Assembly (NCBI GenBank): GCA_964469555.1
Contig: CAYYAQ010000001.1
Coordinates: 58,141 to 122,140, forward strand
DNA: 64,000 bases
From: an uncultured candidatus Brocadiaceae bacterium
GTDB lineage: Bacteria; Planctomycetota; UBA1135; UBA2386
Direction of reading: 5' to 3'
The notes under the pieces were generated by a model, which saw only the letters and a list, made by a program, of their open reading frames with translations, made no database searches and had not been told where the DNA came from. A program made the translations under genes and the position numbers. Positions 1 through 64,000 of this stretch are shown piece by piece. Numbering within the stretch: the first letter of the stretch is position 1; each line of letters begins with the position of its first letter.

Positions 1-1118
1 ATCGCGTCCAGGCCCATGCCCCGGGTCGTCGCCGCGGCGGTTCCGACGCGGATCCCGCTCGTGACGAATGGCGTCTGGGGGTCGTTCGGGACGAGGTTCT
101 TGTTGAGTGAAATCCCCGCGACGATGCCCATGTCTTCCACCGCGGCTCCGGTGACGTCCTCTTCGCGGAGATCGACGAGCACCATGTGGCTGTCGGTGCC
201 GCCGGTGACGATGTTCAAGCCGCCCTCAGCCAGGCGTTGAGCCAGGCGGGCTGCATTCTCCCTGACGCTCTTCGCGTAGAGATGGAACGGCTTTTCGAGA
301 GTCTCGCCAAACGCCACGGCCTTGCCCGCGATCTGGTGCATCAACGGGCCGCCCTGGCCCCCCGGGAACACGGACGAGTTGACCCTCTTGGCGAATTCCT
401 CGGTGGTCAGGATCATGCCGCCGCGGGGGCCACGCAGCGTCTTGTGGGTCGTCATCGTAAGCACGTCCGCGTGACCGACCGGTGATGGCATCTCGCCGAC
501 CGCCATCAAGCCGGCCGGATGGGCGATGTCCGCCATCAGGATCGCGTCGAACTCCTTTGCGATCGCAGCCATCTCGGCATAGTCGATGCTCCGCGGGTAG
601 CTGCTCGCGCCGGCGATCAGGACCTTCGGCTGATGCTCTCGCACGACGTCGCGGACCTCCTCGTAGCGAATCAACCCGGTCGACTCGTCGACGCCGTAGT
701 GTGCTGCCTCGAAAATGCGCCCCGTGTGGCTCCTCTTGTAGCCGTGGCTCAAGTGGCCGCCGGCGCTGAGTTGCATGCCGACGATCCGACCGCCGGCGCC
801 GGCCAGCGCCTCGAGGACTTCGAGATTCGCGCTGGTGCCGGAGTGCGGTTGGACATTGGCGTTCGCCATCCCGGGGAAGAGCTTCAGGGCGCGTTCCTGC
901 GCGATGTTCTCGATCTGGTCGGCGATCTCGCAGCCCCCGTAGTAACGGGCTCCCGGGTACCCCTCAGCGTACTTGTCCGTGATGATGCTGGCGCAGGCCT
1001 CCCGCACCGAGGGCGTGCTGTGGTTCTCGGAGGCGATCAGGGAGATCGTCTCGGTCTGGCGGCGTTCTTCTGCGTCTAGCAACTCGGCGACGACGGAATC
1101 GGAGTCGTGAAGGCTCAT
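1..1118 (-). CDS. glyA: serine hydroxymethyltransferase; its 3' end runs off the window start, so it is absent from the ORF track
   Basis: Reverse-strand translation from ATG 1118-1116 reads MSLHDSDSVVAELLDAEERRQTETISLIASENH. Further on it reads ADVLTMTTHKTLRGPRGG, the SHMT PLP-lysine motif. Confidence 0.9.
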   Translation of the reverse strand, partial: MSLHDSDSVVAELLDAEERRQTETISLIASENHSTPSVREACASIITDKYAEGYPGARYYGGCEIADQIENIAQERALKLFPGMANANVQPHSGTSANLEVLEALAGAGGRIVGMQLSAGGHLSHGYKRSHTGRIFEAAHYGVDESTGLIRYEEVRDVVREHQPKVLIAGASSYPRSIDYAEMAAIAKEFDAILMADIAHPAGLMAVGEMPSPVGHADVLTMTTHKTLRGPRGGMILTTEEFAKRVNSSVFPGGQGGPLMHQIAGKAVAFGETLEKPFHLYAKSVRENAARLAQRLAEGGLNIVTGGTDSHMVLVDLREEDVTGAAVEDMGIVAGISLNKNLVPNDPQTPFVTSGIRVGTAAATTRGMGLDA

Positions 1119-1285
1119 TGTTGTGTTGGATCGAAGGAGGCCGGTAGATTAGCGATCCGGTTCCGCCTAGAAAGCGGCTTTTCCTGAACGCCTTTTCTCG
1201 AGAGAGACCCCTGACCAACTCCCCGAAGAAGCATGGCCACGATGGCTCGGCGTGGTCGATCACCGACGCTGCGGAGACCTACCAG

Positions 1286-3190
1286 GTGGACGCCTGGGGC
1301 GGCGGCTATTTTGGCATCGACTCGGCGGGACACGTCAAAGTCACGCCAGCGGGACCCGATGGTCGTGGCGTGGACCTACACGAACTCGTCGTCGACCTGC
1401 AGCGCCGCGGATTGCAGCTCCCCGTGCTCGTGCGGTTCTCCGAGATCCTCGAGCACCGCCTGAAGGTGATAAACGGCGCATTCGCACAGGCGATCGAGGA
1501 GTACGGCTATCGGGGGAGCTACCGGATGGTCTACCCGATCAAGGTCAACCAGCAGTGCGACATCCTGGAGGAACTCTTGGGGTTCGGGCGACCCTGGGAC
1601 ATGGGGCTCGAGGCGGGTAGCAAGCCGGAGCTGCTGGTTGCGCTGGCATACATGGATCAGCCGGATGGCGTGATCGTGTGCAACGGATTCAAGGACGCGG
1701 CCTACATCGAGACGGCGTTGCTCGCCCAGGAGCTGGGCCGGCATCCAATCCTGGTCGTCGACCGGTTCGATGAGTTCGAACTGATCATGCGGATCGGCAA
1801 GCAGCTCGACGTGGTGCCGAGCATCGGATTGCGGGCGCGACTCTCGAGCAAGGGCGCGGGACGGTGGAACGACTCCGGCGGCGAGAAGTCCAAGTTTGGG
1901 CTGAGCGCGACCGAGATCGTGATGATCGCCAACAAGTTGCGCGAAGACGACATGTTCGGCTGCCTCGAACTCCTGCACTTCCACATCGGCAGCCAGATCA
2001 CTGAGATCCGCGCGATCAAGGACGCCCTGCGCGAGTCCGTGCGGTTCTTCGTCGAACTGTACAAGATGGGGGCGGGGCTCCGGTATCTCGACGTTGGTGG
2101 TGGTCTGGGCGTCGACTACGACGGATCCAAGAACCGCTCGTCGTCTTCGATCAACTACACGGTTCAGGAGTACGCCAACGACGTCGTCGATGCCGTGTTG
2201 CAGGTCTGCGATGAAGTTGACGTGCCACACCCGCAGATCATGAGCGAATCCGGTCGGGCGCTCAGCGCCTACCACAGCGTACTGATCTTCGACGTCCTCG
2301 GCACCAACCAGATCCAGATCGCCAATCCCCCGGCTTCGAGTTCCGGGAGCGAGGTCCAGACAGTCCGCGCGATGTGCGAAGCGTGGGAAGGCGTCACGAT
2401 CGAGAACTTCCGCGAGACCTACCACGACGCGTTGCAGCTCAAGGAGGAAGCGCAGCACCTCTTCAATCTCGGGTTCCTGGACCTCAAGGGGCGTTCCGAG
2501 GCGGAGGATCTCTTCTGGGCGATTTGTCTCCGCGTGCGTCAGTTCGCGCGGGGGATGGAGTTCCCGCCGCCGGAGTTCGCGGGTCTGGAGCGGGCCCTCG
2601 CCGATACGTACTTCTGCAACTTCTCGATCTTCCAGTCGGTGCCGGATAGCTGGGCGATCGACCAGCTGTTCCCGGTGATGCCTGTTCATCGATTGGACGA
2701 GCGCCCGACCCGGCTCGGCACCCTCGCAGACCTCACATGCGACAGCGATGGGAAGGTTTCGCGCTTCGTCAATCGCGGGGTGGAGAAGGTGACTCTCGAG
2801 CTGCACTCACTCAACGGTCGGCCCTACTTCCTCGCGATGTTTCTGGTCGGTGCGTATCAGGAGACCCTGGGCGATCTGCACAATCTCTTCGGCGACACGA
2901 CCGCAGTGCACGTCACTCTCGACGAGGAGCATGGCTACAGCATCGACAACGTTGTCCAGGGAGACACGATCGACGAGGTGCTCGCCTACGTGCAGTACGG
3001 CAAGCGCGATCTATTGCGCCGGGTGCGGCGTGCCGGCGAGGAAGCCGTGCGCCGCGGTTCGCTGAAGATGGAGCGGTCTGCATGGCTGTTGCGCCGGTTC
3101 GAGGAAGGACTGATGGGCTACACGTACCTGTCGCGGGAGGACAGCGTGCCGCGGCCCGAGGCGGGGGAAGACGAAGGCTTGGCGGGCTAG
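1286..3190 (+). CDS. speA: biosynthetic arginine decarboxylase
   Basis: 634-aa ORF with WGGGYF near the N-terminus, the RMVYPIKVNQQ region and SESGRALSAYHSVL, and typical SpeA length. The first canonical start is GTG 1286, but conserved-looking AWSITDAAETYQ continues upstream in frame without a start codon (see findings). Confidence 0.9.
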   Translation: MDAWGGGYFGIDSAGHVKVTPAGPDGRGVDLHELVVDLQRRGLQLPVLVRFSEILEHRLKVINGAFAQAIEEYGYRGSYRMVYPIKVNQQCDILEELLGFGRPWDMGLEAGSKPELLVALAYMDQPDGVIVCNGFKDAAYIETALLAQELGRHPILVVDRFDEFELIMRIGKQLDVVPSIGLRARLSSKGAGRWNDSGGEKSKFGLSATEIVMIANKLREDDMFGCLELLHFHIGSQITEIRAIKDALRESVRFFVELYKMGAGLRYLDVGGGLGVDYDGSKNRSSSSINYTVQEYANDVVDAVLQVCDEVDVPHPQIMSESGRALSAYHSVLIFDVLGTNQIQIANPPASSSGSEVQTVRAMCEAWEGVTIENFRETYHDALQLKEEAQHLFNLGFLDLKGRSEAEDLFWAICLRVRQFARGMEFPPPEFAGLERALADTYFCNFSIFQSVPDSWAIDQLFPVMPVHRLDERPTRLGTLADLTCDSDGKVSRFVNRGVEKVTLELHSLNGRPYFLAMFLVGAYQETLGDLHNLFGDTTAVHVTLDEEHGYSIDNVVQGDTIDEVLAYVQYGKRDLLRRVRRAGEEAVRRGSLKMERSAWLLRRFEEGLMGYTYLSREDSVPRPEAGEDEGLAG

Positions 3191-4701
3191 CAGTCGTCGT
3201 TGACTTGCAGCTTCTGTACGATCTCGAGCATGGCCTGACTCTGGCGTGAGCCATACTCCCCGAGATCCTTCTTGAGCTTGGCTCGCGTCGTGCTGCGGGT
3301 GCGCGTGTTTTGCATCTTCTCGAATGCCGCGCGGGCATCTTCCTCGTTGTCGATACCGGCCTTCCCCGTGGAGAGATCGTTGCCGGTCAACGCGGTGTGG
3401 ACGTCTCGCAGATCGAAGGACCCCTTTAGCTTGGGGTGGTACGTCGCGTTCTTGATCAGGACGTCCAGGGCGAGCGGGTCCATCTGCAAGAGGCTTCGGA
3501 CCTCCTCCTTGACGGGGCGGAGGTCCTCCATGATCTGCCGCAGCGATGGCTCGAGTCTTCGGGACCAGGTCACGACCGTGCCGACGTCGTCGATGCACTG
3601 CGCGAACGACTTGACGAACGCCTGACGGGGATCTTCGGTGCCGTCGGACACGAACGAGCGATACTCGACGTCGCCGTTCTCCTGTAGGATCCGTGCGCTC
3701 CACTGGAAAGGGACGTGCTGCCAGGGCCGGCTGTGCTCGAAGCGCGGCAGGACGTGAAGAGCGAGTTGGGTGGAGACGACGCAGAGCGGGTAGACGATCG
3801 TGTCGAATTCCTCCGCGAGGAGCTCCTCGACGACGAGATCGTTCGCGGCAAAGCTCTTCAGAACGCGTTTTTGGACATCCGTCAGTCTCTCGGTTCCGGG
3901 GTCGATCTGATCGATGGTTTCGATGCCGAGCTGGTGGAGTTCGGATTCCTGGCCAGGCGTGAGATCAGGGAACTCGAGCAGGGGATTCTCCGGTGCGAGC
4001 TTGCGGCACTGGGCGGCGTAGCAGCACGGAATCGGATTGAGGCACCAGGTTCCAGTCGGCAGCTCGAGCGTAGTCTCGTCGTCGAGGATGATCTGGAAGT
4101 TGTCGATGTAGTCCTCGATGCGACGCTTCCGCTTGCGGGCCTTCTTGGTGACATCCGCGTTCTTGAAGATCTCGTGGACAGGAAAGTCCTTGCTGCCGTC
4201 GTGCCTGAACTCGGCGTCCAGGTGAAGGAGGCTCGCGCTGCGCACCGTGTAACCTGCGCCTTCGATGCCCCACATCTGAAGTGCGACGTCCATGACGTGT
4301 CTGGGCTTGACCTTGGTGCCGGACTTCACTTCGAAGATGTCGATCGTCTTCTCGCCTCCACTCGGCAACACGACGTCGCATCGGATCTCTACGCCGTTGC
4401 GGGTGAACGCGGCGTCGAAGATCGCGACCCCACTGTCGCCCTGCAGCGCTTCGAGGGTTCTGGTCGCGGCCGTCGCGTGGTCTTTCCCTTCGATGCGTTC
4501 GCCTCGCGGAAACCCATCCCACGCCATCTCGGTGAGACTCTGGCCTATCTCCGCGAGAGACTTGCGCATCTCGTTGGGCTTGGGAATGGAGCCTGGATCG
4601 TGGAACTCTTGATAGAGCCTCTTTGCGCACTGCATACCGGCCGCGAACAGGGTCTTGTCCAGGCGGTGGTACTGCGTTACCTGATTATCTGAATCGGTCA
4701 C
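3187..4701 (-). CDS. DUF2779-like protein (Cas4/RecB-like PD-(D/E)xK N-terminal module), function unknown
   Basis: 504-aa ORF. LDKTLFAAGMQCAKRLY and IDIFEVKSGTKVKPRHVMDVALQMW match my memory of the DUF2779 family pattern. Its stop overlaps the speA stop by 4 nt (convergent). Confidence 0.6.
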   Translation of the reverse strand: MTDSDNQVTQYHRLDKTLFAAGMQCAKRLYQEFHDPGSIPKPNEMRKSLAEIGQSLTEMAWDGFPRGERIEGKDHATAATRTLEALQGDSGVAIFDAAFTRNGVEIRCDVVLPSGGEKTIDIFEVKSGTKVKPRHVMDVALQMWGIEGAGYTVRSASLLHLDAEFRHDGSKDFPVHEIFKNADVTKKARKRKRRIEDYIDNFQIILDDETTLELPTGTWCLNPIPCCYAAQCRKLAPENPLLEFPDLTPGQESELHQLGIETIDQIDPGTERLTDVQKRVLKSFAANDLVVEELLAEEFDTIVYPLCVVSTQLALHVLPRFEHSRPWQHVPFQWSARILQENGDVEYRSFVSDGTEDPRQAFVKSFAQCIDDVGTVVTWSRRLEPSLRQIMEDLRPVKEEVRSLLQMDPLALDVLIKNATYHPKLKGSFDLRDVHTALTGNDLSTGKAGIDNEEDARAAFEKMQNTRTRSTTRAKLKKDLGEYGSRQSQAMLEIVQKLQVNDDC

Positions 4702-4765
4702 GTTACCGCGGCTTTCTAGTGGAGGCGCTGGGCTTCATTGTGGTGCTGGGGGGCACGGGCACCCA

Positions 4766-5443
4766 TCATCCCCGACGCATTCTGTAGAGGACGAGGAACA
4801 CCAACCCGATTACGCCACCGATGATAAGCGGCATCTCGAGTTTGTCCGAGAGTTCTTTTCGGCCCCGCGGTGGACTCGCGATCTCCAGTGTTGCGGCGGA
4901 TTTCCGGTAGATGGGGAATGCGTCGAAGTCCTTTAGACTCGCGCGGTAGCTGAATCGCACGGTTTTGCCCCCCGTTGGGATGACGAACTCCAGGACCTGG
5001 GCGAGTTCTCCCGCTTCGGAATGAGCCACCTTGAGCCGGCTCACGATTGCCGGGTGCGCGTGCTCGCCAACGGTGCCGATCTCGAGATCCTCGATGACGT
5101 AGCGAAACGCAGTCGAGGCGCTCTTGGACTGGGCGGTCTCGCGCACCTCCTTCAGCGTCCCTGGAGTCATCGCGGGTTCACCGTCCTCGCGGTGGATCGT
5201 CAGGCAGCGACCGTCGAACCCTTCTTTCAGCCATTGGTCCACGTCGCCGAACCGATCGATTCGCGTCGGAATCAGCCGAGTCGCGACGTCTCTCGGCAAC
5301 TTGTCGCGGAGGAGGCGGTGCTCGTCCGGGGTCATCTGACGCCAACCCGCAGGTAAGACAAAGGAGTACGCCTGCAGCGGGTCGACGAACTTCGCCTCCT
5401 GCGGCGCCCAGGAGAGGATCAGCAGCGTGGCTAGGCCCAGCAT
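4766..5443 (-). CDS. hypothetical protein with N-terminal signal and C-terminal membrane anchor
   Basis: 225-aa ORF with a hydrophobic N-terminus (MLGLATLLILSWA) and a C-terminal TM stretch PLIIGGVIGLVFLVLY followed by RMRRG. No motif recognised. Confidence 0.5.
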   Translation of the reverse strand: MLGLATLLILSWAPQEAKFVDPLQAYSFVLPAGWRQMTPDEHRLLRDKLPRDVATRLIPTRIDRFGDVDQWLKEGFDGRCLTIHREDGEPAMTPGTLKEVRETAQSKSASTAFRYVIEDLEIGTVGEHAHPAIVSRLKVAHSEAGELAQVLEFVIPTGGKTVRFSYRASLKDFDAFPIYRKSAATLEIASPPRGRKELSDKLEMPLIIGGVIGLVFLVLYRMRRG

Positions 5444-5498
5444 TGGGCCTTGTCTAGCGCGCTGGACTAGCTGGGGCTACAGGATTCCCAGGACGTGC

Positions 5499-7049
5499 TC
5501 AGCTGTTGGCTGATTGCAGTCGGGATTCCTCGGTCACGAGCGGCAGCGTGAACCAGAACACCGAGCCATCTCCGGATTCGATCGCCCGGTAGCCGATGCT
5601 CCCGTGCATGAGCTCCACGAGCTTCTTGGACAGGTAGAGGCCGATGCCGCTGCTGTCGACGCGGGGTTCGTGGCGTTCGAACTTGCTGAACTTCGTGAAC
5701 AGCCTGTCCCGCAGCTCCACGGGAATGCTCTGACCCTGGTCCTCGACTTCGATGATGATCGACTTCAGACTCGGCCAGGCGCGTATCGTGATCGTCGTGC
5801 CCGAGGGCGTGTGTTTCACGGCGTTGCTCACGAGGTTGAAGAGGACCTGCATGAGGCGCGCGGAATCGGCCATCACTTCGATATTCGGATTCAAGTCGAC
5901 GACCTCGAGGATCATCGCGCGAGCCGTGGCGATGATCTCCATGGACCGTTGGGCGTCCCGCAGCATCTGGCCGAGGTTGCACGGCTCGATCTGCATGTTG
6001 ATGTGTCCGGCTTTGATCGCCGAGGCGTCGAGCATGTCGTTCACGACGAACATCATGTGCCTGGCGGCGGTCGATGCCTGGGCCATGAACTCCTGCTTCT
6101 CTTCAGGAGTCATCATCTCTTTGTTGTCAATCATGATCTCCAGGGAGGCGATGATCGACGTGAGCGGTGTGCGGAGTTCGTGGACGGTGTTCGAGATGAC
6201 CTCGTCCTTGCGTCGGATGCTGCTCTCCGATTGTCGATCCTGCTGCTTGAGTCGGGCGTTGAAGAAGTCGCGTTCCGAGTTGGCCGTGTCGACGATGCAC
6301 GTGATCTCGCGCAGTAGATCGGCAGGTGTCTGCACGAGCTTCGGCGAGAGGCTCTGCTTCGCGATGAGTTGATCTTGCAGTCGTTCGAGCGGACGGACCG
6401 TGGTGATCATCAGGAGGGCAATCGCGAGGAGTCCGGCGGCGATGGAGATCGCGACTGCCAACCACGTGTCCGAACCCTGAACTTCGGGATACTTCAGTGC
6501 GGACTCCGTGACCAGAAGCCCGAGAACGAGTCGATCGTCGTTATGGATCGGAGCGAAGGTCTGGACGATCTGGGCCCCGTTCCGTTCGAAAACCCCGGTT
6601 TGCACCGCGTGAGTGCGGTGCGCTCGATGGCCGGCGTTGGGGAGAGCCACCGGCGTGCCGTACGGACGGGGTAGTCCGTCGCGAATCGCCTCCTGAACGA
6701 TGATCGCCCGATCGTCCTGGTAGGTGAGGGAGTAGATGGCCAGACCGTTTTCGGAGTGCTTCAACAGACGCTGCAGCGCGCCGAGGACTCGCTCGCGTGA
6801 CTTTGCCAGTTTGGGCAGAAACTGGTCGTGAACGAGCTCGCTGCCCAACGTGTCGGCGAGTTGCCCCGCCTGCGCCCGACAGGAATCCAGATGCTGGGAT
6901 CGGATCTGCTCCCTGGTCTGAGATGCACCGATGCCGTGTACGACGAAGCCGGTGCCCGTCACCAGGAGCATGCTGAACAGGATGAGCTTGCGTGTGAGAC
7001 TCAAACGGGCTGTTGGCAAAAAGGACGAGTGACCAAGGAATCGACACAA
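5499..7049 (-). CDS. sensor histidine kinase (periplasmic sensing domain, HisKA, HATPase_c)
   Basis: 516 aa. Two TM segments flank an extracytoplasmic domain. H-box is HELRTPLTSI. ATP-binding boxes are NLVSNAVKHT, DQGQSIP and GIGLYLS. Confidence 0.85.
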   Translation of the reverse strand: MCRFLGHSSFLPTARLSLTRKLILFSMLLVTGTGFVVHGIGASQTREQIRSQHLDSCRAQAGQLADTLGSELVHDQFLPKLAKSRERVLGALQRLLKHSENGLAIYSLTYQDDRAIIVQEAIRDGLPRPYGTPVALPNAGHRAHRTHAVQTGVFERNGAQIVQTFAPIHNDDRLVLGLLVTESALKYPEVQGSDTWLAVAISIAAGLLAIALLMITTVRPLERLQDQLIAKQSLSPKLVQTPADLLREITCIVDTANSERDFFNARLKQQDRQSESSIRRKDEVISNTVHELRTPLTSIIASLEIMIDNKEMMTPEEKQEFMAQASTAARHMMFVVNDMLDASAIKAGHINMQIEPCNLGQMLRDAQRSMEIIATARAMILEVVDLNPNIEVMADSARLMQVLFNLVSNAVKHTPSGTTITIRAWPSLKSIIIEVEDQGQSIPVELRDRLFTKFSKFERHEPRVDSSGIGLYLSKKLVELMHGSIGYRAIESGDGSVFWFTLPLVTEESRLQSANS

Positions 7050-7216
7050 TTTCCGGTACCGCTTGAGGCGATGCAGTGAGGTTGACTCGGTCCTTCACGA
7101 TGTCGCGGCGTCATGGGGCGCAGCGTGGATGCGAAGGTCGGGGTTCGTGGCCTGAAATCGCAGGGACGCCACGCGGCGAGTGAGTATTCTACCTATCCCA
7201 TCGCAAGGGCGTTCCC

Positions 7217-8158
7217 ATGAACTATCGCGTCATCCTCGGTCTCCTGTTCTTGTTCCCATCGTGCTCGACCGTTTCGAACTCGACATCACAAGGGCGGTTC
7301 GAGACCATCGTTCTCGGAGTCGCGCAGGATGGCGGTGTTCCCCACGTCGGGTGCAGCAAGCCGTGTTGCGTCGACGCGCGGCGAAGTGGACGGCGACTCT
7401 ATCCGGCGTGCTTGGCGATTCACGATCGTGAGAATGGTCGCCTCTGCCTGATCGAGTGCACGCCACGGATCGAGCCACAGCTCGCGATGTTGCACGCGAT
7501 AGCCGGCATCGAGGGGCGGGGACGCAAGCCAGTGGACGCGGTCATGCTCACGCACGCGCACATGGGGCACTACCTCGGTCTCGCACAGTTCGGCAAGGAG
7601 GTCGCAGCGACGGACAAGCTGCCGGTGTTCGTCAGTCCGCGTTTCGCGGCGTACCTGCGCAAGAACGGGCCGTGGAAGCTGATGGTGGAGAACAAGAACA
7701 TCGTGATTCACGAGATCGAGCCTGGGACGGCGTTTTCGCCGATCCCGGGGATCCGGGTGACACCGATTCCCGTGCCGCATCGAGACGAATACTCGGACAC
7801 CATGGCGTTCCAGATCCGTGGTCCAAACAAGTCGGTTTTGTTCGTGCCAGATGTCGACTCGTGGAAGAAGAAGCCGGGCTTGCTCCGGCGCCTGGTCGAG
7901 GGGATGGACATCGCGTACCTGGACGCGACGTTCTACGACGGGAGTGAGTTGCCCGACCGCATCATGGCGCTCGTGCAGCACCCCTTTATAACCGAGACGA
8001 TGGCAGCGCTCCGCGACGACGCGGCGGCACGACCCGGTCGCTTCCGCTTCATCCACCTCAACCACACGAACCCGGCTCTGCACGACTCGGGGATCCGGCG
8101 CGAGATCGAAGCTGCCGGCTTTCGTATCGCGAAGCAGGGCGAGCGGGTCGGACTCTAG
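7217..8158 (+). CDS. MBL-fold metallo-hydrolase, PqqB-like, lipoprotein-type signal
   Basis: 313 aa with LFLFPSCST (lipobox-like), GVAQDGGVPHVGC and LTHAHMGHY motifs. Confidence 0.7.
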   Translation: MNYRVILGLLFLFPSCSTVSNSTSQGRFETIVLGVAQDGGVPHVGCSKPCCVDARRSGRRLYPACLAIHDRENGRLCLIECTPRIEPQLAMLHAIAGIEGRGRKPVDAVMLTHAHMGHYLGLAQFGKEVAATDKLPVFVSPRFAAYLRKNGPWKLMVENKNIVIHEIEPGTAFSPIPGIRVTPIPVPHRDEYSDTMAFQIRGPNKSVLFVPDVDSWKKKPGLLRRLVEGMDIAYLDATFYDGSELPDRIMALVQHPFITETMAALRDDAAARPGRFRFIHLNHTNPALHDSGIRREIEAAGFRIAKQGERVGL

Positions 8159-8328
8159 CCGGCTAGTCGAAACTCAGACGGTGGTGGGGCAGGCGGCGAA
8201 GGGGATGGGAGGCATTGGGCAGTTCATCGCGTCGGCGATGGCGCGGAGGAGTTCGGCCTCGATGGTGGTGCACGCGAAGAGCAGAATCAGCCTCTTCGTG
8301 CTCCCCAAGGCCAGTCATGCAGGGCCGA

Positions 8329-8937
8329 TCAGTCCAGGCGTTCCAGTTCGAACAGGTTCGCGTCCGAGCTATCGGCCAAAAACACCCCGCCTCCACAGTT
8401 CGTGAAGCTCTTGGCCAGGTGACGGCGGTACCAGGCACCAGAACGCAGGTGCACGTTGCCGTCCGTGACCGCTTGATCACAGTTCTCTTCCCAGTCCTGA
8501 ATGGTGAGAGCTTCCAGGTAAAGGACGCCCCGGGTGAGTCGGCCGAGGTTGGCGATTGCATCGCGGCATTCGGAGTCCGTCAGGTACTGGAGAACGCCCT
8601 GGCACACCACGAGGTCGGCCTTGCCGCGTCCACGGTACGTGGCGACGGATCCGTTCTTCCACCCGAACTCCTCACAGAGGTATGGGCTGACCTCGACGCC
8701 GGTGTACTTTGCGTCGGGGTAGTGCACGAGAATGGCTTCGCGCCAGAAGCCGAGTCCGCAGCCCATGTCCAGCACGTTGCGTACCGGCTGACCGATGTGC
8801 TTCAGGTAGGAGCAGACGAATTCGGCGAGCTGTAGCGTGATCGTTAACGACGCAACCCGTGTCTTGGGGTTGCGATAGAAGCGGTCGTAGTAGTCCTGAT
8901 CGAACGTCGGAGAATCGGCCATGCGGCGGCGGATCAT
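8329..8937 (-). CDS. class I SAM-dependent methyltransferase
   Basis: 202 aa with SAM motif I VLDMGCGLGFW and a LVVCQGVLQYL post-I region. Confidence 0.8.
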   Translation of the reverse strand: MIRRRMADSPTFDQDYYDRFYRNPKTRVASLTITLQLAEFVCSYLKHIGQPVRNVLDMGCGLGFWREAILVHYPDAKYTGVEVSPYLCEEFGWKNGSVATYRGRGKADLVVCQGVLQYLTDSECRDAIANLGRLTRGVLYLEALTIQDWEENCDQAVTDGNVHLRSGAWYRRHLAKSFTNCGGGVFLADSSDANLFELERLD

Positions 8938-9007
8938 ACGCGTATGTGCGGGGGCGAAACACCGCGCGTACTTTTCGGCGAAAAGCGTTCCATCGAGATC
9001 GTCTTGG

Positions 9008-9043
9008 GTCGGCGGGGTCGGCGTGGTCGGCGGGGTCCGTGTG
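9008..9043. repeat. tandem 9-nt repeat GTCGGCGKG, 3 good copies plus 1 degenerate
   Basis: The sequence reads GTCGGCGGG GTCGGCGTG GTCGGCGGG GTCCGTGTG. It lies 50-85 nt upstream of the 9093 start. Confidence 0.6.
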
Positions 9044-9092
9044 GTAGACTCTGCGGCCTCGATTCCCCCTTCCGACCCAGGAGAGCCCCTCG

Positions 9093-10856
9093 ATGAAGAG
9101 TCCCATTACCCTCGTCTGCGTAGCCGCGTCGGTTCTGTCAGCGTCTCTGTCCGCGCAAGTCACGATCGTCAAAGGCGTGGCGCCGAATGGATTCGTTCGT
9201 TCGATGAACAACAACAACAACAGCTTCGCCTTGACCCCCGATGGGGCGATCTGGGCCGTGGTGTACGTTGTCGACAACGCTGGCGCGAACGGTCACCTCG
9301 AGCTTCGCCGCTCCCTGACCCACGGCAACATCTGGCTGAGCGGCACCTATCCGCTTCCCAACAACACATCGCACAACAACCACCACAACAACTCGGGTTG
9401 CATCGTCGCCGGTCGCGACGGCGACAAGCTCCACGTGACGTGGGGGGATCGGACAGCGAATGCCTCGTACTGGTCAGCGATGTACCAGGTCTTCAACACG
9501 AACACATTGAAGTGGGTGGGTACCCCGAAGTTGCTGGCCAAGGGATACGGGGCGAACAACCAGTTCTGGCCTGTCGACATCGCGATGACGGCGAAGGGCA
9601 CGCTGGCCGTTTGCATCTCCGGCCACCGAAGTGGTGGTCTCGGCCTCGGAGCATGGGACTGCGGTCTTGCCGTCAAGCCACGCGGTGGGTCGTTCAACAC
9701 GACACTGCTCAACCTCCGCAACGGCGGGGCGTCCTACTCGCAAAACGCGAGCATCGTCAGCGTGGACGAGACCATCCACTGCTGCATGAAGAACAGCACC
9801 GGCGGTTACGGAATCTGCTACCGAGCGTACGACACCGAGGGCAAGAAGTGGAATCAGGCTTCGCAGGTCTTCGTGGGGCCCAACAACAACGCCGGCATCG
9901 CTGCGGGCAACAAGAGCGTGATTGCGGCAGACCGCGACGGTGGCCTCTACGTGATCTACTGCACCGGGAATAGCTCCGCGCCACGGACGCTCCGACTGGC
10001 CTACGCCGCACCCGGCAAGGGTGGGTCCAACGTCGACTGGAAGGACTTCCACATCATCAAGAACACCCAGACGATTGGGACGAACTACCGGAAGGCCGCA
10101 GCCGGCAAGTACGGCTACCCCCAGATCCAGGGTGGCAACTCGAACACCTTCAACTACACCCTCGCGAGCGCGGCTGGCGGCAACATATACGCCGTCTACA
10201 GCAAGTCGTTCGAGACGTTCGCGAGTCTCTACGTCCAGAGCTTCAACAAGGGGAGTTCCGTTCTACCCGAGGTCAAGATCAGTGGGACCACGAAGCCCTA
10301 CTCGTTCGAGTGGATCACGGGCCTTCGCAACGGCGATCACAGTTACTCGGCATCCTGGTTGTCGTTCGGAAAGACGGACGCGCCGTCTCCGAACAACGGG
10401 ACGTACCCGAACGGCCAGGTGGACTTCTGGCGACTCGGGAGCAACTCGATCGCGCGTTCCGTGGCGTTGGGGACCGGTTGCCAGGGCAAGCTCGCCAAGC
10501 GTCCCCGGGTGCACGCGTACGACACCCTTCCCACGCTGGGCACGACCTTCAAGATTCAACTCGATCGCTTCCCGGCGAGTGCCAACTTCTTCCTCGCGAT
10601 TGGCACCTCGATGTTGCTGCCACCGCTCAACCTCGGCTTCATGTTGTCGCCGACGTGTGACCTGAACAACACGTTCCCGCTCATCGTTCCGCTTCAGGTG
10701 CCTTCGTCCGGTGTCATGACCGTTCCGTGGAACGTGCCGAACGACCCCAAGCTCATCGGTGCTCGCGTCTATGTCCAGTGCCTCGTGATTTCGCCGGGAT
10801 CGACCCCTGGCAACGCCGTGACGACAAATTCGCTCTGCGTAATTCTCGGTACCTGA
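9093..10856 (+). CDS. secreted protein of unknown function (paralog A), probably beta-propeller-like with a C-terminal Cys-containing module
   Basis: 587 aa with signal peptide MKSPITLVCVAASVLSASLSAQ and Asn-rich tracts. It is colinear with the 10933-12720 product. Confidence 0.7.
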   Translation: MKSPITLVCVAASVLSASLSAQVTIVKGVAPNGFVRSMNNNNNSFALTPDGAIWAVVYVVDNAGANGHLELRRSLTHGNIWLSGTYPLPNNTSHNNHHNNSGCIVAGRDGDKLHVTWGDRTANASYWSAMYQVFNTNTLKWVGTPKLLAKGYGANNQFWPVDIAMTAKGTLAVCISGHRSGGLGLGAWDCGLAVKPRGGSFNTTLLNLRNGGASYSQNASIVSVDETIHCCMKNSTGGYGICYRAYDTEGKKWNQASQVFVGPNNNAGIAAGNKSVIAADRDGGLYVIYCTGNSSAPRTLRLAYAAPGKGGSNVDWKDFHIIKNTQTIGTNYRKAAAGKYGYPQIQGGNSNTFNYTLASAAGGNIYAVYSKSFETFASLYVQSFNKGSSVLPEVKISGTTKPYSFEWITGLRNGDHSYSASWLSFGKTDAPSPNNGTYPNGQVDFWRLGSNSIARSVALGTGCQGKLAKRPRVHAYDTLPTLGTTFKIQLDRFPASANFFLAIGTSMLLPPLNLGFMLSPTCDLNNTFPLIVPLQVPSSGVMTVPWNVPNDPKLIGARVYVQCLVISPGSTPGNAVTTNSLCVILGT

Positions 10857-10865
10857 GCGTAATCT

Positions 10866-10895
10866 CGCAGGAAACGCCTGCGGGTCTTCTTTCCC
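10866..10895 (+). terminator. putative intrinsic terminator after paralog A
   Basis: CGCAGG-aaacg-CCTGCG hairpin followed by ggTCTTCTTTccc. Confidence 0.45.
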
Positions 10896-10932
10896 AGCGG
10901 GAGTCGCCTAGAATCCAGACGGAGGCAATCCC

Positions 10933-12720
10933 ATGGCAATCTCAATTCGTCTTTCCCTCGTTGCCGCTGCCACTCTGACCACAGTGGTCGGTGCGCAATT
11001 GTCTGGGCCGCCGACGATCATAAAGGGCACGGCGCCCGGTGGCGACGTGCGTTCGATGAGCAACAACCAGAATTCGCTGGCGTCGCTCGCGGATGGGTCG
11101 CTCGCCGCGGTCATCTACAAACAGTCGACGGCGACGACTGGTGGGCATCTCGCTCTCGGGATCTCTACCGACTTCATGAAGTGGACGTTCTATCCGTTGC
11201 CGCACAACACCGGGCACCGGGTGCACGAGTGGGAGTCCGGCGTTTTGTGCGCTGGCCACAAGTGTGACGTTCTGCATGTCGGTTGGTCGGACCGGTCCGT
11301 GGGTGGTGTGTACCACTCGGCCTGGTATCAGACGTTCAGTACGTCGACTCGCAAATGGGTTGGTGCGCCGGTCAGGATTGCCGCCGCCAACGCCAGCCTC
11401 AAGCAGTCCGTGCAGGTCCGGGACATCACTGTCACGCCGCTCGACACGGTCGCGATTGCGTACGGTGTCGGTGCGACCGGTGGCCTTGGCATGGGTGCTG
11501 ACGAGTGCGCTATCAGGATCAGGAAGAAAGGTCAGTCCTCGTTCAGCGCGCAGTACGCCATGCGCAGCGGCGGGCTCAGCTGGTCTCGCGAGGCATCGAT
11601 CGTCGCATCCGGAGAGGTGATCCACTGCGCGTTCAAGAATCAGAAGGGCGTAGGCGGCATCGCGTACCGATCGTTCGACACCACCACGCTGAAGTGGCAG
11701 CAGGCGTCCCAGGTCATGGTCGGCCCCAACAACAACGGGACCAGGGGCATCGACGGGATCAACGCCGGCAACAAGGCGTTGATCTCCAAGGATACGGAAG
11801 GTGGCCTCTACATCATGTACGTCACAGGCTCGGCGGGGGGGCTGAAGAGCAACAACAAGATGCGCATGGCCTACGCCAAGCCCGGTACGGGGAGCAAGAA
11901 CGCCGACTGGAAGGACCTGGAGGTCATGCCGCACACGACGACGTTGGGGAAGAACCCGCGAAGCGTCGGCAAGACCGATCCGTCCTACCCGATGATGCAG
12001 GGTGGCGATACTTCCTGCACGTACTACACGCTCGCGCCTGGTTTCCAGGGATCGATGATTGTCGTCTACAGCAAGCCGTGGGAGGACTTCCAGAACAATT
12101 ACCTCCAGATCTGGCAGTACGGCATCAACTACCCGATGCCGACGAAGGAGATCTCGTTCTGGACCGGCACTGAGCCGTTCGTCTTCGAGCGGATGGGGGG
12201 AATGCGCAGCACGTTCTCCGTAGGCCACGGCGTGTGGGTCGTCTACGGCAAGAACGACAAGCCGACAGCGGGCCAGGCCCCGAACGGCTGGGTGCGCCTG
12301 TGGGCTTCTTCCTACAGCACGGGGAGGACGATCTCTTTTGGCACCGGATGCAAGGGAAGGTTGCCGAAGATCCCGCGGATGCACGCGGACGAACAGTTCG
12401 CGCAACTCTCCCTGCCCTACTGGATGGACTTTGAACATTTTCCGGCGAATGCGAACTTCTTCCTCGTCCTCGGCACCAAGTGCGCCAGGACGGATCTCAC
12501 TCTCATGGGTGCGCCGGGTTGCGAGTTGAACATCGACTTCCCGGTCGCCGTCCCGCTGAAGGTGAACGCCGCCGGCGCGTTGAGGTTGACCTGGAACGTG
12601 CCGAATGACAGCAATCTGATCGGGCAGTACTTCTTTGCGCAGTCGTGGGTGGTGAGCCCGATCGCGAACGCCCTGTTGGCGGTGACGACGAACGCGCAGC
12701 GGACGTCGATCTCACGCTAG
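10933..12720 (+). CDS. secreted protein of unknown function (paralog B)
   Basis: 595 aa with signal peptide MAISIRLSLVAAATLTTVVGAQ. It aligns by eye along its full length with paralog A: IIKGTAPGG/IVKGVAPNG, LHVGWSDR/LHVTWGDR, WVGAP/WVGTP, IHCAFKN/IHCCMKN, LRMAYA/MRMAYA, and C-terminal GTGC.GKL...C(D/E)LN...Q. Confidence 0.7.
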   Translation: MAISIRLSLVAAATLTTVVGAQLSGPPTIIKGTAPGGDVRSMSNNQNSLASLADGSLAAVIYKQSTATTGGHLALGISTDFMKWTFYPLPHNTGHRVHEWESGVLCAGHKCDVLHVGWSDRSVGGVYHSAWYQTFSTSTRKWVGAPVRIAAANASLKQSVQVRDITVTPLDTVAIAYGVGATGGLGMGADECAIRIRKKGQSSFSAQYAMRSGGLSWSREASIVASGEVIHCAFKNQKGVGGIAYRSFDTTTLKWQQASQVMVGPNNNGTRGIDGINAGNKALISKDTEGGLYIMYVTGSAGGLKSNNKMRMAYAKPGTGSKNADWKDLEVMPHTTTLGKNPRSVGKTDPSYPMMQGGDTSCTYYTLAPGFQGSMIVVYSKPWEDFQNNYLQIWQYGINYPMPTKEISFWTGTEPFVFERMGGMRSTFSVGHGVWVVYGKNDKPTAGQAPNGWVRLWASSYSTGRTISFGTGCKGRLPKIPRMHADEQFAQLSLPYWMDFEHFPANANFFLVLGTKCARTDLTLMGAPGCELNIDFPVAVPLKVNAAGALRLTWNVPNDSNLIGQYFFAQSWVVSPIANALLAVTTNAQRTSISR

Positions 12721-12733
12721 CTGTCGTCGCTCG

Positions 12734-13240
12734 TTATCCCTGATCGTTCTCGGCAAGGTCGAGCGCCATCGGGATGTGGATGACCCCGGAGATCGTGATC
12801 GGTTCCCCGGTGACTTCGAATCCGAAGCGTTCGTAAACAGGCACCGCAAAGGGCGAGGAGTCCACCGTCAGCTTCTCGAGTTCGGGATTCTGGGAGCGCA
12901 CTTCCGTCAGCAAACGGGCGAACAGCTCACCGGCGATCCCGTGTCGATGCCAGTCCGGGTGGACGAACAACATGGACAAGTGCTCGAAGCTCCGGACCTC
13001 GCCGACGCCGACGATCTCTTCGGCTCCATCTTCCTGAGCTACCGTCGCCACGAGCGCGTAGTGGGGTTTCGACATCGACCCCCGCCGGGCTTTGATCGAG
13101 TTGGCGTGGGCGTAGGATCGGAATTCCTCCACGCCCTCCTCCGAGTAACCTGGCGCGACGAGCTTCGAAAACGCAGCATTTACGACCGCGGAGGCGGCAG
13201 CTTCCTCTCCCGTTCGCATGGTTCGGTAGCTGATCTTCAC
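12734..13240 (-). CDS. GNAT family N-acetyltransferase
   Basis: 168 aa with acetyl-CoA binding region VHPDWHRHGIAGELFARLL. GTG start at 13240. Confidence 0.85.
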   Translation of the reverse strand: MKISYRTMRTGEEAAASAVVNAAFSKLVAPGYSEEGVEEFRSYAHANSIKARRGSMSKPHYALVATVAQEDGAEEIVGVGEVRSFEHLSMLFVHPDWHRHGIAGELFARLLTEVRSQNPELEKLTVDSSPFAVPVYERFGFEVTGEPITISGVIHIPMALDLAENDQG

Positions 13241-13251
13241 CGCTGACTTGT

Positions 13252-13270
13252 AACCTTCCGCGCGAAGGTT
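13252..13270. promoter_or_regulatory. perfect 7-bp inverted repeat in the GNAT/arsJ divergent promoter region (possible operator)
   Basis: AACCTTC-cgcgc-GAAGGTT, 43-61 nt upstream of the arsJ-like start. Confidence 0.3.
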
Positions 13271-13312
13271 TTCATCCTCGTAGGCTCAAGCCTCAAGAGG
13301 CAGACTCGAACC

Positions 13313-14512
13313 GTGTTCGAAACCCGAAACTATATCATCGTCACCGGCGCCTACTGGGCGTTCACATTGACGGATGGCGCCCTGCGGATGCTCGTGCTGA
13401 TGTATCTGTACGGCCAGGGCTACTCACCGATCGACATCGCTTCGCTGTTCGTGTTCTACGAGTTCTTCGGCGTCGTCACGAATCTGGTCGGCGGCTGGAT
13501 CGGCGCACGGTTTGGTCTGAAGTCGACGCTCTTCTCGGGTCTGATCCTTCAGGCCGTCGCGCTTGTGATGCTTGCTTTCTTCGTCGGCTCACTCTCGATG
13601 CCGATCGTGATGGTCGCGCAGGCGGTATCGGGAATAGCGAAGGATTTGACGAAGATGAGCTCGAAGAGCTACATCAAGTTCGTCGTGCCAGCCGGGGATT
13701 CTGGTCGCCTGATGCGATGGGTGACGCTCTTGACGGGTTCGAAGAACGCGCTGAAGGGCGTAGGTTTCTTCCTCGGCGGACTGTGCCTGCAGACAATCGG
13801 GTTCGCGCCGAGTTGTTACTCGATGGCTGGTGCGCTGAGCGTCGTGATCGTCTGCTCGGTCATCTTGCTGCCGCCGGCAGTAGGGAAGTCCAAGACGGCG
13901 AAGTTCACCTCGATCCTCTCGCAGACGCCTGCGATCAACTGGTTGTCGGCGTCGCGGTTTTTCCTGTTCGGCTCACGGGACATCTGGTTCGTGCTGGCAT
14001 TGCCGATCTTTCTCTCCACGACGCTCGGTTGGTCACATGCAGAGACCGGCGGGTTTCTCGCGCTGTGGGTGATCGGCTACGGTCTGGTACAGGCCGCCGC
14101 GCCGGCGTACATCAAGTCGGACCAGGACGTTTGGCCGTGGACCTGCGCCTTGACGCTGCCGCTGGTCGCTATCCTCATCGCGCTGCACAACCAGGCGTCG
14201 ATCGAGTGGACGGTGCCCCTCGGGCTCGGCGCATTCGGCATCGTGTTCGCGAGCAACAGCGCTTTGCACAGCTACCTGATCATCGCGCACGCGGAGGGGG
14301 ACAAGGTCGCGATGAACGTGGGCTTCTACTACATGGCGAACGCCGCCGGTCGTCTGGTCGGCACGATCTTGTCGGGGGTGTTGTTCCAGCTGGCTGGTCA
14401 GGGTCAGATCGGATTGCGGATGTGCATCTGTGGTTCTGTCGTCTTCGTTTTACTGTCCACGCTGCTGGCTCTGCCGCTGCGCAAGCCATCGAAGAGCGCG
14501 ACGGCGGACTAA
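13313..14512 (+). CDS. arsJ: MFS transporter resembling organoarsenical efflux permease ArsJ
   Basis: 399 aa. The N-terminus NYIIVTGAYWAFTLTDGALRMLVL...FYEFFGVVTNLVGGWIGARFGL...SGIAKDLTKMSSKS...LTGSKNALKGVGFFLGG matches the ArsJ consensus as I remember it. About 12 TM segments. Confidence 0.7.
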   Translation: MFETRNYIIVTGAYWAFTLTDGALRMLVLMYLYGQGYSPIDIASLFVFYEFFGVVTNLVGGWIGARFGLKSTLFSGLILQAVALVMLAFFVGSLSMPIVMVAQAVSGIAKDLTKMSSKSYIKFVVPAGDSGRLMRWVTLLTGSKNALKGVGFFLGGLCLQTIGFAPSCYSMAGALSVVIVCSVILLPPAVGKSKTAKFTSILSQTPAINWLSASRFFLFGSRDIWFVLALPIFLSTTLGWSHAETGGFLALWVIGYGLVQAAAPAYIKSDQDVWPWTCALTLPLVAILIALHNQASIEWTVPLGLGAFGIVFASNSALHSYLIIAHAEGDKVAMNVGFYYMANAAGRLVGTILSGVLFQLAGQGQIGLRMCICGSVVFVLLSTLLALPLRKPSKSATAD

Positions 14513-14673
14513 CGTCTATTCAGTTCCGCGATCTTCACCCGCTGAAACGTCATCTGTGCGCGGCTGCCCTCGTAGAGGATGTCGATGGTCTCCGCGTCGA
14601 CCAGCGTCGCGCTCGGATAGCCCGCGCTCCGGCCCGCGTCGAGTCCGAGATGTTGTGACTCCGGCCACGTCAT
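14509..14673 (-). pseudogene. 3'-terminal remnant of a BNR/sialidase-like gene
   Basis: The reverse frame ends ...GGMTWPESQHLGLDAGRSAGYPSATLVDAETIDILYEGSRAQMTFQRVKIAELNRR*, a typical last-blade/C-terminal pattern (aGYS..l..d..i.ilYE.....i.F.r). Upstream of this the frame becomes nonsense and overlaps the esterase gene. Confidence 0.4.
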
Positions 14674-14783
14674 GCCGCCGGGTCTAGGACGATCAGGAGT
14701 ACTGCCTCGAGCCAACTCACCGCGGTTGTCTGGAGCGTTCCATTGAACGACCGGTCGCCTTTGGCGAGACTGCGGCACAATCG

Positions 14784-15766
14784 ATGCAATTCCAGGCGCT
14801 GGTACTCTTCGCGACATGTGTGATCGCGTCACGGACCGCATCGCAGGATCCGCCCGTACTCGGCCCGCTTCGTTGCGCGATGAAGCGCGACTACTGGTTG
14901 CAGAGGCCGAGCGGATTCGACGTCTCTCGTATGCACTGGTTGGTAGTTCTCGCACACGGGTTCCGGGCGGAGGGGAAGGACATCCTCTGGTTGCGGCGGT
15001 CACTCGCGCAGTTCGACGATTGCATCGTGGTGCCGCCGTCCTTCCCGGAGGGGTTTCAACTGCTCGAAGCCCGGGCGGACCAGCAACTCATCGGGCTCTT
15101 CGCGTCGCTGAAGAAGAAGTACCGCTTGCACGACAAGATGTTTGTCTGTGGTTTTTCTGCAGGTGCGCAGTTCAGTCATCGATTCACGATGAAGCACCCA
15201 AGACTGGTCATCGGATGCTCCGCGCACTCTGGTGGAACGTGGGGGCCGATCGCGAATGTCGACGCACGCCACATCCCGATGACCCTGTCGTGCGGGCTCG
15301 ACGATACTGAACTCAGCTCGCTCGGCCAGACCCTGTCTCGAGCCCAGGCCGCGCATCGCTACTTCGATCTGCTCGCGCGGAAGGGCTTCCACGTCAAGGC
15401 AAGGCTCTGGCACGGGGTCGGGCACGCCACCTCTCCCGCGACGGAGGCCAGCATCGCGGAGTGCTACCTGCTTTCTACGCGCGGCCTCTACCTTCGACAG
15501 ACGAAAGAACTCGAACGGAGGGTGGCGGCAATCCGTCGAGGCGTCGCCGATCGACCGACGGCGGCCAGGAACGCCGGATTCACGTTGTTGTGTGGCGTGC
15601 CGGAAACCTCGGCGGAGCCAGCTCGGACGGTCGCCGTTACTGGATCGACGATGGCAAGGAGAACGAAGCTGGCTGGAGTGTCAACGAACCGGCACTCGAA
15701 CAGCGGCGTCGATCCCTCGAGCAGTATCTCGCCCGAGTCCGGGATAGGCTCGGCGACGGAAAATGA
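14784..15766 (+). CDS. alpha/beta-hydrolase (PHB-depolymerase/esterase-like), probably carrying a 1-nt frame disruption near 15.6 kb
   Basis: Signal-like N-terminus, G-F-S-A-G-A nucleophile elbow and HGVGH. After about 15600 the better coding frame is the -1 frame (ORF 15461-15766), which ends ...RRYWIDDGKENEAGWSVNEPALEQRRRSLEQYLARVRDRLGDGK*. The 750-aa track ORF is a stop-free read-through into the next gene. Confidence 0.55.
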
Positions 15767-15887
15767 TCCTAGACGACGATGCTATCGGGCATCCGGGATT
15801 CACAGGCACTCGACGTATCATGCCCAATGGCGTTACGATGTGTGGCCCATCGCCCCTGGGGGAGGGACACACACAGCGACGCGCAAC

Positions 15888-17036
15888 ATGAAGAAGATCC
15901 GTATTGCGGAACGCACGTTTCACGTGAACGTACCGGATGGATCTGGCTACGACGTAGTGCATCGGCCTGGCCTCCTGCCCGACTACGGACTGCTTTGTAG
16001 AGATATCATCCCCGACCTCGAGTCGAAGCTCATCGTACTCACGGACGACCGGGTGGATCGATTGTACGGCGACCAGCTCCGTGAGTCCTTTCAGCGCGCG
16101 AACCTGTCGCCGGAGTTCATCTGCATCGCGCCGGGAGAGACTTCGAAGAGCCTCAAAACATTCGAAGAGCTGCTGGAGGATCTGGCGGCTCGGCGCATGG
16201 ACCGGCGTGGTCTGCTCGTGAATTTTGGTGGTGGCGTGATTTGCGATCTGGGCGGGTTCGTCGCTTCGTCCTACATGCGCGGCATCGCCTATGCGAATTT
16301 CTCGACTTCGCTGATCGGCCAGTTGGATGCATCGATAGGGGGCAAGGTCGCGGTGAACACGACACGCGCGAAGAACCTGATCGGCGCGTTCCACCATCCT
16401 CTTCACGTCGCAGGCGACGCGTGCGTGCTCGAGACGCTCTCCAAGCGCGACCTGCGCAGCGGCATCGCCGAGGCGATCAAAGTGGGGATCATCGCCAGCC
16501 CCGAGTTGTTCGAATTGCTCGAATCCAATCCGACGGCGCTGCGAGCTGCGGATCCCGAGGTCGCGACGGATGTCGTCGGGCTCGCTTCGAGCGTGAAGAT
16601 GGATCTCGTGACAAGGGATCCGTACGAAGATGACCTCCGCCGCCCGCTTAATCTCGGTCACACATTGGGTCACCCGATCGAGACGGAGTTCTCCTACGAG
16701 AAGGTGCGGCACGGCGAGGCCGTGGCGATAGGCATGGGCGTGGCCACCACGATCGGGCTGCAGAAGTCCGTCATCACGATGTCGGACGCCGATCGGATTT
16801 TCGATGTTCTCGCGGCCTACGAGTTGATCGGATGCGTTCCGCCGATGTCCGCGGAATCGATCGTCGATCACCTGCGCTACGTCAAGCTCATCCGGGGCAA
16901 TCGCCTGCACTTCGTTCTACCTCGGGGAATCGGCGACGTGTTGGTCACCGAGGAGATCAGCACCGGCGACTTGCTCCGGGGATTCGCCCAGTACGATGAA
17001 CTCTGTGTCGCGCACGGATGCCAGGAGCATTCATGA
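15888..17036 (+). CDS. dehydroquinate-synthase-like sugar phosphate cyclase (subfamily unresolved: DHQS / DOIS / EEVS-type)
   Basis: 382 aa from internal ATG 15888 (MKKIRIAERTF...). Motifs: GGGVICDLGGF, RGIAYANFSTSLIGQLDASIGGKVAVN, KNLIGAFHHP, LNLGHTLGHPIE, HGEAVAIGM. Confidence 0.8.
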   Translation: MKKIRIAERTFHVNVPDGSGYDVVHRPGLLPDYGLLCRDIIPDLESKLIVLTDDRVDRLYGDQLRESFQRANLSPEFICIAPGETSKSLKTFEELLEDLAARRMDRRGLLVNFGGGVICDLGGFVASSYMRGIAYANFSTSLIGQLDASIGGKVAVNTTRAKNLIGAFHHPLHVAGDACVLETLSKRDLRSGIAEAIKVGIIASPELFELLESNPTALRAADPEVATDVVGLASSVKMDLVTRDPYEDDLRRPLNLGHTLGHPIETEFSYEKVRHGEAVAIGMGVATTIGLQKSVITMSDADRIFDVLAAYELIGCVPPMSAESIVDHLRYVKLIRGNRLHFVLPRGIGDVLVTEEISTGDLLRGFAQYDELCVAHGCQEHS

Positions 17037-17410
17037 GTGACGCGCGCGTCGTCAACCTGAACGGCTTGCCGCTCGAGAGCGTCACGGCGCACGGCGGCGA
17101 CGGGAAGATCCTGTTTCACCGCCCGTTCGACGGCGACGCGTTCGAGGGGCCGTGGAACTTCGTGGACTACGCGGAGCTGCCTCCGGGATCGTCGATCGGG
17201 CTACATTCACACGGCGACAACGAGGAGCTGTATCTCGTGCTCGAGGGCAGCGGCACGATGCAGCTCGACGGTCGTGAACTCCGGGTCGAGAGAGGATCCC
17301 TGGTCCTCAATCGACGGGGCGGCTCCCATGGACTGAGAAACGATGGCGATGTTCCGTTGAAGCTGTTCGTGGTCGAAGTAGCGATCGGCGGCGCGAAGGA
17401 GGCCTCATGA
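17033..17410 (+). CDS. cupin domain protein
   Basis: GLHSHGDNEELYLVLEGSG and GGSHGLRN cupin motifs. ATG 17033 overlaps the upstream stop as ATGA. Confidence 0.75.
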   Translation: MSDARVVNLNGLPLESVTAHGGDGKILFHRPFDGDAFEGPWNFVDYAELPPGSSIGLHSHGDNEELYLVLEGSGTMQLDGRELRVERGSLVLNRRGGSHGLRNDGDVPLKLFVVEVAIGGAKEAS

Positions 17411-18165
17411 CCGGCGGGACCATGGCTTTGATCATGGCTGGCGGCGAGGGGCGACGCATGGCACGATCGCAGCCGGGCGTGCCGAAAGTCCTGGCCGAGG
17501 TCGCCGGATTCCCGCTCATCGTCTTGTCGATTTGTCGCCTCGCGGAAGCTGGCATCAGGGACATTCGCGTATCGGTTCATCACCGCGCGCAAGAGATCAT
17601 CCACGAGCTTCGTCGGCGATCGGACATCCCACAGGCGGCCCTTGAGTTCATTGTCGAAGAGGAACCCCTCGGCACGATCGGTGCCATCGCCGAGCTTCGA
17701 GATTTCCGCGGTGACGTGTTGGTTCAAAACGCGGACCTCCTCTCCGGCATCGATCTGCGCGCGATGCTCTCGCGTCACCGCGAGCGCGATGCCGATGTCA
17801 CCATCGCGACGCACATCGAGTATCATCGTCTCAAGCTCGGCGAAGTACTGACGCGTTCGAAGGGCGAAGTCGTCGAATACAGCGAGAAGCCGATCAAACA
17901 GTACCGAATCTCGTCAGGCACCTACGTCGTGTCGTCCGGCAGCTTCTCGATCTGCGAACCGAGCGTGTACACACCCTTGCCGGACTTCGTGAACCTCGCG
18001 ATCGAAGGCGGCAAGCGCGTTATCGAGTTCCATCACGACGCGCCGTGGATCGACGTGAACGACGATGCGGACCTGATCAGGGCGCGGACCATGTTCGAAG
18101 AAGACCCTGTGGCGTTCGGAATTCACCCTCGCGAACGCGATGCCCAGTCGGAGGAAGCGTCGTGA
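17407..18165 (+). CDS. sugar-phosphate (or cyclitol-phosphate) nucleotidyltransferase
   Basis: 252 aa with the LIMAGGEGRRM...PKVL signature of the NTP_transferase fold. ATGA overlap with the cupin stop. Confidence 0.8.
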   Translation: MTGGTMALIMAGGEGRRMARSQPGVPKVLAEVAGFPLIVLSICRLAEAGIRDIRVSVHHRAQEIIHELRRRSDIPQAALEFIVEEEPLGTIGAIAELRDFRGDVLVQNADLLSGIDLRAMLSRHRERDADVTIATHIEYHRLKLGEVLTRSKGEVVEYSEKPIKQYRISSGTYVVSSGSFSICEPSVYTPLPDFVNLAIEGGKRVIEFHHDAPWIDVNDDADLIRARTMFEEDPVAFGIHPRERDAQSEEAS

Positions 18166-19112
18166 CAGGCCCGTGGTTGGGTCTCGATATCGGCGGCACC
18201 AAGACGTTCGCGGTCGTCGTGTCACCCGACGGGAAGGAAGTCCTGGCGACGCGGAGGGCGTTGACGCCCAGCGACGAGGGACCCGAGGCGGTCTGCGGGC
18301 ACTCGATCGCGCTCGGTCGGGAGTTGGCCGAGGAGGTCGGTGGCGTCCACGGCGTCGGAGTTGGTTTCGCGGGGCTCGTCGATCACAAGTCGGGCGTCGT
18401 CCACAGTTCGATCATCCTTCCGGGCTGGGACGGGTTCCCTCTCGCGGACCGCATCGCCGGTGGATTCGATCAGCCCTGCACCATCGACAACGATGCGACC
18501 GCCGCGGGATTCGGGGAGTGGATAGCGCTCGGCGCGCCACCGGACCTGAACATGGTCGTGCTGACGATCGGAACTGGGATCGGAGGCGCGATCATGATCG
18601 ATGGCGCCATCTACCGCGGGCGATCCAACACCTCCGCCGAATTTGGCAACACGACGATCGACTGGAATGGCAGTGAATGCGTCTCCGGCAACCGGGGCAG
18701 CTTGAACACCCTCGCCTCGGGCACTGCCTTGTGTCGTCGCGCGACGGAACTCGCCAGCGAGCGGGAGAGTTCTCTTCGCAGGAACGGAGAACGAATCACC
18801 GGCGAGGAGATCGCAGGTGCCGCGGCGGCAGGCGACAGTGTCGCGATCCAGGCGATCGACGAAGTCGCTCGAGCCCTCGGCGCCGGCGTCAGCAATATCG
18901 TCAACATCTTCAATCCCGACCGGGTCGTGTTGACGGGCGGCGTGTGCAACCTTGGTGCGGGATACCTCGCGAAGGTGACGACGGAGTCGCGGGATCGCGC
19001 GTTCGGCATCAACTCGGATCACGCGATGATCGCGTTCTCCTCGCAAGGCGACCTCGCCTGTGCTCACGGCGCGGCGTGCCTGGCGCGCGCGGCGAGCGGG
19101 GAGTTTCGATGA
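18162..19112 (+). CDS. ROK family sugar kinase
   Basis: 316 aa from GTG 18162 (GTGA overlap). Motifs: LGLDIGGTKT, DNDATAAGFGEW, GTGIGGAIMIDG. Confidence 0.8.
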   Translation: MTGPWLGLDIGGTKTFAVVVSPDGKEVLATRRALTPSDEGPEAVCGHSIALGRELAEEVGGVHGVGVGFAGLVDHKSGVVHSSIILPGWDGFPLADRIAGGFDQPCTIDNDATAAGFGEWIALGAPPDLNMVVLTIGTGIGGAIMIDGAIYRGRSNTSAEFGNTTIDWNGSECVSGNRGSLNTLASGTALCRRATELASERESSLRRNGERITGEEIAGAAAAGDSVAIQAIDEVARALGAGVSNIVNIFNPDRVVLTGGVCNLGAGYLAKVTTESRDRAFGINSDHAMIAFSSQGDLACAHGAACLARAASGEFR

Positions 19113-20212
19113 GCTATCGCGTGCCGTCGAAGGACTACGGAAAGCAAAACGCCGAACTGTGGCCGGAGCTCAGTGCCGAGATAGAGCGCGTGTTTCGCGA
19201 GGAGAACCCCGTTCTCGGCGAGTCCGTCGCGGCGTTCGAGCGAGAATTTGCGAGCCACCTCGGCGTCCAGCACGTCGTCGGGGTCGGCACCGGCACCGAC
19301 GCCCTCGTCCTCTCGCTCCGCGCCGTCGGAGTCCTTCCAGGTGACGAAGTGATCACCGCTGCCAATACATTCGCGGCGACGATCACAGCCATCGCCCTCG
19401 TCGGCGCGCGACCGGTCCTCGTCGACCCCGATCCGCGGACCCTGACCATCGACGCCGAGGGCGTGGAACAAGCGATGGGGGAGGCGATCAAGGTAGTCAT
19501 CCCGGTTCACCTGTACGGTCGGCTCTGTGACATGGAGCCCCTGATGGAACTGTGTTACGACCGTGGTGTCGCGATTGTCGAGGATGCGGCGCAGGCGCAT
19601 GGGGCCAATGGAGTTCGGCAGGCTGGAGCGTTCGGGAAGGCGGGTTGCTTCAGCTTCCACCCGAGCAAGAACCTCGGCGCGTTCGGCGATGGCGGCGCGA
19701 TCGCCACCGACGACGTGACGATCGCGAAGACGCTGCGCGAGCTGCGCAACCTCGGAAAGCGGACCAAGTACGAGTTCGCGCACGTCTCTCCGAACACCAA
19801 GCTGGACACGTTGCAAGCGGCGGTGCTGCGAGTGAAACTCCGCCACCTCGATCGATGGAACGCCCGCCGGCGAGAGATCGCAGGGCTGTACACCGCTAGT
19901 CTCAACACTGTTCTCGAGACGCCTGTCGAGGCGGCGCACGGTCAGCACGTGTTCCACCTCTACGCAGCGCACCTCGATCGTCGGGACGAGCTGCGTCGCC
20001 ACTTGAAGGAGAGCGGAATCAACGCGGGTGTCCACTACCCGACGCCTCCACATCTCCAGCCGTGGCACACCGGGATGGGTTACCGTCCAGGCGATTTCCC
20101 GGTCGCGGAAGCGAGCGCCGCCCGGGAGTTGTCGCTGCCAGTGTCGCCCGAGTTGTCCGACGAGCAAGTCGCTTTTGTCTGCGAGAGGATCCATGCCTTC
20201 TTCGCGAGTTGA
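19109..20212 (+). CDS. DegT/DnrJ/EryC1/StrS family PLP aminotransferase
   Basis: 367 aa from ATG 19109 (ATGA overlap). Motifs: GTGTDALVLSLRA and FSFHPSKNLGAFGDGGAI (PLP-lysine region). Confidence 0.85.
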   Translation: MSYRVPSKDYGKQNAELWPELSAEIERVFREENPVLGESVAAFEREFASHLGVQHVVGVGTGTDALVLSLRAVGVLPGDEVITAANTFAATITAIALVGARPVLVDPDPRTLTIDAEGVEQAMGEAIKVVIPVHLYGRLCDMEPLMELCYDRGVAIVEDAAQAHGANGVRQAGAFGKAGCFSFHPSKNLGAFGDGGAIATDDVTIAKTLRELRNLGKRTKYEFAHVSPNTKLDTLQAAVLRVKLRHLDRWNARRREIAGLYTASLNTVLETPVEAAHGQHVFHLYAAHLDRRDELRRHLKESGINAGVHYPTPPHLQPWHTGMGYRPGDFPVAEASAARELSLPVSPELSDEQVAFVCERIHAFFAS

Positions 20213-21482
20213 TCCGGTCCCGATCGCCGTTCTCGGCGGTTCGAGTGCGTTCCTGCCTTCGCTGGCGACGGCGATGGTGGACCGCGCCGATGATCTCCCG
20301 CCGCTCGAGGTCCGGCTCTTCGGGCAGGACAAGGACCGAACGGGCGCGGTGGCGTACTTCTGTTCGCTGCACGCCCAGGGCCGCGGCGTCGAACATCGGT
20401 ACGTCGCGTGCACGGACCTCGAAGTCGCGGTGAGCGGTGCGCCGCTCGTCGTCAACCAGGTTCGGATCGGTGGCTTCGATGGTCGCAGCCAGGACGAGCG
20501 ACTCGCTCTCGAGTTCGGCTTCCCGGGCGACGAGACGATCGGGCCTGGCGGATTGGCCGCGGCGATCCGCGCGACGGGTCCGATCCTGGACATGGCCCGC
20601 GTCGTCGAGCGCACGGCGAAGGACGCGTGGTTCGTGCAAGTGGCCAACCCGATGTCGATGCTGCTCGCCTCGGTGACCGAGGAAACCGGCCTGCGCACGT
20701 TCGGGCTGTGTGAACTTCCGGACCATACGCTGGCGGAAGCGTTGGCGCTCGTGGACCGGACCGGGCCTGTCGAAACCGAGTACGTCGGCGTGAATCACCA
20801 GGGTTGGTTCTTGCGCGTAGAGGACGCTGGCCACGACCTACTCGGCGAGATCTTCGACAGAGTTGCGGAACTCGAGAACGGCGGTTTCTTTCGCGTGGAC
20901 GCGAGCTTGATGCGCGAGTACGGCGCGCTACCACTGCCGTACCTGAGGCTGCTTCTACATCAAGATCGTGAGCTCGTGAACATGCGTGCGCGCGAGGCGG
21001 ACCGAGGCCAGCAGCTCGCTGCGTTGGCGAACGAACTGTACGCGCACTACGCGTGCACGGATGACCCGGAGTTGCCGCAGCGGCTGCGCGAACGATCGAT
21101 GCCGTGGAACGCGATGACCATCGCGCCGGTTCTCACGGCGCTTCTCGGCGGACCACCGGCGATGGCGTACGTATCGGATCCTAATGCCGGTCATCTCCCG
21201 TTTCTGCCCGACGGTGCGATTGTCGAGAAGCGCGCGACTGTCACCGCCGAGGGGCTCGAGGCGGCGCCGTACCGCGCGCAAGTCCAGGAAACCCATCCGG
21301 CGATCGCGTCCCTGCTCGAGAGTATTGGGGAGTTCGAACAATTGGGCGCGCGGGCGGCCCGCCGCGGCGATCCCGAAGCCGCGATGGCGGCGTTGCGGGC
21401 GCATCCCTACGAGATCACCGAATCGGCGGCCAACCAGATGCTCGCGCGCATGTTCCACGGAGCGAAGAGGTTGGTCCCGTGA
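20193..21482 (+). CDS. glycoside hydrolase family 4-like NAD-dependent enzyme
   Basis: 429 aa from ATG 20193, with GAGAGGA upstream and a 20-nt overlap with the aminotransferase. Motifs: IAVLGGSSAFLPSL, NQVRIGGFDGRSQDE, GDETIGPGGLAAAIRA, VANPMSMLL, GLCELP. Confidence 0.7.
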   Translation: MPSSRVDPVPIAVLGGSSAFLPSLATAMVDRADDLPPLEVRLFGQDKDRTGAVAYFCSLHAQGRGVEHRYVACTDLEVAVSGAPLVVNQVRIGGFDGRSQDERLALEFGFPGDETIGPGGLAAAIRATGPILDMARVVERTAKDAWFVQVANPMSMLLASVTEETGLRTFGLCELPDHTLAEALALVDRTGPVETEYVGVNHQGWFLRVEDAGHDLLGEIFDRVAELENGGFFRVDASLMREYGALPLPYLRLLLHQDRELVNMRAREADRGQQLAALANELYAHYACTDDPELPQRLRERSMPWNAMTIAPVLTALLGGPPAMAYVSDPNAGHLPFLPDGAIVEKRATVTAEGLEAAPYRAQVQETHPAIASLLESIGEFEQLGARAARRGDPEAAMAALRAHPYEITESAANQMLARMFHGAKRLVP

Positions 21483-22432
21483 ACGAACTCGACAACATCA
21501 CGTCCGGACAACGGGAGCAAGCCCTCGTCGAGCGTCTCGCCGACCCAGCGCTCCGCGCCGATCAGGTCGCCGAGGTACTCCTGCCGTTCTTCGTCAAGAT
21601 CCAGATCCAGACCACGTCCTACTGCAACGCGTCGTGCGTGACGTGCCCGTATCCGGAGACCAGCGAAACCCAGACGATGGGGCGGATGAGCGAAGAGACG
21701 TTTGCCGAGATCGTCGACCAGATCGCTGGTCGCGGCGTGGAACGAGCGTCGTTGTTTCTCATGAATGAACCGATGGTCGACAAACGGCTCGAACACTTCA
21801 CGGCGCACCTGAAGGACCGCGATCCGAAGATCCGAGCGACGATCATCACGAACGGCACGCTGCTTGACGGCGAACGTGCCCGCGCGCTGGCCGCGGCGGG
21901 CATGGACGAGGTTTCGGTGTCCGTGAACGGGTTCACGGCGGACGCCTACGAGAGCACGATGGTCGGGTTGGACTACGAGCGCATCGTCGCCAACCTGCTC
22001 GAGGTCGGTGCCGCGCGCGCCGCTGGTGAACTCGGTTCGATGGACGTGCGCGTCGTGGCGCTCGACATGGGCCATGCCAGTTCGGACGCGGAGGGATTTG
22101 GCGATCGGGTGGGGTTGCCTGTCTACCTGAAACCCGCCACGAATCGAGCCGGATCGGTCGACGTCGAGCAATTCGATGCGACGGCGATGCGCGGCCCGAA
22201 TTTTCGGCCCTGCCAACGTCCTTTCGTGAAGGCATACGTGCTGTTCGACGGCACGGTGGTGCTCTGCAACTGCGACTGGCAAAGGACGACCGTGATCGGG
22301 AAAATCGGTGAACAGACGCTCGAGGAACTCTGGCACAGTCCGATTCTCAAGGCTATTCAACGCCAGCACGCAGATCGGCAGCTGCCCCCGGACTCACTCT
22401 GCGCCAAGTGTGACTATCCTTACCTGATCTGA
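21479..22432 (+). CDS. radical SAM enzyme with C-terminal SPASM/twitch-type Cys cluster
   Basis: 317 aa from a GTG start in a GTGA overlap. CNASCVTC is a CxxxCxxC motif. The C-terminus CQRPF...LCNCDW...CAKCDY suggests an auxiliary Fe-S domain. Confidence 0.85.
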   Translation: MNELDNITSGQREQALVERLADPALRADQVAEVLLPFFVKIQIQTTSYCNASCVTCPYPETSETQTMGRMSEETFAEIVDQIAGRGVERASLFLMNEPMVDKRLEHFTAHLKDRDPKIRATIITNGTLLDGERARALAAAGMDEVSVSVNGFTADAYESTMVGLDYERIVANLLEVGAARAAGELGSMDVRVVALDMGHASSDAEGFGDRVGLPVYLKPATNRAGSVDVEQFDATAMRGPNFRPCQRPFVKAYVLFDGTVVLCNCDWQRTTVIGKIGEQTLEELWHSPILKAIQRQHADRQLPPDSLCAKCDYPYLI

Positions 22433-23388
22433 TGCGACTCTCTCTGTGCCCCCAGCCGCTCTACCGACATTCGCTCGACGACGCGCTCGCGCGGGCTCGA
22501 GAATTGGGAGTCGATCACATCGAACTTCCCGTGGACGGCGGTAATCCGTGGATTGATCCAGGCGCCCTCGCTGACGGAAACTGTGACGACCTTCTCGCCG
22601 TGCTCGCGAAGCACGAGGTGAGACTGTCCGCAGTATCGGTTCATCAGGAAGGGCAGCTGTTGCTCGGGCCGCATCACGCCGACACGGACCCGGTCTGTCC
22701 TGGCACGCCCGAGGAGAAGAGTGCATTCGCAGCAGGACGAATCAGCCGCGCGGGACGCATCGCGAAGAACCTCGGTGTCGAAGTCGTCGTGGGTTTCGTC
22801 GGTTGTGAAGACTACTCCCGGTGGTTCCCGTGGCCGGACTCGAGCGGTTGGGAGTCGATGCTCCCCGTTTTTCGTGAACGCGTGCTGCCCGTCCTCGATG
22901 ATCTGGGCGAGAGTGGCGTGAAGTTCGCCCACGAACCGCACCCGAAGCAGATCGTCTACAACACCGAGACCGCGCTCGAGAGCCTCGAAGTCCTCGACAA
23001 CCACTCGAGTTGGGGATTCAACCTCGACCCGGCCAATCTATTGCTCGCCGGCGTCGATCCGGTCGTGTTTGCCTCGGAGCTCGCGGGCCACGTGTTCCAC
23101 GTACACGCGAAGGATGGCGAGATCGTCGCGCACCACGCGCGACGCTCCGGGCTGCTCGCCCACGGTGCTTGGGATCGGCCCGACCGCGGCTTCCGAATCC
23201 GCAACGCTGGTTGGGGCGATGTGCCCTGGAAGCGGCTCATCACCGAGCTCGTCGTGACTGGCTACGGCGGACTCGTCGCCATCGAGAACGAGGATCCGGT
23301 GTTCGCGCCGGAAGACGGTTTGCAGAAGGCCGTCGACTTCCTGCGGCCCCTGTTGCCCGAGGGTGAGAGACAGAAGCCGTGGTGGTGA
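22432..23388 (+). CDS. sugar phosphate isomerase/epimerase (xylose-isomerase-like TIM barrel)
   Basis: 318 aa with FAHEPHP, FNLDPANLLLAG, HVHAKDG and IENEDP motifs. 1-nt overlap (TGATG) with the upstream stop. Confidence 0.8.
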   Translation: MRLSLCPQPLYRHSLDDALARARELGVDHIELPVDGGNPWIDPGALADGNCDDLLAVLAKHEVRLSAVSVHQEGQLLLGPHHADTDPVCPGTPEEKSAFAAGRISRAGRIAKNLGVEVVVGFVGCEDYSRWFPWPDSSGWESMLPVFRERVLPVLDDLGESGVKFAHEPHPKQIVYNTETALESLEVLDNHSSWGFNLDPANLLLAGVDPVVFASELAGHVFHVHAKDGEIVAHHARRSGLLAHGAWDRPDRGFRIRNAGWGDVPWKRLITELVVTGYGGLVAIENEDPVFAPEDGLQKAVDFLRPLLPEGERQKPWW

Positions 23389-24086
23389 GCGAGTTCCATG
23401 CGGTTCCACCCGATCTCCACGACGGGGCTGGCGTCGTCTTCTGCAATCCGGAGCGGACACGACTCCTGGCGCAGATGCGCGCCGAATTCACGGTCGAAGA
23501 ATGGGACGATGGCTCGTCGGGAGAGAGTGCTGCGGAGAGCGCGAGGCGGTTTTCGCGAACCGGTGCGCGCTCTGTGAAGATCTTCGTGGGCCCGCGCGAT
23601 CTTCGTGGTGCAGCCATCCTCCATGCGGCTTGTCTGGCCGAGGGGTTGCTGGTCGAGTATCAACGGACGGAAGCGAACGGCACCGTCGCGGGGCTTCCGG
23701 AGAAAATGGCCAGGAAGGGCGCCACGAAGTGGATCAACCTCCCGTCTCACGACGAGGATTGCGAGGCTTTCCTGCGCACCTTCGCCGAGTGGTGTTCCAG
23801 CCGCGGTGTTTCGAGCCTGCGAATCACACCTCCCCCTCTCGCTGAGTTCCCAGCCACTCCGGAACGAAGGTCCCCACTGCCCGCCGGGCTTGGTCTCGAT
23901 GCACCCGAGTGGCGGAAGGGATTCTTGTGGCTCGTCGCGCAGCAATTTCCGCGGGCCTATCCGGCATTCCTCGTCTCGGTTGGCGCTCACGATTTTTCGA
24001 CGAATCCCGTCGAGGACTTCTACGCTGGACTGGGGTTGCGCGAGCGAAACGCGGAGTTGCTCGTCAACATCGTCGATCCGTCATGA
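23379..24086 (+). CDS. hypothetical protein (no motif recognised)
   Basis: 235-aa ORF. Three consecutive in-frame GTGs (23379/23382/23385) overlap the upstream stop at 23386-23388. It is coupled on both sides. Confidence 0.5.
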   Translation: MVVSEFHAVPPDLHDGAGVVFCNPERTRLLAQMRAEFTVEEWDDGSSGESAAESARRFSRTGARSVKIFVGPRDLRGAAILHAACLAEGLLVEYQRTEANGTVAGLPEKMARKGATKWINLPSHDEDCEAFLRTFAEWCSSRGVSSLRITPPPLAEFPATPERRSPLPAGLGLDAPEWRKGFLWLVAQQFPRAYPAFLVSVGAHDFSTNPVEDFYAGLGLRERNAELLVNIVDPS

Positions 24087-25417
24087 ACGACCGTTCGCGA
24101 CGCACTGTGAGTCCCGCGCCCGGACCGCTGTCCTGGTTGTTTCCGGAGATCGCTGCGTTCGAGCGGTCTGTACCCGAGGGCGTGCTGGACGAGGGGCGGC
24201 GCGGGACGTCGAACGCGTTGCGACTCGGAATTCTCGGCAAGTACGAAGAGGTGACCATCGCTTCGGGTCCGCGGGGTCGCACGATGCTTCGAGTACTGCG
24301 CCAGGTGTTTCGTGATGGCGGCCCGCGCCTTGTTCTCGATGACGGAGTCCCCCAGTTTGAACCGGACTTCATCGCGAGCACGGTCGACGTCGAACCCGGC
24401 GCGGTCTTGCTGCCGTCCGGGTCCTTTTGTGCACCGAGCGAGTTGGTCGAGGGTCAGGTCGGTCTCCTCGCGTTGCGACCGAGCCAGGCGACCCAGGACA
24501 TTGAGGTCGGACGGCGCGCCTCCGCCGGGTGCCGCGGTCGGATCATCCCGGTCTTTCTCACGGATCCGCAACTGCCGGAAGACGCTCACACGCGCCTTCC
24601 GGAGTCATGGTGGGGGTTGCTCCCCGGCGATCACTACCCCGACGCGCTGCGCGCCGCGCACCACGAGTGGATGCGCGAGCTCTGGCCCGAACGCTTCCTG
24701 AGGTTTCGGGCGCTAGAGGCGAATGCGTTGGCAGGATTCGACCTCTACGACGAAGTGTTGCGCGGTCGCTACGACGGTGTCGTTCCCCACGACCGTCCGT
24801 TGGTCAATCGCCCCCTGATTATCGGCATCGATGGCATCGACGGGGCTGGAAAATCGAGCCAGATGAACGCGCTCCGTGAGTATCTGGAATCGAGGGGACT
24901 CCGCGTCGGCGTGCACAAGATCTACAGGCACGGTGTGTTCCACGACACGGTGACCGACGTCACGCGGCAGTGCAAGGGCGGGCGCAACCTGCACCTGTGG
25001 CGGTTGCAGCGTCACGTCAAGCTGTTCGATTCGGCGAAGTACTACTACAGCTCCGTCCTGCCCGAGATGTCGCGTTGCGACGTGATGATCTTCGATCGGT
25101 ACGTGCAGACGCATCGGGCCGCGGGGCTCGGTCGTTACGGGCATGACCCGTACGCGAGGGAGTTCTTGTCCGTCTACCCGAAGGCCGATCGAGTGTACCT
25201 TCTCGACCTACCCGAGGCGAAAGCGCTCGAGAGGATCTCCGAGCGCGAGGAGTACACGGTCGACGAGAACCCGTACATGCTCTCACGTTTCCGCACGGCG
25301 TTGCTCGAGATCGCGGCGGAGGAACAGATGGTCGTCCTCGACAGCGAAGCGAGCATCGAGGCGAACCACGCGCGAATTCGAGAGGATGTGGACCGGATGC
25401 TGGAGGAGCGGGCGTGA
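24083..25417 (+). CDS. two-domain protein: unknown N-terminal domain (about 230 aa) fused to a thymidylate-kinase-like P-loop kinase
   Basis: 444 aa from ATG 24083 (ATGA overlap). IIGIDGIDGAGKSSQ P-loop and a FDRY motif as in the dTMP kinase fold. Confidence 0.65.
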   Translation: MNDRSRRTVSPAPGPLSWLFPEIAAFERSVPEGVLDEGRRGTSNALRLGILGKYEEVTIASGPRGRTMLRVLRQVFRDGGPRLVLDDGVPQFEPDFIASTVDVEPGAVLLPSGSFCAPSELVEGQVGLLALRPSQATQDIEVGRRASAGCRGRIIPVFLTDPQLPEDAHTRLPESWWGLLPGDHYPDALRAAHHEWMRELWPERFLRFRALEANALAGFDLYDEVLRGRYDGVVPHDRPLVNRPLIIGIDGIDGAGKSSQMNALREYLESRGLRVGVHKIYRHGVFHDTVTDVTRQCKGGRNLHLWRLQRHVKLFDSAKYYYSSVLPEMSRCDVMIFDRYVQTHRAAGLGRYGHDPYAREFLSVYPKADRVYLLDLPEAKALERISEREEYTVDENPYMLSRFRTALLEIAAEEQMVVLDSEASIEANHARIREDVDRMLEERA

Positions 25418-25866
25418 CCTTGTCCCTCCGCATCGATCCAGGTCCACCTACGGATGGCTGGCGCAACTTGTTCCCGTCGGACGGCGAGTTCGTCGGAGCA
25501 ATTGGCGGCATGCGGAAGTGGACGTCGGTGCTGAAGACGGTCCCCGATGGTGTCTTCATCGAGTTCTACGCGTACGAGGTTCTCGAGCGCGCCCGGGAGT
25601 TCGGGCCCGTTGGCGAAGACGAGGCCTGGCAGATTCCGTTCTGGGCGGAGGCCGTGTTCGACGCTGCGGACATCCGGGTTCACGCCGGTCGGGAGATCGA
25701 GCGGATGTTGCCGGTGTTTGACCGCGTTGTGATCGCAGTTCGACCAGTGGAGCTGCTGATCACCGAAGCGAACCGCGTGCTCGGCGCGGCGCGTTTCGAT
25801 CCACGACGCTACGCCCGTGCCCTCGCCGACCTGGCTACCGTGCGTGGCTGGGAGGTCGAGTCGTGA
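25414..25866 (+). CDS. hypothetical protein (no motif recognised)
   Basis: 150-aa ORF from GTG 25414 in a GTGA overlap, with a GTGA overlap again at its stop. Confidence 0.5.
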   Translation: MTLSLRIDPGPPTDGWRNLFPSDGEFVGAIGGMRKWTSVLKTVPDGVFIEFYAYEVLERAREFGPVGEDEAWQIPFWAEAVFDAADIRVHAGREIERMLPVFDRVVIAVRPVELLITEANRVLGAARFDPRRYARALADLATVRGWEVES

Positions 25867-26312
25867 GCTATCGCCCGGCGGAGTTGCAGGGTCGCGAAGT
25901 CCCGTCCCACCGGACTGTCGCGGGCGTGTTGATCGCCGACCGCAAGGTGTTGCTCGAGCAACGCGATTCCGACGCGGCGGTCTACCCGGACTGTTGGGAC
26001 ATCCCTGGCGGTCATATCGAAGGGCAAGAGCTCCCCGAGGAAGCTCTGCGCCGCGAGATGCGCGAAGAGCTCGGCGTCGAAGTGCGGGCATTGTCACTCT
26101 GTGCGGTTCAGGACGATCGTGAGCGGAAGTCGGGGCGCCTGTACCGTCACCTCAGCTTCCTGGTGCGCGGCTACGACGGCGAGGTCTCGCCCGAGGAGGG
26201 ACAGACCCTCCGCTGGTGGCCGCTCGAGGAAGCGTCTCGATCCGAGTCGCTGAACCCACTCGCGAGATGGGTGATCTGTCTCATTGTCGAGCAGGGCTGG
26301 CACCTGGACTGA
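25863..26312 (+). CDS. Nudix hydrolase
   Basis: 149 aa with a complete Nudix box: GGHIEGQELPEEALRREMREELGV. Confidence 0.85.
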   Translation: MSYRPAELQGREVPSHRTVAGVLIADRKVLLEQRDSDAAVYPDCWDIPGGHIEGQELPEEALRREMREELGVEVRALSLCAVQDDRERKSGRLYRHLSFLVRGYDGEVSPEEGQTLRWWPLEEASRSESLNPLARWVICLIVEQGWHLD

Positions 26313-27617
26313 CTACTCGCGAACCACGCGCTCGTAGACCGCGCGCACGTGCGACCAGTGCTCCTTCATCGTCTGCCCTGCGGGACGTTCGGCGCCACGC
26401 AGGGTCGCGAGCGTGGAGGGGTCGTCGAGGAATCGTTGGAGCGTGGACGCGAGAGCCGCGGAGTCGCCGCCGGCGAACGTGACGCCGCGCCCACCGAGTC
26501 GTTCGGATGGCGCGCCGCGATCGGAGACCACGACCGGCAGGCCGAGCAGCATCGCCTCGTCGACGACGTAGCCGTGTGTCTCGCGGAACAAGGAAGCGAA
26601 GACCGCGACGTCGTATCGCGCGAACTCACGCTCCATCTCCGTCTTGTCGAACTCTCCATGGATGACGAGGCGCGTGCGCTTGGCGATGCCGCGCAGCGTC
26701 TGCGGGTAGTCGTCGTCGAGGGTTCGTCCGTAGTGGTGGACCTCGACGGCGCGCGACAGCCTCTCACAGGCCTCGAGCAGGATGTGCATGCCCTTGCCCG
26801 GCACAAGCCCCCCCCAGTTGACGATGCGGAATGCCTCGAACGAATCGTTTGTGGTGCCGGTGACCACCGGTGACAGCTCGGGCTCGGGCAGCGGCAGGGT
26901 CTCGAAACCCACGCCTTGCAACATCGGAATCTCCCGGAGGTAGGCCGCCTGATCGTTCGACAGCGTGAACCGGGCGCGGGCGAGGGAGAGTTCAGACCGA
27001 TACAATTCGCTGCGGCCCCGAAGCACTCTCAGCAGTGTCGTTTCATCGGTTCCGGATCGCTGCGTCGAACAGTTGGCGCAGGTTTCGAGCGAGACTTCCG
27101 GGTCGCAGATCTGCTCGTCGCGCATGCGGAAGAACCACGGGCACACCGGGAAGTAGTCGTGCATCGTGACGATGGCCGGGATCCCGAGCTTGGCGGCACG
27201 CGTGACGATGTCGCCGGAGGTGTTGTGCCAGTGGTGCACGTGGAACAGGTCGATGCTCTCGTCGCGCAGACGTTCGAAGACCTCCGCGACATCCTGGTTG
27301 ATGATCGTGTTCTCTAGATCACGTCGCGCGGGTCGGATTCGAAGCACGCGAAGACCCTCGACGAGTTCTTCCGTCCACAGCGTGTCGTTCGCCGAGCAGT
27401 CCTGTCCCGCCAAGATCGTGACGCGGAAACCCTCCGCGACCTGAGTTTGCGCGAGGCGCAGTACATACGTCTCGATGCCGCCCTGAGAGGCAGGCGGAAA
27501 CGAGTGCAAGACGTGCAAGACGTGCGGAGTCGAGTCGGGGGGACTGATCTGGCCAAGACTAGCGTCGACGCCGGGCTGCCGGCACCCCACTTGATCGCCG
27601 TAGGGGTTGTTTCGCAT
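26313..27617 (-). CDS. GT-B fold glycosyltransferase (GT4-like)
   Basis: 434 aa with N-terminal HSFPPASQGGIETYV and C-terminal FRETHGYVVDEAMLLGLPVVVSD (E-x7-E region). Its stop directly abuts the Nudix stop (convergent). Confidence 0.85.
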   Translation of the reverse strand: MRNNPYGDQVGCRQPGVDASLGQISPPDSTPHVLHVLHSFPPASQGGIETYVLRLAQTQVAEGFRVTILAGQDCSANDTLWTEELVEGLRVLRIRPARRDLENTIINQDVAEVFERLRDESIDLFHVHHWHNTSGDIVTRAAKLGIPAIVTMHDYFPVCPWFFRMRDEQICDPEVSLETCANCSTQRSGTDETTLLRVLRGRSELYRSELSLARARFTLSNDQAAYLREIPMLQGVGFETLPLPEPELSPVVTGTTNDSFEAFRIVNWGGLVPGKGMHILLEACERLSRAVEVHHYGRTLDDDYPQTLRGIAKRTRLVIHGEFDKTEMEREFARYDVAVFASLFRETHGYVVDEAMLLGLPVVVSDRGAPSERLGGRGVTFAGGDSAALASTLQRFLDDPSTLATLRGAERPAGQTMKEHWSHVRAVYERVVRE

Positions 27618-28075
27618 GCGCTACCGCGTCGGATCTCCGTTTGCAGGGGCGAGATCTCGACGTATGTCATGGTCGAAGGGCGCAGCTGAGTCGGAACCTC
27701 GCTAGATCTGGGTGCGTTTCGCACGACGCGTCTCTGGTTTTCGTCCTCTTGATCGCCTTGGTAGGTGTCGTGTCCTGCGCGCCATGGCCGCGTGGTGGGA
27801 CTTCGACCATTGCGCCCGGTGGTGGCAACGGGACGGAGCTTGCCCAGGCGTTGCGGGACGGGAAGCTCGGCGCGGGCGCGGACACGGGGGTGGAGGAGGA
27901 AGACGCCTCCGAGAGTGCTGCGCCGCCGGCGCGACCGACGTCGAAGTGGTCGTCGATCGTCTCCCCGGCACCTCGAACGCCGAAACCCGTCGATTCCACG
28001 TCGTCCTCAACGCCGAGAACGAGGCCTACGAAGTTCGCAAGATCCGGATGTGATTCTGCGTCTTCGTGTCTCGGC

Positions 28076-30955
28076 TCAGTCCGCGTAGTCTTCGATCGGC
28101 GGGCAGGCGCAGACCAGGTTGCGGTCGCCGTGGACGTCGTTGACGCGTGAGACCGGTGGCCAGTACTTGTGGTCGCGGGTCCACGGCGCCGGGAAGGCCG
28201 CGAGCTCGCGCGAGTAGCTGTGGTTCCAGTCGTCGGCGCACACCACGTGGGCGGAGTGGGGAGCGTGCTTGAGCGGGTTGTCCGCGGGATCCGACTTGCC
28301 GTCAGCGATGTCCTGCACCTCTTGCTGAATCGCGATCATCGCATCGCAGAACCGGTCCAATTCCTCTTTCGGTTCGCTCTCTGTCGGCTCGACCATGAGC
28401 GTCCCCGCCACGGGCCACGACATCGTCGGCGCGTGGAACCCGTAGTCCATCAGTCGCTTTGCTATGTCGGCGACTTCGATGCCGGCGAGAGCCTTCAGCG
28501 GTCGACAGTCGAGGATGCACTCGTGCGCGACGCAGTCATCCTGACCTCGGTAGAGGACCGGGTAGTGATCCCCCAGGCGCTTTGCGATGTAGTTCGCGTT
28601 GAGGATCGCGACCTTGGTCGATTCGGTCAGCCCCTCGCCTCCCATCATCGCGATATAGGCGTAGCTGATTGGCAGGATCGAAGGGCTGCCCCACGGCGCG
28701 GCGGAGACGGCACCGATCGAGTGCTCCGATCCCAGACCCACTACGCTGTGCCCCGGCAGGAACGGCACGAGGTGTTCGACCACGCAGATGGGGCCCATCC
28801 CGGGTCCGCCACCGCCGTGCGGAATGCAGAAGGTCTTGTGCAAGTTGAGGTGACAGACATCGCCACCCAGATCGCCGGGCCGGCACAGGCCGACCATCGC
28901 GTTCATGTTCGCGCCGTCGAGATACACCTGCCCGCCGTGGTCGTGCACGATCTGACAGATCTCGCGGATGGTGTCCTCGAACACGCCATGCGTCGACGGA
29001 TATGTCACCATGATCGCGGCGAGGTCATCCCGGTGTTCCTCGGCGTGAGCCCGAAGATCGCCGACGTCGATGTTCCCGTCGTCGTCGCACTTCACCACGA
29101 CGACCTTCATCCCCGCCAAGATCGCGCTCGCGGGATTCGTGCCGTGTGCCGAACTCGGGATCAGGCAAATGTTCCGCTGCTCCTGACCGCGGCTTCGCTG
29201 GTACGCGCGAATCGTCAACAAGCCCGCGTACTCGCCCTGCGAACCGGCGTTGGGCTGCAGCGAACATCCCGCGAAACCCGTGATCGAGCACAGCCACTTC
29301 TCGAGTCGTGCGTGCAGTTCGCCGTAACCCTTCGCCTGGTCGAGCGGAGCGAACGGGTGCATCCTGCCGAACTCGGTCCACGTCACCGGGATCATCTCCG
29401 CGGCAGCGTTGAGCTTCATGGTGCACGACCCGAGCGGAATCATCGACGTCGTCAGGCTGAGGTCTTTCGTCTGCAGCCGATATGTGTAGCGCATCAATTC
29501 GGTTTCCGATCGATGGCTGTGAAACACCGGGTGCATCATGAACTCGGTGGTCCGCGTCACGCTCTCTGGCAACGCGGGTTCAGTCGCCGCGAGCCCCTCC
29601 GCGTCGAAGTCCGATTCCTTGCCGCCGAACACGGCGCACAGTCGCCGCACGTCGTGTCGCGTGACAGTCTCGTCCAACGCGATGCCGATCGTGCCGTCGC
29701 CGAAGTCCCGCAGGTTGATCCCTGCCGCCACGGCAGTACGCAGCGTCCCAGCGGCGTCGCCGGGCTTGACCCGAATCGTGTCGAAGTAGTCCTGGTTCAG
29801 CACCTTGACGCCGAGAGCATTCAGCGTGTTCGCCAGCGCCCCCGTGAGGAACCGGACGCGACGGGCGATGTGGGTCAGCCCCTCCGGGCCGTGGTACACC
29901 CCGAACATCGCCGCCATGATCGCCAACAGAACCTGCGCCGTGCAGATGTTGCTCGTCGCTTTGTCGCGGCGAATGTGTTGTTCGCGCGTCTGCAGCGCCA
30001 TGCGCAGCGCGGGCTTGCCGGCGGCGTCGATCGTCACGCCGATGATGCGTCCGGGCAACTGCCGCTTGTAGTCGGCGCGCGCCGCCATGAACGCCGCGTG
30101 TGGGCCGCCGTAGCCCAGCGGAACGCCGAACCGCTGGCTGTTGCCGACGACGACGTCTGCACCAAACTCTCCCGGAGGCTTGATCAACGTCAGCGCGAGA
30201 AGGTCGGTCGCCACCGTCACAATCGCGTCGGCGTCGTGCGCCTTTTCTACGAACGGACCGAGATCTTCGATCGTGCCGTCGGTCGTCGGGTACTGCACGA
30301 GAACGCCGAAGACCTTGTCGTCGAATATGAACGACGCCGGGGCGCCGACCCGGACCTCGATTCCCAGGGGCTCGGCGCGGGTCTGCACGACTTCGATGGT
30401 CTGCGGGTGGCACGTCTCCGACACGAGATAGACGTTGCGATCGGCGGTCTTGCGTCCCAACACGCGCTGGCTCATCGTCATCGCTTCCGCCGCCGCGGTC
30501 GCTTCGTCGAGCAGCGAGCAGTTCGCTACCTCCATTCCGGTGAGATCGATGATCATCGTCTGGAAATTGAGCAGCGCTTCCAATCGACCCTGAGAGATCT
30601 CCGCCTGGTAGGGGGTGTACTGCGTGTACCACCCCGGGTTCTCGAGGATGTTGCGCAGGATCGTCGGGGGCGTGAGGCAGTCGTGGTAGCCCATTCCGAT
30701 GTAGGAACGGAACACCTGGTTCTGATCCGCGAGCGCGCGCAGCTCGGCGATCACTTCGGTCTCGCCTCGAGCCCTGGGCACCTCCAGATCAAAGTCGCTG
30801 AGGATCGCATTCGGGATTACGGACTCCATGAGACCGTCGAGCGATTCCTGGCCGAGTGTTTCGAGCATCGCACGGATGTCATTCGAGCGGGGACCGATGT
30901 GGCGGGGGGCAAGGGCATCCGACCGGGTGGCGACGAGGGAACTGTTCTTGGTCAT
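28076..30955 (-). CDS. gcvP: glycine dehydrogenase (decarboxylating), single-chain P protein
   Basis: 959 aa with [11 protein letters not shown] and [17 protein letters not shown] (PLP-lysine motif). Confidence 0.95.
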
Positions 30956-31085
30956 CGAGGGTGTGGACCGTATCTGCGGTTCGGCTTCCGTGGGCGCGGG
31001 AGGGGGCCACGTCCGGATCTTGGATCAGGACGGGCGGGCAGTCTAGCCGACCTTTCTCACATGGTCACGCCGCGAGGCGGGGCAC

Positions 31086-32027
31086 ATGGTTGCGAAACCA
31101 AGGAAAGCTTCGGTAGGCTTCGTGCACATGCTCGGTTCATGGCAAACGACGGGCTCGACTCCCCCGCAACCCGTTTCGGAGATTGGTGGCGTGTCGGGGC
31201 TCGTTTCCGGGGTGGGAGGCGAACTCGTCGCCTCGGTGCTCGGCGTCGTCGCGTGCGTCGTCGCCTACTTCCTGTTCCGGGTGATCGTCCTCCGGGGTCT
31301 CGAGAAGATCTCGCGGACGACCGACAACGACCTCGACGATCGTCTCGTGGAGTTCGTCCGGAAGTTCTCGGTATGGGTGTTCATGTTCCTGGCGCTCATG
31401 TGGGTGCTGAAGGTCTACGAAATCGACGTCTCGCCCTTGCTCGCCGGCGCGGGAATCGCCGGGATCGCCATCGGCTTTGCGGCGAAGGAAGTCCTCGCCG
31501 ACATCCTCGCCGGCATCTTCCTGATCGCGGACCAACCGATGCGCACCGGCGACCGAGTGAAGATCGAACGCATCGGCTCGGAGTGGGGTGGTTGGGGCGA
31601 CGTCGTCGACATCGGCCTGCGCCGCACCCGCGTCCGAAACAGCGACGGCGTGATCGTCAACTATCCGAACAGTGTCCTGTCGTCGTCGGTGATCACGAAC
31701 TTCTCGTACGAGATGACGCCGATCCGAGTCCGGGTGCGTTTTCAGGTCGCGTACGATACCGATCTCGAGGCCGCGACCGAAGTGGCGCGGCGAGCCATCC
31801 AGAAGGCCGACCGCGTGTTGGACGAGACAGCGGAGGTCGTGGTCAGGTCGGTGTGGGACGTGTCCAGGGGTCACGCCACGAGCGGCATCCTTCTCGAAGG
31901 GCGCTACCGCATCAAGGATGTCCGGAACCGCACGAAGATCCGCTCCGCCGTGCTGCGTTGCCTCGTTGCTGCCCTTCGCGAGTCGGGCATCGAACTTGCG
32001 GTGCCTGTCGTCGATCTTCGAAAGTGA
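31086..32027 (+). CDS. mechanosensitive ion channel (MscS family)
   Basis: 313 aa with TM helices followed by LADILAGIFLIADQPMRTGDRVKI...GDVVDIGLRRTRVRNSDGVIVNYPNS. The exact start is uncertain. Confidence 0.85.
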   Translation: MVAKPRKASVGFVHMLGSWQTTGSTPPQPVSEIGGVSGLVSGVGGELVASVLGVVACVVAYFLFRVIVLRGLEKISRTTDNDLDDRLVEFVRKFSVWVFMFLALMWVLKVYEIDVSPLLAGAGIAGIAIGFAAKEVLADILAGIFLIADQPMRTGDRVKIERIGSEWGGWGDVVDIGLRRTRVRNSDGVIVNYPNSVLSSSVITNFSYEMTPIRVRVRFQVAYDTDLEAATEVARRAIQKADRVLDETAEVVVRSVWDVSRGHATSGILLEGRYRIKDVRNRTKIRSAVLRCLVAALRESGIELAVPVVDLRK

Positions 32028-32045
32028 CCCCCTGACCATCCACAC

Positions 32046-33665
32046 ATGATCGCTAGCCTCGCTCTACTCGTCCTTCCCCAGGCACCCGTTACTACTCAAG
32101 ACCCGAATCCGGTCGCCAGCGTCGAGCATCTGATCACGAAGGAGGGCATCGCCGCGTGCGTGCGCTATCTCTCCGACGATCTGCTGGAGGGGCGTGGCGT
32201 CGGGACGCGCGGCGACAAGTTGGCGCGTCGGTACCTCGCTTCGCAGATGGAGCTCTTCGGCATGAAGCCAGGCGGTCTCGACGGGACATGGGAGCAGCCG
32301 GTGAGCCTGTTCGGCATCACCGCGAAGGTCCTGATTCCGATGACCGTTACTGGCCCGAAGGGCAAGGCCGTGTTCACGGCGCCGAAGGACTACACGGCCG
32401 AGTCCGGTCATCCCGGAGCAAACTCGGAGTGGAAGGACGCCGATGTCGTGTTCGTGGGCTACGGCATCGACGCGCCGGAACAGAAGTGGGATGACTACAA
32501 GGGCGTCGATCTGAAGGGGAAGGTCGTCCTCGTGATGAACAACGACCCGTCCTCGGATCCGAACCTGTTCGCCGGCCCGACGCGACTCTACTACGGTCGA
32601 TGGTCGTACAAGTTCGAGGAGGCAGCGCGCCGGGGCGCCGTGGGTGCGATCGTCATCCACACCACGCGGTCCGCCGGGTATCCGTTCCAAGTGATTCAGA
32701 ACGGCCACGAGCGCGAAGACTTCTGGCTCCCGTTCAAGCCAGCGGATGCGACGATGGCAGTTCGCTCGTGGTGTTCCGAGGAGGCTGCCCGAAAGATGGC
32801 GGCGCTCGGCGGTCACGACCTCGATGCTTTGCGGAAGGTCGCGGAGACTCGTGCCTTCAAGCCGGTCCCCCTGGGTGTTCGCATCAACCTCAACATGTCG
32901 AATCGAGTTCGCCGGATCGACTCCGCCAACGTCATCGGCAAGCTCGAAGGCAGTGACGCCGAGTTGAAGAGCGAAGCCGTAGTCGTCACGGCTCACTTCG
33001 ACCACCTCGGCATTCGCGCGCCCAAGAACGGTGACAGCATCTACAACGGGGCCCTCGACAACGCGTCGGGATGTGCGGGAATGCTGACCCTGGTCCGCGC
33101 CTGTGGTGCGTTGAAGATCAGGCCGAAGCGGACGATTCTCTTCACGTTCGTCACGGCGGAAGAGTCCGGCCTTCTCGGGTCGCTCTACTTCGCGCGCAAT
33201 CCGACCTACCCGCGCAAGAAGATCGTCGCGAACTACAACCTGGACAGCATCAATATCTGGGGGGCGACGAAGGACATCGCGATGGTGGGCTACGGCAAGA
33301 ACTCGCTCACGGGCGTCGCGGACAAGGTCGCCCGGCGCAGGGGCCGCGTGCTCATCGCCAACCCGGACGTCTCGTTGGGTCTCTTCTATCGTTCGGATCA
33401 CTTCTCGTTCGCGCGTGTCGGGATCCCCTCGGCGTACTTCAAGGCTGGCAGCGACTTCTACGTGAACAAGCGCGGCAAGAACCTCGTGAAGGGCGCGTAC
33501 ACGCGCACGCGCTACCACCAGCCGAACGACGAGTTTCACGACAAGTGGGACCTGCGCGGCGCGGTCGAAGACATGCGCCTCGTCCTCGAGTGCATCCTCG
33601 TAACGGCGAATGCTGATGACGCCCCGAAGTGGTCACCCGGCGACGAGTTCGAAAAGCTTCGCTAG
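32046..33665 (+). CDS. M28 family metallopeptidase with PA domain
   Basis: 539 aa with an N-terminal signal and motifs VVVTAHFDHLG, GALDNASG, AEESGLLGS and SDHFSFARVGIP. Confidence 0.85.
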   Translation: MIASLALLVLPQAPVTTQDPNPVASVEHLITKEGIAACVRYLSDDLLEGRGVGTRGDKLARRYLASQMELFGMKPGGLDGTWEQPVSLFGITAKVLIPMTVTGPKGKAVFTAPKDYTAESGHPGANSEWKDADVVFVGYGIDAPEQKWDDYKGVDLKGKVVLVMNNDPSSDPNLFAGPTRLYYGRWSYKFEEAARRGAVGAIVIHTTRSAGYPFQVIQNGHEREDFWLPFKPADATMAVRSWCSEEAARKMAALGGHDLDALRKVAETRAFKPVPLGVRINLNMSNRVRRIDSANVIGKLEGSDAELKSEAVVVTAHFDHLGIRAPKNGDSIYNGALDNASGCAGMLTLVRACGALKIRPKRTILFTFVTAEESGLLGSLYFARNPTYPRKKIVANYNLDSINIWGATKDIAMVGYGKNSLTGVADKVARRRGRVLIANPDVSLGLFYRSDHFSFARVGIPSAYFKAGSDFYVNKRGKNLVKGAYTRTRYHQPNDEFHDKWDLRGAVEDMRLVLECILVTANADDAPKWSPGDEFEKLR

Positions 33666-33678
33666 CCGTACAAGAAAT

Positions 33679-33702
33679 CGCCGCGGCCTCGCGGTCGCGG
33701 CG
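33679..33702. terminator. GC-rich hairpin between convergent genes (likely terminator, better tail on the minus strand)
   Basis: CGCCGCG-gcctcgcggt-CGCGGCG. On the minus strand it is followed by ATTTCTTG. Confidence 0.45.
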
Positions 33703-33726
33703 GTTCGATCGACACCGTGCTGCCGG

Positions 33727-34461
33727 TTATGGCAGTGGGGCGACTTGGGTGACAAGGCCGCCGACGATGTCCGCGGCTTCGTACGTCGCGTTGCCGTCGG
33801 CGATCAGGCAGGGAGTCTGGTCCTTGCCGCCGACCGCCGTCAGTTCGGAGTTCGCTGCGGCGTCGTCGGTGACGTTCTTGACCGTGATGCTGTTGCCCAA
33901 GTGGAGGTTGTCCACGGCGAGCTGGGCATCGCGGCTGGGGCCACATGCGTTCTTGATGTAGAGCGTGCCCGACGCGCTGCCGGGTCCGGCGAGGGTGTCG
34001 CCGCCGATCTTCTCGCACTCCGCGGCGAGTTGAGCGATGTCGCGACGCCCACCCGGGCCGTCGGAATGCGCGTAGCGTACGATTCCCTCACGGTCGATGA
34101 TCACGGTGGCGCGATCGCCGATGCCGTGGTCTTCGATCCAGAGGCCGAGGCTCTTGCAGTAGCCACCCTTGGGATGGAAGTCAGCGAGCAGCGGGAACGA
34201 GACGCCGCCGAGGCTGCTGCCCCAGTTGGCGTGGGAGTAGACAGTGTCCACGCTGACACCCAGAACCTGGGTGCCGGCCGAGCGGAAGCGGTCGAGGAGC
34301 GCCTCCGTCTCGGGGACTTCGTGGCTTCAAGTGGGGGTCCAGTCGAGGGGATAGAACAGCAACATCACGTTGCACTTGCCCAGAAAATCAGACGACTTGA
34401 CTTCGCGGCCAAACTGATCTTTCAAGGCGAAGTCTGGTGCCTTTTGGCCGACTTCGATCAT
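33727..34461 (-). CDS. AhpE/BCP-type peroxiredoxin fused to a glutaredoxin/NrdH-like domain; in-frame TGA (34329-34327) at the peroxidatic Cys position, probable selenocysteine
   Basis: Track ORFs 34327-34719 and 33727-34251 are in one frame and separated only by TGA. Read through: MIEVGQKAPDFALKDQ...LLFYPLDWTPT-[TGA]-SHEVPE...FPLLADFHPKG...ATVIIDREGIVRY, then LYIKNACGPS...TPCLIADG. Confidence 0.8.
34285..34320 (-). promoter_or_regulatory. candidate bacterial SECIS-like stem-loop downstream of the peroxiredoxin TGA
   Basis: Hand-folded imperfect hairpin 7-42 nt after the UGA. Pairings are GAAGU/GCUUC, CGAG/CUCG and GAG/CUC, with an apical GCG loop. Confidence 0.35.
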
Positions 34462-34571
34462 GGGTTGGTTTCCTTTCGTTGCGCGTTCATCCGCCGTGGA
34501 TGGTTTCGGGGGGGGAGGTGATTGTCCAGCGGAGCGGCGGTGGTTCCATCGCAATCGAGAAGAATCTGGCG

Positions 34572-35666
34572 CTACTTCGAGAGTGTCACGCGCTGCAACA
34601 GCGCGCGAAGGTGTTCCCGATACGCCTCGGGCTTGTCGTTGCTGACCTGGCCGTGTTTCGATCCCTCCTCGATCCAAAGGACCTTCCGAGGTTCGGGGGC
34701 GGGCAGGGCCGCGAAGCACTCGCGGACCACGTCCGGTGGGACCCGATAGTCGTCGCCCGCGCCGACGAACAGGGACGGCAACGTCTCTGGGAGGCTCTTG
34801 AAGACGTCGATCGGTCGAATGTCCCCCATGTCGAAGTCGGACCAGAGTTCCAGGTGCCAGAGCACGATCGACGTGAAGAATCCCGGTAGGCCGACCCCGC
34901 GCTTCAGTTGTCGATGGGCAGTCTCGAGCATGTTGGTCATCGGCGCTTCTAGAACCAGCCCGCGCAATTCCTTTATCTTGGGCGCGGCGAGGGCGGCGGC
35001 TACCCCGCCCATGCTGACGCCAAACAGGATCAGCGGCGCGCGGATCCCGCCCGGGCGTCCGCGCAGGTATTCGACCGCGGCGAGCACGTCATCCTGTTCC
35101 TTGTATCCGAAGGTGAACGCGTGGTGCTCACTCCCTCCGTGGTTCGAGAGTTCGATGAGCAGTACGTCGGAGTCCAGGTTCCGGAACATGGCGGCGACGG
35201 GCTCGACTTCCATCGCGTTGCGGAAGAGGCCGTGCACGAGGACGACGACCGCCGTCGGTTTGTCGTCACGACATGGAACGAAGAACGCGCGCAGCTTGCG
35301 TCCCTCGGTGTTCGTGAAGTGCACCACGCGTTTCGTGATCGCGTCGACGCTCTCAGGTGTCTTCGGCGTACCATTCTCGAGTGATTGGCGGTCCTGACAG
35401 ATCCAGGTGCCTTTCTCGTCGAACACGGGTCCGAGGTAAGCCCTCTCGTCGCTTCGCGTGCCGACGACTTTCGAAACGAGGAAGCCGAGGATGCCAGGAA
35501 GCACGACGAACGCGTACACCGGCAACAGGATCAATTGGCGGACGAACAGCTTCTTCCAGAATCCGGGTGCGCGCCGTCGTTTCTTGCTCAGACCGCCCTG
35601 CAAGATCCATGCGAGCAGAAACGCCGCGAGGACGATGACGAGCATGAACTTCCCGATGAGAGTCAC
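34572..35666 (-). CDS. membrane-anchored alpha/beta hydrolase
   Basis: 364 aa with N-terminal TM helices, then a hydrolase fold with a GVSMGG nucleophile elbow. Confidence 0.8.
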   Translation of the reverse strand: MTLIGKFMLVIVLAAFLLAWILQGGLSKKRRRAPGFWKKLFVRQLILLPVYAFVVLPGILGFLVSKVVGTRSDERAYLGPVFDEKGTWICQDRQSLENGTPKTPESVDAITKRVVHFTNTEGRKLRAFFVPCRDDKPTAVVVLVHGLFRNAMEVEPVAAMFRNLDSDVLLIELSNHGGSEHHAFTFGYKEQDDVLAAVEYLRGRPGGIRAPLILFGVSMGGVAAALAAPKIKELRGLVLEAPMTNMLETAHRQLKRGVGLPGFFTSIVLWHLELWSDFDMGDIRPIDVFKSLPETLPSLFVGAGDDYRVPPDVVRECFAALPAPEPRKVLWIEEGSKHGQVSNDKPEAYREHLRALLQRVTLSK

Positions 35667-35672
35667 GGGTTC

Positions 35673-36053
35673 CTACTTCGCAGCCACGTAGTCCACGACC
35701 AATACCTTGTCCAACGACGGCAGCAACAGCTCGACAAACTCCTTGTGTGCTGGGTGCGGCAGGTAGGCTGCGCGTCCCGCCGCGTCCTCGAACGTCACGA
35801 CGAAACAATGTGTGAACCCGTCGGCTTTGTCTTCCACGCTCACGTCGGTTCCCCATTCGAAGCCGACGATCGATGGGATACGCGACGGTAGGCCGCCAAA
35901 CTCATCCTCGATTGCGCGTGTCTGTTCCTTCGTCGTGCCGTCCTTGAACTTGAACAGCACGACGTGGCGCAGCTTGCCGAAGTGGGAGAGAGAGGTGCAC
36001 CCGCCACCGAGAACGAGGGCGGCGAGAACGAGGGCGAGGGGTTGGTGCTTCAT
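35673..36053 (-). CDS. Dabb (stress-responsive alpha/beta-barrel) domain lipoprotein
   Basis: 126 aa from internal ATG 36053. Signal/lipobox is MKHQPLALVLAALVLGGGC. The domain reads LRHVVLFKFKDG...GFEWG...AYLPHPAHKEF. Confidence 0.8.
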   Translation of the reverse strand: MKHQPLALVLAALVLGGGCTSLSHFGKLRHVVLFKFKDGTTKEQTRAIEDEFGGLPSRIPSIVGFEWGTDVSVEDKADGFTHCFVVTFEDAAGRAAYLPHPAHKEFVELLLPSLDKVLVVDYVAAK

Positions 36054-36108
36054 GATTGCGTGCACTGTAGCACCGACCCGTCGAAGACGGACCGGAGCAA
36101 CCTCGTCG

Positions 36109-36476
36109 TCAGCGGTGGTTCTCGGCCCCGAACTTGACCCTGTGGATGTCGTCATCATCCAGGATCTTCTGGAGCTTCGGCTTGTAGTTCGCTTCGTACT
36201 TCTTCAGCGCATCGCTGGAAGGCAGGCGCTTTACCAACATGTGCTCCTTCATCCAATCGTCGATGTCCCACGTGCAACCGTCGACTTCGCCGTACCAGAA
36301 CCCCGTCGTTCTCTCCGAGGTCTCTCCCGCATCCAACTCTGGCAGCAAGGACAGGTCCAGAATGAGTCTTGCCTTCTTGCAGACGAACTCTCTGGACTTC
36401 TTCTCTTGAGATGGAAGGTGGCCGGTGATCAGGCCGCGAGCAGGCCGGCAAAGAGGAAGGGGGCAACACTGTTCAT
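36109..36476 (-). CDS. small secreted hypothetical protein with an apparent 1-nt frame disruption after the signal peptide
   Basis: ATG 36476 gives MNSVAPFLFAGLLAA and then TGA. The -1 frame continues LITGHLPSQEKKSREFVCKK...WYGEVDGCTWDIDDWMKEH...HRVKFGAENHR*. Confidence 0.35.
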
Positions 36477-36642
36477 GCGAGACTTTCTCCAAGAGCAACC
36501 ACGGATCATAGCCGTGCAGGATCCGCCGCGCGCCCAACGCACGCCCTCGCCAAGCCCCTCTGCGACAGCGGTCTGGCCTACTACGCGCGACTACGTAGGC
36601 GCGAATTTGGTGGAAACTCGAAAGGTCCTCGGTACGTGAAAG

Positions 36643-36672
36643 CACCCGCGCGCGAGTTTCGCGACGCGGGTG
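36643..36672 (-). terminator. putative intrinsic terminator after the FG-GAP gene
   Basis: CACCCGCG...CGCGGGTG 8-bp perfect stem, followed on the minus strand by CTTTC. Confidence 0.5.
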
Positions 36673-36696
36673 CGTTGGGCGTTCGAACCGGCGGTT

Positions 36697-38340
36697 CTAG
36701 TTTTCCAGTCGCAACGTCGCCGCGTTGCTCGCCATGCGATACCTGCCGTTCGTATCGTAGACGATGAACGCGTGGGTCAGCGTCATGTTGGCGAGCGACG
36801 GGAGCCCTGACGGAACGTTGAACGTCGCGGTCGCCATCCCGGTGTTGTCGAGCTTCCCGCGGAAGTTGCTGAACATCGGTGAGTTCGCGTGGCCGAGAGT
36901 GATCTCGGTATACATGTCGATGTTGAGCGGGATGTGCACGCCGTTAAGCGTGATGCCCGGGTTCGATCCCGTCACGGAGCCGAACACGTGGTAGAGCTTG
37001 TTCGCGTGGGCGGCGCCGGCGGCGAGGGTCATCTTTTGTGCCCCCGCCGTCTTCAGTGAGAGCTTGTGCGTGTCGGTCAACAGCGTGAGTTCCTTTCCGG
37101 AGAACACGCGTGCCATGCCGGTCGAGAGGGCGCTCCCGGTGTCGTCATCGGGTGCGCCGACGATGAAGTCGGCGTAGCCGTCCTTGTTGATATCGCCCAA
37201 GGAGCCGATGGAGGCGCCGAACGCGTCGTTCTTCGAATCGCCGTAGAACACGTCGAGTCGGCTGCCGTCCTTGCCCGAGAATACACTCGCGCTCCCCGTG
37301 CCCTTGGCGAAGCGAGCTCCGACCAGGATGTCTGGGGTGCCGTCCTTGTTGACGTCACCACCGAAGGAGACAGACGATCCGAACCAGTCGCCGGTTGCAT
37401 CGCCCGCGAAGACTCGCAGCAACTTGGTGTCCTTACCCGAGAAGAGGTGTACTGCACCATTGTCGACGTGGGGTCGGTCTTCGCTGCGCGCGCCCACGAG
37501 GATGTCCGGCCTTCCATCGCCGTTCACGTCGGTACCACCGTCCACGGCCCACCCAAACCTGTCATTGTACTTGAGTCCCACGAACGTGTGGAGGGGTGCG
37601 AACGTCTTGCCCGAGATGATCGTGACGGTTCCGAGTCCCTTTTGGGCTTCGGGTGCGCCGACGAGTATGTCGGGGGTGCCGTCGTTGTTGACGTCGCCGG
37701 CGCCACTCACGGAGAATCCGAAGCGGTCCATGATCTTGGCGCCGTTGATGCGCGCGAGCAGCTTGCCGTCCTTGCCCGAGACCACCTTGACGTAGCCTGA
37801 CAGGCCGACCAGGTTGGGTTGAGGCGCGCCGACCACGACGTCGGGATAGCCGTCGCCGTTGATGTCGCCGATGCCGTCGACCGAGTTGCCGAACTGGTCA
37901 CCGCCGATCTTGCCATCGATCGTGAGGAGAATCGAACCGTTCTTGCCCGAAAACACGCGGGCAAATCCAGGGGCCTTGCCTCAACCACAGTCCTCGGGGG
38001 CACCGACGATCACGTCATCGTAGCCGTCCTTGTTGATGTCCCCGGCTGCGCCGACAGCTCGACCGAACGTGTCGTCCGTATTGATGCCACGCAGGTTGAG
38101 GAGGACCTGACCGTCCTTTCCGGAGAACACCGTGGCGAATCCGATCTTGCCGATCTCGTCGCCGCCGACGATGAAGTCTGGGTAGCCGTCCTTATTGACG
38201 TCGCCGGCGCCGCTGACGCCCGCGCCGAATTGGTCGAATTGTTTGCCGCCGAAGACGGAGCAGATCTTGTTCTGTGCGGTGATCCCCGTCGCCAGGAGCG
38301 CGCCCATGGCGAGGGATGGGATTGTGGGACGAAGTTGCAT
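36697..38340 (-). CDS. secreted FG-GAP repeat (integrin-alpha-like beta-propeller) protein with a single in-frame TGA at codon 120 (37983-37981)
   Basis: Signal peptide MQLRPTIPSLAMGALLATGITAQ. Seven G-D-(V/I)-N-x-D-G-x-x-D ... VFSGK repeats. Track ORFs 37981-38601 and 36697-37956 are in the same frame and the repeat continues across the TGA: VIVGAPEDCG-[TGA]-GKAPGFARVFSGKNG. Confidence 0.7.
37942..37965 (-). promoter_or_regulatory. hairpin 16-39 nt downstream of the FG-GAP TGA (possible SECIS-like element)
   Basis: UUUGCCCG-cguguuuu-CGGGCAAG: an 8-bp stem including one G-U pair, and an 8-nt loop with G at the second position. Confidence 0.3.
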
Positions 38341-38399
38341 GGTAGATTCCAGTGAATGGGAGGTGGAGGGCAGCCCGACGCGGTAACGGCCTGCAGCAA

Positions 38400-38961
38400 T
38401 TGTAGCACAGGATAATTGTAGCTCAGGGTCCATCCTTCGAGAAGAGCCTCCAGCCCCCTTGTCCCGTGTCGATCGCGGCATCGGCGCAACGCAGCCACGG
38501 ATTCCTCGGATCATTCTCTCGCCCGACTGGAAGAAGGTCTTTGGCCAACAGTACAGCTTGAAGTGCCGCAGGAGCGTCGTACGCACCGCGAGCGCTCGCA
38601 ATGTGGTTTTGTCCGTGGCGATCTTCAGCCATGAGGTCGGCGTCCGCGAATCGGTCGAGACTCTCGATCTCCGTCTCGAAGTGCATCTGGACGCCCAGGT
38701 CCCGACACCGTTCCTGCAGGATCGTGAGCAACTTCTTTCGACTCAGCCCGCAGAAGCCGCGCCCCGTCGACGTCACGCAGTTTCGGCGTAGTAGGTCTCG
38801 ATGTTGTCCAGCGTCTCGTCCGAGAACACCACACCCCAGCCAAGCGTGTCGTCGTGGCGGTTGCGCTCGAAGACCTGGATGTCGGCGTCCGGATACGCCT
38901 TCTTCATCAAGATGCTGAAGAAGAGGCCCGCGGGGCCGGCACCGATGCTGACGATCTTCAT
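38400..38961 (-). pseudogene. decayed remnant of an FAD-dependent monooxygenase
   Basis: An intact N-terminus [21 protein letters not shown]...FERN...LGWGVVFSD ends at a stop after 62 aa. The next frame has GRGFCGLSRKKLLTILQERCRDLGV...ADADLM, and a third frame has RHFKLYCWPKTFF. About 30 aa are missing between the blocks, and the C-terminal half is absent. Confidence 0.6.
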
Positions 38962-38970
38962 GGTCCAGGT

Positions 38971-40386
38971 TCAGGCATCGCGAAGTGTCGCGAGCATCTC
39001 GCCGATTCCGGTGAACTTCTGCCGAACCCGTCCGTCGGCCTCGCCGCGTTCCTTCTCGATCTTGTCGAGTAGCTGCCAGTCCGAATACGTGACGAATCGG
39101 ATATTGCGTTCACTCAGCAGAGCGACCATCTGTCCGCTCCCGTCCGCGGGCAGCTCCTCAGCCGTCTGTCCGGCGAGGTCTTCGACCATCTTCTCGACCG
39201 TCGCTTTCGAATCCGGACTGTTGGTGCCGATCAGGCCCGATGGTCCGCGCTTCGACCAGCCGACGACGTACTGGTTCGGCACCACTGTGTCGTCGTCCGC
39301 AGAGGCGACCACGCGACCATCCTTGTTCGGAATGATCCCCCAGCTTTGATGGAAGGGCACGCCGGGAATCTCGATGCCGCGATAGCCGATGGCCTTGAAC
39401 ACTATCTGCACGGACTCCTCCGCGTAGGAGTCGAGAGCCCGCGGCCTCGGCGTCCCATCCTTCGACTCGTACAACTCATTGCGTTGCAACCGCACGCCGA
39501 CGAGCTTGCCGTTCTCCCCGAGCAACTCGATCGGAGACACGAGCGACTGGCAGTGAACCTTGCGCTCTTGGTCCCCGGCGCCGGTCTTCGACGCCTCCGT
39601 CAGGAAGTTCAGGTTCTTCGGCGCGGTTTTCGGGGCGGCGCCGCTCTCGAGCCACTTTGCCGTCACCGGGTCGACGATGACACTTTCGGGATCGACGACG
39701 AGGTCGACGCCGTCGAGCTCGGCGATCTCGGCGATCTCCTTTGGCGAGAAGGCGGCCTGCGCCGGACCACGGCGACCGAGGAGGATCACTTCGCGTATCT
39801 TGCTCTCGCGCAGGGCTGCCAACGCGTAGTCTGCGATGTCGGTCGAGGCGAGGTGATCGGGGTCTTGGATGAGCACCCGGCACACGTCCATCGCGACGTT
39901 GCCGTTGCCGACGACCGCGACTCTCGTCGAGTTCGCGAGGTCGAACTTGCAGTCCCTGTAGTCGGGGTGGCCGTTGTACCAGAACACGAATTCCGTCGCG
40001 GATACGCAGCCTTCGAGGTCTTCGCCTGCGATGCCGAGGTCGCGCGAACTCTCGTTGCCCACGGCGTAGATAATCTGGTCGTAGTGCGCGGTGAGGTCTT
40101 CGACCTGGATGTCGCGCCCGAGCTTGACGTTGCCGAAGAACCGGAAGTTCGGGTGGGCCGCCGTCTTCTCGTAGACCCGGATCACGTTCTTGATCTTCTG
40201 GTGGTCTGGCGCGACGCCGCCGCGCACGAGTCCGTATGGCGTGGGCAGCCGATCGAACACGTCACAGCGTGCGTCGAGGCCGTCGACTTTGAACAGGGCG
40301 TCAACCGCGTAGAACGCGGACGGACCGGAACCGATGACTGCTACCCTTAGCGGGCGGGGGGGGGTGCCGATGGGAGATTCTGACAT
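38971..40386 (-). CDS. fprA: NADPH-ferredoxin reductase, adrenodoxin-reductase (FprA) type
   Basis: 471 aa with VAVIGSGPSAFYA, LPTPYGLVRGGVAPDHQKIK and VVGNGNVAMDVCRVL. Colinear with mycobacterial FprA as I remember it. Confidence 0.8.
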   Translation of the reverse strand: MSESPIGTPPRPLRVAVIGSGPSAFYAVDALFKVDGLDARCDVFDRLPTPYGLVRGGVAPDHQKIKNVIRVYEKTAAHPNFRFFGNVKLGRDIQVEDLTAHYDQIIYAVGNESSRDLGIAGEDLEGCVSATEFVFWYNGHPDYRDCKFDLANSTRVAVVGNGNVAMDVCRVLIQDPDHLASTDIADYALAALRESKIREVILLGRRGPAQAAFSPKEIAEIAELDGVDLVVDPESVIVDPVTAKWLESGAAPKTAPKNLNFLTEASKTGAGDQERKVHCQSLVSPIELLGENGKLVGVRLQRNELYESKDGTPRPRALDSYAEESVQIVFKAIGYRGIEIPGVPFHQSWGIIPNKDGRVVASADDDTVVPNQYVVGWSKRGPSGLIGTNSPDSKATVEKMVEDLAGQTAEELPADGSGQMVALLSERNIRFVTYSDWQLLDKIEKERGEADGRVRQKFTGIGEMLATLRDA

Positions 40387-40460
40387 GAGCGGGTGGAGAT
40401 CTTCGAATCGGAAAGGCTCGCATGAGCGTTCGGGCAGGGCAAGAACCTGCGCGAAGAAGA

Positions 40461-42083
40461 TCAGGCTGGATCGTCCAGCAGCGCCCGGAGTTCGAGGGCG
40501 AGAAGCTTCGGTTCCAGGGGCTTTTGCATGAACCGCGACCGCGGTACCTGGTTGCCCACGTCGTTTTTCGGCGGTAGTCCTGATATGAACAGCACGGGGA
40601 TGCCCGCGTTTTGCTCCCTGATCCGCTCCGCGAGTTCAACGCCGGTCATTCCTGTCATCGCCAATTCCGTGACCACCGCGTCGAATTGGCGGTCCGGATG
40701 GCTGAACGCGCTCTCCACGGAGTCTGCCGTCATCACGTCGTAGCCAGAAGCGCGGAGGATGCGATCCACCACGTGTCGCACCTGATCGTTGTCCTCCACG
40801 AGCAGGACCTTTTCGCCGGCGCCGGGGCGTCCAACCGGTTGCTGCGAGGCAGGGGGAATCAGGTCCGACCAGGGCAGGTAGAGCGTGAACTGCGCGCCGC
40901 GACCCGGGCTGCTCACGACGAGGATGCGGCCGCCCATCCTGGCCATCGCGCTCTGCACCGAGTTCAAGCCGAGGCCCGAGCCCCCGCCGGGTCTCTTGGT
41001 CGTGAAGAACGGTTCGAAGACCCGTGCCATCGTCGCCTCATCCATGCCCTCGCCGTCGTCGGACACAGAGACGACAACGTACGGTCCCGCGCCGATTCCC
41101 ACGCCGTCGATCACGGTGTCCTCCGGGAGATTCTGACGGTGGGTTTCGAAGATCAGCGACCCGCCGTTGGGCAGGGCATCGCGGGCGTTCAAGGCGAGGT
41201 TGAGGATGATCTGTTCGATGGCACCGTCTGGCGCGAACACGATGGGGTTCTCGGCGTCGAGTGATTCCTGGAGAGAGATGTCCTCCGGGAAGATCGGGGC
41301 GAGATCTTTCAGCGTGTCGTGGATGACGTCGTGCACGTTGAGTGGCCTGGGATTCTTCAACTGGCGCCACGACAGGCCCGTGAGCTGGAGCGTCAACAGT
41401 TCGGCGTGTCGCGTCGCCGCCAGGATGGCTTCGAGACCCTCCGCGGTCATCTGCTTGTCGTCCCCGTCTTCGCGAATCTGATCGGCGTAGCCGCGGATGA
41501 TCGTCAGGATGTTGTTGAAGTCGTAGGCGATCCCGCCCGACATCCTGCTGATCGTCTCGAGTTGCTCGGTCTTCAGCTTGCTCTGTTCGAGCTGCTTGCG
41601 CATCGTCACGTCGCGCGCCATGCCCTGGATCACGGTGACCTTTCCTGTCTCCGGCAACCCGTGCGAACTGAGTTCGAGGATCCGGTTCTCCTTCGCCCCG
41701 GAGGTCGGGTCCTGACCGGTGATGCGAATCTGCGTCGTCCCTGGCGAGTGATGTTGGATCACCTTGTCGAGATGGTCCGCGAAGAGCGCGCGCGCTTCTT
41801 CGTCCGCCGCGAGGTTCGCGAAGTGGGTGCCGACCATTTCATCCCGCCGTTTTCCAGAGACCCGTTCGATTGACTGGTTGATCGTCTGAATCACGCCTTC
41901 GGGGCTGAGCGTGAACAGGATGTCCCGAGCGTTCTCGAAGAGGTTGCGGTAGCGACTCTCTTCCACTGCGAGCCGCGAGGTCCGTTCGACTTGCCGCCGC
42001 CACTTGACCAAGAGCCAGATTGCGACGATTGCAAGTACCGGCAGGAACGTCAGCGGGATCCAATCCGGGATGGTTGTCAGCAC
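40461..42083 (-). CDS. hybrid sensor kinase/receiver with both phospho-acceptor positions substituted (H to Y, D to E)
   Basis: 540 aa with an N-terminal TM and a PAS-like region. The H-box reads GGIAYDFNNILTII. ATP-binding boxes are intact (LNLALNARDA, DDGEGM, GSGLGL). The receiver has VLLVEDND, AVVTELAMTGMTG, FISG and QKPL. Confidence 0.85.
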   Translation of the reverse strand: MLTTIPDWIPLTFLPVLAIVAIWLLVKWRRQVERTSRLAVEESRYRNLFENARDILFTLSPEGVIQTINQSIERVSGKRRDEMVGTHFANLAADEEARALFADHLDKVIQHHSPGTTQIRITGQDPTSGAKENRILELSSHGLPETGKVTVIQGMARDVTMRKQLEQSKLKTEQLETISRMSGGIAYDFNNILTIIRGYADQIREDGDDKQMTAEGLEAILAATRHAELLTLQLTGLSWRQLKNPRPLNVHDVIHDTLKDLAPIFPEDISLQESLDAENPIVFAPDGAIEQIILNLALNARDALPNGGSLIFETHRQNLPEDTVIDGVGIGAGPYVVVSVSDDGEGMDEATMARVFEPFFTTKRPGGGSGLGLNSVQSAMARMGGRILVVSSPGRGAQFTLYLPWSDLIPPASQQPVGRPGAGEKVLLVEDNDQVRHVVDRILRASGYDVMTADSVESAFSHPDRQFDAVVTELAMTGMTGVELAERIREQNAGIPVLFISGLPPKNDVGNQVPRSRFMQKPLEPKLLALELRALLDDPA

Positions 42084-42229
42084 GGTCGGTTCGAGTCTGC
42101 GAGACGAGGGTGGGGTGACGGGTCAGGCGAGCTTACCGACGGTGCCATCCCGGCGCGACGTAAGGCGCGATGAAATTGCATCGCGCCCGGCGCGGTCTCC
42201 GCTAGGATCCCCGGCCCGAAAGAACAGAA

Positions 42230-45145
42230 ATGTTGAAAGCCTTGAAGACACTCGTCGCCGCGACCTCCTTGTTTCTTCTCGTGATTCTCCTGCAGGTGCC
42301 GTGCGCCGCGCAGGAGCATCCGCATGCAATGACGTACGGCCCGGCCATGGCCGGGACGTGGCAGGCCCTCTGGCCCCGCGACAACTTCGCGCTCAAAGGC
42401 GTGTCCATCCGCGTGGGGGGTGCTGAATCTTCTGCCCAGGTGATCTTCGATACTGAGTTGCTGCGGGTGTCGGCGATCGCGTTGGACTACCGCCAGGAGC
42501 TGCGCGGCACGGCGTACGACGGCGCGCACGGTCCCGGGCTCAAGATCGTCGGCAACCAGGTGCTGGCGACGCCAGTCGGTCCGGGCTGGGCATTTGCGGG
42601 GAGCTTCAACGATCCGCGATCGATCCCGCACGGCCCGCTGCCCAAGACATGGGGGCGATACAAGGGTCTGTACCTGCATGGGCAGAAGGTCGTCTTGCGC
42701 TACGACGTCGGTGGCTGTGACGTGCTGGAACACTTCGAGGTGTCGGGCAAGGGCGACGGTCGTCTGCTCACGCGGATCCTCGATCTCGGAAAGAGCACGA
42801 AGCGGATGACCATGATGGTTGGCCTGCGTCAAGGGGCGCAGCCGAAGGTGATCGGCACCAACCTCGTCGTACTCGAATACGAAGTGAAGGCCACGGGGAT
42901 CGCGTCGATCGAGAAGGCAGGCCGAGTCTGGACGGACCTCGCGATGGGCGCGCCGTCGAACAACGACTACGCGGATGCGCGCAGTGGCAATGGCGTCGAG
43001 ACGCGATTTGTCGAGGGCTTCGGCAAGCCCGACAAGAAATCCGGCGCGAAGGGCAGCAACCTGCCGCGACTGCACGACGGGTTCGCCGCTCGCAACGCCG
43101 ACGACAGGGATCGCACGACGTGGTTCCGTGGTCGTGGCCCAGCCCGCATGGTCACCGATCTCAAGAAGACGATCCACATCGGCCAGATCAACACCTTCTC
43201 GAGGCACCGCAACCAGCGGGCGCCGCAGCGCTACATCTTGTATGGCAGCGACGCCGCCGAGGTTCCTGACGCAAAGGCCAAGAACCCGATGAGCGTTGGT
43301 TGGAAGATGATCACCTCGGTCGACTCGCGCGCTCTGGGCAATGGCGGCATGCACGGCGTGCGCCTGGCGAAGGGCGAGGGGGCGATTGGACAATACCGCC
43401 ACCTGCTGTGGGTCAGCCGGCACAAGGAGACGTTCTTCACCGAGTTCGACATCTACGACGCCGAAAACAAGCCGAGGAACAGTTCACCCGGTCGTCGCGG
43501 TTCGTACGTGACCGGCGTGGCATTGTCCGCCGCGCCTGCCGGTGCGAAGCTCGAAGTCGCTGACGGCTCGGTTCGGCTGAAGTTGCCGGCTCGAGGGTCC
43601 CGCGAGCAGCTCAAGCTCGTGTTCTTCGACTGCTCGGGTCATTCGTTTGCGAACGTCAAGAAGAAGGTCGCAGCCCTGGCTCCCGCGACTTCGCTCGCGG
43701 CGATGACCAAGGGCGGCCCCAGGCGTTGGCCCGATGGCGTGAGGACCAAGGGTGCTCTCGGTCGTGGCAAGGGCGCGTACGTCGTCGACCGGCTGGGTAT
43801 CCCTTCCGACGGCGAGACCGCCTCGCACCTGCGATTCGGCGGGTTCGACTTCTTCTCGGACGGTCGCGCGGCGCTCTCGACGTGGAACGGCGATGTCTGG
43901 GTGCTTTCCGGGATCGACGCGAAACTCGAGAACTTGAAGTGGAAGCGCTTCGCGACGGGTTTGTTCGATCCGCTCGGGCTCAGGATCGTCGATGACGTGA
44001 TCTACACGCTCGGTCGCGACGGCATCAACCGATTGCACGATCTGAACGGCGATGGCGAGGCTGACTTCTACGAGTGCTTCAACAACGAAGTGTTGATGAC
44101 GAAGAGCTTCCACGAATTCGCGTTCGATCTGCAGACCGACAACGAGGGCAACTTCTACTTCTCGAAGGGTGGCCCCGTGCGCCCAGGCGGTCGTGGCTTC
44201 GACACTCTCGTCCCGCATCACGGTTGCATCCTGAAGGTCAGCAAGGATGGCTCGAAGCTCGAAGTGTTCGCGACAGGTCTGCGTGCGCCGAACGGTATGG
44301 GGGTCGGCCCGAATGGTGAGGTCACTTCGGGAGATAACGAGGGGACGTGGGTCCCGGCTTGCCGACTCAACTGGATGAAGAAGGGCACGTTCAACGGCTG
44401 CGTCGACACGGCGCACCTGCCGACGAAGCCCACGATGTACGACTACCCGATCTGTTTCATGCCGATGCGGATCGACAACTCCGGTGGTGGCCAGGTGTGG
44501 GTGACCACGGACAAATGGGGACCGTTCGAGGGCGATCTCCTGCACCTGTCGTACGGCAAGTCCACGCTCTTCAAGACCATGCGCGAGGAAGTCGACGGCG
44601 TCACCCAGGGTGGCGTCACGCCGTTCCCCTTGAAGTTCACGTCGAGCGCCATGCGGGCGCGGGTCCACCCGAAGACCGGGCAGTTGTTTGTCTGCGGCTT
44701 CCGCGGTTGGCAGACGAACGCAGTGAAGATGACCGGGTTCGATCGCGTGCGCTACACCGACAAGCCGGTGCGGATGTTGACGGCGCTGAAGACAGCCAAG
44801 GATGGCGTCTACCTGACGTTCACCTGCCGGCTCGACAAGGAGACGGCGGAGGATCCGGAGAGCTACGAGGTCGAGGTCTGGAACTACCTCTGGACGCGGA
44901 AGTACGGTTCTCCCGAAGTCTCGACCGTCGGCGCCGATCCGAAGGCCAACAAGGGCGCGAAGCCGAAGCACGATGCATGGCAGGTCGAACGCGCGACGTT
45001 GCAGACCGACGGCAAGACCGTGTTCTTGAAGCTGCCGGACATCAAGCCGGTGATGCAGATGCGCGTCAAGTTCGATATCGATGCGGCGGACGGCGAGAAG
45101 GTGAAGTCCGAGCTCCACAGTTCGATCCATCGCCTTCCCAAGTAG
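42230..45145 (+). CDS. large secreted beta-propeller protein of the putative membrane-bound-dehydrogenase type common in PVC bacteria
   Basis: 971 aa with signal peptide MLKALKTLVAATSLFLLVILLQVPCAAQ. The central region reads LSTWNGDVWVLSG...GLFDPLGL...DLNGDGEADFYE...GLRAPNGMGVGPNGE. Confidence 0.7.
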   Translation: MLKALKTLVAATSLFLLVILLQVPCAAQEHPHAMTYGPAMAGTWQALWPRDNFALKGVSIRVGGAESSAQVIFDTELLRVSAIALDYRQELRGTAYDGAHGPGLKIVGNQVLATPVGPGWAFAGSFNDPRSIPHGPLPKTWGRYKGLYLHGQKVVLRYDVGGCDVLEHFEVSGKGDGRLLTRILDLGKSTKRMTMMVGLRQGAQPKVIGTNLVVLEYEVKATGIASIEKAGRVWTDLAMGAPSNNDYADARSGNGVETRFVEGFGKPDKKSGAKGSNLPRLHDGFAARNADDRDRTTWFRGRGPARMVTDLKKTIHIGQINTFSRHRNQRAPQRYILYGSDAAEVPDAKAKNPMSVGWKMITSVDSRALGNGGMHGVRLAKGEGAIGQYRHLLWVSRHKETFFTEFDIYDAENKPRNSSPGRRGSYVTGVALSAAPAGAKLEVADGSVRLKLPARGSREQLKLVFFDCSGHSFANVKKKVAALAPATSLAAMTKGGPRRWPDGVRTKGALGRGKGAYVVDRLGIPSDGETASHLRFGGFDFFSDGRAALSTWNGDVWVLSGIDAKLENLKWKRFATGLFDPLGLRIVDDVIYTLGRDGINRLHDLNGDGEADFYECFNNEVLMTKSFHEFAFDLQTDNEGNFYFSKGGPVRPGGRGFDTLVPHHGCILKVSKDGSKLEVFATGLRAPNGMGVGPNGEVTSGDNEGTWVPACRLNWMKKGTFNGCVDTAHLPTKPTMYDYPICFMPMRIDNSGGGQVWVTTDKWGPFEGDLLHLSYGKSTLFKTMREEVDGVTQGGVTPFPLKFTSSAMRARVHPKTGQLFVCGFRGWQTNAVKMTGFDRVRYTDKPVRMLTALKTAKDGVYLTFTCRLDKETAEDPESYEVEVWNYLWTRKYGSPEVSTVGADPKANKGAKPKHDAWQVERATLQTDGKTVFLKLPDIKPVMQMRVKFDIDAADGEKVKSELHSSIHRLPK

Positions 45146-45154
45146 GCACGGTCG

Positions 45155-47239
45155 ATGAAGAATCTTGGGCGGTGGATCGGCGTCGCATGCATGGTCGCTG
45201 TTCCGGCAGCGGCGATTTTCTACCTGTACAGCAAGCCCGAAGCCGGTGGGGGACGGGAGGTCGAGGAGGGGCCACCCTACGTGCCGCCACCGCTGTACTC
45301 CGGACCGCCGGAAGAGGGGTTGTCGTTCGCATCGCAGGCTGACCCGAAGAAAACGGACGCGCGGAGTTTCGCGCACCTCGCCTTGTACGTTCCCGAAGGG
45401 GAACGCGCTTCGAGCTTCCTGCCGGAGGGAGCCTTCACCGCGACATTCAAGGGCAAGCTGAAGGTCCCGACTCGCGACCGCTACACCTTCACGTTCGTCG
45501 GAACGGGAAAGTTCGAATTGGTCGTTCACGAAAAGACCGACAAGACCGTGGTCACGGCGGACGGTTCTGCCGAGCACGCGTCGGGCAAGCGGACGCGGCT
45601 GAAGAAGGGAGAGCGTCCGTTCACGGCCCGCTACACGAGTCCCGCGAAGGGGCCCGCGATCCTTCGTGTGTACTGGGAGTGCAGCGAGTTTGCCCGCGAG
45701 CCGATCCCGCAGAGTGCCCTGGGCCACGGCGCGTCCGAGTCGCTCGCTCAGTTCAGCCGGTGGCGATCGGGTCGGCGCGAGCTGTACTGGCAGCGATGCG
45801 GGCAGTGCCACGCAGAGGAGACCCGGGGGCCCGTCGCTCCGTCCCTCGGTGGTGTCGGTGCGCGGTTGCGCGAGGACTGGATGGCGCAGTGGATCGAAGA
45901 TCCCGACACGACGCGCATGCCGAAAGTGCTCCACGGCTCCTCCGCGAGCACGGACGCCGCTGACATCGCGGCGTTCCTCGCGACGCAGGGCAAGGCATCG
46001 ACCGCGCCCCAGTTCACCGACGACGACCGCGAGCGCGGTGGCGTGATCTTCGCGGACTCCGGATGCATCGCGTGCCACACGCTTCCAGAGCACCATGACG
46101 AGGCAACGGTGGCGAACCGCGTCAAACTCGACATCGTCGCCGCGAAGTTCCATCCCGCGGCACTCGTCGACTATCTGCGACAACCCGACCGTCACAGCCC
46201 TCGCGGTGAGATGCCGAATTTCGGTTTCGATGAACCCACCGCGCAGGCCCTGGCGGCGTTCTTGCTATCGCGGTCGGGGGCGAGCGCGCCGCCATCGGTC
46301 TCCGGTGACGCGGCGCGCGGCAAAAGGCTGATCGCGACCAAGGGTTGTGTGTCCTGTCATGGCATCGCGGTGCAAAACGAGATGCGTGCACCGGGGCCAG
46401 CCGTGACGAAGAACGGTTCGATTTCGTGTCGGGTCGCCGAGTACGGCCTGTCCGCCGAAGACGAGGCGGCGCTTCAGGAGTATCTGGCGCGGCGGCCCGG
46501 TGGTTCATCGATCGCCGTTGAGACCGCCGAGTACGGAATGCAGAGGGGCCGGTGCACGAACTGCCACGGTTGGCGCGGCGAGGAGCCACTGCTCGGACGC
46601 GTGCGCGGCGAGACGGCGGCCTTCGCGGAGGAAGATCCCGAGGCGGGCGTGCAGCACCTGCCCCCGGACCTCACCTACACGGGGAGCAAGCTGCGGACGG
46701 AGTGGCTCGTCCGGTGGCTGAAGGGAGAGGCCAAGGACCGCCCGCGTCCGTGGATGCACATGCGCATGCCGGTGTTCAGCTTGGATCCAGAGGCGTTCGC
46801 GCGGGGCTTCGCGTTTGCCGCGGGCTACGGCCCGTCGAGCGCGAAGCCACACTGGCGCGACGGCACCGCGCTCGTCGCCGCGACGATGGGGACGGACTTC
46901 GACGCCGAACCGGCGAGCGTGGCCGACCTCGTGAAGATCGGCGAGAAGCTGATCCCCCGCGACGGCGGCCTCGGCTGCATCCAGTGTCATGGAGTGGGGG
47001 ACCGTCCCGCCCAGGAGGTCTTCGAGGCTCCGGGCATTAACCTGCAGCAGACCCCCTCGAGGATCCGGAAGGAGTTCTTCCACCGTTGGTGTCTCGACCC
47101 GCTGCGCATCGACCCCTCGACCAAGATGACCCGGTTCACCGACGCGGAAGGCCTGACCGGTCTGACCGACGTCCTCGAGGGCCGCGGCCAAGCCCAGTTC
47201 GAGGCCATATGGCGCTACCTCGAGTTCCTCCCGCGCTAG
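45155..47239 (+). CDS. multihaem c-type cytochrome (five CxxCH motifs)
   Basis: 694 aa with an N-terminal TM/signal. Haem motifs: CGQCH, CIACH, CVSCH, CTNCH, CIQCH. Confidence 0.8.
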   Translation: MKNLGRWIGVACMVAVPAAAIFYLYSKPEAGGGREVEEGPPYVPPPLYSGPPEEGLSFASQADPKKTDARSFAHLALYVPEGERASSFLPEGAFTATFKGKLKVPTRDRYTFTFVGTGKFELVVHEKTDKTVVTADGSAEHASGKRTRLKKGERPFTARYTSPAKGPAILRVYWECSEFAREPIPQSALGHGASESLAQFSRWRSGRRELYWQRCGQCHAEETRGPVAPSLGGVGARLREDWMAQWIEDPDTTRMPKVLHGSSASTDAADIAAFLATQGKASTAPQFTDDDRERGGVIFADSGCIACHTLPEHHDEATVANRVKLDIVAAKFHPAALVDYLRQPDRHSPRGEMPNFGFDEPTAQALAAFLLSRSGASAPPSVSGDAARGKRLIATKGCVSCHGIAVQNEMRAPGPAVTKNGSISCRVAEYGLSAEDEAALQEYLARRPGGSSIAVETAEYGMQRGRCTNCHGWRGEEPLLGRVRGETAAFAEEDPEAGVQHLPPDLTYTGSKLRTEWLVRWLKGEAKDRPRPWMHMRMPVFSLDPEAFARGFAFAAGYGPSSAKPHWRDGTALVAATMGTDFDAEPASVADLVKIGEKLIPRDGGLGCIQCHGVGDRPAQEVFEAPGINLQQTPSRIRKEFFHRWCLDPLRIDPSTKMTRFTDAEGLTGLTDVLEGRGQAQFEAIWRYLEFLPR

Positions 47240-47557
47240 GCGACTCCTGCGGGGGAAGAGTGCTCGCCGGGAGGATTCCCTACTTCGGATCAGGCGGTCT
47301 CAAGGGGATGACGCTTGACCGTTTACGTTGGTTCGGGCAGATTCTGGAGTTCCGCGCGCCGTCATGAGTCGGTGCGTGATCGGACTGGTTCGTTCCGATC
47401 CGAGTCCCTCGATCCAAGCCGCAGTCTCAACCCTCCCCACCACAAGGCCCGCCGACCCCTTGCGCCGTGCCCGCCCGCGGGTATCACTCTCGCTTCTCCC
47501 CGCGGGACAAGGCCAGTTCTGACGCGTCCCACCCCCAATGTTCCCCTATTTCCAGCG

Positions 47558-48316
47558 ATGATCAAAGTAGACAATCTGGTCAAGACGTTCGGCGCGATCC
47601 GAGCTGTAGACCACATCTCCTTCGAAGTGCAGAAGGGCGAAGTTCTCGGCTTCCTCGGTCCCAACGGCGCGGGCAAGTCCACGACGATGAAGATGCTCAC
47701 GTGCTTCCTGCGACCGGACAGCGGGACCGCCGTCATGGGTGGGTCCGACATCCTTGAGGACCCTCTCGGCGTGTGCAGCAAGATCGGCTACGTGCCGGAG
47801 AACTCGCCGCTCTACGAGGAGATGTCCGTCGAGTCGTTCCTCAAGTTCATGTGTGACGTGCGCGGCATCCGCGGGCCCGCGCGCGCAGCCGCGATCGATC
47901 GTGTGTGCGAGATGTGCGCCATCACCAACGTCTACCACCAGGTCATCGGCACCCTGTCGAAGGGTTACTGTCGCCGCGTCGGTCTGGCCCAGGCCTTCCT
48001 GCACGACCCGGACATCCTGGTCCTCGATGAGCCCACGGATGGCCTGGACCCGAACCAGAAGCATGACGTGCGGGACCTGATCAACACCATGGCGAAGGAC
48101 AAGTGCATCATCATCTCCACGCACATCCTCGAAGAGGTCGATGCCGTCTGCTCGCGAGCCATCATTATCGATCGCGGCAAGGTCCTGGCTGACGGCACTC
48201 CCAGCGAACTCGCGAGTCAGGGCGGCGGCAAGCTCGAGGACTTCTTCCGCCAGATCACGACGACCGACAGGGTGCTTGCCGGCGAATCTGCGAGCACCGA
48301 GGAGGTGGTCGCATGA
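47558..48316 (+). CDS. ABC transporter ATP-binding protein (GldA-like)
   Basis: 252 aa from ATG 47558 (MIKVDNLVKTF). Walker A is GPNGAGKST, the signature is LSKGYCRRV, and Walker B is LVLDEPT. Confidence 0.9.
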   Translation: MIKVDNLVKTFGAIRAVDHISFEVQKGEVLGFLGPNGAGKSTTMKMLTCFLRPDSGTAVMGGSDILEDPLGVCSKIGYVPENSPLYEEMSVESFLKFMCDVRGIRGPARAAAIDRVCEMCAITNVYHQVIGTLSKGYCRRVGLAQAFLHDPDILVLDEPTDGLDPNQKHDVRDLINTMAKDKCIIISTHILEEVDAVCSRAIIIDRGKVLADGTPSELASQGGGKLEDFFRQITTTDRVLAGESASTEEVVA

Positions 48317-49032
48317 ACGCCTTCATCGCTGTTTTCAAGCGCGAACTGAGGAGCTACTTCGGCACTCCTCTCGCCTACGTCTTCCTGGCGCTGTTCCTGA
48401 TGGTCAGCGCGGGTTGGATGTTCATGTCCGACTTCTTCCTGCAGGGCGAAGCGAGCATGGGCATCTTCTTCGCCAAGCTGCCGTGGCTGTTCGCGTTCTT
48501 CGCCCCGCTCATCTCGATGGGGACGTGGGCCGAGGAGCGACGCACAGGCAGCATCGAGATGCTGTTGACGCTGCCGCTCACGACCGGTCAGGCCGTGCTC
48601 GGCAAGTTCTTCGCCGGATGGGCGTTCATGATCATCGCATTGGTCCTGACGCTGCCGATCCTCTTCACTATCGCGTATCTCGGCGACCCTGAGATCGGCC
48701 CGGTCTTCACCGGCTACCTGGGCGCCTGCCTGCTGGCCGGCGCTTGCCTGGCCGTGAGCAGTTTCTTCTCGGTGATCACGAAGAGCCAGGTCATCAGCTG
48801 CGTGCTGGCGGTCATCGCCTGCGTTCTGTTCATCTTGATCGGCAACCCGTCGATCCAACCCATGCTTCCGGACGCGATCTCCAATCTCTTCACGTCACTG
48901 AGCTTCGCTACCCATTTCGACGTGATGCAGCGGGGCATCATCGAAGTCCAGAACCTCGTGTTCATGGCTGTGATTACCGTCGGATTCGTCCTTGCCTCGA
49001 TCGTCATGCTCGACGACCGGAAAGCCGCATAG
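48313..49032 (+). CDS. ABC-2 type permease (GldF-like)
   Basis: 239 aa with six hydrophobic segments. ATGA overlap with the ATPase stop. Confidence 0.85.
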   Translation: MNAFIAVFKRELRSYFGTPLAYVFLALFLMVSAGWMFMSDFFLQGEASMGIFFAKLPWLFAFFAPLISMGTWAEERRTGSIEMLLTLPLTTGQAVLGKFFAGWAFMIIALVLTLPILFTIAYLGDPEIGPVFTGYLGACLLAGACLAVSSFFSVITKSQVISCVLAVIACVLFILIGNPSIQPMLPDAISNLFTSLSFATHFDVMQRGIIEVQNLVFMAVITVGFVLASIVMLDDRKAA

Positions 49033-49043
49033 GAGAACAAACC

Positions 49044-51068
49044 ATGACGAGCACAATGCGATCCATTCTCGGTTCCATCGGGATCCTCCTCAGCACGCTG
49101 TCGCTGGCGTTTATCCTCAGTCACTACTCCAGCAAGATGGGCTGGATCGATCTGACGGAGAACGACCGCTACACGCTGACGGCGGGTACGAAGAACATCC
49201 TGAAGAAGATTCGTCGGCCCCTCAAGGCCAGGCTCTTCTACTCCCAAACAGCGATCGACAGCATCGGTACCGATCAGCTCAAGCAGTTCAACCGCGCGCA
49301 CGTCTACGCGCGAGACTTGCTCGAAGCGTTCGAGCGCGAGAGCGAGGGCAAGCTGTCTTTCGAGGAACTCGACCCGAAGACGTACTCCGACGCTGCGGAA
49401 GAAGCCGCGGCGCTCGGCATCCGCATCGAGCGGCTTACGGACAGTCTGACGTTCGCGTTCGGTCTCGCCATCACTTCGGATACCGGCGCCAAGGAGATCA
49501 TCCCTTTCATCAACGCGAGGGAGGAGGGCCTGTTCGAGTACAAGATCACCAAGCTCGTCGAGCGTGCATCGCGACCCACGAAGAAGAAGATCGGTGTCCT
49601 GTCGAGCCTTCCCATTCTCGGTGACAACCTGTCACGCGAGATGGCCGCGCTCATGCGGCAGCAGGGGCGCCCGGTGCGGGAGAAGTGGAACTTCGCTCAG
49701 TGGCTCAGCCTGGACTACGAGATCGACGAGATCTCGCCGAGCGCGCTGCGGATCCCCGACGACATCGACTTCCTCCTCGCGATCCATCCGAAGGGATTCT
49801 CGGACGAGATCCTCTACGCCGTCGATCAGTACGTGATGCGCGGTGGCAAGCTCATCGCGTCGGCTGACCCGTTCTGCAACATGGACCAGCCACCGCCGAA
49901 CCCGAGAAACCAGTTCGCATCCTTCTCGCACAAGCGCGACAGTGACTTCAACCGTCTGACGAACGCCTGGGGCGTGAAGATGGAGAAGGCCGCGGCAAAA
50001 GCCGCGGACGACGCGTCCACTTTGATCATGGGCGATCGTGATCTCGCGATCATGCAGGGCGGCGTGCAACACCTGCCTTACGTCATGTTTACGGGCGGCA
50101 AGGACTGCTTCAACAAGGAAGAGGCGGTCACGCAAGCCCTCGATGACGGTGCGCGGGTCCTGATGATCCACGCTGGCATCTTGAGCAAGACGGAGGGTGC
50201 CTCGACGGAGGTCACTTCGCTGATCCAGACGTCAGAGAAGGGCGGCAGGCGGAAGTACACGAACCTGGAGTTCATGAAGTACCGCCAGGACCCCGCCGGC
50301 TTGTGGGCTGCTGGTGATCCGGCGGCGGAAGACGACATGGGCAAGGAAGGGTTCGAGAATGCGAATACCGTCCTCGCCGCCTGTGTCCGAATCTCGGGCA
50401 AGTTCAAGAGCGCGTTTCCTGATGGATTGCCCGGGGACGCTCCGAACGAAGACGATCCCCAAAACGAGACCCGAGACAAGGTCAAGAAGGAACACCTGAG
50501 CGAATCCAAGGAATCGAACAACGTGCTCCTGTTCGCAGACTGCGATTGGTTGAGCAATGACTTCATCGTTGCGCCGGTGAGTTGGTTCGGCAGTCCGATG
50601 TCGAACAAGGCGGTCCTGTTCAACGCCCTGGACTTCCTCGCGGGTTCGAGTGACCTGATCAGCATCCGGTCTCGCGGGTCGGCTCGGCGTGAGTTTGACT
50701 ACGTCATGGATATTCGGCGCCGGGCCGCGGAGAAGACCGCGGACAAGCAGAAAGCGATCCAGAAGGAGATCGACGAGTTCCAGAAGGTCATCACGAACCT
50801 GCAGAACATCGCGACGAAGAAGGATGAGGGGATCCTCAAAGCCGAGGCCATCAAGAGAGAACGTGAGGCCAACCTCAACGTTCTACGAAAGAAGCGCGAA
50901 CTGAACGACGTCAAGCGCGATTCGACGATGGAAGAAGAATCGGTCAAGATGTGGGCCCAGTCGATGAACACGTACGGGTTGCCGGCGCTGGTAGCGCTGA
51001 TCGGACTGATTCTCTGGATCCTGAGAATGTCCAAGCGAACCCGGCAGATGCGGGAGGACATGGCATGA
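49044..51068 (+). CDS. GldG-like ABC-system auxiliary protein
   Basis: 674 aa from ATG 49044, with AGGAGAA 6 nt upstream. N- and C-terminal TM anchors flank a large extracytoplasmic domain. Confidence 0.7.
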   Translation: MTSTMRSILGSIGILLSTLSLAFILSHYSSKMGWIDLTENDRYTLTAGTKNILKKIRRPLKARLFYSQTAIDSIGTDQLKQFNRAHVYARDLLEAFERESEGKLSFEELDPKTYSDAAEEAAALGIRIERLTDSLTFAFGLAITSDTGAKEIIPFINAREEGLFEYKITKLVERASRPTKKKIGVLSSLPILGDNLSREMAALMRQQGRPVREKWNFAQWLSLDYEIDEISPSALRIPDDIDFLLAIHPKGFSDEILYAVDQYVMRGGKLIASADPFCNMDQPPPNPRNQFASFSHKRDSDFNRLTNAWGVKMEKAAAKAADDASTLIMGDRDLAIMQGGVQHLPYVMFTGGKDCFNKEEAVTQALDDGARVLMIHAGILSKTEGASTEVTSLIQTSEKGGRRKYTNLEFMKYRQDPAGLWAAGDPAAEDDMGKEGFENANTVLAACVRISGKFKSAFPDGLPGDAPNEDDPQNETRDKVKKEHLSESKESNNVLLFADCDWLSNDFIVAPVSWFGSPMSNKAVLFNALDFLAGSSDLISIRSRGSARREFDYVMDIRRRAAEKTADKQKAIQKEIDEFQKVITNLQNIATKKDEGILKAEAIKREREANLNVLRKKRELNDVKRDSTMEEESVKMWAQSMNTYGLPALVALIGLILWILRMSKRTRQMREDMA

Positions 51069-52906
51069 GCAGCAGAGCATTCAATATCGTGGTGGTGGCC
51101 ACCATCGTTTTCGTCATGTGGTCCGTTTGGCTGGCCGCACAGTCCAAGAACGTGGTCATCGAGTTCATTCGAGGTCAGTCGTTGGTCCAAGACATCGACA
51201 CGACCCGCCTGACCAAGATCGAGATCACGAAGGGCGGCAAGCCCCTCGTTCTCCAGAGAGTCGCGAGCGGGTTCCTCGTCAACGACAGCTATCCGGCAGA
51301 CGGTGGTCGGATCAACAATCTGATCCAGCAGTGCACCGGCATCACGTGTGGACGGGAGATCGCCGACAACACGGATGTCCACGAAGAACTCGAGGTCGAC
51401 GGCAAGTCGGAAAACTCCGTGGTCGTCCGCTTCGTCGGCGGAACCGAGGAGATCGTGGGGCTCATCGTCGGCAAGATGGAGGGGAGCGCGAACTACGTGC
51501 GCCTCACCAATAGCGACACGGTCTTCATTTCAGAGAACAGCATCTTCGTGGATACGGATGCGCTGGCATACGTCGACAAGGAACTGATCAGCGTCGTGAA
51601 CACCGAAAAGGTCGAGGTCAGTGGCGGCAAGAAGCCGTACACGATCCTCAAGGCTGGCACGGAGGATGGGGTGCTGCAAGCAGTCCCGGAGGGCATGGCC
51701 GCGAAGAGCATGGAGGTCAGGAATGTCTTCACCTTGACCCACACCATCTCCTTTAGCGAATTCAGTTCCGAATCGACACTCAAGGGCGTCGAGTTCAATC
51801 GCACGTACGCCATAACGACGGAGTCGAAGGAGCAGTACATTTTCACGCTCGGCCAGAAGGGCTCCGACTGGTGGGTCAAGGCGACGGCAAAGTACGTCGG
51901 CCCCGCGACTCTGAGCGTGGGTGAGATCAAGAACGCGGATGCGGAGCAACTCAAGAAGCATGAGGCGCTGCTGCAGGCCGGCGCCAAGGTCAAGAAGTTC
52001 GCCGACAGGCACCGGAGTTGGGTCTACAAGGTCTCCGAGAACAAGGGAAAGGAGTTCACCCGGGAGTTCGATGACCTGATCGAGGAGGACAAGGTGTTCC
52101 TGAGGATCGAAGAAAAGGCGATCGGATCGGTGAGCGTCAAGCGGGCTGACGGGTCCTACACGCTCACCAGCCCGAACGAGGGCGTGTTCAAGATGAAGGA
52201 TCTGCCCAAGGACAAGGAGATGCGACCGTTCCTGCCGAGCGGCATCTACGCAGCCACGACCTCGTTGGCCTGGATCGAGCGAATCGATCCGGAGGAGAAG
52301 CTCGTCAAGGACGTGAAGTACGAGACGAAGTACACAACAGAGCTGAAGGACAAGGCCAGCTTCACCTTCGACATCGGCAAGAAGGAGAACCGCTTCTTCA
52401 CGAAGGTGAACGCCGCGTTCGTCGGTGGGCCAAAGGACAACAGTCCAGAATCAGTCATCGCCGAGGGCGCCGTGGCCAAGTTCAACAAGTTGCACAAGGG
52501 CCACGTTTACGAAATCCCGGTTCCCGGAGCGGTTGACAACATGGTCAAGTCGCTGAAGGATCTGCTGAAGGATGCTTCCGAGGAGTTGAAGGAGATCGCC
52601 GCCTCTCACATTCTCGTGTCGTTCAAGGGCTCGGCGAAGAGCATGTCGGAGCGTTCGAAGGAGGATGCGAAGAAGAAGGCGGATGAACTTCTCGTCAAGG
52701 CCAAGGCGGATCCCGGCAACTTTGCGAAGTTGGCCGAGGAGAATTCCGACGGCCCCTCGAAGGCGAAGGGCGGCGACCTCGGCAAGTTCGACCGGAACAC
52801 GATGGCCCCGCCGTTCACCGTCGCCGCCTTCAAGCTCAAGGTCGGTGAGGTCTCCGACGTCGTCGAGACCGAGTTCGGCTTCCATATCATCCGCCGCACC
52901 CAGTAG
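51065..52906 (+). CDS. DUF4340-like protein fused to a C-terminal PpiC/parvulin peptidyl-prolyl isomerase domain
   Basis: 613 aa from ATG 51065 (ATGA overlap) with an N-terminal TM. The C-terminus SHILVSFKGS...GGDLGKFDRNTMAPPFTVAAFKLKVGEVSDVVETEFGFHIIRR is a parvulin signature. Confidence 0.7.
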   Translation: MSSRAFNIVVVATIVFVMWSVWLAAQSKNVVIEFIRGQSLVQDIDTTRLTKIEITKGGKPLVLQRVASGFLVNDSYPADGGRINNLIQQCTGITCGREIADNTDVHEELEVDGKSENSVVVRFVGGTEEIVGLIVGKMEGSANYVRLTNSDTVFISENSIFVDTDALAYVDKELISVVNTEKVEVSGGKKPYTILKAGTEDGVLQAVPEGMAAKSMEVRNVFTLTHTISFSEFSSESTLKGVEFNRTYAITTESKEQYIFTLGQKGSDWWVKATAKYVGPATLSVGEIKNADAEQLKKHEALLQAGAKVKKFADRHRSWVYKVSENKGKEFTREFDDLIEEDKVFLRIEEKAIGSVSVKRADGSYTLTSPNEGVFKMKDLPKDKEMRPFLPSGIYAATTSLAWIERIDPEEKLVKDVKYETKYTTELKDKASFTFDIGKKENRFFTKVNAAFVGGPKDNSPESVIAEGAVAKFNKLHKGHVYEIPVPGAVDNMVKSLKDLLKDASEELKEIAASHILVSFKGSAKSMSERSKEDAKKKADELLVKAKADPGNFAKLAEENSDGPSKAKGGDLGKFDRNTMAPPFTVAAFKLKVGEVSDVVETEFGFHIIRRTQ

Positions 52907-52922
52907 AACCCTCCGGGATCTT

Positions 52923-52961
52923 CCCCGCGGAAAACTGTCTTCAAAGACACAGGCCGCGGGG
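52923..52961 (+). terminator. strong stem-loop after the ABC/parvulin operon
   Basis: CCCCGCGG...CCGCGGGG 8-bp outer stem with inner TGTCT/AGACA pairing. There is no clear T-tail. Confidence 0.45.
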
Positions 52962-52987
52962 AGGTTGCCGTGGTAATAATCTCCGCG

Positions 52988-53941
52988 ATGCGGATCGTGA
53001 TCGCGACGCCGGTCCAGATCGCGTCGACCCGGGGCAATAGTGTCACGGCGCGGCGTTGGCAGCGGCTGCTCTTCGAGCTGGGGCACGAAGTGCGCGTGCT
53101 GCCGTCGGCGGAAGTGCACGAGGACTGTGACCTGCTCATCGCGCTGCACGCCCGCAAGAGCGCTCGCGTAATCGAGGCGTTCGCGAGGAACTATCCCAAC
53201 CGACGGATCGTGCTCGCGATGACGGGGACGGACCTGTACGGCGACTTGCCCGACGACGCTGACGCGCGGGCTTCCGTTCGGATCGCCGACCAGATCGTCG
53301 TGCTGCAGCCCGCCGGTCTGGCCCGGTTGCCGGAGGAAGCCCGCGGGAAGGCCCACGTCATCCGCCAGTCCCGGCCCACGCGGTCCGCCACGGCGGGGAA
53401 TCGGTCCAGCGACGCATTCTCGGTATGCATCCTTGCCCACCTTCGCGAGGTCAAGGACCCGTTGCTCGCAGCGCGGGCGGTCGTGCTGCTGCCCGCGGAT
53501 TCGAAGGTCCACGTCACCCTCGCCGGAGCCGCGCCGGACTCAGAATGGTCCGACGTCGCCAAGCGCGAGCACGACGCCAACCCACGATTCACCTGGGCCG
53601 GCGAACTCTCCGCGGATGCCGCTGCCGACCTCCTCGCCTCGTCCCATGTCCTCGTCGTCAGTTCGTTGTTCGAGGGCGGCGCCAACGTCGTCACCGAGGC
53701 CATCGTCGCGGGCGTTCCGATCCTCGCGACCGAGATCGATGGCAACATTGGCATGCTCGGCAGCGACTACCAGGGATACTTCCCGGTCGGCGACACGAGA
53801 GCCCTCGCCGCTCTTATGCAGCGTGCGGAGGTCGATGCGGCTTTCCTCGCGGCATTGTCTGCTCAACTCGAGACCGTTCATCCGCTGTTCGAACCGGCCC
53901 GCGAGCGCGAAGCCTGGGCCGAGTTGCTCCTTGAACTCTGA
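52988..53941 (+). CDS. GT-B glycosyltransferase; resembles (from memory) SenB-type selenosugar synthase-like glycosyltransferases
   Basis: 317 aa from ATG 52988. Motifs: MRIVIATPVQIASTRGNSVTARRWQRLL.ELGHEV, DLLIALHARKS, MTGTDLYGDL and a C-terminal EGGANVVTEAI. The family call needs an HMM check. Confidence 0.55.
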   Translation: MRIVIATPVQIASTRGNSVTARRWQRLLFELGHEVRVLPSAEVHEDCDLLIALHARKSARVIEAFARNYPNRRIVLAMTGTDLYGDLPDDADARASVRIADQIVVLQPAGLARLPEEARGKAHVIRQSRPTRSATAGNRSSDAFSVCILAHLREVKDPLLAARAVVLLPADSKVHVTLAGAAPDSEWSDVAKREHDANPRFTWAGELSADAAADLLASSHVLVVSSLFEGGANVVTEAIVAGVPILATEIDGNIGMLGSDYQGYFPVGDTRALAALMQRAEVDAAFLAALSAQLETVHPLFEPAREREAWAELLLEL

Positions 53942-55429
53942 TTAGTTCGCGAGACCGAACGCGAACAACCGCTTCTCCGTCCGGACGTAGATCTTGCCGT
54001 CGACGATCGCGGGTGTCGCCGTGATCCGCTCCTTCAGGTCGTTGTGCGCGAGCACCTTCAACTCGTCACCGACCGCGAACACCGTCACGACCCCACGCGC
54101 CGACGCCGTGTAGATCTTCCCGTCGCCGACGACAGGACTCGAGTAGCACGGTCCGCGTGATCCGATCCGCTGCTGGTAGATCGCTTCCCCGGTCTTCGCG
54201 TTCAGACATGTCGCGATGCCCGCATTCTTGACCAGATACACGCGACCGCCGTGGTAGAGCGGCGACGGGCATTCCGGCACACCCTTGCCGTGTTGCCACG
54301 CGACCTTGGGCTCTGTGTTGCTGCCGTTGCCGGGTTGGATGGCCAAGAGGGCGTTCGCGTGTTTGAAGGTGCCGAGCCACTTGCCGAGCTTCCCCCACTC
54401 CTTCGAGTCGATCTCGCCGTTGCGGTCGGCGTCGAGAAACCGAAAGAACATCGACAGCGGATGGTCGCCTTCTCCGTCGGCGTCGGCCCGCGAGAGGACA
54501 CTCTTGTTCGGTTTCGCCTCCTCTCGGTTGAGCGCGCCGTTCCCGTCCTTGTCGTAGTCCTTCAGCAACTGTGCGAACTTCGGCAAGCCGATCACCTCCG
54601 GATTCGTGCGCATGTTGTAGGACGAGACGAACACCAGTCCTTCGCCCGTGACCGGAGTGATGCACGGCTCATCTGCCAAACCGGGCACCGACCAGCGCTC
54701 CTTGCCGGACTTCAGTTCGTACGCGGTCAATTGGAAAGCTCCGTAGACCAGCAACTCGTCGACTTCTCCGTTCTTCCATACCGTTGGCGTCGACCATCCG
54801 GATTGGAATCCACTGCGGTCGGTGCGCCACGCAGTCTCGCCGGTCGCGCCGTGAATCGCTTCGAGGAACGAGTTCTTCTGAATGTCGCGAGAGAGCACGA
54901 GCAGTTCGCCGGCGACGATGGGAGATGCCGCCGTTCCGAACATGTTGCGAACCTGCTCGAATTCGCGATGCCAGAGCTCTTTTCCCGCGAAGTCGTAGCA
55001 CAGCAGACCGAACGAACCAAAGTAGACATAGACGCGCTCCCCGTCGGTGGTCGGCGTCGAGGATGCGGGGTTGTTGATCCTGTGGTGTCGTTCGAGAGCA
55101 TCCACCGTGACCGACCGACGCCAGGTCACCACACCAGTCGCGCGATTGACGCAGACCGTCTCGAGTTTCTTTCCGACGAACGTCGTCAAGAACATGTGGT
55201 CGCCCCAGATGCACGGTGACGAGTGACCGGCGTCGAGCTTGCACTGCCAGATCATGTTCTTCTCGGGGCCGAATTCGGTCGGCAATCCGTCGTCCGAGGA
55301 AGCGACGCCCCGCCCTCCGGGTCCACGGAACTGATTCCATTGCTGACCCTGTACGGAGAGCGATGCGCACGAAGCGAGAATTACCAGGGGGAACATCCGA
55401 AGGAGCATGAATCCACGATATACGGACAA
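53942..55429 (-). CDS. secreted PQQ-like (BamB-type) beta-propeller protein with an inserted EF-hand pair
   Basis: 495 aa with a signal peptide. The EF-hand loops are DKDGNGALNREE and DADRNGEIDSKE. Confidence 0.75.
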   Translation of the reverse strand: MSVYRGFMLLRMFPLVILASCASLSVQGQQWNQFRGPGGRGVASSDDGLPTEFGPEKNMIWQCKLDAGHSSPCIWGDHMFLTTFVGKKLETVCVNRATGVVTWRRSVTVDALERHHRINNPASSTPTTDGERVYVYFGSFGLLCYDFAGKELWHREFEQVRNMFGTAASPIVAGELLVLSRDIQKNSFLEAIHGATGETAWRTDRSGFQSGWSTPTVWKNGEVDELLVYGAFQLTAYELKSGKERWSVPGLADEPCITPVTGEGLVFVSSYNMRTNPEVIGLPKFAQLLKDYDKDGNGALNREEAKPNKSVLSRADADGEGDHPLSMFFRFLDADRNGEIDSKEWGKLGKWLGTFKHANALLAIQPGNGSNTEPKVAWQHGKGVPECPSPLYHGGRVYLVKNAGIATCLNAKTGEAIYQQRIGSRGPCYSSPVVGDGKIYTASARGVVTVFAVGDELKVLAHNDLKERITATPAIVDGKIYVRTEKRLFAFGLAN

Positions 55430-55452
55430 ACCTCCGAAGCTACCATCTCGGC

Positions 55453-56829
55453 ATGGCGATCTCCTTGCAGTTCCTCGGCGCCGCGCGCCACGTCACTGGT
55501 AGCAAGCACCTCCTCACTGTCAACGACAAGCGCGTACTGCTCGACTGCGGCATGGTGCAAGGACCGCGGAAGATCGCCGCGAAGGCCAACCAGAACCTTG
55601 GCGTGGACGCGCCGTCGATCGACGCGGTGGTGATGTCCCACGGACACATCGACCACAGTGGATCCTTGCCGCGGTTGGTGAAGCTCGGTTTCGAGGGGAA
55701 CATCCACTGCACCGAGCCCACGAAGGACTTGCTCGGGATCCTCCTCGGGGATTCGGCGCACATCCAGGCGCAGGACGCGAAGTACCTGTCCAAGAAGGGC
55801 CACCATTTCGAGCCGCCTTACGACGCTGCGGACGTAGCGAAGACGATGAAGCAGATCCGCGCGGTGCCCTACTACAAGTCGTTCGACGTGTGCGACGGCG
55901 TGCGGGTCGAATACCTCGACGCCGGTCACATCATCGGCTCCGCGTTCGTCATCATCGACGTGGACGACGGCGAGAAGCAGCTGCGCATCGCCTTCACCGG
56001 TGATCACGGTCGGCGTGACATGCCGATCCTTCGGGATCCGGATCGCATTCCCGAGTGTGACGTGTTGATTACGGAGTCGACCTACGGTGACCGGTTGCAC
56101 CCGCCCGCGCCGAACCTCGAGGCCGATCTGGAAAAGGTGGTGCTCGAAGAGATGCGGGACGGCGGTCGCATCCTGATCCCAGCATTCTCGGTCGGGCGGA
56201 CCCAGAACGTGCTGATGCATCTCGGCAAGCTGGTCAAGGAGAAGCGCATTCCGCAGCAGGCGATCTACATCGATTCCCCCTTGAGCAAGAAGGCGACAAA
56301 CATCACGGCCCGGCACCCCGAGGTCTTCGACGAGGAGATGCAGGCGCTGATCAGGGAGGGTCACAACCCGTTCCATTTCGAGGGCGTGCGGTACGTCGCC
56401 GATGTCGAGGAGAGCAAGTCCCTCAACGGCGTCCGCAGCGGTGTGATCATCTCGGCGTCGGGTATGTGCGAGGCCGGGCGCATTCTCCACCACCTGAAAC
56501 AGAGCATCGGTCGTCCCGAAGACTGCATCCTCGCTGTCGGCTACATGGCGCAGGGCACGATGGGGCGCAAACTCATCGAGAAGTATGAGCGCGTGAAGAT
56601 CTTCGGCGAGCGTTTCGAAGTGAAGTGCAAGGTCCGCAGCATCCGCGGGTTATCGGCGCACGCGGACTACAAGGAACTGCTTCGAACGGCGCGCCCGCTC
56701 GCGCCCAAGGCGCGCGTGTTCGTCGTCCACGGCGAAGAAGACGCGGCGATGAAGTACGCGGACCGACTCTACGGGGCAGGATTCACGCAGGTGGACGTGC
56801 CGATTCGAAAGGAGAAGTTCGTTCTATGA
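55453..56829 (+). CDS. MBL-fold / beta-CASP RNA-metabolising hydrolase
   Basis: 458 aa with VMSHGHIDHSG (HxHxDH) and the C-terminal beta-CASP motif LSAHADYKEL...VHGE. Confidence 0.85.
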   Translation: MAISLQFLGAARHVTGSKHLLTVNDKRVLLDCGMVQGPRKIAAKANQNLGVDAPSIDAVVMSHGHIDHSGSLPRLVKLGFEGNIHCTEPTKDLLGILLGDSAHIQAQDAKYLSKKGHHFEPPYDAADVAKTMKQIRAVPYYKSFDVCDGVRVEYLDAGHIIGSAFVIIDVDDGEKQLRIAFTGDHGRRDMPILRDPDRIPECDVLITESTYGDRLHPPAPNLEADLEKVVLEEMRDGGRILIPAFSVGRTQNVLMHLGKLVKEKRIPQQAIYIDSPLSKKATNITARHPEVFDEEMQALIREGHNPFHFEGVRYVADVEESKSLNGVRSGVIISASGMCEAGRILHHLKQSIGRPEDCILAVGYMAQGTMGRKLIEKYERVKIFGERFEVKCKVRSIRGLSAHADYKELLRTARPLAPKARVFVVHGEEDAAMKYADRLYGAGFTQVDVPIRKEKFVL

Positions 56830-57304
56830 GTCAGCCCGCCTACGAGTACCAGTTCGAGGAATAGATCCTCGCGGGCGATGGTGGAGGCGCCTGCTGGAGT
56901 TTCCGTTCGATGTGTTCGTAGGATTCGCTGCCGGGGGTCGTGTTCCGATCGAATGCACGTTCGATGGTGAGCCTTATCGCGGATCGCTCGTGAGAATGGG
57001 GACGGACTGCCACATCGTCGGCATCCGAAAGGGCATCCGAGAGAAGATCGGCAAGGGGCCTGGTGACCTCGTGTCGGTAGTGTCGTGGCGGGACGAGGCG
57101 GAACGGACCGTGACGCCCCCCTTGGAACTCCGGCGGTCGTTCGCGCTCGAGGCCGTTGTTCGGAAGGTCTTTGACGGCCTGAGTTTCACGCACCAACGGG
57201 AGTTTGCCGAGTGGGTTGGTGTTCCGCCAAGAAGGCTGCATTTCGCGATCGCAGCACGGTGGAGAGCCATCGAGGTGCTTCTCGAAGGCCAGAAGTTCCC
57301 GTAG
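56826..57304 (+). pseudogene. DUF1905/YdeI-family gene disrupted by an in-frame TAG and a frame shift
   Basis: ATG 56826 (ATGA overlap) gives MSQPAYEYQFEE-TAG-ILAGDGGGA. The -1 frame continues LLEFPFDVFVGFAAGGRVPIECTFDGEPYRGSLVRMG...GDLVSVV...FTHQREFAEWV. Confidence 0.55.
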
Positions 57305-57360
57305 CGGCAAGTCGATCGAGTTCCTCGTATGGTGGATTCCTGGTAGAGTCTTTGTCCATC

Positions 57361-58488
57361 ATGCGTGTACCAAGCAGTGCGTGGATCGCTCTACTCGTGA
57401 GCATTCCCGTTTCAGCTCAGGCGACTCCATTCACCATGCCACCGGGGTTCCTCTCGACGCACAACACATCGTCGACCGGTGGATCCATGCCCTACACGCC
57501 GTTCCTGGGCGCTTACGCGGAAGGCCGCATGCAGGTGATCAGCGCGGACTGGACCGGTGGCAGCGCGGTCTCCGTCACTTCGATCTCATTGCGCCGCGAC
57601 ACCGAGTACTACTACCCGAGCAACCACGGCAATGCACGCTCTTGGGCGGACGTCTCCGTGACGATCGGCGAGTCGAGCTATTCAGGGGTGTCCTCGACGT
57701 TCTCCGCAAACATGACCACAACGCCCACGGCGGTGTTCAACAAGACAACGAGTTGGGGCGACACTTCAGCGAAGCCTTCATCGACCCAATCGTGGGGTGG
57801 GTTCAACATGAGCTTCCCGTTCACCTCGCCCTACGCCTGGTCGAGAGCCAAAGACGTCTGCATCGATTTTCGGTTCACCGGCGGCCGCCTCGCGAACAAC
57901 GGCTCGTGGACTGGCGTGAACTACGTGCTCGTCGATGGGTTCTCCGACAGGATCGACAATGGCCCCTACTACAACTTCCTCGTGACCGCGGCTTGCAAGT
58001 CGCCCGGTCAGAACGCGCCAGGGTTCTTCGGATCGAACATCCGAACCCTCGGGCCGTTGCACTCGACGAATCCGAACACGCTCTCGATCGATATCTTCCA
58101 AGCGCTCGGTGCTCCCTTGACGAACCACATTGGGGCCATCGGACTGATCGGCAGTTTCTCGGGCGTCAACATCGGTACCTGTGAGAAGCTCTACCTCCTG
58201 CACACGCCCGTGCCGTTCTCGTTCAAGACCAGCCTCACCGGCACGTGGTTCCTTCCGAGGAACCATATTCCGTTCACCGCGTCGAGCGTTGGGATCGTGG
58301 TCTACAGCCAATCGGCGTACACCCATCCCGTGACGCAGGCCTTCGCGTTGAGTGGCGGTGTTCGAAGCGTCGTTCCTGCTCTCCCGAATGTTTCTGGTTT
58401 CAAGCAGGTGCAGGTAAATGCATCGGATCGAACATCGGCAACGGGTACGCTCAGCATGATCTACGTGCCCATCCTGAAGCTCAATTAG
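57361..58488 (+). CDS. secreted protein of unknown function
   Basis: 375 aa from ATG 57361 with signal peptide MRVPSSAWIALLVSIPVSAQA. Ser/Thr/Asn-rich; no motif recognised. Confidence 0.65.
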   Translation: MRVPSSAWIALLVSIPVSAQATPFTMPPGFLSTHNTSSTGGSMPYTPFLGAYAEGRMQVISADWTGGSAVSVTSISLRRDTEYYYPSNHGNARSWADVSVTIGESSYSGVSSTFSANMTTTPTAVFNKTTSWGDTSAKPSSTQSWGGFNMSFPFTSPYAWSRAKDVCIDFRFTGGRLANNGSWTGVNYVLVDGFSDRIDNGPYYNFLVTAACKSPGQNAPGFFGSNIRTLGPLHSTNPNTLSIDIFQALGAPLTNHIGAIGLIGSFSGVNIGTCEKLYLLHTPVPFSFKTSLTGTWFLPRNHIPFTASSVGIVVYSQSAYTHPVTQAFALSGGVRSVVPALPNVSGFKQVQVNASDRTSATGTLSMIYVPILKLN

Positions 58489-58542
58489 TCCGACGCAAGA
58501 ATACCACCGCCCCGCGCTCGTCACTCCGCTGAGGTGGATGCG

Positions 58543-59301
58543 ATGAGGGCGATCGTCATCGGGGCAGGGCGCGGTCAGCGTCTGATGCCGACGACCAAGA
58601 ACGCGCCCAAGTGCTACGCGGAGGTCGCCGGGCGGCGGATCCTCGACTGGATCGTCGAGGCGTTCGCCGAGAACGGTGTCGACGACATCGTGTTCATCGG
58701 CGGGTACCTCATGGAAAAGGTGCAGGCCGAGTATCCCGGGTTCACGTTTCGACCGAATGAGGAATGGCCCGACAACAACATCCTCGCCTCCCTGATGTGC
58801 GCGGAGGACTTGATGGACCGCCCGTTCTTCACGACGTACGCGGACATTCTCTACCGACCCGACGCCGTCAGCTCGCTGATCGAGTGCAGCGGGGATATCC
58901 GTTGCGTCGTCGATACGAAATGGAAGGAACGCTACGAGCACCGCACCGATCATCCGATGACCGACGGGGAGAAGGTCACTGTCGCCGACGGCCACATCAC
59001 GAGGGTGCACCGAGACATCGATCCCGATCTCGCGCATGGCGAATTCACCGGCGTCGCGTGGTTCTCCGAGGAAGGCGGGAAGCTGTTGCGCGAGCACTAC
59101 CATCGCTGCCGGCAGGAGTTCTCGGGACGGGCGTTTCGCGAAGCGCCGATCTTCGAGAAGGCATACCTCATCCATCTGCTGCAGGAGATGATCGAGCATG
59201 ACGTGCCGGTTCGACACGCGGACGTGCCCGGCGAATACTGGGAGATCGATACGCAGCAGGACTACGACATGGCGCGCGCGGACTGGAGCGTTCGAGAATG
59301 A
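58543..59301 (+). CDS. nucleotidyltransferase (LicC/cytidylyltransferase-like)
   Basis: MRAIVIGAGRGQRLMPTTKNAPKCY carries the G-x-G-x-R signature. GAGGTGG lies 5 nt upstream of ATG 58543 (the track start is GTG 58534). Confidence 0.75.
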   Translation: MRAIVIGAGRGQRLMPTTKNAPKCYAEVAGRRILDWIVEAFAENGVDDIVFIGGYLMEKVQAEYPGFTFRPNEEWPDNNILASLMCAEDLMDRPFFTTYADILYRPDAVSSLIECSGDIRCVVDTKWKERYEHRTDHPMTDGEKVTVADGHITRVHRDIDPDLAHGEFTGVAWFSEEGGKLLREHYHRCRQEFSGRAFREAPIFEKAYLIHLLQEMIEHDVPVRHADVPGEYWEIDTQQDYDMARADWSVRE

Positions 59302-60365
59302 CCGAAGATGTGCTGTTTCCCGCTTCGGTTGTCGGCTCGATGCCGAGGCCGGATGACGTCCTGGATCTCGTCATGGGAGGGCTCGAGATTTCACAGGAGG
59401 AGCACGATCGTCGGATGGACGATGCGATCCGTGGCATCGTCGCGCTCCAGGAGGACGCTGGACTCGACGTCGTCACTGACGGCGAGTGGCGGCGTCGGTC
59501 GTACATCGGTGTGATCGCGGAACTCGCAGACGGCTTTGAACTCAGTACGAACCCCGCAGACGGAAGACCGTGGACGATCGTCGTCGACACGTTGGCGATG
59601 ACCGATTCGTCGTTCATCGCAGATGAAGTCGAGTTCGTGAAGGGAATCACCGACCGGAAGATCAAAGCGACGTTGCCGTCGCCCGCGCTGCTCGGTGAGC
59701 GGATGTGGGACGAGACGGCGTCCGGAGCCGCGTATCCGAACCGTGACGACTTCGTGCTCGATTGTGTTCCTGTCTTGCGCCGGCAGCTCGAGTTGTTGCA
59801 GGCCGCGGGCGCCGACATCGTGCAGATCGACGATCCGCACCTCTGCCTGTTCGTCGACGAAGAGGTCCGGGGCGGATACGACGACCCGGATCGCTCGGCG
59901 GACTTCGCGGTCGATGCGGTCAACGCGATGGTCGACGGCATCTCCGGGGTGACGCTGGCTCTGCACCTGTGTCGGCGAGCCGGGGCGAGAGTGCGTGGTG
60001 AAGAGTCCCACTCCGGCAGCTACGACCTCATCGTCGAGCAGCTGAATCGTCTCCATGTCCAGCACATCACGATGGAATTCACGGACCCCGAGTCGTGCGA
60101 CCCGTCGGTGTTTGGCCGGCTGCGGGAAGACCTCGAGATCGGGCTGGGTTGCGTCAACGTTACCCCCGGATTGGTCGATGCGCCGGAGACCATCGTGCAA
60201 CGGGTCAAGGCCGCGATGCTCCACCTCCGCAAGGAGCGGATCACGCTGAATCCGGACTGCGGTTTCGCTCCTGGTTCGGGTGCGCGCGTGAGCATTGACG
60301 AAGTGCAGCAGAAACTCATCAATCAGGTGGCCGCAGCACGAACGCTGCGCGCCGAGTTCGCGTGA
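59298..60365 (+). CDS. cobalamin-independent methionine synthase (MetE C-terminal/UROD-like) family protein
   Basis: 355 aa with VVTDGEWRR and the Zn-ligand pattern LHLC ... NPDCGF. ATGA overlap with the upstream stop. Confidence 0.75.
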   Translation: MTEDVLFPASVVGSMPRPDDVLDLVMGGLEISQEEHDRRMDDAIRGIVALQEDAGLDVVTDGEWRRRSYIGVIAELADGFELSTNPADGRPWTIVVDTLAMTDSSFIADEVEFVKGITDRKIKATLPSPALLGERMWDETASGAAYPNRDDFVLDCVPVLRRQLELLQAAGADIVQIDDPHLCLFVDEEVRGGYDDPDRSADFAVDAVNAMVDGISGVTLALHLCRRAGARVRGEESHSGSYDLIVEQLNRLHVQHITMEFTDPESCDPSVFGRLREDLEIGLGCVNVTPGLVDAPETIVQRVKAAMLHLRKERITLNPDCGFAPGSGARVSIDEVQQKLINQVAAARTLRAEFA

Positions 60366-61795
60366 CGCCGTCGCGGCTGGGAGTCTGGGCTCTTGTCGCT
60401 GCGTGTGTGTTGTTGCGGCTGACGCCGCCCTGGGAGATCAACCACGACTGCGGCTGGTTGCTCTTCGCTGCCAGCCGGTTTCTTGCGGGCGACGCGCTCT
60501 ATTCCGAGCTGATCGAGATCAACCCGCCGTTGATCATCTACCTGAATGTACCACCGGCGGCGCTCGCGAGCTTCACCGGACTCAGCGTCGGCGCGGCGCT
60601 GAACCTCTGGGTCGCTTCGCTCTTGGGTCTCAGCCTCTTCTTGACCAGCAGGATCGTCCGTGTTGGCGACTTCGTTCGGCTGATGAACCCGATCGCGTTG
60701 GCCGCGGTAGCGTTCGTGCTGGTCGTTCCGGTCGGGCGCGATTTTGGCCAGCGAGAGCACTTGATGATGATCCTGACGCTGCCGTACTTCGCCGTCGTGG
60801 GGCAGCGCGTCGCCGGGGGAGACGTGCGATCGGGTCAGGCGTTGGGAGCCGGCTTGTTGGCGGCGGTCGGGTTCTCGCTGAAACCGTACTTCCTCCTCGC
60901 GCCCGTCCTGGTTCGCATTGGCACCGCGCTGTGGCAACGCAAGCTGTTCGATACGCGGCGCTTGGAGAACGAGGGGCTCGTGCTGGGCGTGGTCGTATAC
61001 GCGGCCCACTTCCTCCTCGTGCCCTTCCAGTCCGATTTCGTCGCCAACGTCGGGCTCACGCTCGAGGTCTACGGGTCGTTCAAGGTCTCGTTCGTCGAGT
61101 TGCTGAGCAAGCCCTGGACGATCGAAGCGCTTGTTGTCATCGTCGTTCTCTCGGTCGCCGCGATCTTCGCAGGCAGCATCCGAACATCGATATGGGTACT
61201 CATTCTCGCGCAGTTGGGTTTCCTGGGCTCGGCGTTTTGGCAGGGGAAGGGCTGGATGTACCACCTGTTCCCGGCGCTCGCGTGCGGATACCTGGGGCTC
61301 GTCGTGTTGGTGTTCGGCGCCGGCGCGCGGTGGCTGCGCGGGGTATTCGTCGTCGTGTGTCTTTGCTACGTGGCGCTGCCCATCGGACAGCACTGGTTGC
61401 AGCGTGAACCGGAGCTGGCGTTCGCCGATGCGTTCACGGGGATTCCGCCGGAGCTCGACGCGGTTCGGGAACTGCGACCGGGCGACACGCTGTTGGTCGT
61501 GGACACGGACATCCACACGTTCTTCGCGTGGATGGTGGACCACGAGATCGGGTGGGGGTCACGCTACGCGTGTCTCTGGCCGTTGCCCGGCGGTTCCTCG
61601 GAGCGGCGCGAGGACTTGCGGAGGATCGTTCTCGAGGACATCGTGAAGCACAAACCCAACCTCGTCTTTGTGCGCAAGGGGCGTCCCTCCTTCATCGACG
61701 ACGAGTTCGAGATCTCGGACTGGCTGCGAGCCGACTGGACCGGCTACGAGGAACAGGAGAGCACTCTCAACTTCCGCACATGGCGCCGCCGCTAG
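60362..61795 (+). CDS. polytopic membrane protein, possibly a GT-C-type (ArnT/PMT-like) glycosyltransferase
   Basis: 477 aa with about 10-12 hydrophobic segments followed by a soluble C-terminal domain. GTGA overlap with the upstream stop. The family assignment is tentative. Confidence 0.6.
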   Translation: MTPSRLGVWALVAACVLLRLTPPWEINHDCGWLLFAASRFLAGDALYSELIEINPPLIIYLNVPPAALASFTGLSVGAALNLWVASLLGLSLFLTSRIVRVGDFVRLMNPIALAAVAFVLVVPVGRDFGQREHLMMILTLPYFAVVGQRVAGGDVRSGQALGAGLLAAVGFSLKPYFLLAPVLVRIGTALWQRKLFDTRRLENEGLVLGVVVYAAHFLLVPFQSDFVANVGLTLEVYGSFKVSFVELLSKPWTIEALVVIVVLSVAAIFAGSIRTSIWVLILAQLGFLGSAFWQGKGWMYHLFPALACGYLGLVVLVFGAGARWLRGVFVVVCLCYVALPIGQHWLQREPELAFADAFTGIPPELDAVRELRPGDTLLVVDTDIHTFFAWMVDHEIGWGSRYACLWPLPGGSSERREDLRRIVLEDIVKHKPNLVFVRKGRPSFIDDEFEISDWLRADWTGYEEQESTLNFRTWRRR

Positions 61796-61802
61796 AGAAC
61801 CT

Positions 61803-63290
61803 CTAGGCGTTTGCCCAGCCCTTCGCGCGCTCGATTGCCGTTCGCCAAACGCGGAGCCGCTCTTCCCGTTCGCGCTTGCGCATGTTGGGACGGTAGGTCT
61901 CTTGGATCGAGTGGTTCTTGGTGACTGCTGCCAGGCTCTTGATCGCGCCGACTCCGAGGCCGGCCAGATACGCCGCGCCGAGGGCGGTCGTCTCCGTCTC
62001 CGCCGGTCGTTGCACCTGCAGGCCCAGAAGGTCGGCCTGGAATTGCATCATCGTGTCGTTCACAGAAGCGCCGCCGTCCACGCGGAGCTTCCCCAGCTTT
62101 ACACCCGAGTCCGCCTGCATCGCGATCAACACTTCCTGGGTTTGGAACGCCATGGACTCGAGCGTCGCGCGCGCCAGGTGTCCGGCGGTCGTTCCGCGCG
62201 AAACACCGACGATTGTCCCGCGAGCATGCGGGTCCCAGTGTGGCGCGCCGAGACCGACGAACGCCGGGACGAAGTACACGCCACCCGAATCGTCCACGGA
62301 CCGCGCGAGCTTCTCGACGTCGACCGACTTCCGGATCAATCCCAGCCCATCACGCAGCCACTGCACCGCGGCGCCCGCCACGAACACCGACCCCTCGAGG
62401 CAGTAGGTGATCTTCCCATCGATGCCCCATCCGATCGTCGTCAACAACCCGCGCTTCGATCGGACCGCTTTCTCCCCGGTGTTCATCAACAGGAAGCACC
62501 CGGTACCGTACGTGTTTTTGGCCATGCCCGGACGGAAGCACGCCTGTCCGAACGTCGCAGCCTGCTGGTCCCCGGCGATCCCGGCGATCGGGATCTCCCC
62601 GCCGAACCAGTTCTTGTCGGTCTCGCCGAACACCCCGCTCGAGTCCCTCACCTCCGGCAACATCTCCCGGGGTACGTCGAGGGTCTTCAGTAACCAGCTG
62701 TCCCACTGCAACTTGTGGATGTTGAAGAGCAGAGTTCGACTGGCGTTGCTGTAGTCCGTGGCGTGCACGCGGCCGCCGGTCAGCCGCCACAACAGGAAGC
62801 AGTCGATCGTCCCGCACAGGATCTCGCCCCGCGCGGCCCGCCGCCGCAGACCCTTGTTCCGGTCCAGCAGCCACTTGATCTTGGTCCCCGAGAAGTAGGG
62901 GTCGAGAAGCAGGCCCGTCCGCTTGCGGAACTCCCCGCCGAGCCCGTCGCGCTCGAGTTTCTCGCACAGGGGCGCCGTGATCCGGCTCTGCCACACGATG
63001 GCGTTCGCGACCGGGTGGCCGGTGGTCTTGTCCCACAGCACCACCGTCTCCCTCTGATTCGTGATGCCGATCGCGGCGATGTCCTTCGCCCTCACCTTGC
63101 CCTTGCGCAGCACGCGCCGCGCTGTCGCGAGCTGCGAGTTCCAGATCGCCTCGGGGTCGTGTTCGACGTGACCCGGGCTGGGGTAGATCTGGGCGAACTC
63201 CTTTTGCGCTGCCGCCCGCGTCTTGCCCGCGGTCGTGAACAGCATCGATCGACTCGAAGTCGTACCTTGATCGAGAGCCAAGAGCAGCAT
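61803..63290 (-). CDS. glpK: glycerol kinase
   Basis: 495 aa from ATG 63290, with GGAGG 7 nt upstream. The sequence reads LLALDQGTTSSRS...GITNQRETVVLWD...FSGTKIKWLLD...GDQQAATFGQ. Confidence 0.9.
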   Translation of the reverse strand: MLLLALDQGTTSSRSMLFTTAGKTRAAAQKEFAQIYPSPGHVEHDPEAIWNSQLATARRVLRKGKVRAKDIAAIGITNQRETVVLWDKTTGHPVANAIVWQSRITAPLCEKLERDGLGGEFRKRTGLLLDPYFSGTKIKWLLDRNKGLRRRAARGEILCGTIDCFLLWRLTGGRVHATDYSNASRTLLFNIHKLQWDSWLLKTLDVPREMLPEVRDSSGVFGETDKNWFGGEIPIAGIAGDQQAATFGQACFRPGMAKNTYGTGCFLLMNTGEKAVRSKRGLLTTIGWGIDGKITYCLEGSVFVAGAAVQWLRDGLGLIRKSVDVEKLARSVDDSGGVYFVPAFVGLGAPHWDPHARGTIVGVSRGTTAGHLARATLESMAFQTQEVLIAMQADSGVKLGKLRVDGGASVNDTMMQFQADLLGLQVQRPAETETTALGAAYLAGLGVGAIKSLAAVTKNHSIQETYRPNMRKREREERLRVWRTAIERAKGWANA

Positions 63291-63408
63291 GCGAAACCTC
63301 CGTTTGCGATCGTAACCGACCGTTGTTCTTTTGATGCACACAACCCTGGCGTCCGGGAACGCCCGCGCTACGAACAGAACGTGAGTTGATTTTTGTCCAC
63401 AAGTTTGT

Positions 63409-63434
63409 CACCGTGAGAAGGCTCGATCACGGTG
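63409..63434. promoter_or_regulatory. perfect 8-bp inverted repeat in the glpK / downstream-gene divergent region
   Basis: CACCGTGA-gaaggctcga-TCACGGTG. It is preceded by the direct half-repeats TTTGTCCAC / TTTGTCACC. Confidence 0.3.
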
Positions 63435-63578
63435 GGCGGTCAGGACTCTCACAGCGTGGTCGTCGCCCGTAGGTGTCTGGTCAGGGCACTGTGTGAATGC
63501 ACGGGCGTGTCGCGCCCAACAAACTTCTTAGCACCGGTCTGTACGCACACCGGGGTCCAGATTCGAATGGGAGGTCGC

Positions 63579-64000
63579 ATGAATCGTCTGTGGTTGGTGC
63601 TCAATGTTCTTCTCACGTTGATCCTCGTCGTTTGCCTGGCGACCCAGTTCGAACCCGATCCCGCGCTTGCCGAGACGAAACCCGCAACGCTGACCGCAGA
63701 GGACCTGCATGTCCTGCGGGTGGACGTCGATTCCGGTGGCCCCGAGCGCATCATGCTCTCGTTTCACGCGCCCATGGTCGACGCCGACGAGTTGGGCGGA
63801 GAACCGGCGGACCTCGGGCTGACCCTCGAACCCGAGAACCGGCTCATCGGAGTCTGGCACGACGAGGAGGCGCTCGCGTTGACGCCCGCCCGTCCGCTCC
63901 GTCGCGCGACGCGATACACGATCCACCTCGGTCGCGCTTTCATCGCCCCGAACGGTCTCCAGTTTGTGTTCGATACGCCCTCCGTCATCGTCGGCTTCGA
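63579..64000 (+). CDS. N-terminal part of a secreted/anchored protein; runs off the window end, so it is absent from the ORF track
   Basis: GGGAGG lies 4 nt upstream of ATG 63579. The product reads MNRLWLVLNVLLTLILVVCLATQ... and the frame stays open to position 64000. It may be the start of a large alpha-2-macroglobulin-like protein, but that is a guess. Confidence 0.55.
   Translation, partial: MNRLWLVLNVLLTLILVVCLATQFEPDPALAETKPATLTAEDLHVLRVDVDSGGPERIMLSFHAPMVDADELGGEPADLGLTLEPENRLIGVWHDEEALALTPARPLRRATRYTIHLGRAFIAPNGLQFVFDTPSVIVGF

Follow-up and report, generated by a model that had tools for sequence, protein, structure and literature searches.

The gene at 33727..34461 on the minus strand of the 64-kb stretch of DNA analyzed here (the window) contains an in-frame TGA, which raises the question whether the gene is broken at this site or whether the TGA specifies selenocysteine (Sec). 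Our reading, to which we assign a probability of about 0.85, is that 33727..34461 is a single intact selenoprotein gene, whose product would consist of an AhpE-type peroxiredoxin domain with selenocysteine 45 (U45) as the peroxidatic residue and a fused C-terminal glutaredoxin-like domain. The data directly established the reading frame and the homology, the conservation of the TGA and its correspondence with Cys, the selection on RNA structure, both protein folds, and the relation between the fusion and neighboring genes.

The gene is one reading frame with a single internal TGA

The complete gene comprises 244 codons, including one in-frame UGA at codon 45, and a TAA stop codon. It starts with ATG at 34461-34459 and ends at 33729-33727, and the sole in-frame TGA is located at 34329-34327, with homology flanking it on both sides within the one frame. 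The two open reading frames called in this region, 34327..34719 and 33727..34251, had been proposed in an earlier note to share a frame, and they do; the joined product also reads as that note had given it, ...LLFYPLDWTPT-[TGA]-SHEVPETEALLDRF.... A Shine-Dalgarno-like AAGGA, read from the sequence, is located 9 nt before the ATG (34471..34475, minus strand), while a terminator-like GC hairpin followed by a T-rich run is located 33 nt past the stop codon (33671..33694, minus strand).

The N-terminal domain is an AhpE-type peroxiredoxin

Residues 1-141 (34039..34461, minus strand) were assigned to an AhpE-type peroxiredoxin domain using Pfam, phmmer, and Foldseek. When Cys was placed at the TGA, residues 4-130 matched the Pfam AhpC-TSA family (PF00578) with an E-value of 1.9e-34 and a score of 118.7 bits versus a cut-off of 26. 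The phmmer comparison with the PDB gave an E-value of 2.6e-25 for Mycobacterium tuberculosis AhpE (MtAhpE, 1XXU), and a model of the Cys homologue P0051, which stood in for the window protein, had a Foldseek TM score of 0.88 to MtAhpE. This protein accounted for all of the top seven PDB sequence matches and all of the top twelve Foldseek matches. By both sequence and structure, the closest relatives of the domain are AhpE and not the Prx1, Prx5, Prx6, Tpx, or BCP classes, and it is tentatively placed in the one-Cys class. The catalytic residues Pro38, Thr42, and Arg117 are present and are invariant or nearly so across the family alignment, which bears out the previous proposal that the part downstream from the TGA is still peroxiredoxin. 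Arg117, which is located in a DRAT motif, is invariant in 53 sequences, as are D116 and A118. At least 90% of the family also has Cys149 (AAECEK; codon at 34015..34017, minus strand), which might be a second redox cysteine and is located where the domain ends. The score with the NCBIfam PrxU model (NF040737) was 67.5 bits versus a cut-off of 270, which shows that the protein is not a PrxU equivalog, and none of the NCBIfam models attained its own cut-off for the gene product.

The C-terminal domain has a glutaredoxin-like fold

The C-terminal ∼80 residues (residues ∼163-244; 33730..33975, minus strand) were assigned to a Grx/NrdH/GST-N-fold domain based on an AF2 model, Foldseek, and conservation. 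The match of residues 166-224 to Pfam Glutaredoxin (PF00462) had an E-value of 9e-4 and 19.8 bits, which is below the gathering score of 22.9; many homologues have precomputed PF00462, PF13417, or PF13409 matches. Because a phmmer search of this domain against the PDB returned no meaningful match, a fold search was used. The AF2 model of the exact C-terminal fragment from the window had a pLDDT of 93.7 and a b-a-b-a-b-b-a topology, with strands at fragment residues 9-13, 36-40, 62-65, and 68-70, and helices at 18-29, 45-55, and 73-84. Its Foldseek matches were glutaredoxin, NrdH-like, and GST-N structures, among them GST N-domains, cGrx1 (7c10), and BC3987 (3zij). Cys173 (33945-33943, minus strand) is part of the CGPS motif, which is located just ahead of helix 1, while Cys218 (33810-33808, minus strand) follows the invariant cis-Pro-type P217, which immediately precedes strand 3. 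Residues C173, G174, S176, P217, and C218 are conserved in the family, as CGxS and P-C. The fold, together with the conservation of a CGxS cysteine where helix 1 begins, confirms that this region is the glutaredoxin/NrdH-like module that it had been taken for. In many lineages this module is encoded by a separate gene immediately downstream from the peroxiredoxin gene, which supports the pairing of a peroxidase with its reductant.

The TGA is conserved at the peroxidatic position

The UGA (34327..34329, minus strand), as putative U45, completes the motif P38-x3-T42-x2-U45. It had been suggested to fall at the peroxidatic Cys of AhpE-type peroxiredoxins, and the phmmer alignment with the PDB indeed placed it opposite Cys45 of MtAhpE. 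Alignment with Cys-containing homologues, which had been recommended as a check, gave the same result, with Cys at the TGA position in the rare full-length homologues. Among the best metagenome loci covering the site, codon 45 was TGA in 77 of 78 and TGC in one. The TGA was also present in L016-L018, L001, and L103. Loci of two Planctomycetes MAGs and of a 1.67 Mb contig contain it, and in each of them a 44-aa ORF is called separately upstream; the protein was conserved on both sides of the TGA in three genome or MAG loci. A distant Dehalococcoidia peroxiredoxin shares the TGA at this site. A search of genome contigs with the single protein returned distant Cys peroxiredoxins and one Dehalococcoidia Sec-peroxiredoxin, and nothing else. 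The Cys forms, with TGC or TGT at the site, are rare (L099-L102, L104, and L106). Hence, the comparison of sequences makes it almost certain that the in-frame TGA encodes selenocysteine and that the gene is not broken. A crude, nonexhaustive scan of the window for further in-frame TGAs between coding-like segments returned only a gene boundary at 38973, and did not pick up the peroxiredoxin TGA.

Two RNA hairpins follow the UGA

Hairpin 1, CCGAG-A-CGGAGGCG...CGCUUCCG-CUCGG, is located at 34278..34313 on the minus strand (columns 17-52 of alignment A4). A stem-loop had earlier been drawn 7-42 nt past the UGA; the structure exists, but it extends from 14 to 49 nt (34313-34278). Hairpin 1 is at the canonical position of a bacterial SECIS, with its loop beginning ∼27-30 nt past the UGA, and in the window it has an energy of −22.9 kcal/mol and a z-score of −3.2 versus synonymous recoding. 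A hairpin was found at this location in 72 of 73 Sec forms, in differing registers and with compensatory changes. The median energy was −20.8 kcal/mol in Sec forms versus −10.4 kcal/mol in Cys forms, a comparison that involves seven Cys forms and phylogenetically related sequences.

Hairpin 2, GCACCCAG-GUU-CUGGGUGUC, which was missed in the earlier note, has a stem of 8-9 bp and is located at 34255..34275 on the minus strand (A4 columns 55-75), over the codons for G/H-T-Q-V-L-G-V. Its conserved G-U-N loop (34266-34264, minus strand) is ∼60 nt from the UGA. Over 73 distinct sequences 98.1% of the alignment cells in the stem were paired, and four of the eight pairs were changed on both sides. 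The z-score of hairpin 2 in the window was −3.25 versus synonymous recoding. The codons of D/H-T-Q-V-L-G-V are intrinsically self-complementary, and so the protein motif alone supplies part of hairpin 2.

When both hairpins were compared with synonymous recoding, the z-score was about −2.3 in 54 Sec forms versus about −0.7 in four Cys forms. The differences in hairpin stability between Sec and Cys forms gave Mann–Whitney p values of ∼0.001 and 0.0004, again with seven Cys forms and with sequences that are related by phylogeny. The 87-nt region had an energy of −44.1 kcal/mol and a z-score of −3.7. RNAalifold returned no consensus structure for a 68-sequence alignment; as the register of hairpin 1 varies among subfamilies, the named structures were tested instead. 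The search of Rfam gave nothing at gathering thresholds, and at E-values up to 10 it gave just chance-level matches on the wrong strand. No second exact copy of the hairpin 2 motif is present elsewhere in the window. A 5-bp stem enclosing both hairpins, which appeared in the MFE fold of the window sequence (columns 6-10 with 78-82), was rejected, as its covariation score was matched by 94 of 500 shuffles.

Alternative explanations of the in-frame TGA

One alternative is that an ordinary Cys peroxiredoxin gene acquired the TGA by nonsense mutation, or that the TGA arose as an error in sequencing or assembly, as might be thought from the splitting of the gene by gene callers and from the GGA codon at this site in the relative L107, which shows that the position is mutable. 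Genes for the Sec machinery were also not seen, as no selA, selB, selD, or tRNA-Sec was found within the 64-kb window; this is expected for a random window and is uninformative on the host, and Planctomycetes that possess the complete Sec machinery along with split Sec-peroxiredoxin genes are described in the literature (PMC4807772). A chance defect would not be expected to recur in ∼80 independent loci, which stem from different samples and phyla and conserve the frame and the protein on both sides, nor to be far more common at this codon than TGC or TGT, nor to be followed by an RNA structure under selection specifically in the TGA forms. The comparative data thus effectively refute this explanation, which we regard as scarcely credible. 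The locus could alternatively produce what is annotated by NCBI, JGI, and other pipelines for nearly all homologues, namely a 44-aa peptide and an N-truncated "redoxin/glutaredoxin-related" protein of 174-199 aa translated from an internal start. Such a split would cut through the peroxiredoxin fold just past the first strands, leaving the remainder without the catalytic P-T-(C/U) loop. The internal starts vary among homologues (M, V, or L, at differing positions), which is typical of gene-caller artifacts, and full-length Cys homologues occur as single proteins, all of which makes two separate products very improbable.

A UGA can also be read without selenocysteine, either after stop codon reassignment or by Sec-independent read-through, in which a suppressor or near-cognate tRNA would insert Trp, Gly, or Cys. 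Several database entries (P0007, P0155, P0176, and P0182) have W at the site, which indicates that some pipelines used another genetic code. Global reassignment is contradicted by the fact that TGA terminates 18 of the 32 Pfam-supported genes in the 64-kb window and is the most common stop codon there, which indicates that recoding is confined to the codon-45 site. Moreover, catalysis would not survive Trp or Gly as the peroxidatic residue, while the Cys homologues align exactly there, and conserved hairpins with a G-U loop downstream from the UGA, as seen here, are the signature of SelB-dependent decoding (PMC13188914). Reading of this UGA as an ordinary amino acid is therefore very unlikely.

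Proposed assignment of the SECIS element

Bacterial SECIS elements are stem–loops located within the coding sequence, a short way 3′ of the UGA, and the structures described here likewise follow a UGA. The bSECIS consensus of Zhang and Gladyshev includes a loop of 3-9 nt with G as its first or second nucleotide, a stem of 4-16 bp, a distance of 16-37 nt from the UGA, and an MFE of at most −7.5 (PMC13188914). Hairpin 1 fits the rules for stem, distance, and energy, but in the window its loop (CUC) does not begin with G; hairpin 2 fits the rules for stem, loop, and energy, but its distance from the UGA is ∼60 nt. We consider it most likely that the two hairpins act as one composite SECIS, an arrangement that differs from the published bSECIS consensus, which is without two hairpins. 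In this composite, hairpin 2 with its GUN loop would be the candidate SelB-binding element, while the variable hairpin 1 would serve as a folded spacer presenting hairpin 2 to the ribosome entrance; this division of roles is put forward tentatively, and we do not consider it probable.

Alternatively, hairpin 1 alone could be the SECIS, with hairpin 2 being a by-product of the T-Q-V-L-G codons or having another role, such as in ribosome pausing or mRNA stability; this is a serious possibility, even if we would not favor it at even odds. In its favor, the loop of hairpin 1 is at the canonical distance, 20-30 nt past the UGA in 72 of 73 sequences, and hairpin 1 is present in L001 even with a wholly different encoded peptide there. 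The position of hairpin 2 outside the 16-37 nt rule (PMC13188914) points the same way, as does the retention of a similar hairpin in the Cys form L099 and in the Cys single-domain relative L104. On the other hand, conservation is absent from the loop of hairpin 1, which starts with G in only 33 of 73 relatives, and neither in the window nor in the other 40; hairpin 2 has a GUN loop in 71 of 73. The four-fold degenerate sites in the stem of hairpin 2 are fixed, whereas the third position in the loop is free; the Gly codon is GGU in 69 of 73 sequences, even though in the window just 19% of Gly codons are GGU. Its pairs are also maintained by nonsynonymous double changes (H/V to H/I, and G to S). 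Finally, CAGGU of hairpin 2 equals the SelB-binding loop region of the E. coli fdhF SECIS: CAGGU(N)CUG resembles GCAGGUCUGC of fdhF, the sequence of which was verified, near the SelB contacts, which we take to be G23 and U24. Compared with the fdhF element hairpin 2 is displaced by 41 nt, about as much as hairpin 1 and the linker together span.

If the bipartite arrangement of the two hairpins is true, SECIS-based search tools would systematically mis-model or miss this large family, and the near-invariant T-Q-V-L-G motif would be kept largely for the sake of the RNA. If hairpin 2 is the SelB site, the accepted geometry of bacterial SECIS elements would be broadened.

Proposed decoding and catalysis

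Decoding of codon 45 would involve the recruitment of SelB with Sec-tRNA(Sec) by the coding-sequence RNA structure just past the UGA. Hairpin 1 would fill the canonical place of a bacterial SECIS, and hairpin 2, which follows 3 nt later, could offer a G-U loop of the kind recognized by SelB. The chemistry is proposed by analogy with AhpE and mycoredoxin-1 and with Prx-Grx hybrids. The U45 selenolate, activated by T42 and R117, would reduce a hydroperoxide and be converted to selenenic acid, which Cys173 of the tethered glutaredoxin-like domain could resolve to a selenenylsulfide. Alternatively, a low-molecular-weight thiol may react first, followed by Cys173 to give the selenenylsulfide. Reduction might then be completed by Cys218, Cys149, or glutathione.

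Relation to known peroxiredoxins

M. tuberculosis AhpE (Rv2238c, 1XXU) provides the closest solved structure, and the logic of its reduction parallels that of the tethered glutaredoxin-like domain. Unlike the protein described here, AhpE has Cys instead of a putative Sec and depends for its reduction on a separate, mycothiol-linked protein; moreover, the present family has the additional conserved Cys149. To our knowledge, mycothiol synthesis is not known in Planctomycetes. AhpE is a one-Cys peroxiredoxin, the oxidized form of which is reduced by the glutaredoxin homologue mycoredoxin-1, either directly or via a mixed disulfide with a low-molecular-weight thiol (PMC4360819).

The prototype of the Sec-peroxiredoxin family (PF00578, TxxU) is PrxU of Eubacterium acidaminophilum, and the present protein shares with it the AhpC/TSA fold and, putatively, Sec in place of the peroxidatic Cys in P-x3-T-x2-U, while it differs in its AhpE-like peroxiredoxin domain and in having the C-terminal glutaredoxin-like domain. 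Prx-Grx hybrids, such as Haemophilus influenzae PGdx, contain a peroxiredoxin followed by a C-terminal glutaredoxin in one chain, in which the glutaredoxin recycles the peroxidatic residue with glutathione. In hybrids of the PGdx type, a Prx5-type domain with Cys is combined with a glutaredoxin of the classical dithiol CPYC kind, whereas here an AhpE-type peroxiredoxin with putative Sec is joined to a glutaredoxin-like domain with CGPS and a Cys after the cis-Pro. Assignment to the Prx5-Grx hybrids is ruled out by the AhpE-like domain and the CGPS motif.

Sec-peroxiredoxins with the PxxxTxxU motif are an established family (PMC13188914, PMC1088965), which is among the most abundant marine selenoprotein families, with 43 genes in the Sargasso Sea and 253 in GOS (PMC1088965, PMC2398784, PMC13188914). 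The earlier note had considered that both the fusion and the host context might be new. The host context is not, as split Sec-peroxiredoxin genes were reported in a marine planctomycete (PMC4807772, S9 Table) and the family is common in marine data (PMC1088965, PMC2398784). The AhpE-Grx fusion, in turn, appears to be undescribed; the only peroxiredoxin fusion described in the GOS analysis was with a PP2C phosphatase (PMC2398784), and YPLDWTPTU was not found in the examined part of the GOS selenoprotein sequence file. Only this fusion and the two-hairpin element appear to be undescribed, and since Sec-peroxiredoxins and Prx-Grx coupling are both established, existing knowledge is not overturned.

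Annotation of the family in public databases

The family is large and mostly marine and sediment-derived, with at least 572 metagenome stretches encoding a relative, and it consists almost exclusively of Sec forms, with few Cys forms. None of the NCBIfam selenoprotein models covers it. Among the top 120 database homologues, almost every one is ∼200 aa long and covers only ∼80% of the query, which indicates that they were called from just past the TGA. Public pipelines mis-call the family either as a 44-aa fragment and a truncated "redoxin" or "glutaredoxin-related" protein, or with the TGA translated as W. The gene is thus almost certainly a widespread and routinely mis-annotated member of a known selenoprotein family. 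An AhpE-type peroxidase tethered to its own putative glutaredoxin-like reductant offers a clean natural case for the comparison of Sec with Cys in what is probably a one-Cys peroxiredoxin.

A peroxiredoxin frame interrupted by an in-frame TGA

The two ORFs that an earlier note had joined across a TGA proved to be the halves of a single minus-strand frame, which opens with an ATG at 34461 (preceded by AAGGA nine bases upstream), ends with a TAA at 33729-33727, and is interrupted solely by the TGA at 34329-34327. The 244-residue product, with Cys put at the TGA, matched Pfam AhpC-TSA over residues 4-130 (E 1.9e-34) and, weakly, Glutaredoxin over residues 166-224 (E 9e-4, under the gathering score). 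None of the NCBIfam models reached its cut-off with this product, and the PrxU selenoprotein equivalog was rejected at 67.5 bits versus a cut-off of 270. The nearest solved structure by sequence was Mycobacterium tuberculosis AhpE (E 2.6e-25), which was also matched in fold (TM 0.88) by an AF2 model of P0051, a Cys homologue (pLDDT 86). In the alignment the TGA (codon 45) lies opposite the peroxidatic Cys45 of AhpE, as the note had proposed. The peroxiredoxin (Prx) active site is completed by Pro38, Thr42, and Arg117, which are invariant or almost so across the family; the AhpC-TSA match to residue 130 and the retained Arg117 bear out the claim that the part 3′ of the TGA is still peroxiredoxin.

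The glutaredoxin/NrdH-like nature that had been suggested for the C-terminal module agrees with a model of the exact window sequence (pLDDT 93.7), in which the last 88 residues form a b-a-b-a-b-b-a thioredoxin-fold domain with GST N-terminal domains, the small dithiol glutaredoxin 7c10, and the NrdH-like BC3987 as the best fold matches. The conserved CGxS cysteine, C173, is located at the start of helix 1, while an invariant proline and a conserved cysteine (P217-C218) just precede strand 3. An additional conserved cysteine, C149, lies where the Prx domain ends.

Recurrence of the TGA among relatives

Among 5.8 billion proteins searched, 3187 matched the product, and nearly all of the best 120 were about 200 residues long and covered only about 80% of the query, which indicates that they were called from directly after the TGA. 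Full-length database entries were few, with Cys at the TGA position in P0013, P0051, and P0054, and Trp in P0007. Trp also occupies the Sec position in the public entries P0155, P0176, and P0182, so that some pipelines used a TGA=Trp code on these contigs. The family is systematically mis-annotated, with Trp at the Sec site in some entries and most others N-truncated.

The identical TGA was present in the DNA of two Planctomycetes MAGs and of a 1.67 Mb contig, where a 44-aa AhpC-TSA ORF was called separately ahead; the neighbors common to these loci and the window are an alpha/beta hydrolase, an M28 peptidase, GcvP, DUF6797, and cytochrome c. Among the best 80 metagenome loci the site was covered in 78, with TGA in 77 and TGC in one, and TGA was found at the same position even in a Dehalococcoidia peroxiredoxin that is only 43% identical (L001). 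Moreover, TGA is the stop codon of 18 of the 32 Pfam-supported window genes, which means that the recoding must be local. The recurrence of the codon and its ordinary use as a stop make sequencing error, a pseudogene, and codon reassignment very unlikely explanations. A single-domain relative in a Planctomycetota MAG (GCA_041398665.1, L107:10001-10468, P0190) has GGA (Gly) at this position, and both of the hairpins described below follow it without any defect (−39.5 kcal/mol). The codon may have changed from TGA to GGA very recently, with loss of enzyme activity, or may be a MAG consensus error.

Sec-peroxiredoxins with a TxxU/PxxxTxxU motif are an established family, which a 2026 review lists (PMC13188914) and which numbered 43 Sargasso Sea genes and 253 GOS genes (PMC1088965, PMC2398784); a marine planctomycete is described as having complete Sec machinery together with split Sec-peroxiredoxin genes (PMC4807772). 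The window gene is a member of this known kind of selenoprotein, and the earlier observation and its main interpretation were right. ARAGORN detected no tRNA in the 64 kb window, and Pfam no SelA, SelB, or SelD in the approximately 40 large ORFs scanned, which is uninformative for so small a sample of a multi-megabase genome.

Fusion to a glutaredoxin-like domain

In many lineages the Sec-peroxiredoxin ends at about 155 residues, and a separate glutaredoxin (Grx)-like gene of about 80 residues, with a CGFS, CEYS, CEYC, or CGFC motif, directly follows. This was observed at L067, L070, L073, L075, L081, L083, L086, L092, L094, L085/L087/L098, and L106, where the second gene lies immediately 3′ of the Prx stop, with a gap of at most about 100 nt or an overlap; the Prx of L106 is a Cys form, while those of the remaining pairs are Sec forms. 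By these gene arrangements, the window gene is such a conserved pair in fused form, and this points to the two domains being functional partners. The Sec-Prx fusion reported from GOS has a different partner, a PP2C phosphatase (PMC2398784). In the literature and the part of the GOS sequence file that were covered, no AhpE-type Sec-Prx with an attached Grx-like domain was found described, and the fusion is apparently undescribed. A gene for SelR/MsrB (methionine sulfoxide reductase B) is found about 1.5 kb away from the Cys-form fusion gene P0051 (L100:1002-1475), consistent with an oxidative-stress neighborhood.

A catalytic cycle can be proposed in which the U45 selenolate, activated by T42 and R117, would reduce a hydroperoxide and become a selenenic acid, which C173 in the attached Grx-like domain would then catch. 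Alternatively, a small thiol could take the selenenic acid first and C173 second. The cycle would be closed by C218, C149, or glutathione. Prx5-Grx hybrids are known, and the proposed cycle would mirror theirs. It would also mirror the way in which mycoredoxin-1, a glutaredoxin homologue, reduces the one-Cys AhpE, directly or via S-mycothiolation (PMC4360819).

Two hairpins 3′ of the UGA

The 87 nt from the UGA onward folded into two hairpins with −44.1 kcal/mol (z −3.7), which was matched by none of 200 shuffles. The stem–loop that had been drawn after the UGA corresponds approximately to hairpin 1 (34313-34278, minus strand), which starts 13 nt 3′ of the UGA, with its loop starting about 27-30 nt 3′ of it. 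Of 73 distinct Sec-form sequences, 72 have a single long hairpin here (−12 to −31 kcal/mol), and it forms even in L001, where the encoded peptide is unrelated; its sequence and pairing register vary from subfamily to subfamily.

Hairpin 2 (34275-34255, minus strand) is almost invariant as ACACCCAG-GUN-CUGGGUGU, with 98.1% of cells paired in 73 sequences. Two-sided changes were seen in four of its eight pairs, including C-G to U-A at alignment columns 57/73 (10 sequences) and G-C to A-U at 63/67 (16 sequences), and some pairs persist where the encoded residue itself is replaced (Val to Ile, Gly to Ser). The four-fold degenerate stem sites are fixed (GGU in 69/73, CUG or UUG in 71/73, ACC in 64/73), although GGU accounts for only 19% of Gly codons in the window, while the loop's Val codon varies freely at its third position. 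The T-Q-V-L-G codons are self-complementary by nature, and two Cys relatives, L099 and L104, retain a hairpin 2 of similar strength. Three other Cys forms have lost this peptide (TLPVA, TQVAA, TQVMA), which suggests that in Sec forms it is kept nearly invariant in part by a constraint on the RNA.

Compared with synonymous recodings, hairpins 1 and 2 had mean z values of −2.35 and −2.26 in Sec forms (n=54), and −3.2 and −3.25 in the window, while those of Cys forms were not unusually stable (−0.76 and −0.66), with the reservation that the sequences are related to one another and the Cys set is small (n=4 here, n=7 for the energies). The median energies of 73 Sec forms versus seven Cys forms were −20.8 and −10.4 kcal/mol for hairpin 1 (p ~0.001), and −12.0 and −7.2 kcal/mol for hairpin 2 (p ~0.0004); the Cys set is more GC-rich, yet has weaker hairpins. 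In the window MFE fold a 5-bp stem, CCACG/CGUGG (34248-34252 with 34320-34324, minus strand), encloses the two hairpins and so forms a three-way junction. This stem was 65% paired across the family versus 24-40% in slid controls, but its covariation was not significant, and a family-wide enclosing stem is unsupported.

The published consensus for a bacterial SECIS has a 4-16 bp stem, 16-37 nt from UGA to loop, an MFE of at most −7.5 kcal/mol, and a loop of 3-9 nt starting with G and then G or U (PMC13188914). Hairpin 1 has this geometry and may by itself be a conventional SECIS, but its loop departs from the consensus; it is unconserved, with the leading G in only 33/73 sequences and CUC in the window. 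Hairpin 2 has a loop of the consensus kind, but is about 60 nt from the UGA. The CAGGU(N)CUG in it is similar to GCAGGUCUGC in the Escherichia coli fdhF SECIS, a sequence that 5419 of the 5426 E. coli genomes searched contain. The G and U of hairpin 2 lie 41 nt further 3′ than their fdhF counterparts G23 and U24, which contact SelB, and this displacement is roughly the combined length of the linker and the 36-nt hairpin 1. Because of the loop, the fdhF-like sequence, and the size of this shift, we favor a composite element: hairpin 1 would serve as a folded spacer and hairpin 2 would carry the putative SelB determinant. The RNA arrangement is unusual; no two-hairpin SECIS was found described in the literature covered. 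The relevance of these data is mainly to annotation and SECIS modeling.

The L001 locus (3133-3219, Dehalococcoidia MAG chromosome OZ220672.1) encodes a Prx without the Grx-like domain and has the two-hairpin arrangement, including ACACCCAG-GUG-CUGGGUGU. The element is therefore older than the fusion and occurs in more than one phylum.

Other loci

A typical FAD-binding N-terminus at 38423-38961 (minus strand) lies in the same frame directly behind the stop codon that ends a flavoprotein-like ORF of 471 aa (38971..40386), with only short ORFs of about 120 aa 3′ of it. In the syntenic L016 and L018, a FAD_binding_3/Oxidored_FMN gene of 748-776 aa lies close to the Prx, and the window region may be a degraded or frameshifted copy. 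The adjacent plus-strand ORFs at 9093-10856 and 10933-12720 (587 and 595 aa) have no Pfam match and an identical unusual composition (GC1 0.52, GC2 0.50, GC3 0.83), and are probably tandem paralogues. At L016, three tandem 330-aa genes without Pfam match adjoin the Prx gene.
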